NCBI GenBank assembly: GCA_000934665.2
Contig: KZ538775.1
Location: 1 to 64,000 of the forward strand
DNA length: 64,000 nucleotides
From: Catajapyx aquilonaris
Taxonomy: Eukaryota
Direction of reading: 5' to 3'
Position numbers and translations under genes: made by a program. The notes beneath the pieces are model-generated. The model was not told where the DNA came from, did not search any database, and saw only the letters and a list, made by a program, of their open reading frames with translations. Positions 1 through 64,000 of the stretch are shown piece by piece; position 1 is the first letter of the stretch, and every line of letters begins with the position of its first letter.

Positions 1-147
1 AAGAGTGAATGAATAACTCTTTCGGAGGATGAAATGAACTAAAAGAGTTGTTTTAACTCCAGCAAAGAGTTATTATAACTCGTTTTTGGTAATGACCACT
101 TTCAAGGTTTAAAAGAGTTAATTTAACTCTTATTTTTTTAGAGAGTA
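1..147. mobile_element. Right end of a probable MITE/DNA-transposon remnant with internal AAGAGTT..AACTC palindromic subrepeats
   Basis: Four AAGAGT(T)-n-AACTC units in 140 bp ending in TTTTTTTAGAGAGTA, a TIR-like end; the left end is outside the window. Confidence 0.4.
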
Positions 148-396
148 GGTCTTGGTTCATTGAAGGAGCTGTGAGGCAATCGAGGCCACCGAATAATTAA
201 CGTAATGCTGTACAATAGTGACAAACACAACTCCTAGAAATCAGTGCATATCCTGTCGAATACCCTATATTGGATTGTGTAGTTACATGCCCTTTTAATG
301 CTCAATGATACAGGAATATATGTTTTTGTCATAATTACGCCTGAAGTAGGCTGAATATTATCGAAGAACCGAATTATGAGTAACACAAATTTTCAG

Positions 397-1763
397 GATA
401 ATCCAGAAGAGCCACCTCCACCTCCTCCAGTCCCACCCAAGAACGGGTGCGTCTGCGTGCCTTTCTACCAGTGCAACAATGGCACTGTCAACAAGGATGG
501 CACGGGCCTGATCGACATCCGATACGACACCAGGACCTGCACCAATCTGATCGAAATCTGCTGCAATGTAAGACTCTCCAGGAAAAAAAAAGTGTCGCAA
601 CTAGACCTATCTTTTTAATTCCAGCCTGACGAAGTGAACGAATCCGGAGTGATACCAAAGCCGACAGTGGCTGAAGGTTGCGGCTTCAGAAACGTGGACG
701 GCGTCGGATTCAGAATCACAGGAGACAAGGAGAGCGAGACGCAGTTCGGAGAGTTCCCCTGGACAGGGATCGTCCTCAGGAGAGAGATCGTCAACGACAA
801 CACTGCCGTCAACGTCTTCCAGTGTGGATGCACCCTCATCCATCCGATGGTCGCACTCACAGCCGCCCATTGCGTCTTCGGGTACGTGCACACACACAAG
901 AAAAGTGTTTCTCGAAAAAAACATCTTCGAAAATGAAGGGATTACTAAAGTGTCCGAAAGATGTTTCCCCAGAAATTAACCCAAAATGTACGTATAACTA
1001 TTCAGGAAGAGCCCTGAGAGCCTGAGGCTTCGATTCGGCGAATGGGACACGAAGACCCAGGACGAGATATACCCTCATCAGGACAGAGCAGCAGGCAAAG
1101 TGGTCATCCATGACAAGTTCTACTCTGGTGCACTTCACAACGACATCGCAGTGGTCATCCTGGACAAGCCCATCGAGCTGGCTCCAAATGTCAACATCCT
1201 CTGTCTGCCTCCTCCGGGGTCAAACTTCGATTTCGCCAAATGCATCGCCAGCGGATGGGGAAAGGACAACTTCAGTGAGTCTCTTGTGGATATATGCATA
1301 CAAAGAATACATAATTATTTAAAAAATTTGTTTCAGGCAAGAGGGGCAAGTACCAACTGATCATGAAGAAGGTGGAGCTCGGTATGGTTCCTTTCGACCA
1401 GTGCCAAACAGCGTTGAGGCAAACCAGACTCGGAAGGTACTTCAAGCTGCACAATAGCTTCGTTTGTGCCGGAGGCGAAGAAGGAAAGGACACCTGCACG
1501 GTTAGCATACATTTGTGCAAATGGATTGTCATTTGGTATTAATAATTCGTTTGTCATATTTTCAGGGTGACGGTGGTTCTCCGCTGGTGTGTCCAATAGA
1601 CGGCCAGGTGAACAGATACTACCAGGTTGGGATAGTGGCTTGGGGAATTGGGTGTGGCACCAAAGGAGTCCCAGGGGTCTACGTGAATATTCCTCTATTC
1701 ACCAACTGGATCCAGGACGTCATGTCGCAACAGGGAATCAATGACTTTTACCACAAGCCGTAA
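397..1763 (+). CDS. PPAF2: SPH1: clip-domain serine protease homologue (phenoloxidase-activating factor 2 / masquerade-like), 5'-partial
   Basis: Exons 397-567, 625-881, 1006-1274, 1337-1500, 1566-1763, all GT-AG and frame-consistent. Clip [18 protein letters not shown], then CGFRN, FGEFPW, TAAHC, HNDIA, GDGGSP (Ser->Gly). Signal-peptide exon not seen (probably left of window). AATAAA at ~1902. Confidence 0.95.
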
Positions 1764-3816
1764 TTATTAATGCGCACCTTCGTTCACCCTCGTCGGAACC
1801 ATTGTTTCTATATTTATATGACTGCCTGCAAAATCACGAGGAATGCCGTTGCGGTTCGGTGCCAGTCGTTGCATATACATGCGCTTTGTTTATCTCCACC
1901 AAATAAAACCGTTTGTGTTTTTTTGACTACACAAATTTTCACTTTCATTATTCTATGTACTCATGTCATCGAGTTCACATGTAAGTACACACCAAACGTA
2001 CTAAAGCAGCATTATGTACGTATGTAAATAATTTGTGAGGAAAAGTGCGAGACCATCACTTGAGTTATTTACTCATTGCAGCTGACAGCCGGTGTTACAC
2101 ACATATGGAACAGACTTGCATCAAAGCTCACTCATTTGCTATTTCGGGTGTTTCAATAATTGCCAGATCTAATCTCTCCGACAATCACCTGTCGCTTCAC
2201 TTTCAGGTGTGACATGTGGAAAGCCCGTACATCATAAACGTTAAATACGGGACCGTGCTGGTATACCATCCTTATACGTTAAATAAACGATGTTATTTGG
2301 GATGGCATAAAAAATTAGTCAGTGCCAGCCAGCATGACTGAGCCTTTTTTCTGCTCCCTTATTGTCCTGCACAAAAGAATTCATAAAGCAACATCACCAC
2401 TCAGTGATTTTACGACCAGCTGCATTTTGTACAATATATCATCCCGCACCATTTGCTTGTTTTTGTTTCTTTTTTTGATCGAAATAGTGGCATGAGTGTG
2501 TATGATCTCTACAAACAAATTAATCGCGAACAAAAACAACAAATATGCACAACTCGTATAAATAAGCCTTCTCATTCCCATTAGTGGAATTAAGTTAATA
2601 AAGTCAAGTAATGGAATTTTCAGGCAGATGAAGAGCACTCTATTTGGTTCGGTTTATTGGAAGGGCTTGAGGTACACACTATTTATTATTGATTCTATTA
2701 CTGGCGATATGATTTAGCAATCACTTCTGTGACTGTACTGTACACAGCTGTTTCCTGTCAATCACTTGATAAATGAGCATCTTGGGCGTTGAAAAAATGT
2801 ATAAATACATAAGTACATGCAGTCGGTAATAATAAAAGAACGCCCACATTAATGTACAATTCAACCGCAAATTTACGGAAGTAAGGCAATGTACACTACT
2901 GTAATGCATTCTGCACTACTTGGGTGTATGCAAATGAGATGAGATTATGCAGTTGATCGGGCATGGGACATATATAATTATGTGTTAAAAATCTAAACAA
3001 GACACATTACCTGCTTGAGTTATTCTTGGTTTTTCCCGTTTATTTTGACGGGCCCCAGCAAAATCCTATATACAAACAGTTCGAGAAACATCACGTTGCA
3101 CATATACGTAGTATACCATTCTAGAAAAAAGTTGTATGGACACAATCTATATGCTTATAAGCTGTCACGGCTGGTGAACAATATAATGAAATTCCGAACT
3201 GCATTCACACGGACGATGATTCCTGTGAAGCAGGTGACTACATGTTATTCATATAAAGTTCAATATCTTCTGCATTGTAAAGCACACTGACGAATTCCCC
3301 ATCATCCACTTTCGTGACCGGACAATCAGAGTGCATCGAGCGTGAAGTTTTCCGAGAGCAGGGTGCTGGGATGTACCATGATTAAATTCCACGAAAAACC
3401 CCCATTTTGCAGTATACGGTATGTATTATAATTATAGCTTACGTAAAATGTTTTAATATAATTCGGGCCTATAAAAACAACATATGCCTTTTGGATTATA
3501 GCTGCAGATTTCCTTCAACCGTATCCGACTCAGAAGTCAGAATGAATGCAAATGAAAAGCACGTACGACTTCGAAGGTCACGATCTAAGAAGTGGTATAC
3601 AAAAAGAAAGAAAAAACCCTCGAAACTTCCCCATGGCATCACAATTCCGTACACAAAAACCCCGCCAATGAGTGTGCACACCATCGTGGCCAGTATTTAT
3701 GTTCGCCGGCTCACTAAAACTTGTCTCGTTCCAAGGGTTGGCTGGCATAGAATTTGTGGGATCGGTCAGAAAACATACTCAGGGGTTTTCTCTCCACAAC
3801 CCCCAAAAAAAGAAGC

Positions 3817-4287
3817 ATGAAAACCCTATTGTTAGTCCTCCTGCTGGGAGCGTTGGCTGCAGCCGCACCTCGATCACCTGGTGAATCGGTAAGTGACGGG
3901 CCTTTCAAGGTGTAACTGACATTAATTGAACGCTTGGGGGGTCAAGGGGCAATTTGCTCTTCAATTTTTTATGAGCACGCCCAAATGGGGGGGCTCTTTT
4001 TTTCTATGGAAGAAACGTAACCTGTGCCTGATTGTTCATGCCCGTGAATATATATATTTCCTCTAAACCAGGTGGAGGATGCAAGTCCATCAGATGAGGA
4101 GGTCGTGACCTCCACGGATGCTGCTCCAGACTGTGTGTGCGTGCCTTTCTACCAATGTCTGAACGGAACCGTAAACCAACATGGAATAGGTCTGATAGAA
4201 GCGTTTATTCGACGAAGGAGACAAGCATCTCAAAACTGTGAGGACCGCACACAAGTGTGCTGCAAGCCATTGACTGTTCAACAATAA
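3817..4287 (+). CDS. Mini-clip A: secreted clip-domain-only peptide (95 aa) with internal RRRR site
   Basis: Exons 3817-3888 (MKTLLLVLLLGALAAAAPRSPGES, donor gtaagt) and 4072-4287 ([71 protein letters not shown]). Six clip cysteines; AATAAA overlaps the stop. Confidence 0.88.
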
Positions 4288-4485
4288 AAAATAATACATA
4301 ACAAATAATTCATTCATTTCTCTTCGATTTATGACAATAACGTGTGCAAAAAATTGATGGGAAATTTATTTTTTCTGATAGCATATCCACTCTTCTCTTA
4401 AATATGCATATGCACTGAGCTAAGTTATAGACATGATAATTATAGTGAAAGGCCCTTTTTTTTTAAATGCAGCATTGCGACGTAA

Positions 4486-4633
4486 GGGACTTCCAGAAAC
4501 TCTTCGGGGATTTTTGCACGCATTAAGCCATCCTGGTTGGTTATACGTCAGCTCTTTCGTATTAAAAAAAACCACACTACCTGATAAACACTGAGGAGGC
4601 CCTTCAGAGTGATTTTCCCAGGGTCACCTGCAG
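4486..4633 (+). promoter_or_regulatory. Putative immune promoter of mini-clip B with kappaB-like sites
   Basis: GGGACTTCCA (4486-4495), GGGGATTTTT (4506-4515) and GTGATTTTCCCAGGGTCACCTGC (~4609-4631); the last motif recurs upstream of SPH2 (~6341) and SPH4 (~21291). Confidence 0.45.
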
Positions 4634-4737
4634 TTGCTTGCCTGGTTACAGGTCAGACAGACGCAATCTGTGCACCAGGGGGGTCAAACCAAGCCGCTCA
4701 TTAGGAGGGGGGGTGTCATTATTAATTATTCGCCAAC

Positions 4738-5263
4738 ATGGAGTGCAAGGTGGTAGGAATCCTTCTGTTGCTGTCGACGGCGTCGACGGCGCCTCAACAA
4801 GGTAAAGGAGATGACTACGAACTCACTGATGAGCAACTGAAGGCCATCTTTGGACCAGCAAATAATAAGCCTGTAATTATTATCGCAATCACTGCAGTGA
4901 CAGGATTGTCAAATATATTAAATCTATTTTTCTTTTGATTTTAATGCCTACCTGTAATGCCCGATAAATTAGACTTTTTTCTATGGAAGAAACGTGGTGT
5001 AACCTGTGCCTGATGTTCATGCACATGAATATTTTTTTCCAAATCAGGTGCTAAAGGATGCAAGTCCATCAGACGAGGAGGTGGTAACATCCACGGATGC
5101 TGATGCTCCAGACTGTGTGTGCGTGATTTACTACCAATGTCTGGGTGGAATCGTCAACCAACATGGAATCGGCCTGATAGACGAAGTGTTTCGACGAAGG
5201 AGACAAGCGACGCTGAAATGTGAGGACCAACATTTGTGCTGCAAGCCATTGGCTGTAAAATAA
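4738..5263 (+). CDS. Mini-clip B: secreted clip-domain-only peptide (116 aa), chimeric SPH-type exon 1 plus mini-clip exon 2
   Basis: Exons 4738-4872 (MECKVVGILLLLSTASTAPQQ...EQLKAIFGPANNKP, donor gtaatt) and 5048-5263 (VLKDASPSDEE...CVCVIYYQCLGGIVNQHGIGLIDEVFRRRRQATLKCEDQHLCCKPLAVK*). Phase-0 join; AATAAA at the stop. Confidence 0.82.
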
Positions 5264-5770
5264 ATAAAATATATTTCTCTACCAATTCATTCATTTCTCT
5301 TCGACTTTTGACAAAAGAAAATGTGGTCAGCAAAGCGTATGCTGTGGAATTTCGCATTTACTCTTGTCTGCAGACTGAAACGCGCCAGCTCTGGTTTATT
5401 TTGATCAAAATAGACTCTGTAATATCTGTAAGGTGACGCAATGAGTTAGGCATTTTTTTAAAAAAATTACGCGGCTAATTTTAACCAGTTACTTTTAGAC
5501 TCTACGTAAAAAGAAGTGTTCAGTGCAAAATATCTCTAACTTAAACAGATAATTAAATTGCACCATCCTGCATAATATGCAGCATCATATAAATTTCTTA
5601 TCGTTTTGCTTGGCTTTTAACTATCCTTTCAAAATAAAGACTCAGTTTTTTGACTACTTCTTATCAACCGATTATTCAATAAATTCTTGTAGAGAGTAAT
5701 TTTTAAATCGATTCATGACTCAAGTAGATGGAAAAATTCAATTAAGGAGTGATTGAACCAAGTGAATGAC

Positions 5771-5856
5771 ATTTTCACGTGCCATATCACGTGATGAATA
5801 ACATTTCACGTGTCGAACATCATTTCACGTGTCGACTGAAAACATCTCACGTGGTT
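5771..5856. repeat. Short degenerate repeat with five TCACGTG E-boxes
   Basis: CACGTG at 5776, 5788, 5807, 5826 and 5848, each preceded by T. Confidence 0.7.
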
Positions 5857-6485
5857 CGAAAAAAAGGGGTCCCTGAAATAATCTTAGAGTGTACTGATAT
5901 TAAGCTATTTACAATCCGGTCACTATTCAAAGTTCAAATACATTTTTGCTGATGGCAATTCCAGTAAAATCCAGTAACCATCAGCTGCACACATTGTAAA
6001 AGCTATAAAAGTTTGACAAGGCAACGTCCAGCGCCCCATGCCCCATATATGTGTTTTTTTTCGCATTATGACCCGCAATCATCCTGCCCGTTGCTGACAC
6101 AATGAGACATCCGACATATAAGGTCATTGAGCTTCAGATTTTTCCCAAAACGCAATAAACGAAGCATCCTCTGTAGCGTGCTATATGATAAAAATTGTTA
6201 AAACGAATCAGTATGCGGGTCAGGTGCTACTGGCGACATATTTTTTCCCTGACGTCTAGTTGGTGTATACGTCACACCTGGACAAACGGCCCCAACTTGG
6301 CGAAAACCACACCTGCCCGAGGGCACATTTTTCTTCATGAGTGGTTTCCAGGGTCACCCTGCACTTGCCAGGAGGCCGCGGGATTATATATTCGCCAACG
6401 TCACGCGTCTCTCGGCATCTCCAGGACTTTCAGGTAATAATCGCCAGACCACAAGAAGGTGCGCACGTGTCTTCCAGTGATTGAC

Positions 6486-8709
6486 ATGGAGTGGAAGACA
6501 GTCTGTGGTGTCGTCGCGTTTCTGTGCCTCGTTCTCGTGGGTTTGACGTCGACGGCGCCTCAGCAGCCAGAGGACGTCCCTGACGTGCCTGACGAGGACT
6601 TCGACGCAGTTTTCGGATCCAAACAAGACTACGAAAACAGGACTGTATGTCGTCTCGTAAAGACTTCCCATTTTTTGTACAAATATTCACCACACAGAAT
6701 TGTAGAGTTGAGAGTTCATGTGGAAAATTGTTTGCAGTTTATTACTTGAAATAACACCTACTCTCTGCTGAATCTGGGAGCAATTTCGATTTTTAGATCA
6801 ATAGTAAAATAACTAAATGAGAAGCAATTTTAAAAAATCCCTCAAAAATACTGGAAATTTTTTCGAGCAATGAACGAGTGCAAAGGCACTCCAAGTAATA
6901 CAAAAACATGTATGAAATTCCAACAATTTACTTGTGTAAATAAAATGTCAGCACATAATTATTCGTAGCAGCTAAACTGGTTCTCTCAAGTTCTACATCA
7001 GTTCGGAGAAAATCTACAAAAAAAAACTTTTGCGCATTATCTTGGGAGTTATTCGTGCTTCAATTACTGATTATAAATTTACAGAGTTAATAAATTATTC
7101 ATGAATTTCATTAACTGCTTGTATGCTGTAGTGTAAGCAATCAATATATTCATTTTGTGGGAATAGTTTTTTAATGTCAGAAGCATTCATAGATAATATT
7201 ACAGCATAATATGCAGGCCTGTTTATTAGTACCGTTCTAAGAATAAATATTTAATCTGATAATATATTTATTTCAGAGTAATCCTGAGCCGCCATTACCA
7301 CCACCGATACCTCCCAGTGACGGATGCGTATGTGTGCCTTTCTACCAATGTGTAGATGGCAAAGTGAATGAGGATGGAACTGGACTGATTGACATCAGAG
7401 CTGAAGCTAGGGCCTGCCTCAACCGCTTTGATGTCTGTTGCAATGTAAGATATCCTCATCAAAATAATATTATGTAACTACTTAATTACTGCACAGTTAA
7501 AATGCGGTTGTCACCTGGCAGCATATTAATTTCCTACATTTAAAGGTGCAAATTAATTTCAGGTTGGAGATGTGGATAGAGAAATTCCAATACCCAAACA
7601 GACTCCTGTTGAGGGTTGCGGTTTCCGCAATGTAGACGGAGTGGGCTTTAGAATCATAGGAGATGAGGACAACGAGGCCCAGTTTGGAGAATTTCCATGG
7701 ACAGGCATTGTTATGAGGCGAGAGATCATTGATGACAAGACTGCTGTCAACATTTTCCAATGTGGCTGTGCTGTCATCCACCCGTCAGTTGTGATTACTG
7801 CTGCCCACTGTGTGAATGGGTAAGTGTGTGGCGATATTACACCTCAAATGGTGACAACAATAACTGAGTCGATTTGACATTCTTTCTAGAAAGAGACCAA
7901 GCATCCTCAGGCTCCGATTTGGTGAGTGGGACACAAAAACACTGGAAGAGCTCTACCCTCACCAAGATCGTGGTGCTGTCAAAGTCGTAGTCCACGAAGA
8001 GTTCAGTTCTGGTTCTCTCCACAATGACATTGCCGTCATCATCCTTGACAAGCCTGTTGAAATTGCTCCCAATGTCAACACCCTTTGCCTGCCTCCTCCC
8101 GGATCAGAGTTTGACATCCCAAACTGCCTCTCAAGTGGTTGGGGCAAAAACAACTTTGGTATGTCCTATTTATGCCGTTGTACACTATTTCTGGCACTTT
8201 TTTTTTGTTATGGCTTAATATTTTTGTAGAGAAAAGAGGAAAATACCAGCTGATCATGAAGAAGGTTGAGTTGGGAATGGTTCCCCACCATGCCTGCCAA
8301 GATGCACTACGGACCACACGGCTTGGGCACTACTTTAGGTTGCACAAAAGCTTTGTTTGTGCTGGTGGAGAAGAAAGAAAGGATACTTGCACGGTAGGAC
8401 ATTTATGATTAATAAATAATGCCACCAAGTTGCAATTGCAATCTTTTGCAAACACAAACTGTAAATACACCTTACTCTGTATATTAATTTTAAAACTTGT
8501 TAATTTTTCAGGGTGATGGTGGCTCCCCATTGATTTGCCCAATAGATGGCAAAATCAACCGATACTATCACGTGGGAATTGTTGCATGGGGGATAGGCTG
8601 CGGCATGAAGGGAGTCCCTGGAGTCTATACCAATGTTCCGCTCTACACCACCTGGATTGAAGATGTTATGACAAGAAATGGAATCACAGATTTTAGTCAT
8701 AAGCCATAA
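6486..8709 (+). CDS. PPAF2: SPH2: clip-domain serine protease homologue (PPAF2/masquerade-like), complete
   Basis: Exons 6486-6644, 7277-7444, 7563-7819, 7890-8158, 8230-8393, 8512-8709. Signal peptide [24 protein letters not shown], acidic DFDAVFG motif, clip [34 protein letters not shown]. Confidence 0.95.
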
Positions 8710-9117
8710 ATGTTGTGATAGTCTCCGCCTGTGTATGTACACAAAAATGCTAAGCAATATTATTTATGACAGTCAATGTCATGAGGAATGCATGTGTGGC
8801 TGCCAAATAAATTTCATCTTCCAGGAATTAAATATCCATTTTTTTTGCAATTCTTCAACATCCTCACTTGACGCACAAGCTTTACTTCTTAGAAGTACAC
8901 ACCCTTGCATGTACGTGCAACTACCAAGGTCACTACACCAGAGAGGTTTTAAAAACCCTGTTTCCCGATCAACATGCACTTGAACAACGTTAAAAAAACT
9001 AGCCTATGACGGAGTTCACTAGTCAAACTGGTACATGACCCAGCAAACTGGAAAGTCACAATTTTCGCAGCCTTGCTTCTCATCAGTCAGACAGTCTCAG
9101 GGTTCCTCTCATCAAGA

Positions 9118-9453
9118 ATGAAAATTCTACTGTTAGTCCTCCTTCTGGGAACATTGGCTGCAGGTGCACCTCAATTGGCACGCGAATCGGTAAGTGGTCA
9201 ATTTTCAATTTGTTACGCTCGCTGACTTTAACGGTAATTTTATATGAACCAGGCAGGTGTGCATGACAGCACATCAGTTGCAACAAAGGCCATTGAGAAT
9301 GACTGCGTCTGCATACCCGATTATCTGTGTCTGAATGGAACTATCAATCAGCATGGTATTGGACTCATTGAAATCCATAGACGAAAGCGAGAAACATCAT
9401 GCAAAGAGGCAGATGAAGTGTGCTGTAAGCCAACAGCACTTGTTCAGCCTTAA
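9118..9453 (+). CDS. Mini-clip C: secreted clip-domain-only peptide (90 aa) with internal RRKR site
   Basis: Exons 9118-9189 (MKILLLVLLLGTLAAGAPQLARES, donor gtaagt) and 9253-9453 (AGVHDSTSVATKAIENDCVCIPDYLCLNGTINQHGIGLIEIHRRKRETSCKEADEVCCKPTALVQP*). AATAAA at ~9526. Confidence 0.88.
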
Positions 9454-10509
9454 GGCTTCCATATTTAACCATTACACCAACCCTTTGTTTTAAAATCTTG
9501 ACTCGCAACATTGTGTAAAGCAATTAATAAAATATAAAAAAATTATCTGCGGTCTGACTGTGAATGACTCTCTCGCAAAGACTGGCACTCCACATGTAAT
9601 GTAGATCGATTACATTTATGGTGGTCATCATCAGGCAGACAGGCATTAAATCAGTCTAGAGTGTGAGTCAAAAACACCTTACATTACACGGTTAGTTTTA
9701 CAACTGGAAATTGCTATCACAACTGACAGTTACTCACTACAACCAGTCATAAAAGTGGACCATTACCACGCCCCTAATAAAGGCAAGTAATATTATTTCT
9801 AAAAAGCTCTCACAGCGATCAGGCAATCATAGCCAATTTAATGCACCAATTTCTCACCAATAGTGTTGTTCATGAGAGGTTATTGGACAACGGGTAATAT
9901 TATTCTTGTGTATTTCCACCAGCTGTTAATACATTGAGCATGAAATCACAAATGCATCCCTAAATCACCATGATGCGGACTTCCTTTTCTCCTTCCAGTA
10001 CTCCACAGGCAACAGTCACATTACACCGGAAAGGTAGCATTTTGAAGGAAACAACATTTTCGATGTAGAGGGAAACTTTTTGGCTCACCTGTGCTTTTCT
10101 AGGGCCTTTATGAATATTCATACTATTTCTGATACAATGTACTCCAATGCATTGCGTCATATTCATACATATTTACAGTTCAGGATAATGCGATAATTGA
10201 CAGGATAATGATACGGGTACATTATCCTGAATAAATGACACTTGCAGCTTTGAAGTGCAAACTACAGATCAATTCAGTCCTAAGCAAGTTACCTACTTCC
10301 GATATTACAATTGTGACAATTGAATATTAATTGACCATTGATTGCCTTTCGATCTGCTTGTTACGGTTAGAAAATTGGTCATGTCTTGCGTTACAATATA
10401 AGGAACTGCCTGCAGCAACTTCTACCTTTTGCAATGCAAGCCCACTAATATATTACTTTGAAAAGACTATGAAGAGTAATAATATGATGGTACTGTACTT
10501 TGTACTCAC

Positions 10510-12071
10510 ATCAAAAGGTATTCCAGTAGTTGTAGTAAACAGGACAGTACAGGTGACAATTCCTACCAAGGCAATCAGGAGAGCAACCAGAGCCAGGAGC
10601 CACCAGTTACCAAATCCAAAAGTCCGTTCAAAATCACCTGCAAGTAATAAAATCCCAACTGTTAAATATGCACTTAAAGGAGCTCCAAATTGAGTTATAT
10701 ACTTTTGGCTCCGAGGAGGAGGTGATCGTTATTAGTTACCCCAGAAGCTGCCAGAGTCTTCTTGTTTGCAAGCACAACATGGTCTCTCGTTTGGAGGACA
10801 AAGTCCTTCCGAAACTCCACGCCCTGTAAATAAAGTTGTACACCTTTTCTATAAATTGTACTTTGGGTTTTTTTTATGTGACTGCTTATCAATCAGTCCA
10901 AGCCATAATTTAAACAACCTCACATGATATTTAAAAAACAATTAGACTGAAAAACAAGCGTATTTGAGGAAGCGAAACTTATCAGCTTTGGATAAGGCTT
11001 CAGGATGGAAAATCAGACATCCCTTATCTATATTAATACCTATTACGGAAGATAAAAATGGCACTCTGACACTTGCGTACTATGCTCTGTCAGATACCGG
11101 TACTAAAAATAATAAGATAGAAAGCCTGCTCATGTAGATTTGTAGCCTAGAAATATGGATTCTGCTAAATTTAAATATAAGGAAAATGATACATGCATTA
11201 CAGGGTATGAGCTAAAACTGTGCAGAATAATCTAAGTGAAAGGAAGCAACGCCACAGGCTACAAGCATCCTGATAGCATGTTATTGCAAGACCTTGTGGT
11301 TTTATCTAACTGCTATCTGAGTGCTTGTCTGTCCTACTTTTCATTGAACCACCTGTCAAAATATCTTCCTTCCTGCACACCACAGAACTGCAATAACTTT
11401 CACAACATGTAGCCTAATCATGCTTAACAACTTACATCCGTCCATTACAAATAAAGTACCATTGATATCATATACATAGTGAACCTTTGTATGGTGTAAT
11501 GAAGTTGTCCTAATTTGCGAAAAAAAAGATCAGGTGTTTGTCATATGTAAATGTACCATTTGTAATACAGTAACCCATAAACATTATGTTGAACTGAATG
11601 ACATGTAAATATGTGCCCATAATCTAAAATGCACTTACAAATAAGGTGCAATTATGCAAAAACTGTGCAAAGTATGTAAGTTTCAGTGCAGCATGTTGAA
11701 ATAGCTAATTAAAATTTTAGTCACCAGCCCGAATGGAACAAAATCTTGAAATGAGAGTCACAAAATAGTTCAATATGAGTACAGGCAACAAAAAATTATG
11801 ACAAGAGTCCCAAGGGAATATTTGTATTTGGATTCAAGTTCATACAACAGGTGCAACAGATATAAATTCCATCCCTTTTCTTGTACAGATAAAATGTTGT
11901 GTATCTCTGTCTGAGTCAAGGCCCCTATGAACTTAACATTACACAACAAACCTTGGCATCACAGAAAGCTGCAATCACACTACTGACAGTGCTGCTGTCA
12001 TCTAATGTCACAGTGTGGCATCCGGCTGCAGGACTACCAAAGAGACTCTCTACCACAAGTGTCAGCTGCAT
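10510..12071 (-). CDS. N-terminal ubiquitin-like domain plus transmembrane helix protein (3'-partial; possibly the N-terminus of a CD39/NTPDase-like type II ectoenzyme)
   Basis: Minus-strand exons 12071-11952, 10823-10703, 10637-10510 join in frame: MQLTLVVESLFGSPAAGCHTVTLDDSSTVSSVIAAFCDAK|GVEFRKDFVLQTRDHVVLANKKTLAASGVTNNDHLLLGAKS|DFERTFGFGNWWLLALVALLIALVGIVTCTVLFTTTTGIPFD|gtgagt. Good Kozak (GTCACCATG) with an in-frame stop upstream. Candidate 5'UTR exons end at 15174 and at 14692-14657. Product identity beyond UBL+TM is inference. Confidence 0.8.
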
Positions 12072-15000
12072 GGTGACTTCTAAGAGAGGTCATAAATCTG
12101 TGCAAAAAGAGAGAGAGAGAGAGAGAGAGGTACACCAGTGAAGCAACTTTGGCTCAACACAGCCAGTGGAGACCCAGCTGTCTCCATACTGGCTGCATAA
12201 TCCTCCCACAGGAGGAAAACAAATGGTGGGGGGGAATCAGAAATAGAAGCCGTCAGCTGTAGTATTTTATGGTCTTGGCTGCAACATTGACATCCAATGG
12301 TGCATGATGATACCAGTCGCTTCTAGACTGTGGCACATACCAAAAAGCTCATCAAGTCAGGAGTTATGGAGCATAAGTGGAGTGAAAAATAGCCCATTGT
12401 GTCCAAACATTATTTAAAAAATTAATGGCACATCATATTTTATATTACCTTTAACGCATACATATCTTGGCATATATGCATTTTTTATGTAGTGGTTTCA
12501 TTTCCTTTTTTAAGGTCAAGGCCACCCACCAGTCACTCCCAGGATTCAGTGGGAAGTCGTAAATATTAAAAATACATATATACAATGACGAGGTAATCAA
12601 GCAAGGTAGGTTTTACGAGCCAGTTGACTACTTGACATTACGTAACATATCATCATTTCCTAAACCGTCCTGTTACATCAACATTCCATTCAAAGGTGAA
12701 TCCACAAGCGGAAAAAAAATTGGATAGAAAAAGCAACAACCATAGGTAAGAAGGCATACCAGAAAAAATAATATTTGCTATACAATGTTTGCGAAAATGA
12801 GCATTACAAAGTTGTTCTTTTCCTATTACCCTAATTCCAGTAATCCTGTCACAAAAGTAGATATCTTCGGTGAAACTTAGCCCTGTATAGTGAGAAATAT
12901 CTGTCCCAGATGACAAATTACTCCTGGCAGGAGTGAGAAAGAAGAATTCCTTCCCTTCCCCCCCTCCATCAGGCTCTTTTTATCTCCTGTCTGGGTATGT
13001 TCATGTCCTTATTTAGAACAGCAAATTATTGTAACCTAAACTCTCTCTAGAAAATGGACTTCAATACATCTTCAGAAAAACTATTTTAAGGTTCCTGCAT
13101 TTTTGACTTGCAGCAGTGCTATACATTTTCATTTTACACTGAAACCTGACCCTAATTCAAGACATGGCACAAAAAAACATGTTATTCCTAATGGAAACAC
13201 TTCATCCCACAACTGCTGGGCACAAACTTTCCTTCACAACAAACTGTAGTGGGCAAAGTAATATCAGCATAATTATGGCACTAACAAGCCTTGACAAGTT
13301 GATTCACTACACTTACTGTCCATTTAGGCCAAAATGATTCGACAAATCTTATATTCCTAAATATAGGAGAGAAAAAATAATAATCTAGTCACAAATATTA
13401 TTAATGGGTATTATGGCCAATGCCACATCTGCACGCAATATATGAATGCTAAATTAAGAACTGCTAGCTTATGCATGCAGCTCATTCAAAAGCAGATTCA
13501 TTAACCTTGATAAGGCAAATTGTATCGTATCTTATTGGCATAGTACGAAGTTCCATTGATAAAAATAAGGATGCAAAATATCAAGACTTACTTACATTTT
13601 ACTCTCAGTGTGTCAGTTATAATGACACTCTTATGCTTCAAGAGATCAGCTGTAGGTTAATTATGTGTTGACCTGCATAGCACACTGCTGGAGAATAAAA
13701 AGCTACACAGCTCCATTATGCAACCAGACACGAGCCACAATAAACAAGGCCCACCCACGACTTATCAGGCATGTACTCAATGATAGTAAGTGATAAGTGC
13801 ACGCTCACAACACGTAAGAGTGGAAGATAACTGGGTTTTTGTGCTGTGGCTGAACTCATGCCCTGAGCATGATTGTGCACTCCACATGCACAGTACACAA
13901 GTCCTAGATAATTAGAGCCATTCAATTAACACTCAAGCTATATGTCAAACAAGTGTGAATGATAATTTCATCAGTTTGAAAGTGTAATTTATAACATTCT
14001 GTGCCATTAATGCGAGTGATAATTGGGGAAATTGTGGTGAATGTAGCCAAAGTGCTAATCGCTTAATTGGTATATCGAAAGTGTTGTCATAGTTATGTAC
14101 CTAGTACATGTACTTTACTCTTTACATATTTATGCATTAAGTGATACAGAGATATGGGCTGAGCTACTACTGCATACAAACACAATATTGCCAGTGTAAG
14201 CATATTTTGAACTATGGTAGTTGAAGCTAATAAATATTTGTCATCATGTCGCTACCCAGTTTGGGTGGAAATGATTTCATTGATCAATCACCCTATACTT
14301 TCTGCACATGCTAATACTTTCATAAGTATTTCAACCCTATTTTCAATGCATGTATGCCATATAACAATTATTATTCTGTCCTGCTCACTGGTTCACTACA
14401 TTGCATTGTATGAGCATTAATTCAATTTCATTTTCTGTTTCCAGAGAACATTGTGCTCTACTTTGAGTCTTCACTCTTTGTAGAAGCAAGCAATTCATTA
14501 TGCTTGTCGCGACTGTTAACATAATGACTTAGCCAATAAGGGCTTTTCTGATCTAAATTGCTTCAAGTATCAGTATAATGACCAAACCTTGAAAATTTAC
14601 TACCAGTTGTGCACTTGTAGGTCACTATGAACCCTAGCTGTACGTTGCTCCCTTACCTTTCTCAAACTGTGAATTAATAAAGTAACGTCCGCCTGAAAAA
14701 TTAATGTATTCTGCACATTGTTACATGCACATGTGCAAAGTCTGGATACCACATGTAGGCCTATTATTATTTTCCTAGAATGTGCAGACAAGTGTGGTAA
14801 TGGACCGTCAACAACTTGTAGCGGATGTCCAACAAAAATGTCTTTGGATGGTAGGGACCCTCACCACTCATTACACTGCATATTCTACATAGGGACAATG
14901 GTTACACATGTCAGACTGTTGCCTGTTATTACTTGACAATATTTGCTCAGTGTACCCTTAGTAATCTTTCTACATACTGTGGTAAGGTCCAATGGATCCA

Positions 15001-15173
15001 ATATGAACAAGTCCATTCCCACAACAATCTGGCTACTATCATCCTGCCCCATTGGCACACCATGAGCAGGTTAGGCCATGTGGCTATTATATCGACCTTC
15101 AAACACAGACCACGAATTTTTGTCTGTCCAGCACCTGTCCGCCCCCAATCTGGCCTCTCTCTCTCTCTCTCAC

Positions 15174-15660
15174 CTGTGGTCCACATGTGCGTCCAGCTCT
15201 CCTGCCCGCCTTGCACTAGCTGCCACCCCAATGTCCAATGTTATTTTGCAATGAGCTCAGCAGCACGACCGATTCCCGCCCTGTCCTCCCAGCCACTGCC
15301 AGGCGCCATCTTTCAGCAGCAGGACTCCCTTGTTATTCCCTTTCCCTTCCTTCCTTCCTTCCTCTGAGCCTGATTTCCCCGCCCCATTCCGGCCCATGCC
15401 TGCCTCCCGTTCAGGGACACCAGTTGATGTGCCCTTCACCTCTCAAACAAAAAGACCGCGCGCAAGGCCAAGGCCACCCGTCGCATCGCTGCTACACTAT
15501 CCACAATCACGGCTATTCCTTTCCTATACAAACAAGTGGGGAGGTTGAATAAGCAGCTTAAATTCGCAGCGATAGCGCTTTGGCAGTAGCCAACTTCGTT
15601 AATTGGTTGAGCTGATAAGAGATGGCGCGATCTGTCACGTGAGGACAGGTCAGGTGCGGT
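15174..15660. promoter_or_regulatory. Putative CpG-rich bidirectional promoter between the UBL-TM gene (-) and SPH3 (+)
   Basis: GC/CpG-rich stretch; minus-strand donor CACAG|gtgaga at 15174; ATTGG at ~15603; YY1-like AGATGGCG at ~15620; plus-strand donor GACAG|gtcagg at ~15648 and a further UTR exon 15892-16081 leading to the acceptor at 16441. Confidence 0.5.
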
Positions 15661-16448
15661 ACGGTATCGTAACAGTCGCGGACATACAGTTAGGAGCTTT
15701 ATTTTTTTTAAATGTAGGCCTAATGTACAAATATTATCAGAAAAAATATTATGACTAATTCATATGATAGGGAACATAGGGAAGTTGAGACACGTCTAAA
15801 CGGAGGCTATAATTACTGTAGTAATGGGTTTTGAAGACACGAAGGTCAAGGGTAGACTATAAGACGAGTTTTTTTTGCCCCGGATCCGTAGGTGCTCTAC
15901 TGCACCATCGAATAGGGGGTGCAGCCCCGCACGTCTGCTGTGTACGCACAACACACGGCAATCTTTTTCCCCGCGACCACTTCCACTTGCATCACGAATG
16001 TCCCGAGGGGCCAAGCAGCGACTGGTTTCCATAAGGACAGCGCATCGGTTGCACCCTCATTTTACCTGCTCCCCAACAAAGGTATGTAAGCTAAAGTTTT
16101 TACACTCTGTCTCGGCGTCTTGCTGATGGTCAAAGCCTTATTAAGTTTAACCCATCACTGTTGCTATCTAAAAAAAAAAAACTGTCAGCACACACTAAAC
16201 ACCATGCAATGAAACAACCATGTGCTTTCTTATTGCCTGACGCTTGGCTGGTGGTGTGCATCAGCAGGCATCAGGATTCCACAAATGCGTAATAAGGCGA
16301 TATAGACAAAAAAAAAAAGATTACTCATACCATAATGCATCACTTACGACGTTTCACATTTGACCTTTTCAAAATTACCTTTAAATATGACATTTGAGAA
16401 CATTTTTTGGACACCATGCATTTTTTAAAAAATCTTTTCAGGGCAACG

Positions 16449-19088
16449 ATGCGTCCTCAAATCCTGTTGGCTTTCGCGGCAAGTCTAATGTCGGCGAAAC
16501 CTGAGCAGGCCAAACCGGAATTGAACACCAGGGTATTATTTTGGCCAGAGGAAGATCCAGTGGAAAAACCGGCAGGTACCGTTAATCCATCATGCTAATT
16601 ATTTTAACCTTGTCGCACTATACCTGAATTAGTTAGTTCATTCACAATGATAAAACAACCCTTTCCTTTATCACTATTTATGACAGTGCTAAAGAAAATA
16701 CTATTGCGCTCTTATATACGCATGCATTACTGTACAGTGTACATGTATTGGTAACAAAAAAGAGACAAGTGACACATGTATAAGAAAAGTTAGAAGAATA
16801 ACAAAATAATACGCACCTGGCAGGTTAGCAGAGGTCACTACACTGTAAAGTGCTGCAAATTTAGCATGCTGAACTATACCTATACAGAGTCTGCGTGTAA
16901 AATTCACAATAGCCGAGGAGGTTCACATTAGAACGCGATATAATTATACAAGAACGTAGTGTCATGAAACCTTGTAATGAAGGTTAATAATAAGACAAAG
17001 AAATTCCCGGCAAACATTGAGCAATAAAATACTACTCCGGTCTTTTCCTATATATCCTGCTGTTGCTTATTAATCAGGATTCAATTATTAACTCGTTCAT
17101 ACCAATTATAAAACTCACGAATGAAATACTGCACATGTAAATACCAAATAGGCTAATATGGTCGATCTTGCTCGCTTTCAATTGAAATTATTATATTTAG
17201 GCTATATTGTATCTGTAATTACATTCAAAGCTTGCAGGTAAATGCCTAAAATGATTCACCAAAGAACGTCATTGGGTATGAAAAAGTGCTGTCAATTCAC
17301 TTTTCCTGCTGCATACTCGAATTCATAATTACTCACTCTTGAAATGTCAGCCGGTAACTGCGCGTCATCCATACCGCATGAAACTGGTTTGTAATTAACG
17401 AATTAACGTCATCAAAAGCACGACTAGGAGTGTCGGAAGCTCATAGTGACATCTTAACTTTCACCCCTAGCGTCATGAATAATTCTGCGAATTTTAGCTG
17501 TTTTCAAACTCTCACTTTATAAGATGAGGCAAGCCCTATTTATGTATAGGCTTTTATAGACGGTGTCAGGTTGCGTTTGACAGGTGTCTGTCATGTCTTA
17601 ACTAGGCAGCTCGTACTGTAAGCTAATTAATTACAGAGGCGTACAATAAGTAAGCACAAACTCATTGTTGATATGTGTACACACTGCATCAGCTAATTTT
17701 AATATTTTATAGATAACTCGATATACGCAGGCCCAGCAGAGCCAAGAGCTGCAACGGAAGATGACGATTGCGAGTGTGTGTGGCATTACCAATGCAGGAA
17801 TGGGACATACAACGTGGACGGAGTTGACTTGTTGGACATACGCACCAATGTCGCCTGCGAACATCTTGAACACGTCTGTTGCATGGTAAGGACTTTGACC
17901 CGAGATGTGAATTTGTATTAAAATATTGAAGGGATATTGACGAGTCTGTTGTCTCCGACAGACACATGCCATAACAAAAAAGGAGACATCTCCAGCCCCC
18001 ACCAGCAGAGGCTGTGGGTACCGCAACTTCGATGGGGTCGGACACCGCAACTTCGATGTAATGGTCGGACCCCGAATCTTCGAGGACTTCAACACAGACA
18101 CCATGTTCGGGGAGTTCCCGTGGACAGGCATGATATTCAGGAAGGAAGGACAACACTCGGTCCTTTACACTTACCACGGAGGATGCTCATTGATCCATCC
18201 TCGAGTTGCCATCACAGCGGCCCACAAAGTCGCAGCGTAAGTTCACATTGAGTTTGGATCGTCGTCGTTGTTGTTGTTGGAATGTGCGATCCCAACCGCA
18301 ACGACCGAAGCACTGAACCAACAATGTTGCAGAAGGAAGAAGCATCCGGAGCTGCTGAAGGTCCGGTTTGGCGATTGGGACGTAGGAGACACGGATGAGC
18401 TCCTTCCTCATCAGGAGAGGGTGGTCCAGAAGGTGGTGGTCCATCAGCAGTTCAGCTCCGGAAGCGGGGCATACAACATCGCTCTTCTGTTCCTGGATCG
18501 TCCACTCGAGAGAGCAGGGAACGTGAACTTCATCTGCCTTCCTCAACCTGGATTAGCGATGGACAGCGGAAAATGCATGGCTACCGGTTGGGGAGCAGAA
18601 GCGTTCAGTAAGTAGTGTCGCATTATGTACTTGTTGAACATAATGGGACTAATTGAACTGTATTGGCAGAGGGACGTGAGCAGGTGATGAAGAGAGCACA
18701 AGTGAAGGTGGTGTCCCATTCAAAGTGCCAAGATGCTCTGAGGGTCAAAAAGGGAAGCCATTTCAAGCTACACGACAGCTTCATGTGTGCGGGAGATCCT
18801 GATGAAGGAAAGGATACCTGTACGGTAAGGATCGTCTTTATCTTTGTTAGACATTCGACTACTTGTGTCTGAACCTTTACTTTTTGACAGGGCGATGGAG
18901 GATCTCCGCTGATGTGTCCGATGAAAGGACAGCTGGACCGGTACTACCAGGTCGGCATTGTTGCCTGGGGGATAGGCTGCGGGGCGAGAGGATTTCCAGG
19001 AGTCTACACCTACGTGCTTCCGTTTGTGCAGTGGATAGAAAATGCTCTCAGAGACAACGGCATTAGCGAGTTTTACCATCGGCCGTGA
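16449..19088 (+). CDS. PPAF2: SPH3: divergent clip-domain serine protease homologue (catalytic Asp and Ser both lost)
   Basis: Exons 16449-16575, 17713-17885, 17962-18236, 18333-18607, 18670-18824, 18891-19088, frame intact. Clip CECVWHYQC..DLLDIR..C..CC; FGEFPW; TAAHK; AYNIALL; GDGGSP; ends FYHRP. Confidence 0.9.
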
Positions 19089-21451
19089 TGTTATTGTTGC
19101 ACTTGCAATGCAAAGCAACAGTATAAAGACTGCTCTGCATATTCGTGGAGATATTATATATGACTATATAAACTATATTCTCAGGTCCAAACTCGAGTCC
19201 GAATCAAATGATAAACTAAAGTGAAGCGAATACCGTCGGCCAATACTGTAAATTATGATTACAATAATATTAGAACACAATAGATTTTTCAACCACTTTT
19301 GGTTACTCAGCCTTTTCGCCTTCTTTGGGTTGTGTCATTACGAAGAAAACTGTTGCTTGTGTTGTATACAAGCTGATACAAGTCAATGTATTTACTAAAT
19401 GTTATTTATAATTTTTATCCAGCAATATTATTCACCTAGAGGTCCTAGACTATAGTGGGCGAGTATATACGTATATGCCACGCGTTGGCTTTTTGCGAGT
19501 GTTTGATTCGGTTTGTCTCTTATGACTAATTAATATGTTCTACTCTCACTGTGTTGGGAAGAGTTGTGAATCTTGCGATTGTGATAATAATGACGCGATA
19601 AATTTTATTTACAAATACTGTACCTATACGTGCAGCCAACTCATAAAATAATGGCATATATTGAAAGCTGTTTGATCATAGTAGGCTGTGTATGTACACA
19701 GCCTTTTCTAATGACTTAATTATTTTCCATCCTGAATGTATAGGGTTGACCCGCAGCACAAAAGAGACTCGCGGGATTGCCCTGAACAGCCAGGATAATA
19801 AACATTCAATTGGTGATGAATTGATGATTAGCAGGATCCGAATGTATATCGCAGTTTGTTGGATATATTCCACAAGCAGATATTTTTTTAAATTGAGTTT
19901 ATTGCTGTATTATTGTCCTGTTTTTTTTTTTCACCAGCACACTCATTACTGTCGAAAGAAAAGACGTTCTACACTATCTATACAGGATGGCCAGCTTTGA
20001 CATCAGCGACAAAGTTATGCCTATTATGATGTTTTTTTAAAATAACTTACTAACCTTAAACTGGTATATCGTACAGTGTATTTTAACGACATTCCTACAG
20101 TACTGTACTAGCATAATTATGCTCACAAATTCCATGACTCTCTGGCGTGAAGAGTGTGACATTGACCAATGTCACATTGGTCACACGGTCACGCATATCT
20201 CTGCGAAAACCGCGGTAACACTGCAAACGATGTGGTGAAAATATGTTAACACCTGGAAAACCGTAGAACAAATGGATCTGCACAGCTTAATTTGTGCTTA
20301 CCAGGTGAGAAATCTTTACTTGTTTCGAACGACAACAAAATTGCAAATGTGCATAATTATTCATAACGCATGGAAAGTTTCGGACATTACAGTATAGAAA
20401 CTTATATAGCCCAATGTATAATGCAGCAATAAATATAAACAGTGCATTAGTAGTATTACTAAACAGTAAAATAAATTGAGGCATTGACATGGGAATGTGA
20501 GAAAGGGCATAAAGTCACTTTTTTTTCACAGGGGCTACAGGGGAAAAAGAAGCAGTATTGAGAACACTGTGAATCAGATTTTATTACACAAAAGGCCGCT
20601 TTCTTATTGTTGGATTTTGTTACCGCAAGTCATGAAAAGGTACCGTAACTCAACGCAATTTATGAGTTTAGCATTATTTTAAATGTATAGGCTAACTTTT
20701 TGAGGCGAATATTATGTCCTTTCCTGTCAACGCCTCAATTAATAAGTATAGAATCGCTCATTTTCGACAAATATTTCTGTACGAAAGAATATGACAGAAG
20801 TACGTACTAGCTCTTGGTATACTATACAATAAAAAGTCGCCGACTGAACAAAAAAAAATCGCCTTCTGTACCAAATTCCAATATTGACGCCTGCTTTGTG
20901 TATAGCCTACAAAGCTCGCTACAAAGCTAATAAAGTCACAGTAACCCTGTACCACAATAAGGCAACTTAATAACAGTAGTGATAAATAATGATGATGCAC
21001 AACAATACCCAGAAATTCCTGGAAATGCCTCGATTAAAGATGAGAATCGTGTCCGGAAATACCCTCAATTTTAGAGTAATTACTATGCGAATAATTCATA
21101 TACGCAAGGACGGGCACGGTTTTTTCCCCTTTTACTCTTTCTATACTCTAAGGCAAGTGTAGTTTCATGTCCTGTACGTATGCCTCCCCCACATCCTTTA
21201 ATTCACCCCCACCACCACTCCTCTTCTGTGTGTGTTTTTTTTTTTTGCCTATCTCAACTCACACACGTAACATCGCCCAGAGGCCTTAGAAGTGGTTCCA
21301 GGGCCACCTGCTACTGCCTCAGCTTCTATACTAGCCAGCAGTGCATCACTTCTCATCATTCACATCACACAGGTACAGACAGCTTAACTCGTCTTTATTT
21401 TATTGATAACAAGTCATTACATCTTCAGGTTTTGGTTTTTTTTGTAGTACG

Positions 21452-24193
21452 ATGAAGGTGATAGTCGTCCTGTCGCTGTTCGTGCTGGTGTCATCTTTCC
21501 CTCAGGATGAACTGCCGGTTGACGTAGGAGATGACGATTTGGCAGACATTTTTGGCACACCCGATAATCCCAAGACGGGTACAACTGAGGTAAGGTTATT
21601 ATCGCAATTAAAAGATGGCGAAATGGTATAGAAAAGGGGGTCACCTTTTACCATATTTGCTCACTTGCAAAGCCATGCTAACCTTGTGCAGAAGGCTGAT
21701 CGACGCAAAAAAAAAAAAAAAAAAAAGTGTTCGTGCGAACGTCATTTCACGCGGCGCGATGTTCAAACGCTCACGAAATCATTGCAATATTTTGTCCTTT
21801 ACACTGAGGTGATTCTACATATTATGGTAAATAATTACTGCTCAAAAAAATGTCATTTGCTCCACTAGAAATAATTCAAACTTTAAATTAGAAAATTTTC
21901 AAAGACAACTCATTTCCAATATTTACTTTGCAAAACACGATTGGTCGATACTCATGTAACTTATATGATTAGTGGATCGCAAAATTTCTTTGAGAATTTG
22001 ACACTTTTTCTTCACAGAATGAAAGCACAGCTGACCTAGTCCCGCAAATACCTGCTGGAGAAGACAATCCTGACGTGTCCGATCAGGAAATTACTGACAT
22101 TTTTGGGTCGCCAGAGGATGCTGCAGACAAGATTGTATGTAATTTGCATACTTACATTGAATTGTGATAAGTGATTTTTTTTGCTGCATTACTGACATGT
22201 GTCCAACGTAACGTTATTGCTTGTGAATATGACAGTACAATGCACAGTAAACATGAGCAGGCATTTATGGCATTTTGTAACGTGTATCTGAAGATCATGG
22301 TACCTGACCCGTCGGAAAGCAAAGCTTACAGTTAATTAGGAGTCGAACCTTCACGACCGCAAATGGAGCTGCGGAAAAGTTCAAAACCACATCCTTTGAT
22401 TGCAATAGGATATCCATTTCCTCCTCTTATGTAATTATAGCCAGTTGATTTACATTCTGCTGGTCATTGCTAATGTTTTCTTATGCAGAAAAATGCCTTC
22501 TGTAATGCCATGTGATATCCCATACTTTTGGCACATGCTTTTTGTATAGTGTACAATCAAAACGTGATTATGGTATGATTACAGAAAAATCCAGAGGAAC
22601 ACACACCACCTCCGCCATCACCTCCTCTAGCAGGAGATAAATGTGTTTGCGTCATGTACTACCAGTGCATAGATGGGAAGCTAAATGAGGGTGGGGTTGG
22701 CATCATAGACATTAGGTTCGACATGAGGCAATGTCCAAATTTTAACGAGATATGCTGCCAGGTGAGTCTACCTTCAAAACTCTGCTTTGTACTGCGGTAA
22801 AGTTTCCATCACACTGCAATGGAACCATTATTTCCTCTTCCAGCCAAATCAGATTGACAGAGATGCTCCTGAGCCCAATTTGCCCATTCAACTAGGATGT
22901 GGGCATCGCAACATAGACGGAGTTGGGTTCAGAATAACAGGAGACTTCGACAACGAGGCTCAGTTTGGCGAATTCCCTTGGACTGGAATTGTGTTAAGGA
23001 AAGAGGTCATTCATGAGGACACAGTAGTTAACGTCTTCCAGTGTGGTTGTACCCTCATCCATCCTCGTGCTGCAATAACAGCTGCTCATTGTGTTGCTGG
23101 GTAACAATACAGTTATATTTCATTAGCAATGCTTTTAATAATTTAAAACAATTAATGCTAATAATGTGGACAACCAAAACTATAGCTTTGTCAAATAATA
23201 TGGTTCATTCTTTGCTAACACCTGGCCACATTGCCCCAGCAGAAAGAACCCAGAGTTGCTGAAGCTTCGCTTTGGCGAGTGGGACACAAAGAACACGGAG
23301 GAGATACTCCCCCATCAGGACCGGTCCGTGGTCAAAGTCATCATTCACGACCGCTATAATTCCGGGGCACTCTACAATGACATTGCACTTCTCATATTTG
23401 ACAAGGAAGTGGATCCTGCAGCAAATGTCAACAACGTTTGCTTGCCTCCACCCGGAGCGGTGTTTGATGGCGAGAAGTGCATAGCCAGCGGCTGGGGGAA
23501 GGACAACTTCAGTAAGAGAAATGACTCTGAGTAACTTTACAATAATCTTACCAAGAAATAAACCTTGTTGTTCTGTTAAAATCTGAGCAAAAGGTTAGCT
23601 TTAAACATTTTAAATTTACATACCTGTTCTTAAAAAGAATTTTACACACATGCAATATTGTTTTCAGTAATAAACTAATTAACCATTAATTTTCAGGCAA
23701 GAAAGGCAAATACCAATTGATCATGAAGAAAGTGGACCTTGACATGGTGTCTCACTCTCAGTGTCAATCGGCACTTCGTACCACTAGACTAGGTTACTAC
23801 TTTAACCTCCACAGGAGTTTTGTGTGTGCAGGAGGCGAGGAAGGAAAGGACACTTGCACGGTAAGACGACAACTCTTGGATGACGAGTGATTATTATTTT
23901 TGAAGGCGGTCACTCCTGACAACTGATGGCCTAGTACTAATAAGCTTACATGTAATAATTTGCTGATTATTTTGTAATTGGTGCATATTTCACAGGGTGA
24001 CGGAGGCTCTCCACTGATGTGCGCTGTGAAGGGAATGGAAAACCGCTACTACCAAGTTGGAATAGTTGCTTGGGGAATCGGCTGTGGGACTAAAGGCATT
24101 CCTGGAGTGTACGTCAATGTCGCTCGTTTTACGGAGTGGATTCAAAATACTCTTGTTGCCAATGGAATTGACGAATTCTTCCACAAACCATGA
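21452..24193 (+). CDS. PPAF2: SPH4: clip-domain serine protease homologue (PPAF2/masquerade-like), complete, with an extra acidic exon
   Basis: Exons 21452-21589, 22018-22134, 22585-22761, 22844-23100, 23240-23511, 23697-23860, 23996-24193. Signal peptide [15 protein letters not shown], clip [40 protein letters not shown] at ~24295. Confidence 0.95.
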
Positions 24194-24581
24194 AAACTGA
24201 CAAGACATTAATCTAAATGCCGGGAGCTGAGATCAAGAACTGAGTCATATCTACAAATACGCTGACATTTTCTGTACATTACTGTTTTTATGAAAATAAA
24301 TTCAATTTTTACTCACTTTTGCTTTAGCAAGCTGCCACTATTGTGTCTGTGAGGTATATTCCAGCTAATTCAAGAAGACTCCAGCAGCTTTCCTCATTAT
24401 GCAACAACATGTTTTGATGGCGAAGAGATGAGTTGGCATACTCTCTTATTTCGCATTATCTGGCAGTGTTTTGCCCTACGCTGCAATGATGTGTTAATGT
24501 AACAAATTAAATGTAAAATAATTGCAAAATTTCATGATTTTTATTGAAATGTTTGACGAGTACTTCCATACTAGTTTTCCG

Positions 24582-24787
24582 CAATGGTCTTCAACTGGTA
24601 TTCCAAGGGATCCCGGCATTATGCAGGTTTCTGTGAAGAGTTCTGCGATGTAATGGCTGATTTATAAATCCAATGGAGCAAAGTACGGTAATCCTGGTAA
24701 CTTTTTAAACGCCACCGTAGGGGTTTCAGTTAATACACTGTAGAGAAGAAAGGGCTTTGTAACAACAAAACAGGTTGAAGACCATTG
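24582..24787. mobile_element. MITE with hAT(Charlie)-like TIRs
   Basis: 14-bp perfect inverted ends CAATGGTCTTCAAC ... GTTGAAGACCATTG; no clean 8-bp target-site duplication (TSD). Confidence 0.55.
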
Positions 24788-27700
24788 GAATAATATACAA
24801 TTGCAATCAAAGAGGTTAATCAATCTAAAAATACTAGCTGGTGAACTTGTGGTATTTAAAAAAAGACTGCACAATGCCAAGGAACTTTGTTCACAATTCA
24901 TCCTGTTAGGAAACCACACTCTTCCTTCCTTTCTCTTACGTACATTTCAAACGCAATTTGTTGTGCAGTGTTTCAAACTAATGCCCCATTCTAATGAAAT
25001 ATTATGTTAACAAATAATATAGAATGTAGTTTCCAAAATCACCTTATTTATCACAACAAGAAGATGTAACATCTTCTTTTGATCATAATTTTGGTTCCCT
25101 TGCAGGTCACAGATGGCAATACCTTGTAGTTGATTTGTGTTGATTCATGTTGTCATCTCCGATACCTTTGAAATAAAGAAAACTTAATTAATAACTATTC
25201 ATCTCCAAAACTATAGCAGCTTTAAACCAAACTTTTACAATTTCTTCATTACATTAGTGATTATTAAAACTATTATTTAATGTCTAACGTAGTCTACCTT
25301 TGGTCTTAACTGTTCCTATAGCACTTCATCTCTCTAATCTTGCATAAATCACCAATTAATTTGTAGCATAAAATAAAAGGCATTTGTTATCCCACATTAC
25401 TTTAGTGAATGCAAGTGAATGAGGTACTTTTGCAAGAAAACTGCTACACACCCCCACTACTATCCTACGAAATAATGATATGTGCATGTGCACAAAAACC
25501 TCTCAAGTGTCATGACACTTGAAATGCCACAACCTTATTTTTAAAATGAGTGCAGCATGGGACAGTATTTATCATCATCATAGTGCACCCTTAAAATGTC
25601 TAATTACTAACAATGGTCAATCTCTCAAGTCTTCAACTATGACATATTACATGCAAAAGTTACTTTTGTAAACTCCATTCATCGAGACATGTACTTATTA
25701 TTTAACTGTTACAAAAATACAACTCCAATGGGGTATATAGTAGCACAATGCTTATTCATGAATGGTGCAAGCACCTGTTGCACATGCGTCAATGAATGGC
25801 ACAGCAGTGGATGCAAGACATACACTGCGTTCGAAGTATCAGGATCGTTTCAGTTATTGCAAATTTTGCCAGAAATTGTTATTTTCTTAGTAACTTTTCG
25901 CGAGTAGAGCCGCCTACTCCAAAATAGGAGTAGTAGAGGTACAGATGGAGCTACATCAAAAATCAACCACACAAACGGATTGTCAATCTTGGAATAGTTA
26001 ATGATATGCAGAGAGAGACATTTTGAAAATAATACGTAAATGTGAGTGATTCATAAAATACGAAATAGTTAAGCTTTGTCACACACATGTTGACATCACT
26101 CTCTTATTGATATTATGAACAGGTTGCACACTGTATCTTTAAATGACAAGCCTGCTGATACAACATCAGAACTGTTGAGAAGTGATAAGGATGATAATTA
26201 TCCAATGCCAAGCAAAAAGGTGTTTAATTCCGCACAGCTGTGATCTTATGATGATTTGCTAAAAGTGTGCCCATTGTGAGTCAGGCTACATTAAGTTTAG
26301 AGAAACAACTACTGGTCAGGCTGGGTGGGGCATGATCATAAAAAAGCTATTGTCCTATAGAATCTGAACTAGAGCATTAAACTGGTCCTCGATGCACCAA
26401 AACAAGAGGCTGCTAGCCTTGTTCCATCATTATTTATTCTACATTTCCAGTTATGGGAAAACCACTGCACAGCTTGCACTGTGCGAGAATTAATGAAACA
26501 GAATATTCTAGCTTCTTGAGTTGATGCAAGTCATTGACCCTGGTAATCTTTTGCGTGGCTGACATAGTTTTCTGCTGATAGGCAATGTTAAGCTCTCCTA
26601 ATGCCCACTGGACTTACCAGTTAGGAAATAAATTCTGCATGTAAATAGCATCTTCATCCATGTTCTAACATATGGAGACAATATGAGGCATGTTCCTATT
26701 TCCATTTATCATTGCAGTCACATAATGGGAATGAACTACTGTGTGTTGCCACATTGTTCCCTTGTGCCAGATGTCCATGGCAGTACCAGATGCGTTTCAA
26801 CAGGTGCGATGTTCCTGCAAATAATTTTTATCAGTAATTTTTATCTTACAAGTACAGATTAGTTCATTTGGGGATTAGACAGTACTAAACATGGGCCTAT
26901 TGCTCCGAGTCACTTGTAGTCCTGACTACAGCTCTGTTGCTTTCAGTATTCTCTCATGCCGAGTCCACAAATTGACATAATAGTATCACCTGGCAATATA
27001 AAAGCAACCAATCACACTACATAAGCCAGAATATATCAATTTTTAACAGAGATATTTGCAACAATATGATGTCACACTAGCATCACGAAATATTAGTAAC
27101 AGTTACATGCTACCAAAAAAATTTGGCCTGCCTTGCAAGAGCTACATGCATGTGACATATAAGCTAGAGCAAAAACAAGGCAAGGATAAATCCTCTGAAC
27201 ATGAGCAAGTGCCAGGACCACCCATGAGTGATGAGATTGCAGAATCAGAATAACTGCAGCTCATATTACACACCACTAATAATAATATTATTTTTGAACT
27301 GGCACTGGAATAATTACTTGCCCCCATTAGCCTTTTAAAATAAAAGTCGTTGAACCCTTATGACAGTAGCCAATTAATAGTATACTGTCGTGCAAATTTT
27401 CCAACAAAACCAGGCTAACCCTTAAATTTGCAAGAACTGTGGCCAGTAACATGGAGCAATACAAATTAAATCAACACATGCATAAAACATTACTAGTAAT
27501 AATATTGTTGTTTATTAACTTTGCCAAATAGAGCTACAAAATAAACTATTGATCTTTCTTGAAAGCATACAACTACAATGTGATAATTATTAATAGGCTC
27601 TAGCATCTCATGACATTTTATCTCTTCCGGGATACTGGGCTAAATGCCAAGGGTAGATAAGCACATATCATAATCCTCGTATCCCAAAAATGCCACACTT

Positions 27701-29835
27701 TCTCATTGCACTACGCTTTGCAATATTAAACGAGTAATGATTAATTATTATTTGCTTTAAGTCTCAGGAATGTATGCTTTTTTTAAAATAAAAAAAGGAG
27801 TAATATTTACCATTAAGTTCATGTTGTATATATTTTTTGCATTTTCCAGGAAATTTCAAAATCATTTGGGTCGCACCTGTGCAATATTTTAATTTGATTG
27901 GTGAAAATCACACATATTATGCACATTAACGCATGATTTTTTTACTGTGTAGTCTATCAGATATGTCAAGTTGTTTCTCTATTGCATGACTTCATGTCCT
28001 TGAACTGATAATTCTCAACAACTTAGCATGCAATATTGGCTCTGATGGTTTCTTAAAATGAGGCAATGAAGCGGATTGAGAATTTATTAAGCAGAATGTG
28101 TAAAACATTCCACTTGTGAACTATTTTTATATCAGGAGTTGTGGGAGAGTACCGTCATTAAACTTTCTGTCCCACACCATTACAATATGCAGGATGTTAT
28201 GTAATCCGGTAATGCTTTGTCAAAATTGAAAATGAACATGCAAGACAAGACAATTATTGCAAAGAATAACCTTGAATTACAATCCGCATATTACGGTCGC
28301 ATAACGATGACAATGTAACACACATGATTTTTATTACATCTTTAATTCCACTTGCCACATTCCTTCTTGAAGATATTGCATAGAAGGCTTTAAAAGGGGC
28401 CAATGGTGCTAACAAGTTGCAAATGACTTGCATGTGAGTCTAGAGTTTGTACTTGAGATAACCTCTTTTGCAATAACACGTCAGTTATTACACTACTCTG
28501 ATCAGTTGCAAGTCAATGCATTATGTTACGTTAAATTTTGAGTGTCACCTACCATTATTTCACAACTTTTGATACCATACTTCTGGAACTGGCAATAACA
28601 GGGAAAAATTTACTTGTTAGTTCCACTTCGCAAATATAGGAATGTCAAGATATCATAATGATAATAAAGGTGACAATAAAGGTGACAATATCAAATAAAA
28701 CTAATAGTGTTCCAAAGTAGAAGCAATATTGGAACTCCTTTTCAAGTTTGAATGATGTCTCCTAAACGCAAAGCAAAGCCTGTCTAGTGGGCCACCTTTT
28801 GCCTAATCTTGTCTGATTACATTTAGATTTTGATTTAACTATAGACTAATAATAAAGAATTTTACTGAAGCAATCCTCCAAGGCAGATTCATCGAAAGTG
28901 CACACAAAGATGCCTTACAGCTCTTTTACACATTTTTGTGGTTAGGAGAAAGGGTAGAAAATAGGAGGTAACGGAGAGAATAGTGAAATGCTACAATTCA
29001 CAAATTTTGTGTTTTCTCTGCAGGGAAGAATCGCAGAAGTCCACTCCAATGTACTTTGGGCAACAGTTGTGATGCAACTGTTCATCAGAATATGCTTCCT
29101 TTAAGAGAGGGTCGCTTTGGTCCTGCGATTGTGCCAGTGACCCACTGCCACCTGCTTCTTGCCCACCATATTTTGTGCAGCTAGCTTCAGGAATACATTG
29201 TGAATTGTCACAGTGACCATTAATATGAAAGGTATGGTGCAAGAAAATGGGATAAGTCCATTCCTCATCGGCATTCGTTTAATGGATAGAACCTATTGAT
29301 AACAATTTGCCGGATCGTTTGGTACAAAAATGGGAGTCATCAGCCAGCGGATGTCTCCAAGCACAAGTCAGTGACTCCCACTCTTGCCCTTGGAAAAGCT
29401 TATTTTATAAGTGAAAGATCACATTTCCTTGTAACAAAACATTCAGCATTTTTGTTTTACCACAGTATGTGCCAAACATGCACAGCATCTACCTTCTCGT
29501 AGGTCATTCATACTTACTAGTTCATTATCCTGATTACCACAGGAGAACTGGACGGCCTCGTTTCAATAATTTCCGTCCATCCAATGTTCTCTCGATGTAC
29601 CAACAAGGATCCAGACAGCTCCTCTCCTGCATAAAACCAAGTAATTAGCTACATATTTCATGGAAGGGTAACATCACATAACCATCCAACAAGCAGCATC
29701 ACTTGCTGTAAAGCACAAGAGCAACAACTCACCCGGTCTCATTCCCATTAAACTGAACATTCATGTGAGATCGTGTGAGATCAATCATCAATTGCACATG
29801 TACTCTCTGTTATTAAGTCACTAATCATATTACTA

Positions 29836-30085
29836 AGCCATGTTTACATGCGAACGATTTATCAGCGATGTTGCAGCAATGTACTATATCGCTCAAAAAG
29901 ATGAGAGACAATTTTGCATTGAAACCAAATGCAAAATTGTCTCCATCTTTTCGAGCAATATAGTACGTCGCCGAGTGAAAGTAACAATTTTCGACCCCTG
30001 TTTGCCCCAAACAATTGGGCTCATTGCTCAGTGATGTACATTGCTGCAACATCGCTGATCAAATTGCTCGCATGCAAATCCACCC
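29836..30085. mobile_element. MITE (PIF/Harbinger-like), copy 1 of an adjacent pair
   Basis: Perfect 24-bp inverted repeat ATCAGCGATGTTGCAGCAATGTAC (29861-29884 / 30036-30059) plus degenerate outer TTTACATGCG..ATTT TIRs. Confidence 0.7.
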
Positions 30086-30089
30086 GTTA

Positions 30090-30304
30090 AGGTACGTTTA
30101 CATATGGGCGATTTGACAAGCAAAATCTTCGCCGAGGCTGATATTAACAATCGATTTTCCCATTACCGCTGACTACCCCTTATAGGGAAATGTCGCGATG
30201 GTGATGATTTTCACCTCAAACAATACTGGTTACTTGGGTTACTCAGCCTCGGCGAAGACGTCCCTCCGCTTCGCTAGTCAAATCGCTCACATGTAAATGC
30301 ACCT
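30090..30304. mobile_element. MITE (PIF/Harbinger-like) with TTA target-site duplication
   Basis: TIRs AGGTACGTTTACATATGGGCGATTTGAC / GTCAAATCGCTCACATGTAAATGCACCT; inner 16-bp inverted repeat 30126-30141 / 30243-30258; TTA on both sides. Confidence 0.8.
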
Positions 30305-30699
30305 TTAGTGTTAAAATCAAGTCAGGCCTCATCAGATGAATTCTTACTCAGTTACATCCCGATCCATCTCAACATTGCCGTTCCCTCTAATTTTTGTACA
30401 TGACACTTCAACATTTCGGCTCGCTTCATGTAAACGCACCAGTACACATCACCTCTCCGTGGTTTTTCCATCGTGTCCGCATGCATCATCCATCAGCAAC
30501 CAGCAGCCCTTCTTCATCATCTGTTGGTACAGCACCCTGCAACATCAACATGCATTACTACGCGGTGTTCTATGTTCCTGCCATACATGTTCTTCCTTGT
30601 GACAAGACCTACCATGTTGTGCCTTGCACCCAGCGACAACTGTACTGCCCGGCCGGACATCTCCCATCAAACACACAACCAGTCGTCCAAAATCCCCTT

Positions 30700-31355
30700 T
30701 GGAAAAACTCACCAAAACAAATCCCATATGATTCCAATCCGGCGGCCATCTTGTGGGCGGAGCTTCCCCCCCCCATCTTCAGCCATCCCCCCTCCCCCCT
30801 CTCTAATAATAAAAACAATATTAATCCACTCCGCAATTAAAACCCGCTCAAACTGTCCTCCCCCAATTGCGATCAACTATCCAATATATATCCTCCAAAA
30901 AATTAATATAATAAAATCCTTCCCCATAATATATTGCACAGCAAGTCCCTCCCCCTTTTTCTCTCTCTCTCTCCAATCCCCTCCCCCTCTCTCCCCCCTC
31001 CCTCCCTCGTTCCCTCTCTCCCCCCCTTCCCCCTCCCCCCCTCTACGTTCAACTTCAGTTTTATTCACGACTTGTTCCCATCCGGGCCGGGGGTTTGTTT
31101 TCTCTGTGTTGTGGTTCATATTCGAGTATTTTTAGTGGTGGCAGGAGGGGGCCCTGTTGGAGGACTGGAGAGAGAGAGAGAGAGAGGCAAAGAGGGGGGT
31201 GGTTTCGCGAAAAGAGAACGGGGGGGTGGAGGAGTCGCGAAAATTATATTTTTTTTGGCGTAAGTAGGTTTTTTGCGCGCGCGTGGGGAATCCGGCAGTT
31301 TTTGTATGTATGTGTCCGTGCGTGGATTACTACAGGGAATTTCCCCGCCTGACAG
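30700..31355. promoter_or_regulatory. ARID5B promoter/first non-coding exon region, probably bidirectional
   Basis: YY1-like GGCGGCCATCTTG at 30741; long C/T tract 30945-31043 followed by a G/A tract; CpG-rich; + strand donor GACAG|gtacag at 31355 and acceptor at 32321 upstream of the ATG. Confidence 0.5.
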
Positions 31356-31742
31356 GTACAGTAACACACTTTTATTTATGTACAGTACATTTAAAAAATT
31401 GCTTAAATTATTTTTTGGCGGGTTGAATAGAAAAATAAATGTAATGCAATTTTCGTAAGGACAAATGAACCATGTTCAATAACTTATATAAGTTTCATTA
31501 TACAACATGGAGGAACGATATATTTTAGAATCATGCAGTGTTTATATTGTGGGCGGTCTCCGTGCGTGTGATATGTGGAGCAATGTAATAAATTGTGATT
31601 AATTATTTAAAGCATGCTGTGCCTACATGCAAAGTGTAATATACTGCGGCATTAATGAGTAACACTGTTTTATTGCGTAAGTAAACATTACTCTTTGTGA
31701 TGGGTGGAGCACCAGTGACGTCATTATGACATCACTAACTTC

Positions 31743-31796
<54 letters not shown>
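31743..31796. repeat. (AAT)n microsatellite
   Basis: About 18 perfect AAT units. Confidence 0.95.
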
Positions 31797-31797
<1 letters not shown>

Positions 31798-32347
31798 TGT
31801 AGTATGACGTCATGGCTATTGTGCAGAAATTGGGTCTGCCAATAAGTTGATTATCGACTAGTTGATTCTACGGGTTCAGGGGGGGGGGGGGCGGGTGGAG
31901 GGGAGGGGCACGTGGGGTTGATTACAGTCACTCACCTCGCACAGTAACCCATTGTAATATACGACCGGAATTACAACAGTGTAATAATTAGTAGTCAGCT
32001 ATGTACTGTACAATGTTTGACGCCACTTTTGCACTTAATGACGTCGTTAAAATTTTAAATAAAATATAAATACCCGCGATGCTTTGTGCACTGTGACTGT
32101 AATTAGAGGACCTAAATATAACTAACAGGTTTTAATAATCTGGATTATTGACTAGTTGATGCGGAATTGAGGTGTGGGTGGGTGGGTGGGAGGCACGTGT
32201 GGCTGACTCCTCCCGCCAGGAACCCCCTATTTGTGATGACGTCACAGCCAATTAACCCGTCCCTCCGTACTTTGTTCGGACATGTACAATATTTTTTGTT
32301 TTGTTTAAATAACTCGGGCAGGATCCGGCAGATCGACTGACCCCACA

Positions 32348-32728
32348 ATGTCGGAGAGTCCCAGCAGCAACAACAGCACCAGCAGCAGCAGCAACAGCAA
32401 CAGCAACAACAACATCATCAACAACAACAACATCAACATCAACAATAGTGGCAGCACTGGTGTGGAGCTGGTCGGAGCGCCGTGTGGTCAGCATGGGTCG
32501 TACACGTTCTACAAGGCGTTCAAGTACCGGAACAGAGAAGGGAAGAGCCGGATAGTCACCCTGGGCGAGTTCTTCTTCGCCAAGATATGGTCGGATTCGG
32601 ACCTGGTCTGCATCGGGGAGCTGCAGTTGCTCTGGGAGGACAGGACCAGCTGCCAGGTGCTGACCAGCCTCAGACTCTACTTCCTGCCGGAGAACACGCC
32701 CGAGGGAAGGAACGACGCGCATGGAGAG
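32348..32728 (+). CDS. ARID5B: AT-rich interactive domain protein 5B orthologue, first coding exon (N-terminal BAH-like region)
   Basis: After a Ser/Asn-rich leader: VGAPCGQHGSYTFYKAF...IVTLGEFFF...CIGELQLLWEDRTSCQVLTSLRLYFLPENTPEGRNDAHGE, which matches the vertebrate ARID5B N-terminus as I recall it (VGSPCGLHGPYIFYKAF...CIAELQLLWEERTS...LYFLPEDTP.GRN..HGE). Phase-0 donor gtcagt. Confidence 0.92.
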
Positions 32729-32769
32729 GTCAGTTACACTCCAATCACGATAACTCTAGCGCTCAAGAT

Positions 32770-33401
32770 TCTTGTTGACTGCAGCATGCTGGCAACCCTG
32801 CTGGGGAGGGAGGAGCCATTATTGGCCACAGCCAATCAGGATTGGCCAGATCGACAGGGTTGCCAATCTTGACTGCTGGGGGGAGGTGGCCATTACTGGC
32901 AACCTTGCTGGGGGTGGAGCCATTATTGTCAACAGCCAATCAGGATTGGCCAGATCGGCAGGGTTGCCAATATTGTTGACATCTGGTAACCCTGCTTAGG
33001 GAGGTGCTATTACTGTCAACAGCCAATCAGGATTAGCCAGATCGGCAGGGACAGGGTTGCCAATCTTGTTGACATCTGGTAACCCTGCAGGGGGAGGTGC
33101 TATTATTGTCAACAGCCAATCAGCAATGGACAGGGTTGCCAATCTTTGACAAGTACTAGCAACCCTGCTGGGGGTGGAGCAATTATTGTCAACAGCCAAT
33201 CAGGATTGGCCAGATCGGCAGGGTTGCCAATATTGTTGACATCTGGTAACCCTGCTGGGGGAGGTGCTATTACTGTCTACAGCCAATCAACAATGGACAG
33301 GGCTGCCAATCTGGCAACCCTGCTGGGGAGGGAGGAGCCGTTATTGTCAACAGCCAACCAGGATGTGATCAAGCTTGTCCAGATCGGAAGGGCTGCCAAT
33401 C
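32770..33401. repeat. ~85-bp minisatellite with internal hairpins and palindromic CCAAT pairs
   Basis: About 7 units of TGG(C/T)AACCCTGCTGGGGG..TATT..GTCAACAGCCAATCAGGATTGGCCAGATCGGCAGGGTTGCCAAT..GTTGACATC. Confidence 0.9.
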
Positions 33402-36400
33402 TATGTGCCGAACGCATTGTGCTGAATGTTACGAAACAATTTTTTCCGGTGGTGCCAATAATATTGGCAATATAATATCTTGTTTGGAAATGGTTGCTGG
33501 CAGTCACGCTTGCAGTACATGGTTGCCATGGTGATGGAACGGTTCCAGCCAGGTTGGGGCCGTAGAACTTATTGTGCGACAAAAAAAAATAAAAGAAAAA
33601 AAAAGTTAGGGAGCCAAACGAAAGTCAAGGCTGTGTTCGGACAATGATGCTTAGACATGTTTGAGCGTGAATATGACACCGTGTTGTGATTTACAAAAAT
33701 TATATCGGATGGTGTTTATTGGAGCGATTTTTCCAATATAATATAAAACTGTTGCTTTTATTAGCGAATGTGTATTAGCAGGAAGGGCTGTGGCATATTG
33801 GGTGTGCTGCATAAATTAACATTTTAAAGGCGGTGATTTCAGCTAATGCAAGATCATCAAAATGTCAGTCGTTGGAATTAAAATGGTCATTTGTAATACC
33901 AAAAGGCTGTAATTTTTTTAAAGGCCCTATTTGTTATGAGTGTCGTCCAGTTGACGCAATATGTTGCCAAATCGATAAAAAAATCTCATTGGAGTTATTG
34001 AAATTAAAATGTAACACGCATCAATGCCATGTAATTTATGTTCATCTGACAGACGTCATATCCAATAATGGTCAACTGCTGTTTCGCATGTTAAAACGAT
34101 GCAGCGAATGGATGAATAACCAGGGTCGCATCCCGCGGCGTTGGCAACATCGCAGCATTTTGTAATATTATTAGCCTCGCGTACAACCGCAGTTTATCAG
34201 CATAAATATGTGCAAAGCCGTCTGATAACGTTAATGCACCAAGCTATGTCAACAATATTAATAATTACTCCCAAACCCCCCCTGAAAATTTTTATGCGCG
34301 ACGGGGCAACCAAATAAACGCTGTAATTTCCAGCCCCGCGAGTCCATATTGCTTTTTGATACGTGAAATGATATNGGGGGGGGGGGGGGGGAACTTGCTT
34401 TCAGGTTGGAAGCAAATATGGGAACTGAATCAATAGAATGAATTTTATGGAGGAAAAAAGGTCGATATGTGACTACTAGTTTTGTGTGGAAATAACGTGT
34501 TATGCACAATGACATGTATCGTCCTTGAGAAAAAAAAACTCTTGTAAGAACAATGGAGTTGTGGAAGAAGTATTTTGAGACATTCCCCTCTCTAGCTTTA
34601 ACACCTGCAGGGTTGTACACTGCACATCTGCATTGCATTTTATCGTCCCGTGTTCAAGGTCAGCGCGTGATTGCAATATTTAGCCTTAATTTTTTTATAT
34701 TCCTGACCAGGACATTGTCGTACGTTGTCATGTGGTGCGCGTTGGAACATTTTAGAGATGGAAAGCAGTGTGGAAAGTCGTGAAATTCCGGGCGGAACCG
34801 GTTTTGCTCGAGGGGTCTCGCCATGACAAAGACGCCAACTACTTTTTTTTTCTCATTTTCCTTAGGACGCGTCAGGTTTTGTAATGTAATCATCCAAATA
34901 AGACGATTGATTAAGCATTTTTGTACACGATGCAGAATTTCCGGCGCGACTTTTAGTGCTGGAAAAAAAAAATCCCAGGAGAGGAGAACCTACGTAATTG
35001 AGTTATATCTGTGTTGCAACATTGATTAGGAGAATGGAAGGGGGGGGGGGGTAGAGGGTTGGTAGGAGGGGGGGGAATGAATCCAGCAGAGGATTGCAGG
35101 AAGCTTATCCGAGACTTGCTCCAGCCTTGAACAGCACACAAAGGCGAAAATCGAAAGCCAAACCAATGGGCACGACTGTGCTTGGGATGGCTTCGGAATA
35201 AATAAAATAAAAGAAAGGAAGTTTACAAAAAAAAGAAGTGAAGTCTGAAAATTGAGCGTGTGTAGCTCATGACTTTTGCAATTTCCAATTCAAAAAGGGT
35301 GTGGTGCATTACGGATAAATTGTTTTGTACGCAAAACAGTGGCCTTGATTTTTGCACCGTTTTTTTATGTAACTACTCGAAGGACGCGCCCATTTTTACC
35401 TGAAAATGACCGTGGATTTCGTCGTATTTAAGACACAATGCAATATTACTTACTAGGGTAAATTTGCATTATTCGCAGGAAGTATCGCGGCGAATTTGCA
35501 TTAAGTCACCGCTGGTTTTAATCAGAGCAACATTACCAGAATGAAAAGAAATTTAATGGCCCATGTATTTTTTCGAAAAAAAAAAAAAAGGAAGCAACAT
35601 TGCGACGCTATCTAATTTTTAAATTCCGGGGTAAACGAGGACAATATTATGCAGCAGGCTATGCATGCGCGTTAAAAAAAAGAGCGGCTACGGTTGGTTG
35701 GCTACAGGTTTTGCAAGGGTCTTATATAAGGGTGCTTGTAATGCAACCTGTACATTTAATATATTTTTTTAAAAGGTCGGGATATTTGGTCGTTAAATTG
35801 GAGCAACAATGTGAGAGAGCGTGTTACATTATCAGGAATTAGAAATTATGCGAGCTGACGTCTGACATAGACCATTTCCCAAGCCGTGTTTTGCATTCCC
35901 GCAGCTGTTTGTGACTTCCCTTGGCTCTGCCAGGCCGATAAGAAACTCAAGGAAACGCCTCTTGAAAGCTAACAAGTCAAAATGTTCGTGCAATGTTTCC
36001 AGGACTCGGGCATGAATAAATCCCACCACTGTTTAACGATAATACACACACAAAAATGACCAGAAAGTGTTATATTAATTTGAAGAAAAATGAAAATTGT
36101 AACTTCACTTTAATGTAGGAAATAGAAATGGAGTAGTTGTAATTGCGTTACTGTCGAGTATGAAAGGGAGGAAAAGTTTTATCCACTTTTTTTGCGACGG
36201 CAGATGTATGGAAATAATGGCAGGGGGAAGGGTGGGGTGGTGGAGGGAATAGGGGAGTGGTTGGAGAGGGGGGGCTTCGCGCTTTGATGAATTGATCGAT
36301 ACGTGGCATTATTTAGATCACAGAAAAGTCAGATAAGCGGAACCTGTTTCGAGTAATGTGAGCGAATGTTATTTTACTTTGTCGATAGTGGAAAAAAAAT

Positions 36401-39400
36401 TGAATCCCAGAGTGCTTTTTTGTGGCTTTCATTTATTTCGCAATTTTGTGACAGTATATAGTCACATTGTATTGCAGACTGCATAAATGGTAGCTATTCA
36501 GCTCTTTTGATCTGGAAAAAAAAAATTGGTTTAAAAATTTATTCTGAGAGTGAAGTGCGTAAAATTTGAAACCGAATTTGCCGGTGCCTTACTGTGTAGC
36601 AGCTGACATTTTGCAGGGAGTAAAAAAAAGGAGAGGTATGAGTTAGTGTTTGCCACAACGAAACGGGATTTTCACTTTTGCAGGTAGGAAGCAATTGACA
36701 TTTATTTCACGTAGAAAGTTGCAATCCTGCAGTCGAGGGGAGGAGGGGGGGATGTGGAAATCTCACTAGACCGAATTGATAATATTACGCATGTAAGTGG
36801 GTCACTTCGAGAGTTGGAATATGAGCCATAAACAGTGTTGGAATGCACTCAACAGGGGAAAATTAGACCTTGAGCCAAAATAAAAGCAGCAGATGCTATC
36901 AACTGCACGATAATATTATTTACACTCCGGCAGGTGTGCGTCACTTCCATTAGTTTAATATACAAAAAATAATAATTGTGCAAGTTTTTGCAAATTTGCG
37001 GGATGAAATTCGAAGTGTCGATGTGATTTGTAAATCCTAAGCAGCTTTTTTTTTAAAGGCGAGACTTGTTTAACCTTGCTCTCTTATGCAGCGTGAAACA
37101 CTGACACTTAACATTCCCTCCACCACCGGTGCCTTTACTGTACCTTTACATCCCTAGTGGCCCTTTTGTATTAAAAGTGAACCCACTTTTTGACAGCCCC
37201 TCTTTCCCATGGCCCTTTTCACAATTTTTTCGGGGAGCCAGCTTGCACCAAAACTTATACCATTTTAAAACAACAATTAAAAATTAAAAAACAATGGGAG
37301 CAATGGGAGAAGAAATTTAATTTTAGATGCACCTAGCTGTAAGAATGGGAGGGGGCATACTCGCTACAGTATACTGCAAGTGGTTCTATTTGTGTGTGGC
37401 AACCGAGTGTAGGATTACTGCTCATACATAACAAATTAATTGTAGGCCACCTTCCATTACGTGCGAATCAGACTGGCAGAATAATAAACAGGGAAGGGGG
37501 GCTCCAAATGCGATGCGAGAGATTAAGTTGTGGCAAGTGGAGCAGAAGTAGTTCTCGCGAAGTTTGTGTTGGCCTCGGAGAGAGATGGGATGTCATTTTG
37601 TACTTTTAGAAAAGTACTTCGAGTTTGCACAAGTTTTCTTCTCTCTCTCTTTTTTTTGGAGGGGGAGAGGGGGGGGGGGCGACTTGAAGATCGCATTTTA
37701 TCCTGATTTTTTGTGTGTGTGGAGTTTGGGAGCTACTGTTGATACGGGAGAGAAAACTAGAAACAAAGTCGAGCTTTGCTTCAAACTTGAGCTTTCGAAT
37801 GGAGCTGTGATGCAGTCTTGTGCAAACAGTGTAAGTGCTGTGATACAGTTCACGTATACACTGTATGTTACTGTAAGTAGGCCGATAGCGTTTTGACATT
37901 TGCACTGTATACGGTCGTGCATAATTTTTAACTGAATGGGCATCCTTGAGAAGGAATATTATCAGTAATGTCATAGATTACTCTCATCATGTTTGCTGAT
38001 AATTAGGTTGTTTGCAGCGTAATGACTGCAATCGGATCGAAAAAAAAACATTTGCGAGCAAGGATGCATCATTTTTATAAAAGTGTTAATTTGCGCCGCT
38101 TTTAATTTAAAAATTGCTACGAGGATCGTTTTCGTCTGCCAAAGTGAATAGCACTCATTAATGAGTGTTTGATTTTCATGGCGATTGATACCACGAGGGT
38201 TAGACCCGAACAAAAATTTTTTTCCCTGTCTCTCTGAGGGTCGGATAGTGGGTTCGTCCAATTCAGACCGAAGTTGACAATTATGCTAATTGAAATGACA
38301 AGCTAATGACCAAAGGCAGCGGTTTCAATTACACAAGATGCTAATTTGAGTACAGGACCCGATAAAAAGCAGTCAACACAGGATGAAACAGTATTCAGTT
38401 TAATTGCCACATAATTCGAAGATCATCCGCCCACACGGATATAATTTTGGCCATTGCATTTGGGGCCGTATTAGCGAACTTAAATCGCCTGTGCAAGTGA
38501 CCCAACAACCGGGCTTAATTAATTAATTTCTCGGTACACTTGCCACCGCTACACTGTGTGAAAACTGGAATGAGGGAGTGGAAGGCTCTCTGTACGTACC
38601 CCCAGCACACACACACAAAGTGCACAATTAATTGCACGCGTTTTATGTGTCTGTGGAAGGTCCTGGAATGGAATAGGCCAGCCCCACTTTGTTCGCACAA
38701 TTTGAATACGACTAGAAAGAAGCTGAGAGAAAGTTGTTGTGCCATATTTTTCGAGTAATAAGCCGGTTTTGAGTTCTGTTTTTTTATATACATATGTTTC
38801 TCTATTCATCATTATAAAAAGAATGTACCGTTACCGGCGATTCGAAAGTTATCGAAACAATGTGCATAAAAATAATTGACAGTACAATAGTATTTGACCA
38901 ATGTTTATTTTGGACAAGTGAAAACTTTTTTCTGTGGGGTTATAAGGACTTCCAACTTATTTGGATGGGGGTGGTCACATTTGGCTTCGGGCCGAGCCAA
39001 GTTTGCAAACATCGACGATGTTTGCCAGTTGTGGGCTACAGGGGGGTAGGGGAAGGGGTAGGGGGGTTTAAATGCGCTGGTGGTGAATACTGTTTTCTAG
39101 GGGGGGTAAAAAGAGGTGGTGCTTGTTATCATGAAGCGAGGGCTAAATGGCAACGGGGGGACTTCAGAGGGTTATTGGAACAAAGCCCTCAGGATTTTCT
39201 CTTTTTATTGAAACTGCCCTTTTTTGCGAGCCAAGTGGCGATCGTGGGAGAGTCGAAAAATAAAAATAAAAAATAAAAAAGTCTCCGTAACGAAACCAAA
39301 AATCTTCGGGATAAGCGCCAATTACGCTTTTGTGCCCGAGAATATTTTTAGATGAGTGAACCCCCCCCCCCCCCCAAAGTTGGGTTAAAAAATAGAACTT

Positions 39401-42400
39401 TAACTGTCATTTAGATCGTGCCAGAACACTTTTTAAATAGCTATCGATTTACCCATGCCGTTTAACATTTCGTGCTAGGAAGAATTTAATTTTAATGAAG
39501 GTCTATGGCCTTCCAGCTTTATTTGAAACACGGGGGCATTCCTTGGGCGCTAAATATAAACTTTGTTGACTGAAAGCAAGTGTGACTGGCACAAACAACG
39601 CCAACTCACTCTTATACTGCTCATATTTATAATTATAAAGAAGTTGTGCGATGTAAACCTTGAATCCAATCACAGGGTGAAATTTTAATGCCTCGGAATT
39701 GAGATTAAAAATTTTGTGCACGCGATTACGAGGCACCGAACAATAAATCCGTGAAGCTCCCATTATGCCTTCCATATTGATTGGAACAAGGAGACGTTGT
39801 TGAAGGAAGGGTCGGAAGCTTGTCCTCACCCTCCTTTTTTTTATACGTGTACCCAGAAAAAAAGGCAGCAAAAAAATGACACCCCCCCCCAAAAAAAAAG
39901 GTGGTCACAATTATATATGCTCTACGGTACATATTTGTTAAGGGAAAAATATATGTAGTTGAGGATGTTGGCTGAATTTTATCACCAGCGAAAGGCAATA
40001 AGCTTGATACTTTTTGAGGACATGGATACAGGGGCTCGGATATGGCATTTTGGCTCCGATTCAAGGGGATGGAAGTCGACAGGAAAGGAGGATGGCGTTA
40101 AAAAAAAAAGTGGTGGTGGAAGGAGAGGAGGTTTTGAATTCTGGTTGACACCATTGTGACCCACTTGTTTGGTCGCTTGGGAAGCATAACTCCTGGCTTA
40201 CAACTTCCTTCAAGGTGTGTGCCTGCTGAAGAGTATGATAGATATGAAGGGGAAATAATATGTGACGTCACGAGCGAGCACGTGGTTGGAAGACGCCATA
40301 TTGATGTGGGCGCTTCACAACATTGGCCCAGAGAGGAAAGGCCTTCCTGCAGATCCTCGATAGCGAAGGAAGGGGGGGAAAAAAAGTCCCCCAAGCTTTA
40401 CTGCCAAAGGTCACGAGGAGGGGAGATTGCTTCGGGGACAAGATTGTGGAGGCTTTTATAATATTTCAGGCGAAAAAGAGTTTTCAAACAAAAAATTTGT
40501 ATAGAATAAAAAGGGTACAGTGTTTGTTGGGGGGAAAATGTGACTTTGACAGTAATTAGTTATGGCGTATGAGCCGCGCTGATTCCAGGTTGCAGTCATT
40601 GTTCCGCGAGTACTAAAAATATCCGAGCAGGCTTACTGTAGCGAACTTGGTTGTGCTGGTAGCTGGAACCGTGAAATTAGTTTCCCAGAATGACGCAAGA
40701 CGATTTATTCCATCATACCCGTGGGCTCCCTGAAATGCCAAAGTAAAGCGCCTTTTGTGCTATATACTTGCAAAATAAGCTTTACTGTACGTAAGTGGGT
40801 TTTGTGTACCGATGCGAAGATCCAGTTCGTGGAATACGCCACTTACAGTATTGAAAAGTACAGCTCTGTTTAGCTGCTGTTTATTATTATTATATTCCTG
40901 TACCACTTGATAGAAGCCCGGAAATACGGTAATCGTAATATAGTGCGCGGTTATAAATTTATGAAAATGCTGCACGTACAGTAATTTTTGTGTACATGCA
41001 AATTTGCAGGTGATTACGTATTCAGTTGCAAGGTGTGCATTCCCTCCATAGTTAATCACTGGCCGGGGGATCAATATTTCAAAAACAATTTTGTGTATAC
41101 CAAAACATGGAGCACAATACATCCTGGAATAAAAGTATCCCCCTGCAGTATTGTCGTCCCGAAAATTACGCAAACATTGTTCCTGCCTGCATTATTAGAG
41201 CGAGATGAGCACGTAACTCGATCCCCCAGACCATTACATAAGTGCTGATGGGCAGGGAGAGGTCGAGCTAGAGAGGAATAGGATGTGGAGTACCTCATTT
41301 TGCAATAAAATTACTGCATTCCGGCATGGTGTGCATATGAGCACGTAATTTCGTGTGACTATTGCTTTGGCCAAAGCAGGACATACAGAGAGAGGGGGGG
41401 GGGGGGCTTGAAAAACACATTCCATAGGGAAGGGCCCCCATGCTGTCCTTGGGCCAATCGGTTGCAGGGGGGGGGGGGGTTTTTTTTTTTTTTTTCCTTT
41501 AAGGTTGTGAATGTTGAGAAGAGCAAAAGACCAAAGAGCAGCGGCATTTTGCGTTATAACCGCACTGGAGGGGGGGAAACGTGGGGTTCTTCCTCCTCAA
41601 GGTGGTCAAAATTTTAGGGTGTTTATGTGCTGGGTTTAGTGAATGGCGACTTGTGGAGTAAAACGCCAGAGTATATTCTGACAGAAATTTAAAAAATTGC
41701 TCAATTATACGATTTTGCAATATGATTCTTCAGTTATATTTTGAAACTAGTGTTTGTATTGGGCTATTAATGTGGGAGCGTAATATTACTAAGTAGGCTA
41801 TCAGTTTTCGCTGGCGAGAGTTTGTATTCTGGCGATTAGAACATCCACTTTCGGGCTTATCTATTTATTGTGCAGAATAGGAATAGCTCCCCGTTCTTTT
41901 TTGTTGATAAGGTTGTGATGCAGAAAATGTTACGTGTCAGTGTGTGTGTGCATGGTCATATGCTCATGATGAGATATTCGAGACGCATTAGGAAACAAGA
42001 AGAAGGAAAAAAAAAAAAAGTCGCCGGAACGTGAAGGGTGGGTAGTTTGAAGGTTGGGGAGGTGTTGGGGGGGGGGGGACTGAGGAGGGTGAATGAAGTG
42101 ATGTCCTTGATGTTCACTGAAGAGAAAGCATACAAAAGTATTCCTTGTTGGGAAAAGCAATTAACTCGCTACACATAACTTTAATATTGGCATTTTTTTG
42201 ACAATTCGGGCATTGTTATTGGGGTTTTATAGCTTCCCCACGGGGGAAAAAATGAATTTAGCTGAGCAGGATTGGTGACACAGAAATTAAACAAAAGTCC
42301 GTGACTCGCCTACGATTCCGCTTATCGCGTTTGTGATGAAACCATGCCAGCGGGTAAAGGTTATTGGCTATCTCACAGCGAGAGGAGACTTGTTTGTATG

Positions 42401-45400
42401 CGTTATGTGTAAACAGCAGCTAGCTAGGTAATTTCGAGACCAAATGTACTTACTGGCGACCTTATTTTGTAATTAATGTATAAGGTCGCTTTTATTGACG
42501 GTGAGCAATTATGCGTCGACTTTTACACTGCTTGTAGAAGGAGGAAAACAGGACGATAATGAATTCCCTTTTAGTACTCGTCGTAGCACAAGGAAAAAAG
42601 TGGCAACAAAATATGGAGAAATAATATTTGATGTAATGACTGGCGTTTCATTACCTCTTGAGGAGAAACGGGATCAACAAAAGCTTCCTGCGGGGTTTGG
42701 CCTATTTTTCCTCTCAAAAAACTTTCTCTGCCATGCTCATCAGTATTTGTCACAAATGACACATTCGTGAAGCCTTGGGGGCAAATTACGAATATTGAAC
42801 CAACCGTTCATTACGTCAGTTTTTTTTTACAAAAAACTATTTGCATAGTACTGTATTAATAGTGACTGTTAGGGAACGATTTTCCTGCCTGTTACTGTGC
42901 ATGAATAGTAATTTCCACTTTTTTTATACCGCGGTTGATGTGAGCAGTAAAAAGAATTTCGCTTCAGATATGAATCCCCGATAAAGAAACGCGAACCCCG
43001 GAGGCATTTTTCTCAGGCGTCAAGCGAAAAAGTCGCCAGTGTTGCCATCATTTCTTTAACCCTATATCGTTATCTCTCATCGATCCCATCTGTTTAAAAA
43101 AGAGAGACAGAAAAGAAACCGTTTATAATACATTTGCTACGAAGGCTTGTTTTTCTTTCCTATTCTTTTTTTTATGGCCATGGCCAAGCTTTCTTTACGA
43201 GGCCTTATGTACTTTTCGGAGTTATTTATGCGCGATGGTTGGCACGACGTCGTGTCGCAAGCTTGGTTAATCGCTTCAAAAGGGACATTTTGCGTCAAGG
43301 AACTTGTGTGTGATTAGAGGTCAAGTGGTTCTAACAGTTTTTCAAAATGCATTGTACAATTATTATTATTTTTTTGTTCCAGTGATGATGGTTTTATGTA
43401 TGCCCCACGTAGGCTATTAGGTTAGCATGTCTGAAATAACCCGGTGCAGGTCGCGTGAAGATTGATCGATTAAGCGATATTTTTAGACTCGCATGCAGCG
43501 GTCTGTACTATTTTGACCACTCCACATAGTTACGTTATAAAGTAAATAAATTTTACTGAAGTTGCATAGTTCGGCCATTTCAATCGTTATAACTCGAAAT
43601 AACTGAAACTAAGTTGCATAATTTGAAAATGTCTTGCTAAAAATTTCTTTGTGAAATGTAACAAATTGAAGGAACCTAGTTTTTTTTGTTGCAATAGATT
43701 GGATACTTTTTTGGCATGACCGGTGAATTGGGTATTGAAAATTCTCCGGTGAATCCCCACTTCCGGCAGGTTTTTTTTTTCTTTCTTGGAAGTTGGAAGT
43801 TTGGCGATGGATTGGATTGACTTCGATCCACATCTACACCCTCGCTCTCTTGAAGCGCCTTTTAGGAGCCTTGAGGGATATACGTGTGCACTATGAGGCG
43901 GCGCATTATGTACCTTTTCAATCTTCTTGGGCACCCCCCCCCCCCCCTCATTTTTTTCCCCAATCGCACAATCCTGTTACCCTATTCTTATTTATCTATT
44001 TACTCTGGAGTACCCATCATCCCAGCGGCTGTTGCTTCCATGCTGTACACCCCCCCTGCAGGTTCGAATGAATATTTTATCGGGCACGTGATGTCGTGCG
44101 GGCTATAAATAGTTGATCCTAACTGATTCCGATAAGGATTTTAATGGTGTTACAGCTTCCCCCCAATTCGTTGTATTACAAAGCTTCACATTTACAGTAA
44201 AACCTTCCTTGCTTAAAAAAAAATTTCGCGAAGATTCATGTGCTGCTGTTTTTTTTGACATGCATGTAGTTGGGTGGAGTCTGCCAAATTTTTGCGGCGT
44301 CAAAGTTTGTGGGGGCTGTGGCGCAAAATTGGGCCATCAGTCAAAAATTGAGTGCAGGAATTTCCGGGGCTCGCTTCGGCGAGCAAGCAGAATAAAAATT
44401 CCCGTCAATATTGCAGTCCTTGGGAAGTTTTGTTTGGGGGATATATATGTCGTGCACGTAACGTGATTAATTCTGCTATTTTCGTATTATTATTGAATGA
44501 ATATTACATTAATGTTTAAAGCTCCCCTCCCCTATACGATCATGTTGTGTGGAGAGGGGAGTAGCTAGGGCTGATGTGCAGTGACGAAATGAGATTATCT
44601 TGGAAACCCGGGTTTATCAGTCTTGTCAGATGTGGCCAATTTGGAGACAGGATGACGTGGGTTGTTTCACAAGCTTGCTTTTGATGTATCCATTCACGAG
44701 GCGTACGTCGAAGCACAGCAGATGTGGCAGAGTGCACTTTACATAGCTCCAGGAAAAAAAAAACAACTATTTTTGAAATGAAAAAAACAATGGTCCCGGA
44801 GTCCTTGATTGAGACCTAACTGTTAATTTCCGTCAGGGCCATTTTTCAGGGCTGTTTTGCTGATATTTGATTTGGGTCGAACTTTATTTTGGTCAAGTTA
44901 TACAGGCCAAAGAACCAGAGGTCTGTTCCTTTTTTTTCCAGCTTCCTTATAAGGATGAGAATCATTACGAAGTGAGGGGGAAGGGGATGGATGATAAAGG
45001 AAAATGGGCGGGGGTGGGGGGGGGGGATACTAAATATCACGTGTCACAGACATGGATTGTTGCTCTTCTGCTTTGTATCGAATCATTAGAACGGTTCAAG
45101 GCTGAGGCTCAAAATAGTAACAAGTTTGAACAGGGCGCGATAAAAAAAAGTTTGAGGAGAAGACTTGATTTATCAAGTTGGGGGAGTCATTTTTTTATTA
45201 TTCAGGGTCTTATTCATTGATTTTTTTTGTGTTGTCAATAAAAATATTGGCACTTTTGTTTTATGCCCGGGTTGTATAGTATGTAGAGCAATCGTGTTAT
45301 GCGGCAGTAAACTTGGCAGATATGGTTCGAAATAAGATTGTGGGAGGCGTTTGGAGTTTGTCCCACAAGTGTCGACAGAGCCATTGAGCACCAGTGGCAT

Positions 45401-48400
45401 GAGCGTGACCTTTTTTAGCGGTCGATGACGGCTAGGAAAAAAGGAAAAAAAAGACTGGTGACAGTGGGAGGTTAAGAGGGGTGCCACAATCACGGTTTTG
45501 TTGTGGTGATTGTACCCATTGTTCAATATGTTGGAAAACCATTGGTTTGTTACGTAGCGAGGAATATAATTCTTAACCCATTGCTGGGCATATAGGAAGG
45601 AATCGTTCACAGATGACGTCATTTTTGCATTGTGGTGGTGGGGGGAATGTTTGATCGATGGTGACGTCATCTGCCACAATTACGGGTATTGTGTTATTCC
45701 ATTGCAGTGTGCAGCCTAATTATTTATGCCACGATTATGGTATAATTACTGAGCTGTCATTATCGCTGCCAGTATTGTCAGAAATATATATTGAGCGCGT
45801 ATAAATGAAACCACGTTGCTATATTTATGCGCGCTACATATTGTTGTTGCTTGTGAAATATAGCTTTTATCAAACTGTAAACACGGCAAACTTTTTGAAC
45901 TGTTGCAGGCTATATCAGGATCATTGTACGACTATTGCAAATAGAGAATAAACTTCCGAATATAAGTATAAGTTTCCGTACGTACTGAACAAGATATTGC
46001 AGTGGGTCATGAATACTTAAGCTACGCTAGTAAATTGTAAATATTAAATGCGATGAATGCTAGTCGACTGGATAATATGGAAGGCTGAAATGCTATGCAA
46101 ATATTTGAGGTGGGTCGAAGCAAACAAAAATTCGAGACAGGTGACGTCACTCTGAACTCTCTCTCCCCCCCTCAGCTTGATTTTATTCGAGCTTTTCGGT
46201 CAGCCATTGTTTTGGAAATCAATAAAGCATGATCATCCGTTGCCCGCAATAGACGGCGCAGTAGCCAATATCATGGGGTGCACTTTTACATAACCATCAA
46301 ACTCTGTAATTTGTGATCATAATCTGGCCAAAATGTTCGGTCCCACATTTACTCAATTTTTATGTGTTAGTTTTTGAAGCTGCAATCTTTGACGTTGCGG
46401 TATGCTGCGAATGACGATGTGGACATATTAATAATTTCCGTGCGTGTGATCGAGCGTGATGTAAGCCTAATTTAAATCTAACCACCCCTCACTTCAACCC
46501 CCAACCATCCCAGAGCTCTCTCAAACCTCTTTTCTATGCCACTCTCTGCCGTGGGATTGGAGCAGAAATAGTCCAGCTGCTAGTAGTTGCCAACCCGGGG
46601 TAGATTTGGATTCATTTGCATAATTATATTTCATCCCCCCCACCCTCCAAACCTGGCCCTTCGTAATGGCATAATAGTTTGGAGAGTATAGTACCCAGCA
46701 ACATTGTTTTTTTGAAACGGATCATGTAGTTGCGCTGTAAATAATTTTTCTCTTATCGTGATGTCACTTTTTGCGCTGAAAAGTGAGTCATGAGATTCCG
46801 CGCTTTTTTTTCGCACTTCCTGTTTTTGTACCCGGGGTTACGTATAAGGTGCGGTATAAAATGGCAAGGGTTCATGACCTCTACGGGGTGGGCCACTCGC
46901 AGCAAATAAGACTGAGCGTTTTATTGAGTGGGAATCCTCGAGCCAAGGCCGAGAGATTGGGATGGATAAATGGATGATTGGGGAACCAGTTCAATGATGA
47001 AAGTAGAGTGGAGAGTCCCCCCCCCCCCTCTATACAGCAGCATGTAAAGGTTGCAATTGCAGTTTTACAGTGCAGTTTTGTGACGTAAAAAGTGGGCGGG
47101 AAACAATGTCAGAGGGAGGGTGGGGTAAAAACCATTGATCTGAGTGGACTTGAGTTGTGTACATGACTCACGTGCACACGCACCCAAACATGCTATACAT
47201 ATTAAAACAATTTTGCAGCGCAATCCATGCATGCGTTATTTTGCGAATCTGAAAAATCCATGTAAGTGCGGGTCTAATTGGCAAGAGTACATTCACTGTA
47301 CTGTGTATTACATTTTGCACGGTCGAGTGTACAGCTATTTGCGAAATATGCCGCACTAACCTCATAACAGCAGAGGAGAAGGGAGGGTTTGCATATCGAT
47401 TTTTGTTATCTAATCCTTCTTGACGTGACTCGCAGTATTTCCGTCCATATTAAAACCCATAATTATAATCGGATCGCTAACCAGGCACAAAAAAAAAATC
47501 ATGTACTTTGCTTGCTTTTTTTAGTGACAGTATCCGCATCCCTTGCTTTCTTTTTGTCTGTAATAATTCCAAAGAAGGGGGGGAAGGTTGCTCATGTTTA
47601 TTTATTTTCCCTTCCCCATGCCACTTCTTAACTTAGATAGGACGTATAGAGGAGATAGAGGGGGAAGGTAAAAGAGGGGGAGGAAAAAGGTTATGGGACG
47701 CCATTGTCTCTCGAATAATAAAAAGCTCGGCGGATGAATGAGTCCGTGGGAAGTACAATAGGGTTGGGGGAGGTTGGATGTATTATAATCCTTTCTGTAC
47801 CGTTGGTTTGGCAGATGTGCCTCTTCTGTGCATTGCCATTGCACGAGCACACTTTTCTTTATTAATAAAAATGGAGGTAAAAAAAATTGAGTTGATGGCC
47901 TGTAACAGTGTGCTGTAATCGACAGTGTTTTCGACTGGAATTTGAAAACTGACCCCCTTTGTTTGTGGGGAAGTGAATTTAATCAGAAGTAACCCCGGTA
48001 CACCGGAGTGAAAATGCAATTTGCCTGCCAGGTTGGGATAGTGTTGACCTTTTCGGAGGCATCCCGCAGTATAGTTTTTAGTAATTAATTTTCATGTTAT
48101 TGGGGATATTGGCTGCCAGGAGGCGGGCCCAGGTTATGAAGTGGGTGTGATGCCAATATTCTGCAAATGAAAATGTAAAATGGGGGTGGGGGGTTGCGTT
48201 TTGTTCGATGCGGTGCGCACTGCATCGGTGGTTTACTGCAGTGATATAGCATAATTTGCAAAGTCAATATTTTCCGGATAACTTTGGAGGCGTTTGCAGC
48301 TGGGGGAAGGGATGGGGATGTTGACGTCACATGATGTCATAAACAGGGGGGATTATTAATCACACGGTTACTAATGATATGAAAGCTGTAATGTTGAAAG

Positions 48401-48443
48401 TGCATGTTTGTTCGAGAAACCGTAAAAAAGTTTTTTTTTTACC

Positions 48444-48744
48444 ATACCAGGAAAAATGAGTTGGGAAATTTATGGAAAGGGCAAGATTAATATTGTTTTT
48501 TTTCATATCATGCTACAGGGTGTTAACTGCTTAGTGCCAGATTCACTAATTACTTCATTTCAATTATTGGAACACCCTCTATGTAAACAATGCAATACCA
48601 GGAAAAATGAGTTGGGAAATTTATGGAAAGGGCAAGATTAATATTGTTTTTTTCATATCATGCTACAGGGTGTTAACTGCTTAGTGCCAGAATCACTAAT
48701 TACTTCATTTCAATTATTGGAACACCCTCTATGTAAACAATGCA
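48444..48744. repeat. Near-perfect 150-bp tandem duplication containing a tiny Tc1/mariner-like remnant
   Basis: 48444-48594 vs 48595-48744 differ by about one indel and one substitution; each copy has TACAGGGTGTT...AACACCCTCTA. Confidence 0.9.
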
Positions 48745-51700
48745 TTTATTAATAACGATAAATTAAATAATGGCAGGCTTTATGTAGTTGAGTAGGATGA
48801 CTAGTACTGTAAGCAATTACTGGGTGTTAATGGTGATACATAGACCCCGAAAATAGCAAATAAAACCGGCCCGTATCACGAATTCATGAATCATGAACCG
48901 GTCCCATGACAGAGAAGTTATCGGGGCCTTCTCTTGACTTTAGGGCCATGCCACAGATTTGCACAGTGTCGCATCGAAGAAAATTATGGCGAATTATAGT
49001 CGACTTGGCCAAGGATGATGCCCTTGCGAGCGATTGTAAATATCTGAAACAGTGTTGATAAGAGGGGGATAACGTTAGCAGTGCACAAAAAAAGCCTTGG
49101 CCTGGAGGGTGGGGAGGGTGGTGAGGGACGAGGGGAGAGGCGGAAAATAACGGGGTCGGAGAGGCATAGTTGCCTCGGCAGATTCGAAGTTCACACGGAT
49201 ACAACTTGGCATTCTCTCGGTTTTACCTGCTCTTGCCAAATTGATTACCAAAGCACGCTCCAGCTCGTCTCATCCACCCATTTTTTCCTTCTTTTTTTAC
49301 GCCTGAAAAAAGAGACGGCCGGGTTGTATTAGAGACGAGATGAGGTTGGCCATGGAGACACCTAAAAAAAAGAAGGAAGAGGGATTTAAGGCGAGCATAT
49401 GGCAACGTGTGATGATCTACGTGTCGTTTCAGCTCATAACATTATCACCAGGATGGGTCCAAGAGAGCAGCACATGGCGGGCTTCAGATTACTAATAGAG
49501 AGATGGGCGGAGGGATTCAGGATATAAATGGGAGAGAGAGAGGGGGGGGGGTTAAATTTGCATGTCCACATCTGCAGGAAGAGCTCCAATGTACAGAGTT
49601 TTCAATTTCCAACTCATTGTGGAAAAGGAGAAAACTCGACGCCCACTGTGCAGGTGCTGCTATATACACACGCACACACAAAAAAACAACAAAAACTGTA
49701 AGCCTGGGGTATGTTTCCTAAACAGGTAACAATTAGTTGAGCAAGTTTGGGGAATGGAGGTGGGAATTTTTTTGATGAAATTTTTTTTTAATAAATAAAA
49801 TTTTGTAGCGAGTGTGTGTGGCATTCCAGTGAACTATATCTAATCCGGGGTAGATTACGCGGCCGCAAAACCGTGATTTGCGATACCGGTGTATGCGATT
49901 TATTGCGAATGAACCGGCACAGGTATTTGGAAAGCAATTAACCCAATATTTTATGGCAGCTCCCCCCCCCCCTCCCCACTTTTTTTCTGAAAGCGTCGCT
50001 ACGTAAACTAAGCAGCGTGTAATGCGATTAATGAACTCAGTGCGTGATTATTAATGTGCAGTAACTTTATTGTAATTAATGGGGGAAAAGGGCGCTTTTA
50101 TTTGCAGGGCGAGTAAATATTCAAGCGCGGGGAAGTTTTTAATCCAGTTAGCAATGGTGCCCTTGTTTTGATCAAATTTCACCCACCAATTATTTTATCC
50201 GGCAGAACATAACGAACAAAATAATGTATTATAGAGAGAGAGAGAAAAAAATGAGGCCGACAACAAACAACCATAAAAATGGCACCAGATCCTGTTAACA
50301 CTGCAGACTTTTAAAATGTAGGCAAAAGTTAATGAGCGGAGTAGGAAGCCATTCTGGTTGGGAAGTTTCCACATTCTTGAACCTTGAAACGAGTTTTCCG
50401 TGTAAAGACGGGCGCTACTTTCTACGCCGAAGGGGAAAGGAGTCTAAATAAATAGAGGGGAGGATGTTACCGTGTGTCCTGTCCACTTCCAACTTCCAAT
50501 CACATCTGGGCTGGGATAGGAAAGGACACACTAAAAAAAAGAGAGAGATGGTCCATTTGGCCGGATTTTATTTCGCTTGCTCCGAAGGTGGCTAAATATG
50601 TTTCAATATGTGCTCGACCAGACGAAATTCGGCCGAAACTAGCCTAGAAAAAAAAGGTCCAGGGTCTCCCCAACTCCCCATTCAATCCCCCATGTAACTG
50701 TATTTGTTGTCATGAAGCGAAGGCGGAAAGAGTAGCCAAGTTTAAGGAAAAAGAAGACAAAAAAAAAGAAGTGGAGGGCAGCCATTCGCTTCATTGGTAT
50801 AGAAGTCTGATGGTGTTGTTGTTGTTTTTTTTTCTCTTCCGTTGCAACCGAGGGGGCTTTTGATGCCTGATTGATCAAGTACAAGTCGCTCGGGTCGGTT
50901 TGGTTGTAAGTAACCTACTTGAGACTGGTTGAAGTCGAAAGAGAAGAAGGGGAATCGATATCTGCAAGCAAATGCGCGTGAAGATTGATTTGACATGGGC
51001 TCGCTTTGGAAAGAGGATAGAGAGACAGAGGTATAAGTATATAAGGTAAAAAAAAAATGTCTCCGTCTTCTTTTTCGATTTTTGATGGCGGCTCCTTTTT
51101 TTTGTAAATAATATATATGGTGTGTAGGAGGGGGGAAAGACCGGTGTTGGGACGAATGCGAACAAATTTTGCGAAACACATTTTTGGAGTCGGGGAAATC
51201 CGGAAGTCGAGCATGATATAAGTCAACGTCTGGGAAGAGTTTTTGTACATTAAGCTTGGTGAAAGGGAAGATCGCCTTAGGACTGATGACTTATTGATTC
51301 TANNNNNNNNNNNNNNNNNNNTCCCATCCCACCTCCTTCATTCCCCCGCCCCCTCAGCCATTCCCATCATGTTTGAAAAGGCTCAGATCCCAAAATGAGG
51401 ATTACCTGGCAATCTCATCGATAGCCATTACCCGATGAAGTATTTCCAGTGCTAAAACGGATTTTAATCGTCGTACAAACGTTATCGATAATTTAAATGT
51501 TAATGATTTCATATGAGGTCTAATCCGTTCCGCCCTGTATACGATTATTTTTTTCATGTGGGTGACTCAACCTTTTTTCGATAAGGGGCGTTTGGCCTTG
51601 GATCTTGATTCCGCCGTGAGAATTTTCTGTTGAGGTCACTGAACATGTCCCTGTTATAATGGAAAAAAGGAAAAGAAAATGCTGAGGTGCTTGCCTTTCC

Positions 51701-54700
51701 CTTTGAACCGAATTTCCGCGTGATATGAACAAGAAGAAAAAAAAAAGACTTCTATTCATAGTCCTGCCGCATAAATCTCGTGATAGTTTTTGATTGGATC
51801 AAATCACGTGCAATTTTTATGCAAACGGGCGATGATTTGTCGTGACGATCTTCTCCCATCTCGGTTGCGTGTCCGCTCGACCTTCAATTTACACGTTAAA
51901 AAACAAGGCGCTCGGAAAAAAGATTTGACCGATCAAACTCTGTGACGTCACACATACACATTAAAAATAATCGAGATGGGGAGGCGTGGCCAGAAGCTCG
52001 CAGAACAAAGGAAGCTGCTGGCAGAAATTAGGACGCAAACAGAGCGATGAGAATTTGGGCCACTCCTACTTTTATACACCTCTCTTTTGTGTTGACAGTG
52101 CTAAACGCTGGGGCAACAATTAAGTGGAGCTCTAACCAATCTTAGAAACATATGCGCGGGGGCCCGTCTATTTTAAGGAACTGCCGGCCCATTTTTTATG
52201 GGGTTGCCAAAAAGTCTGCTTGCAGAGTCGGATGTTAATTTTGCATACGGGCCTCTACCCCATCTAGCGAATTTTTTTAAAAAAAAGGAGTGATATGAAT
52301 GAAAAGGAATTCGGGAGGCTGTTCCGTCAGGAAAACATTTATTTTCAGCAGTTAAGTTGTCGTGGCAGAGCAAGAGCCATATTTCAGTATTTTAACCCTC
52401 CAAAAAAAGGGGGGGAAAGGATGGTACGCTGTTACTTTTCCAGCCTGGTGCTTTATTAGCCGAAAATAAGTGTGTAATAGCGTGATGGCGCTTCTGGGAC
52501 GTAATTTCCTTTATGAGGGCAGTATTTTGGGAAGCATGACTCCAGCAATGTGCTTGTACACAGAAATAGCTGCATGTGGAAAAAGAAAAACGGTCGATTT
52601 TTCTTGTATTGGGGGTATGGTGGAGAGGGGGAGACTTGTTTTTCTAGTTGTTTTTTTTTTTGGTATGTTCCTTGGGAAGTCATGGCTGAGGGTAAACCGG
52701 TCTGAGGGTTTTTGGCGGACAAAGGGAGATGTAATTGGAGTGCGCATCGCGGCCATATTGTACCCCCAGCGTAACTGCGTTTGTATCATGTGACACGGCG
52801 GGCACCCCACATTTTTTCTAGTTCAATCTCCTTTGTCGACCCGAGAATCCTGGAAATCGGTTCTGGTTGTGTGGGAGGAACACTCGACTCAATTTCGAGA
52901 TAAGTTGTGTAATATAGTTTTTTCCTCGGAATTGCGGCGTCCGTGGAATGACACGAACTCTGTTATGTATCCAGGTTTAATTATATATGGAAGGGTTTGC
53001 TTGCAACGAAGGACGTTATTTAAAAATATATTTCAGTAGAACGTATATCTCCAATTGATGAGGATGCAAGTATGTGTAAAAATTTCCTGCCCCTTTTCCT
53101 GTTGGGTTACGTAATTCTCGTTGAATAAAACATTGCGACACTGTAAATGAATTTTTTTTTTTCATTGGCGCACTACATCATTTTATTGAAGTTGACAGTG
53201 TTATTATGCAGTACTACTTTATGGATGAAGGAAAAAGATCGCCAGCGAGTTTCTCATCCCGTTAAAAATGCGAATATGACTCGGATGACGTAAGACAATG
53301 AAGTGAACTCGACTCGAACAGAGAGACACTCGGAGTATAAAAGCCAATAAAAACGGTAAAGGTCGCAGCTAGGAAATAAAAGGCTGTATTACAGTGCCGG
53401 AGGGGGGCTTGGCAAGAGTTAACCGAAACTGAAGAAAAAATTGCTGTGCATATGCATTACAGAGCAGGGGCATGTGTGCACGAATTAATTTCGGAGGCTG
53501 CCATCACAAATATGGGGCCACTTTTACCAGCCTTGAGCCGATAATTGAATCTCGGTCCAAGTTTGGATATGACTATTGGTATTCATTCTGTTTCTCTTGG
53601 CGGATCCATCCTGAGACGTGTAGACATAATATCAGAAAAGATCATAGACGGATTGAGGGGTGGTGGTGGAAGTGTAGGAGAAAAAAAAATCAATGGCTGC
53701 CATATCTCCCTGGGGGGAAATCCCCTGGGTCTTCTCCACCTCCCCCAACATCACCATCCACCCCCCCTGCCCTCGAATCCCTTCCAGGAGTAACATTTTT
53801 GGCAAACACTAGATTTCTGTGGTGACCTGTTGGCTCATCGGAGTACGCTCCAGGGATGCCGTCTCACTGGCACAAATTGCGACTGAAACAGACGCCTCCG
53901 CTTCATCTCAAAATCGAGCCTGAAAAAAACAAGATGTATTATTTTTATTGCACTAACTGTCCAATTTATTTATTAGTACAGCAACTGTGTAATTGAGCTC
54001 TGTACCACCCTGGACATTGTATCGAGTCATGAATAATAACAAAATCGGGTCAGCGGCTCTTCTTGCATGCCCACACATCCATGATTCAGATTTCTCCTCC
54101 ACCCCATCCCCATATCACCCCTCCTTTTACTATTTGACGTCGAGTGCATTGCGAATGCGCTCCATGGACGACTAATGGCACAGGTCCTTTCAAAGTCCTT
54201 GAAATGTGTATAAATGCTTGACTTCGGGGAAGTGGAGGCCTTATCGATCCGCGTAATGTCTGTGTTTGTAAGCGGAACAGGCAATCTTGGAGCTAAAGGA
54301 ATAGCAGGGGGTTAATTTACTCGCTCAGGTATCCCGTTTGACGTTGATTATGAGGGCTCCGAGTCCCCCCCAGCACCAAGAGTTCCTGGTGCCTACGACC
54401 CCCCCATCCTCTCTCTGGACCTGCTGCATTAAATATGGAGAAGAAACAAGTGCTAATTCGGCTAAATAAGTTTGCGCTGTCCCCAAATTGCGTTCTTTGC
54501 GACCCCCTAAGGGTAATTGCAGAAAAGGTCCGGCCTCGGATGCTGAGAAAGACACGTTTTATGTAATCAAGCGACATAAAGCGCAATCGATTTGGCAAGA
54601 GAATCATCCCCGTTTTTCGAGTTTTTGGGAGGAGGATGAGAAGGGGGGGATATTATTCAAGCGCGTTTTCAACCCGTCCTCTTCCTTTGAAAATAAACGA

Positions 54701-57256
54701 TAATGGGGCACTGCCAAGTTCGTTTCCTGGCGTCAAGGACAGGAATGATAATGCTGTTGAAGGGAAAGTAGTGCAAGTTGGAAGGTGCCAATTTGACAGC
54801 GAAGGGGGACTCAAAATCAGAAGTTAAGCATTTTCATGTGTCCAAAATTATGTGTATATGGAAAGGGGGGGGGGGGGTTTTTCCCTGAGATAAAATTAGT
54901 TAGATGGTTTTTGGGGGATTTTAATTGGGTTGTCACAGACCAGCGCTCTCTGTCGTGGCGACAGCTGGGCATTAGTCACCTTCCTTATCTCTGCTGCACT
55001 GACACATACCAGACTGTGTAATGCGAAGTGCAATATGATTTAAATGGAACATTACCTCAAGACTCGGGTGTCAGCCAAGAAGTGCGGAAGTGATAAGAGC
55101 TTTGTTATCTGAGAAGGACAGCTGAAAAGCAACCACGGGTTATCAAAGGGTCTGTACTAAAATGTTTGATTATTTTTAAAACTGGAGACGCAATGTTTCA
55201 ATTTGTTTTTGCGGCACATACGTGGCAGTGTCCATGTAAATCCGGAAAGAGATGGAAGATGAATTTTAATAACCCCCCTTTTTCCCATCTCCTGCATCAT
55301 ATCCCGCCTGCTGCCCTCCCCCACTTCGTTAATTACATAAATAACGTAATTAATCCTCTGGCTACGGGCCATGTTTGTGTTTTTTTATGCAGGACTAGGG
55401 GGGTATGGCCGGGGTAGTTTTAGGGGGGGTTGGGTTGAACCTCCGGACATGGCCTAAAACATGAAAGAGAATGCCCCCCACCCACCCACCCTCCACCCAC
55501 TCTTTCCAACCCGTGCTGGCACTAAATGAGTTTTTGCTGATTAGTTTCAGTTTTACAAGGTAATGAACCGCATTTTGAGCACCCCCCATTCTTTTTCCCT
55601 CTCACACACACCTTTTCCGTCGCTGATTGACAAAATAGACGAGGGATAGAGCGTGGGTGGGTGTAATCGAAATAAACACTTGATGCCCATTATAGTGCGA
55701 TGGCGAAGGCAAATTGACTAATTGGCGGATTCTGCGTGTAATGAGAGGCCCGACCTATTGTTGCACTTGTACGTGGTGTCTGCACGTGTCAGTGGATATT
55801 TTATGGTACCTCGTAAACGTTGCTTTTTATTAGAACTATTTATGCAATGTGCTGCTTGTAATAACCGTGTTTTGCATGCTGTTTTTTTCTGTGCACTTCT
55901 CTCGAGGGCGAGGGACTGTAAAGCCATTTCTGAAGGCTAGGAATCCATTTATCTTATGACGTCATGCCTGGGTAACGAAATCGTTTGGAGAGAATAAGAA
56001 AAAAAATACACAGTTGGTCTGTTAGAACATACAGAATCCAGTTTCCTATGACTTGGCCTTGGTTGAGCAGCTTTGACACAACAAAATAATATTATCCGTC
56101 TGTGAGCAGAAATATTGCAACATCGCGCGGGTAATAAGTGTCACAGCTAATCATTTTCTAACACGGCTTATCCTGCTCTCTGCACGTCAACAAGCAAACT
56201 TATTATTTGTTTTAATACTAGTCACGTTGACAAAAATTAAACTTAATGCCCCGATCTAATTAAATTCTGGTAGGCCCGCGCAATTAAACCCGATTTCACG
56301 CCAAGGACACATTGGTTTCTATTTTTTCCTCATTGACCTTACGGATCGTGTCCCGCATAAAAATTTTCTCATCTCGGCTTTTAATAACTGCTGTGCCATT
56401 TTGTATTTTATGTATGACGCACATCTGACTAATCATTTATGCCCAACATTTTTTTTTTGACATATTTATTTAGTCCGTGCTTGCAAATTGTTTGCAATTA
56501 CGAAAACATATTTAGAGGGTAGTACAGGTATGCTGGAGTATGCACACACACAAAAAAAGGGAGTTTGGAGGGTTATAACCTCTAGCGTTAGTAAATGATG
56601 TAGTAGGGTATTAGCAAGCGGAAGAGATGGGGCGCCATGGAAAGTAGGGGGGGGGGAGTAGGAGAGGAGGGGAAAGGGAAGGGGGGGGGGNNNNNNCCCC
56701 CCCCCCCCTCCCAAATGGTTGCCATGGAGACGTGGCCACCACACAGATTTCGTCCTCGAATAAAAGCCCCGAAAGCGGAATAATCGTCCTTCACTGAAAT
56801 GTACTGGGAAAGCCTATTCTCTTATTGCACATATTACCGTCTAGCAAACGGGTCTAATTATAGCGCGGTGTAATTAAATTGTTTCGCATATATTTTTTTT
56901 TGTTGTTTGTTGCGTCGACATGCAACGCCTATATGGTTTTATTATTTGTTGTTTGTTGGACTTTTGGGACGTGTCCTGTTTAGTTGTTGTTTCCGGCCAG
57001 GTAATGATGGCAGATGTAGGTTATTTTTTTAATTTTTTTTTTTGGAGGTAGGAGGGGGGATGGGGGTTGTTTTTTTTAAGAGTGGAATTTTTGGCGCAGC
57101 TCGCGATAGGGGTTATTAGCTGAATATTTTATGGCCGGATGCTAAGGTGTACAAAGGTCCATGAAAAGTAATTTTTTATAGCTATACATAGCATAGAAAA
57201 AAATGAGAACTGCCATCAAAACGCCCACACTCAATTAAAAAGCTATTGAAGCGAGC

Positions 57257-57312
<56 letters not shown>
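57257..57312. repeat. (AAT)n microsatellite
   Basis: About 18 AAT units; source of the spurious poly-Ile ORF. Confidence 0.95.
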
Positions 57313-57314
<2 letters not shown>

Positions 57315-59030
57315 CGCATTTTTGGTAATGTTTGGGATTCATGGTGTGTGTGTGTGTGTTTTTTCTTCTTCAAAAGCGTCGGGCAACAAATTCGATCACT
57401 GTAATTTGGTAATGGCATTGCAGGGAAAGTGATGTTTAATGGCAGCTTCGTGTGCGCAACGACTATTGGCCAATGTAAATGCTATGTTGCCGCATAATGC
57501 AGCTGACTGATTTTTTTTCGGCTAGTCCCCCTCCCTCCCCCCTTCCAATCTCCCCCTCCCATTTCTCTTCCCCCCCTACCATCCCCTCCCCCCGTTTTAT
57601 CGATTGGGATACTATACAGAACACAGGTTACAAACGCCAACTTGTTGTAACCAAAGAGTATTTTAGCTTGCGCCATAGTTGACATGTTATGATGAAAATG
57701 TGAATCCCGCATGTAAATCAACCGTTTCTGGAAGGCAATTTTTATTATTATGTTTTACAAAAAAAATATGTCAAGTACTTTGGCGTACTGAGCGCATTGC
57801 CCAAACTATTAAGAGAATAACAGTGCACATAAGCTCGATTTTTGATGCTTTGTGCATGCGCAACAATGGGGTGGTAAATTGTCGGAGGATGGTTAGGTTG
57901 GGGGGCGGGTTTTGAATAGAAAGGCAGATGGCGTCAGGCACACAGGAGTACAATCCTATAATGCAAAAGGGTGGGTGGAGGGGGTGGGGGGCGGAGTGAG
58001 AAAAGCGTGTTAATTTGGGCGCTTGGACGGCCGGAATAGAAGGTAACAAATTGGGGACACTTTGTACCCGTCCAATAAGCCCGCCGTGTTGTTGCGAGAG
58101 AAGGGAACTCTCTTCTATAAATGGCGGACATTTTAGCCCCGCTATACTATATACACCCCCAGCTCGATTTCGCTTTTGTTGCTCTAACGACACTGACTGC
58201 ACTTATTAATAACGGTGTGTGGTTTATTGGACGGGGGGAAAAAAAGTGAGAGAATGAAGAGAGAGAGAAAAAAAATGATTGGACCTGATAGGAGGGATTG
58301 GTATAAAATGCGATTTTGCCAGTGGAATTCAATCCCCGTAGACGGGGGGGGGGGACTTAAATTTAGGAGGTTTTAATGGATCCGTCGGATGTAATTGCAT
58401 TCACAATTCCGGGGATATGAATAAAGTATTAGACCAGTGTTTTCCAGCGGGGGGAAGCTTCAAGATTAGGAACTAGGGAGATTTATTTTTGTTGACTGCG
58501 CGATTGAACCTGGCGATTAACATGTACAGGCGGCGGGGATTTGTTAATTACTCCAGGCCTCTCTCTCTATTTTTTTTATTCGGTTGATTTAGAGCGAATT
58601 TGAATTTCGCAATAACTTGATATACAGCGGCATTTCAAGGATCGTTGAGTAATTTAACCTTGTTATTAAAACTGCATGGATGAGTGGCTGTAAAGGGATT
58701 AAATTATTGGCCAAACGGAATATTTTATGATGCATGCATGACTCCAGCAATATAATTGCGCATGTACATATAAAAAGGGGGGGAAATGTGTGGTCGATGG
58801 TTTCTTAACAACGTTTCACATGTTTTTGTCTTCAATTTTACATTTACCTTATATTACGTGACAGTAATCGCACACGACAGACAGGAATTTTCTGCTTATT
58901 TATTTGAATTATTTTGAGCTGATTTTCGGTTTTTTTAAGTGCATGAAATAGCCCCCAGTGGTTTTATTGACCAATGAGCGATATGAATATTTAACACAAA
59001 AAAATCTTTCACGTGATAACATTCATATCT

Positions 59031-59200
59031 TGTAATAATTTGTAATAAAAAATCAGTACATTTGCACATTACATTATTTGCAATAATTTTTCATTAAAAA
59101 TCAGCACATGCGTACATTAAATCATTTGCAATACTTTTTGATATAAAATCAGTACATTTGTACATTACATGATTTGTAATAATTTGTAATTAAAAATTAT
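59031..59200. repeat. ~48-bp AT-rich minisatellite (about 3.5 copies)
   Basis: Recurrent AAAATCAG(T/C)ACAT...ACATTA..ATTTG(C/T)AATA. Confidence 0.7.
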
Positions 59201-59365
59201 TACAAAATATGAATGTCAACAAGTGATGGGAAATTTTAATGAGTGATTATTTCAAGTTTAGAAGAAGAAAAATATCTCAATAATTTGCAAATAATTGTGT
59301 ACAATATTGTTAAAAATTGAAATGGCGAAAAAGTGTTAAATAGCAGTCAACATTATTTGTTTCAG

Positions 59366-59606
59366 GACGAAGTAGTGGCCATATCGGAGAAAGTGGTGTT
59401 GAAAGTGGAGGATGTTCTGGTGTGGATGACGGAGGACGTGAAGTGGCAACGGGGACTGTGTGCCGTGTGGGAAAAGGAGTGTTTGTCGCCAGGTCCTGAT
59501 GGCGCCCCAGAGGAGCTGTCCAACAACGACCGGACCACCGACGGATTCCCTCTTTGCGGTGGCTTCCTAGACCTGAGGGACATTCAGAAAGAGAAGCAGC
59601 TTTTGG
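59366..59606 (+). CDS. ARID5B: ARID5B orthologue, second coding exon (gene continues beyond the window)
   Basis: tttcag|DEVVAISEKVVLKVEDVLVWMTEDVKWQRG...DLRDIQKEKQLL(G)|gtgagt continues HGE|DEV as in ARID5B (HGEDEVIAVSEKV). Intron 32729-59365 is about 26.6 kb. Confidence 0.92.
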
Positions 59607-62600
59607 GTGAGTCACTTTATTTATCCATCAGGCCCTTGACCCTGGCCGAACAACAGTGGGGTTCACACGCGGGTGTCGTTAGTCGTTGAGGTTGAGAATT
59701 AACCAATCAGAGCTCGTGGCAGCTCGTACGCTGATTGGTTGATCCGAACCACAGGGGACGATTGGCGGAAGGTTGAGCGCGCATTGCGGTGTTGCCATTT
59801 TCTCCACACGATTTATTGGTCCCTTTTTGAGGCATCGGAATGGAATGCAGTGAAAGTAACGTTTGGGTAATGCAGTAACTGGGGTTGTTGGAGGAAAATT
59901 AACTCGACTGGCGAACATCCTATCGATTGAGGTAGGTCGATAGCCTCCCCCCTCCCCCCTTTCCACTCACGGAATATTGCGAAATTTTACGTCCGATTTT
60001 CTAATAAAAGCAGACCACTACAACCTATTGAATAATGCAATTAGTAACAAGAGTATCGGTGTAGCATTGATTGCCAATTTAAGTTCAGAGGATGGGCACA
60101 GCAGTTTGAAACTAGCAGTCAAAACTTAGATATTGACTTTTTCTTTTCTTTTCTTTCCTTGGGTGTGGTTTTAGAGAGCGAAGGAGTCGTGAGGCATGTT
60201 TTGTTTGAAATTGACCCCGTGGAAATGAGGAAATGACATCACGTCGCGTCTCCTAAAATACATTTCTGCTGGAAAAAGCCTGAGACGCAAGACATATTGG
60301 AAACAGTGCGAAAAAAATATATGTGACAGGTCCTGCCGGAAAAAACGCTGTTGGTCTGATTTATCTCCCGATAAAATATTGCCGATCACGACAGTTATCC
60401 GGGCAATTATTTCTTGTCCGGAATTAAATTCTGGCTGCAGATTTTTGCAGGCACCCCCGAATCATAATTTTTCATCTCCTCATTTACATTCGTGACGCGT
60501 GGCACGTGCAAAAAAAAAAAAAGAAAGAAGAGAAGGAATTGATAATCGATACCCAAGAACATGCTCTATCCAGTGTCTGAAACAACATGGTAAAAAAAAG
60601 AACCGAGGGGGGGATTGGACAGTGCTCCCCCCCCCCCCCCGGTGACGTCATGATTAATTGAACAAACTCCGGATCAATTGCGACAGAAAAGAGCTCCCTG
60701 TACAACTTATCACATAACTTGGAGGAGGGTCCCCTGGAGGCAAGTCGGATCTAACTTCAGTATTTTGTGTTACAAAAGAATCGATCGATTGGGCCAGATT
60801 GGGTGGAGGGGGGGGGAGAAGGAGTGGGAGGGAGTGAGGGGGAGGTGATGTTTCTGGACGTCTCAGCCAAGCTTTTCTATTTTATATCAGCTTCCTTTTC
60901 AACTCTGTCACATTCGATTTTTGTTCCTCCTTTTTTTTTTGGTCGCGTCTTATCCTTTAGAAGGTCTCCTGTTTTAATTTCTATTCTTTTTGACAAAAGG
61001 AGGATTTTTGGGCACTGTTGCGGTTTCATTTTTTTTATATACCTCCTCCGAGCGCTTATCCTGAGGGGTCTCTGACCAAATTGGTGAAATAATTGCGACA
61101 TCGGTTCCCACGAGTAAATCTCGCCGGGGCTTCGAATTGTGTGCGAGAGAGTTATTTTTTGGCTTGTTTGACTTTCTACCACATTGGCCTCGTTTTGTAC
61201 GCTGAATGGGTCGGGAGAAAATCGCATTTTTTTAACCCCCCTCCATCTCTCTTAGCCCTATACCAATTTTTTCTCGTTTATTATTTTTTTTGTTAGCGAA
61301 CTGACTCCAAAAAAAATTGTATAAGCACATTCAGGAAGTAAAAATGAGGGCACAATTACTGCGTGTAAACCGTGCGTGATTTTCACACTTTTGCGTACTT
61401 CGCTAATCTTTCGTAAGCACTGCATCACATGAGGTTAAAAGTATAATGTCGTGACGTGAACGACTTGTGTTATCTGTGAAGTTTCTGACTGATAAATCAA
61501 TGCTGACTGAGTGTTTACTGACCTGTAACATCAAGATGTAAATGGTAATATGTTTTTTTCCCCTCTCCCTTGAAGCCCGATAAGCCCTCTGTGCTTATTG
61601 TATGTGCATAAAATTACTGAGCCGCTGTCGTCCTTCTAGCTAGATTACAACTCGGTATAAGAAAATGGATGTAGTAACTTCTGTTCAGCCAGCCGTTGCA
61701 CAATATGTCCTTGGCTGTAAAATTATATATGAAGGATAAAATGCCCCGCAAAATTTAGCTGGTGGCTACCCCCTGGCCAAATTGAATGATGCAAATTGAA
61801 ATAGTCTGTGACCCGCAATTAAAATCGTGCCTAGTAATCTAATCTGCCGTTATCGATATCGCTCACTGGCGTGACGCGTTATTCACGAAGCCCTATGCAT
61901 AACTGGCTGTGTGTATTAATTCTGCCTAATTAAGTATTCCTACCCGATAAAAAGTCGTTACGTACATTTTGACGTGTGAGGTATTGTAAAAGGAAAACAA
62001 GGGTGGTGTCAGGCTTTGCAACAATGTTTATCTTCCGGTTGCTGGATTTCCCAAGAGTTAGCGTCGAGTTTATCGCCGAGCCGACTCCATAATCGGCTTT
62101 ATTTGCGAGGGGGCCTAATGGAATATTACGTGTAGATGATATTACTTCCGCGAAATTACAGCCGAGTTAGCGTCAATTTTATCACCGGTCAACGATGTTT
62201 ATAAATTGTTCGATTGTTGCCAATTTTTTTTTCCTCTTCGAAATGTGCTGGATAAGAATTGGTGGGGGGGGGGGGAGGTATATAGGGGAAAGCTTCCTAT
62301 AATGACCGTATTGTCTGGAGTTGAAACAAGTTTGCGGGAGGTTGAAAGGATGTAATCTCATCACTATGCAGGAGGCCATTAGGCCTGCATATATTTGCGC
62401 TGCTGTTTACTCGCGGAAAGTCTCACAACTCCAACTTGATCGTTTTTTCCTCGAAGGACTCCGGAGTTTTCCTTGCATGGTTTCTTCAAAAGGAATATAT
62501 ATTTTAATTTTCCCTTCTTTTTTTTGTCTTTTCTTTTTGCTCTCAGCCCTCTCCCGATTTAAATCTTATTTTTATCGCCATTTTTACGACTTCTATTTGG

Positions 62601-64000
62601 TGCCGACCAAATAGGACGGGGATAATATTGTTATGCAAATTTCGTGCATTCTCTCGTGAAATGTCATACATGTGGACATGCAAATGAGCGCCGTTTTTTT
62701 GATATTTAACGACCGCCGTAAAATTAATGTCCATTGCCGGATAATGCACTGCGATATTGGTTCCTCTCTCGGCGTTCATTGCGCCTTCTCTGTAAATGCC
62801 AGGATCTGACATTGATTGTGATCATTCGCCATTTTTTTAGCAACATGCCATTTTTCGCTATATATTTTTTTTGTTTCGTATGCACCTAGCAGGTTTTTTT
62901 TTTTGTTGCCAGTTTGTTCCCGTAGAGGAAAAGGGCGCCCAATAAAAGTTCAAATGGTGCTGCTTGACAAACTATGAGCTCTGGGCTGTCGAGAGAGGAG
63001 GGGGGGATTGCGCTTGCTGTATTGATCTACAAGGGGGGGGAAAGATGGGGGGGGGGGAAGGGAGGAGAAGGGGAGGGAAAAGGTAGGGGAGGTGGGAGGA
63101 CAGAAAGGTGTTCTTATACTAAGATATAAAAAAAGGAAGAAAAAGAAGGGGGTNGGGGGGGCTATCTCTAGGAATGGCGTGCCGTTCAGGAAGGATGCAA
63201 TCAGGAGAGTATTACCCACTCTGGGTAATATGTTGGTCTCGAAATGGCTACGGTGTATGTTCTCTTTTTTCAATTTTTTTTTGTAACTCTAATGAAAGTG
63301 TAACGATGGGTACGTAAAAAAGTTGGGAACAAAAAAAAAACATTTGGCGAGTACTCGTTGGTAATTGTTGCGTTAATCACATTTTCCACAGAGCATGAAA
63401 ACGAGATGTGTGATGTGCAGTTAATCTATAAAGATGAGTGTACTCTCGCCGTTAACCATCAGAGGGGTATAAATGGGGTACTTTGTTTCTGCAGTGTAAC
63501 ATTATGATAATTTTATTACTTGTGCTGCATATAAATAAATTAGTTCGTGCCTCTCACTCTATCTCACGTCGCAATTCCATCCAGTTATTTTAGGTGACAG
63601 CGCCGTCTGTATAATATTACGTGCCTTGGGAGGGTTCTTTTATATATGCATTACTTTTCATGCGCCATGCTTTTTGGAAGGTAATACAGTACAAGCCACA
63701 TAAGTAGGACAATTAAGTTGCTTCCGTATAATTCATTGTTATTTTAGTACCCGTAGGCCTAATTTTTTTAGTACACTGAATCTGCAAAGTTTACAACTCA
63801 ATTTGTGCAAAATTCACGTCGGGAGATAAACATGTATAACATTGTGCAGCTTGCAGCTAAAAATAGCCGGCATATACGGATGACTGACTCGCAAAGAGTT
63901 TTATTACACCCTGTACACTACAGGTTTACAGTGCGTAACCAGGTCGCAATAAAATTGCCCCCGCGCGGCACTATCCCTTTTTATAATGTATAGAGCCAGT

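Follow-up and report, generated by a model that had tools for sequence, protein, structure and literature searches.

Within the 64,000 nucleotides of contig KZ538775.1 of Catajapyx aquilonaris analysed here (the window), three two-exon, clip-only genes, A, B and C, lie on the + strand in a tandem cluster with four clip-domain SPH genes (Table 1). Their models were re-derived from the sequence, and all three introns are of the GT..AG type and in phase 0. Each product begins with a signal-peptide-like start, in which residues 3-18 hold a stretch of 14-15 residues that is uncharged and mostly hydrophobic, and continues with a polar/acidic spacer and one PPAF-2-type clip domain; the stop falls 8-10 codons past Cys6 and the products have no protease-like domain. 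AATAAA was located for all three genes, at 4283-4288 in A, where it overlaps the stop, at 5259 and 5263 in B, and at 9526 in C (73 nt past the stop), which bears out the description, in an initial annotation of this DNA, of intact clip-only genes with AATAAA signals of their own.

Table 1. Features of the clip-only genes and of the neighbouring SPH1 gene
Feature	Position	Strand	Description
Gene A	3817-4287	+	exon 1 3817-3888, exon 2 4072-4287; 95 aa
Gene A exon 1	3817..3888	+	start codon, hydrophobic signal-like core, start of spacer; donor GTAAGT; junction from sequence only
Gene A exon 2	4072..4287	+	acidic spacer, PF18322 clip domain, tail CCKPLTVQQ, stop
Gene A polybasic codons	4210..4221	+	CGA CGA AGG AGA (RRRR), between Cys3 and Cys4
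Gene B upstream region	4560..4737	+	homologous to SPH1 upstream region; CCAGGGTCACC common to both, at 4618 and 6348
Gene B	4738-5263	+	exon 1 4738-4872, exon 2 5048-5263; 116 aa
Gene B exon 1	4738..4872	+	SPH-type signal peptide (predicted), N-terminal ...AIFG motif; donor GTAATT
Gene B exon 2	5048..5263	+	spacer, clip domain, stop
Gene B polybasic codons	5192..5203	+	CGA CGA AGG AGA (RRRR)
SPH1	6486..8709	+	six exons, 404 aa, IDIR in clip loop, GDGGSP; neighbouring parent-type gene
Gene C	9118-9453	+	exon 1 9118-9189, exon 2 9253-9453; 90 aa
Gene C exon 1	9118..9189	+	signal-like start; donor GTAAGT
Gene C exon 2	9253..9453	+	spacer, clip domain, tail CCKPTALVQP, stop
Gene C polybasic codons	9379..9390	+	AGA CGA AAG CGA (RRKR)

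In a six-frame scan, the six-Cys clip motif occurred exactly seven times on the + strand, in A, B and C and in the four SPHs. The SPH clips, at 448, 7325, 17769 and 22642, are followed by protease-like exons and then by GDGGSP at 1566, 8512, 18891 and 23996. The regular expression also matched an eighth time, at 32364-32444 of the - strand, but there it reads a repeat array as poly-Cys, and this match was rejected as a clip motif. Past position 9500, 157 stop-to-stop ORFs reach 75 aa or more; Pfam, applied to 150 of these (all but the last 7, from 60880 on), gave only two matches, both to Trypsin, which belong to the SPHs near 18 kb and 23 kb.

The assignment of the three products to the PPAF-2-like clip type, which had been proposed initially, agrees with Pfam: exon 2 matches PF18322 (CLIP_1) at 46.1 bits in A, 37.5 in B and 47.7 in C, all above the curated cut-off of 26 bits, and SPH1 reaches 61 bits with its clip exon and also matches Trypsin. 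The six Cys, in the order C-x-C ... C ... C ... CC, are invariant in the seven-sequence alignment of A, B, C and the four SPHs. An AF2 model has a mean pLDDT of 63.2, and its lowest in-domain confidence lies at the Cys3-Cys4 loop (block 41-50, pLDDT 54), where proteolysis is proven in relatives. The top Foldseek match, 2b9l_A, is weak (E 0.15, TMq 0.45; just two matches with E ≤ 10), and the same entry is the only, and again weak, sequence match in the PDB (E 0.33).

The three genes are set apart by the loop between Cys3 and Cys4. In the alignment, three of the SPHs have IDIR in this loop and the remaining one has LDIR; (I/L)DIR is gone from all three clip-only genes, whose loops read IEAFIRRRR-Q in A, IDEVFRRRR-Q in B and IEIHRRKR-E in C. 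R-X-K/R-R, the consensus of furin and other proprotein convertases, is thus found in A, B and C, about four residues downstream of the lost (I/L)DIR site and in a loop that is 2-5 residues longer, so that both the swap of (I/L)DIR for a basic run and the furin consensus noted initially are confirmed. The basic run is kept despite the codon changes between A/B and C. In gene C, Cys4 lies just four residues past the run, a short distance that could hinder a convertase. As for the site that was replaced, passages of PMC10540698 place the regulatory cut of PPAF-II/CLIPA-type SPHs in the Cys3-Cys4 loop, after the Arg of IDIR in cSPHs, in accordance with the earlier premise that such SPHs are cut after an Arg inside the clip; the same passages state that the clip proteases of the cascade cleave after R or K.

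These last statements lend themselves to another reading of the basic run, namely that outside the cell it serves the cascade's trypsin-like clip proteases as a bait, the peptides being secreted uncut and acting as competing substrates or becoming activated only when the cascade fires. The homologous SPH loop is the natural site of a cascade protease (PMC10540698), and four basic residues in a row would offer several bonds. We nevertheless regard this reading as unlikely, as the (I/L)DIR context of the cascade protease is absent from A, B and C and the exact R-X-K/R-R spacing is conserved instead. Moreover, cascade-type loops of relatives seldom carry basic runs: R-x-K/R-R occurs in 2 of the 56 six-Cys clip loops of 48 retrieved relatives, both times as IDIRYRR.

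It is quite improbable, in our view, that the run stays uncut and forms a positive patch on an acidic clip module, making of each peptide a single-chain factor that binds a negatively charged partner, for example microbial wall polymers, phenoloxidase or an SPH surface. The mature peptides are indeed net negative apart from the run, and passages of PMC3665817 report that crustacean clip-SPHs bind bacteria, but a simple patch has no need of the exact R-X-K/R-R register in the cleavage loop of the family, nor of an R to K change just at the position permitted by the convertase motif. The net charge at pH 7 (-4.0 for A, -4.9 for B and -1.8 for C, and more negative if the run is trimmed) also argues against a classic cationic, defensin-like antimicrobial role and thereby weakens the initial suggestion of antimicrobial peptides.

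Searches for relatives returned SPHs and their fragments rather than counterparts of the three genes. A word-index search among proteins of 39-125 aa gave no candidate relative of A exon 2. An HMM profile built from A, B and C gave 41 matches at E ≤ 0.001 against 1.84 billion representatives, all of which were retrieved together with 4 of 7 SPH1-exon matches; the 13 short ones that were aligned end just past IDIR without Cys4-6 or are SPH fragments, and the basic run in its A/B/C form is absent from all 13. P0038 clusters with a 417-aa PPAF-2. Two loci were kept of the 307 pattern matches of a metagenome scan. Both are clip exons with a long loop from other arthropods, GDGGSP follows downstream in one of them, and both were rejected as orthologues. 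The best ESM Atlas clusters are arthropod 'Clip domain PPAF-2' proteins of about 100 aa with scores of 0.85-0.88, below the 0.9 line; we treat them as leads only, and they are probably partial gene models. Hence no clip-only orthologue, the existence of which had been raised as a question initially, was found by profile, word-index or metagenome search in databases where the lineage is poorly sampled. This absence is weak evidence, because B and C themselves are missing from the profile-searched library though present in a public run. Likewise, the open full-text literature searched, which leaves subscription papers outside its scope, describes no clip-only gene, so that no earlier characterisation of the family came to light there; in PMC3829845, furin appears in the reference list only.

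The initial annotation took A, B and C for three alike two-exon genes. This stands for exon 2, the type of which is common to all, and fails for exon 1, which in B is of the SPH1 type and not of the A/C type. Exon 1 of A and that of C share 81% nucleotide identity (3813-3895 versus 9114-9196), while exon 1 of B is homologous to SPH1 exon 1, with a 16-mer common to 4781 and 6547, and its donor sits where the homologous SPH1 donor sits. Downstream, positions 4975-5314 of B are 80% identical to 3998-4337 of A. Gene B is thus a chimera in which an SPH1-like upstream region and exon 1 are joined to an A-like exon 2 and, because of this, the tandem array clearly undergoes unequal exchange. All three genes would derive from the adjacent SPH genes, with just the first two exons retained; the donor after the clip exon would have been lost and the frame extended through the present tail until a stop and poly(A) signal end the gene. 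When the tails were compared with the starts of SPH introns, for an origin by read-through of the old intron 2, the similarity was unconvincing apart from AA(T/G).

A, B and C are under constraint. In exon 2, A and B differ by 15 synonymous and 21 non-synonymous changes over 47.7 and 159.3 sites, that is, a dN/dS of 0.36 (binomial p = 0.0099) based on 36 differences across about 70 codons. Between A/B and C, synonymous differences are saturated (pS 0.78-0.88) and pN is 0.37-0.42, and 29 columns remain invariant in the three genes, among them the six Cys, NQHGIGLI, three of the four basic positions and CCKP. NQHGIGLI and CCKP form a signature of A, B and C that is absent from the parent SPHs.

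Transcription is indicated by spliced contigs of the public run X1, which contain the B joint at 4872/5048 and the C joint at 9188/9252 (cut +1), both with GT..AG ends, and one of which confirms all five introns of SPH1. The kind of this run is unrecorded; it matched 0.39 of the sampled sequence words, and no run recorded as RNA matched. That it contains cDNA is deduced solely from the absence of seven GT..AG introns from its contigs. The contig with the B joint (depth 381) reads through the stop and ends at 5284, 20 nt past AATAAA. That of C (1485 nt) starts at 8992, carries the joint and the stop and continues past 9700, with no further joint in the stretch examined after the stop; as this contig may have fused with a convergent transcript, the 3' end of C is unreadable from it. 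Exon 2 of A is covered by X1 contigs and the bins 3600-4007 are without cover, so the intron of A is a prediction from the DNA itself. The initially proposed introns of B and C are therefore present exactly as predicted, and splicing of these two genes on to protease exons was not seen in the X1 contigs listed.

These data bear on the possibility that A, B and C are transcribed but functionless remnants of partial SPH duplications, which we consider very unlikely. They do lie in an array with clear unequal exchange, as the structure of B shows, and no orthologue was found in the databases searched, but start codon, signal-like core, splice sites, six Cys and stop are intact in all three, B and C occur in spliced contigs, and the dN/dS, together with a signature and a basic run kept across synonymous saturation, upholds the initial argument against pseudogene fragments. 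Most improbable of all is that the clip exons are alternative 5' cassettes spliced to the protease-like exons of SPH1 to give SPH isoforms with a convertase-cut clip, for although each tail has a phase-0 GT (12, 12 and 15 after CC; GCT/GTAAAA in B) and SPH1 exon 3 begins in phase 0, the B contig continues across this GT and past the stop codon, ending beyond AATAAA, the SPH1 contig links its own exon 1 to its own clip exon, and the X1 contigs listed, which may lose rare forms, include none that joins A, B or C with the SPH1 exon at 7563.

The explanation that we favour, and that we hold to be about evenly balanced between right and wrong, is that of a truncated, SPH-derived, secreted clip module, cut by a convertase and acting on the machinery of its parents. 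In it, A, B and C are real, expressed arthropod genes: their structure, clip domain, motif swap and constraint, and the splicing of B and C, are established by the data above. Secretion, convertase cleavage, disulfide pairing and target are inferred. The product would be a secreted, stand-alone PPAF-2-type clip domain behind a polar/acidic spacer. Where the exposed Cys3-Cys4 loop of SPHs, with its (I/L)DIR, is cut by a cascade protease, RRRR or RRKR would most likely be cut by a furin-type convertase during secretion. This would yield a Cys1-3 chain and a Cys4-6 chain of about 20 residues, linked by the presumed clip disulfides 1-5, 2-4 and 3-6, and thus a constitutively 'cut' clip module without a protease-like body; pyroGlu formation, as proposed initially, is hypothetical. 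As a modulator, it would most plausibly target the assembly of cleaved-SPH oligomers or the docking of prophenoloxidase, and a signalling role, also raised initially, is likewise hypothetical. Tentatively, and with more doubt than belief, we extend this to two-chain, triple-disulfide peptides held in the activated-loop state that tune, nucleate or cap SPH oligomers independently of the cascade, with B placed by exon shuffling under an SPH-type promoter and leader.

With PPAF-II/CLIPA/SPH-I, SPH-II type proteins (Holotrichia PPAF-II, PDB 2B9L; Manduca SPH1/2; Drosophila cSPH35/cSPH242), A, B and C share the clip type, PF18322, and the layout of signal exon plus clip exon, and four such SPHs stand in the same tandem cluster as the three genes. 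Unlike them, A, B and C have neither linker nor protease-like domain, carry R-X-K/R-R in place of (I/L)DIR, and have a signature of their own. By analogy, they may be likened to a known convertase-motif clip-domain protein that is apparently processed in the secretory pathway and not by the cascade; in that protein, however, the site lies in the linker and the protease domain is retained, whereas here it lies inside the clip and there is no protease domain. Another parallel is Vn50, a venom SPH of the wasp Cotesia rubecula that blocks host prophenoloxidase activation (PMC4553444); it too is a natural molecule of SPH origin, presumed to disturb melanisation at the cofactor step. Vn50 differs in having both domains and in coming from parasitoid venom, not from the host's own SPH cluster. 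According to the same paper, neither of its domains alone is inhibitory; a clip-only modulator is therefore not a given, and the initial idea of a decoy or modulator is weakened by the failure of the Vn50 clip alone to inhibit melanisation, albeit in another system. The top-scoring relatives of the A/B/C profile are mosquito multi-clip SPH-like proteins, P0001 (1265 aa, 15 matched stretches) and P0002 (1106 aa, 17), for both of which NCBI gives the name 'uncharacterized protein'. Numerous clips stand in tandem before their protease-like domain, with loops LINLR or LLNLR and no basic run, and as the best relatives of the profile they show this type of clip to be a module that moves in evolution.

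The way in which cleavage of the clip loop makes an SPH an oligomeric cofactor of prophenoloxidase activation is still unclear, and section 4.2 of PMC10540698 says of the relative roles of SPH cleavage events that they 'remain unclear'. If our extended reading is true, A, B and C would contain the first clip domain known to function without a protease or protease-like body. A natural pre-cut clip-only protein would then be a probe that separates the role of the cleaved clip from that of the protease-like body, and melanisation would be under a further, unrecognised level of control that is independent of the cascade. The cluster would also offer a clean case of gene birth by truncation and exon shuffling within an immune gene cluster.

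The window has a base composition of about 40% G+C, is eukaryotic in character and contains short GT..AG introns. A six-frame motif scan identified exactly seven clip motifs on the forward strand, four of which precede protease-like exons with a GDGGSP motif where the catalytic Ser is changed to Gly. These four belong to clip-domain serine protease homologues (SPHs), and the cluster is composed of four SPHs and three clip-only genes, A, B and C, which encode a clip domain and no protease-like body. An eighth match of the regular expression, on the reverse strand at 32364-32444, is not a clip domain and comes from a repeat array that reads as poly-Cys.

Clip-domain genes and clip motifs of the cluster
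Feature	Position	Strand	Remarks
Gene A	exon 1 3817-3888, exon 2 4072-4287	+	95 aa
Gene B	exon 1 4738-4872, exon 2 5048-5263	+	116 aa
Gene C	exon 1 9118-9189, exon 2 9253-9453	+	90 aa
SPH clips	448, 7325, 17769, 22642	+	motif scan
SPH1	6486-8709	+	six exons, 404 aa; fully modelled, one of the four SPHs

The initial annotation described the clip-only genes as three intact two-exon genes with their own AATAAA, and this stands upon re-derivation from the sequence, with intact reading frames and phase 0 introns throughout. Each protein opens with a stretch of 14-15 uncharged and largely hydrophobic residues, followed by a polar or acidic spacer and a single six-Cys domain, with the stop codon 8-10 codons past the last Cys pair. 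The AATAAA signals of A (4283) and B (5259) overlap the stop codon, and that of C (9526) lies 73 nt 3' of it. Furthermore, Pfam assigns exon 2 to the PPAF-2-type (prophenoloxidase-cofactor SPH type) clip PF18322 with 46.1 (A), 37.5 (B) and 47.7 bits (C), all three scores exceeding the curated threshold (26 bits). It is very likely that A, B and C are real clip-only genes.

Transcription was examined with X1, a public sequencing run of unrecorded kind in which a fraction of 0.39 of the sampled words from 3700-9600 is present. Its contigs, aligned over 3600-9700, skip seven intervals, every one with GT..AG ends and including all five SPH1 introns, which indicates that X1 contains cDNA. The predicted junctions are confirmed for B, whose intron (4872/5048) uses the donor GTAATT and not the upstream GTAAAG, and for C (9188/9252, cut +1); exon 2 of A is covered, its intron being predicted from the sequence alone. 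The B contig (depth 381) passes through the stop codon and ends at 5284, 20 nt past AATAAA. The C contig begins at 8992 and includes the stop codon with no further joint up to 9700, past which a merger with another transcript is possible; the 3' end of C is hence not readable from it. This 1485-nt contig runs at least 839 nt past 9700 (region 9454-10540), and open frames lie ahead of it on the reverse strand (~10450-12320, e.g. 10456-10728), for which no Pfam match was found; its extension may represent either a long 3' UTR belonging to C or a convergent neighbour whose 3' end overlaps. Over 3600-9700, no X1 contig, a source that can drop rare isoforms, joins the clip exons of A, B or C to protease-like exons; in the contig of SPH1, the clip exon used is SPH1's own.

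A distinctive trait of the family resides in the loop between Cys3 and Cys4. That SPHs are activated by a cut after an Arg inside the clip domain is a published premise: an excerpt of PMC10540698 states that they are cut after the Arg of IDIR in this loop. In the seven-sequence alignment, the SPH loops read GLIDIR, GLIDIR, GIIDIR and DLLDIR, whereas those of A (GLIEAFIRRRR-Q), B (GLIDEVFRRRR-Q) and C (GLIEIHRRKR-E) are 2-5 residues longer, which establishes the proposed replacement of (I/L)DIR by R-X-K/R-R, the motif of furin-type proprotein convertases. The column of the IDIR Arg holds a His in C, and the last Arg of its RRKR aligns with a second Arg located four residues on in three of the four SPHs (RAEAR, RYDTR, RFDMR), so that the basic run looks as if it had been inserted between two older positions. 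Its codons are CGA CGA AGG AGA in A and B and AGA CGA AAG CGA in C; two of the differences are synonymous Arg codons and the third exchanges Arg and Lys, at the position where convertases tolerate Lys. An N-x-T sequon (NGT) is present just past Cys3 in A (4234-4242), in C (9334-9342) and in two SPH clips, with GGI instead in B; glycosylation beside the cleavage loop could differ among the three proteins.

Nei-Gojobori counting on exon 2 of A and B, a small sample of about 70 codons, gave 15 synonymous changes over 47.7 sites and 21 non-synonymous changes over 159.3 sites, hence a dN/dS of 0.36, not near 1 (binomial p = 0.0099 for the synonymous excess). Synonymous sites are saturated between A/B and C (pS 0.78-0.88; pN 0.37-0.42). 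Across A, B and C, 29 columns are invariant, including the six Cys, NQHGIGLI, three of the four basic positions and CCKP. The SPH clips of the same alignment lack the NQHGIGLI/CCKP signature, so the constraint is specific to the family. The three genes are under purifying selection, and the dN/dS, the invariant signature and the retention of the basic run through codon change argue against decaying fragments.

The groupings of A, B and C conflict between exon 1 and exon 2 trees. By self-BLAST, exon 1 of A pairs with that of C (3813-3895 versus 9114-9196, 81%), and A pairs with B across exon 2, including the 74 nt of intron directly before it and 50 nt of flanking sequence 3' of it (3998-4337 versus 4975-5314, 80%). 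The upstream region and exon 1 of B (4560-4872) are homologous to those of SPH1 (6290-6650): both carry CCAGGGTCACC (at 4618 and 6348, some 120-140 nt ahead of the respective ATG), an exact 16-mer (at 4781 and 6547), an ...FG motif and a donor at the homologous place. With an SPH1-like 5' part and an A-like exon 2, B is a chimera, produced by exon shuffling within the tandem array; an unequal exchange inside intron 1 would yield such a gene. All four SPHs have a GT donor one codon past Cys6 (AAT/GTAAG in two of them), where A, B and C have AAG CCA and the GT is lost; derivation of their tail from an old intron was looked for against the SPHs and could not be shown.

Between B and SPH1, at 5775-5853, five direct copies of TCACGTG (E-box core CACGTG) occur within 80 bases, ~630 nt ahead of the start of SPH1 and ~510 nt past gene B, each in a repeat of ~19-21 nt, (CA)TTTCACGTG(T/C)CGA. 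The whole window holds 15 matches versus 4.7 expected, a count reached in 0 of 100 shuffles. The cluster is a possible regulatory module of bHLH type for SPH1. Other repeats comprise tandem arrays at 32896-33313 (period 80-167 nt) and 48444-48744 (two copies of a 150-nt unit, 98% matches) and (AAT)18 microsatellites at 31743 and 57257; no Pfam match was found from 25 kb to ~61 kb among ORFs of at least 75 aa.

A word-index protein search returned no relatives of similar length. A profile of A/B/C searched against 1.84 billion representatives gave 41 matches at E <= 0.001, of which two are strong, the mosquito proteins P0001 (1265 aa) and P0002 (1106 aa), the remainder being SPHs or multi-clip proteins with E >= 4e-8. 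P0001 and P0002, both named 'uncharacterized protein' at NCBI, carry 15-17 tandem PPAF-2-type clips ahead of a degenerate protease-like domain. The 13 short matches that were aligned either break off right past IDIR or are SPH fragments. A regular expression blind to C-xx-C repeats extracted 56 six-Cys C-x-C clip loops from 26 of 48 retrieved proteins; only two contain R-x-K/R-R, both as IDIRYRR beside Cys4, and one more has RRRK. The sole PDB relative is PPAF-II (2b9l_A), a weak match both in sequence (E 0.33) and in fold (E 0.15, TMq 0.45), the fold being compared through an AF2 model whose mean pLDDT is 63.

No orthologues of A/B/C emerged from the word-index or profile searches, and a metagenome scan yielded two unrelated clip exons. 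This absence is weak evidence in a poorly sampled lineage: the protease-like exon of SPH1 has at most 54% identity to any database protein, all matches being insect PPAF-2-like, and the representative library searched lacks even B and C of the window itself. P0024, a 386-aa SPH from an unnamed Logan contig, matches SPH1 exon by exon at 37-68% (protease-like exons 51-68%, clip exon 37%). Its C-terminus is ...HKP, as in SPH1, and its clip loop reads GILDERLDNKGC, without the IDIR Arg context; it deviates from the canonical activation site in a second and different manner, in an apparently related lineage.

In the route that we propose, the hydrophobic start would direct the peptide into the secretory pathway, where a furin-type convertase would cut after the basic run, a step that is somewhat more likely than not in A, B and C. 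The basic residues might subsequently be removed by a carboxypeptidase, and in C the chain would end in ...GLIEIH, at the point where cleaved SPHs end (...GLIDIR). The clip disulfides of the PPAF-II and PAP structures follow the pattern 1-5, 2-4, 3-6. With this pattern, all three bridges would join the two chains, and the resulting molecule would be similar to the clip module that an activated SPH has after its cut, minus the protease-like body. A known likeness is the clip protease cSP5, with a furin site RFKR in its linker that is reported, in an excerpt of PMC10732536, to be cut in insect cells.

An antimicrobial role was among the initial suggestions; one of the classic cationic type is unlikely because the mature peptides are all anionic (net charge -4.0 for A, -4.9 for B and -1.8 for C). 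Given the SPH origin and the location in the cluster, the peptides would most plausibly act on the assembly of SPH oligomers and on the docking of prophenoloxidase; that A, B and C tune SPH/prophenoloxidase activation is a tentative and rather doubtful proposal. The Vn50 clip domain alone failed to block melanisation according to an excerpt of PMC4553444, which speaks against simple versions of a clip-only modulator.

The full-text literature, searched in a collection with few subscription journals, yielded no account of a gene for a clip domain alone or of a convertase motif within a clip loop. The clip domain, its loop and the pathway are already known; A, B and C are solid as a gene family, and what they bring that is new is a clip-only architecture together with an apparent change of processing route.
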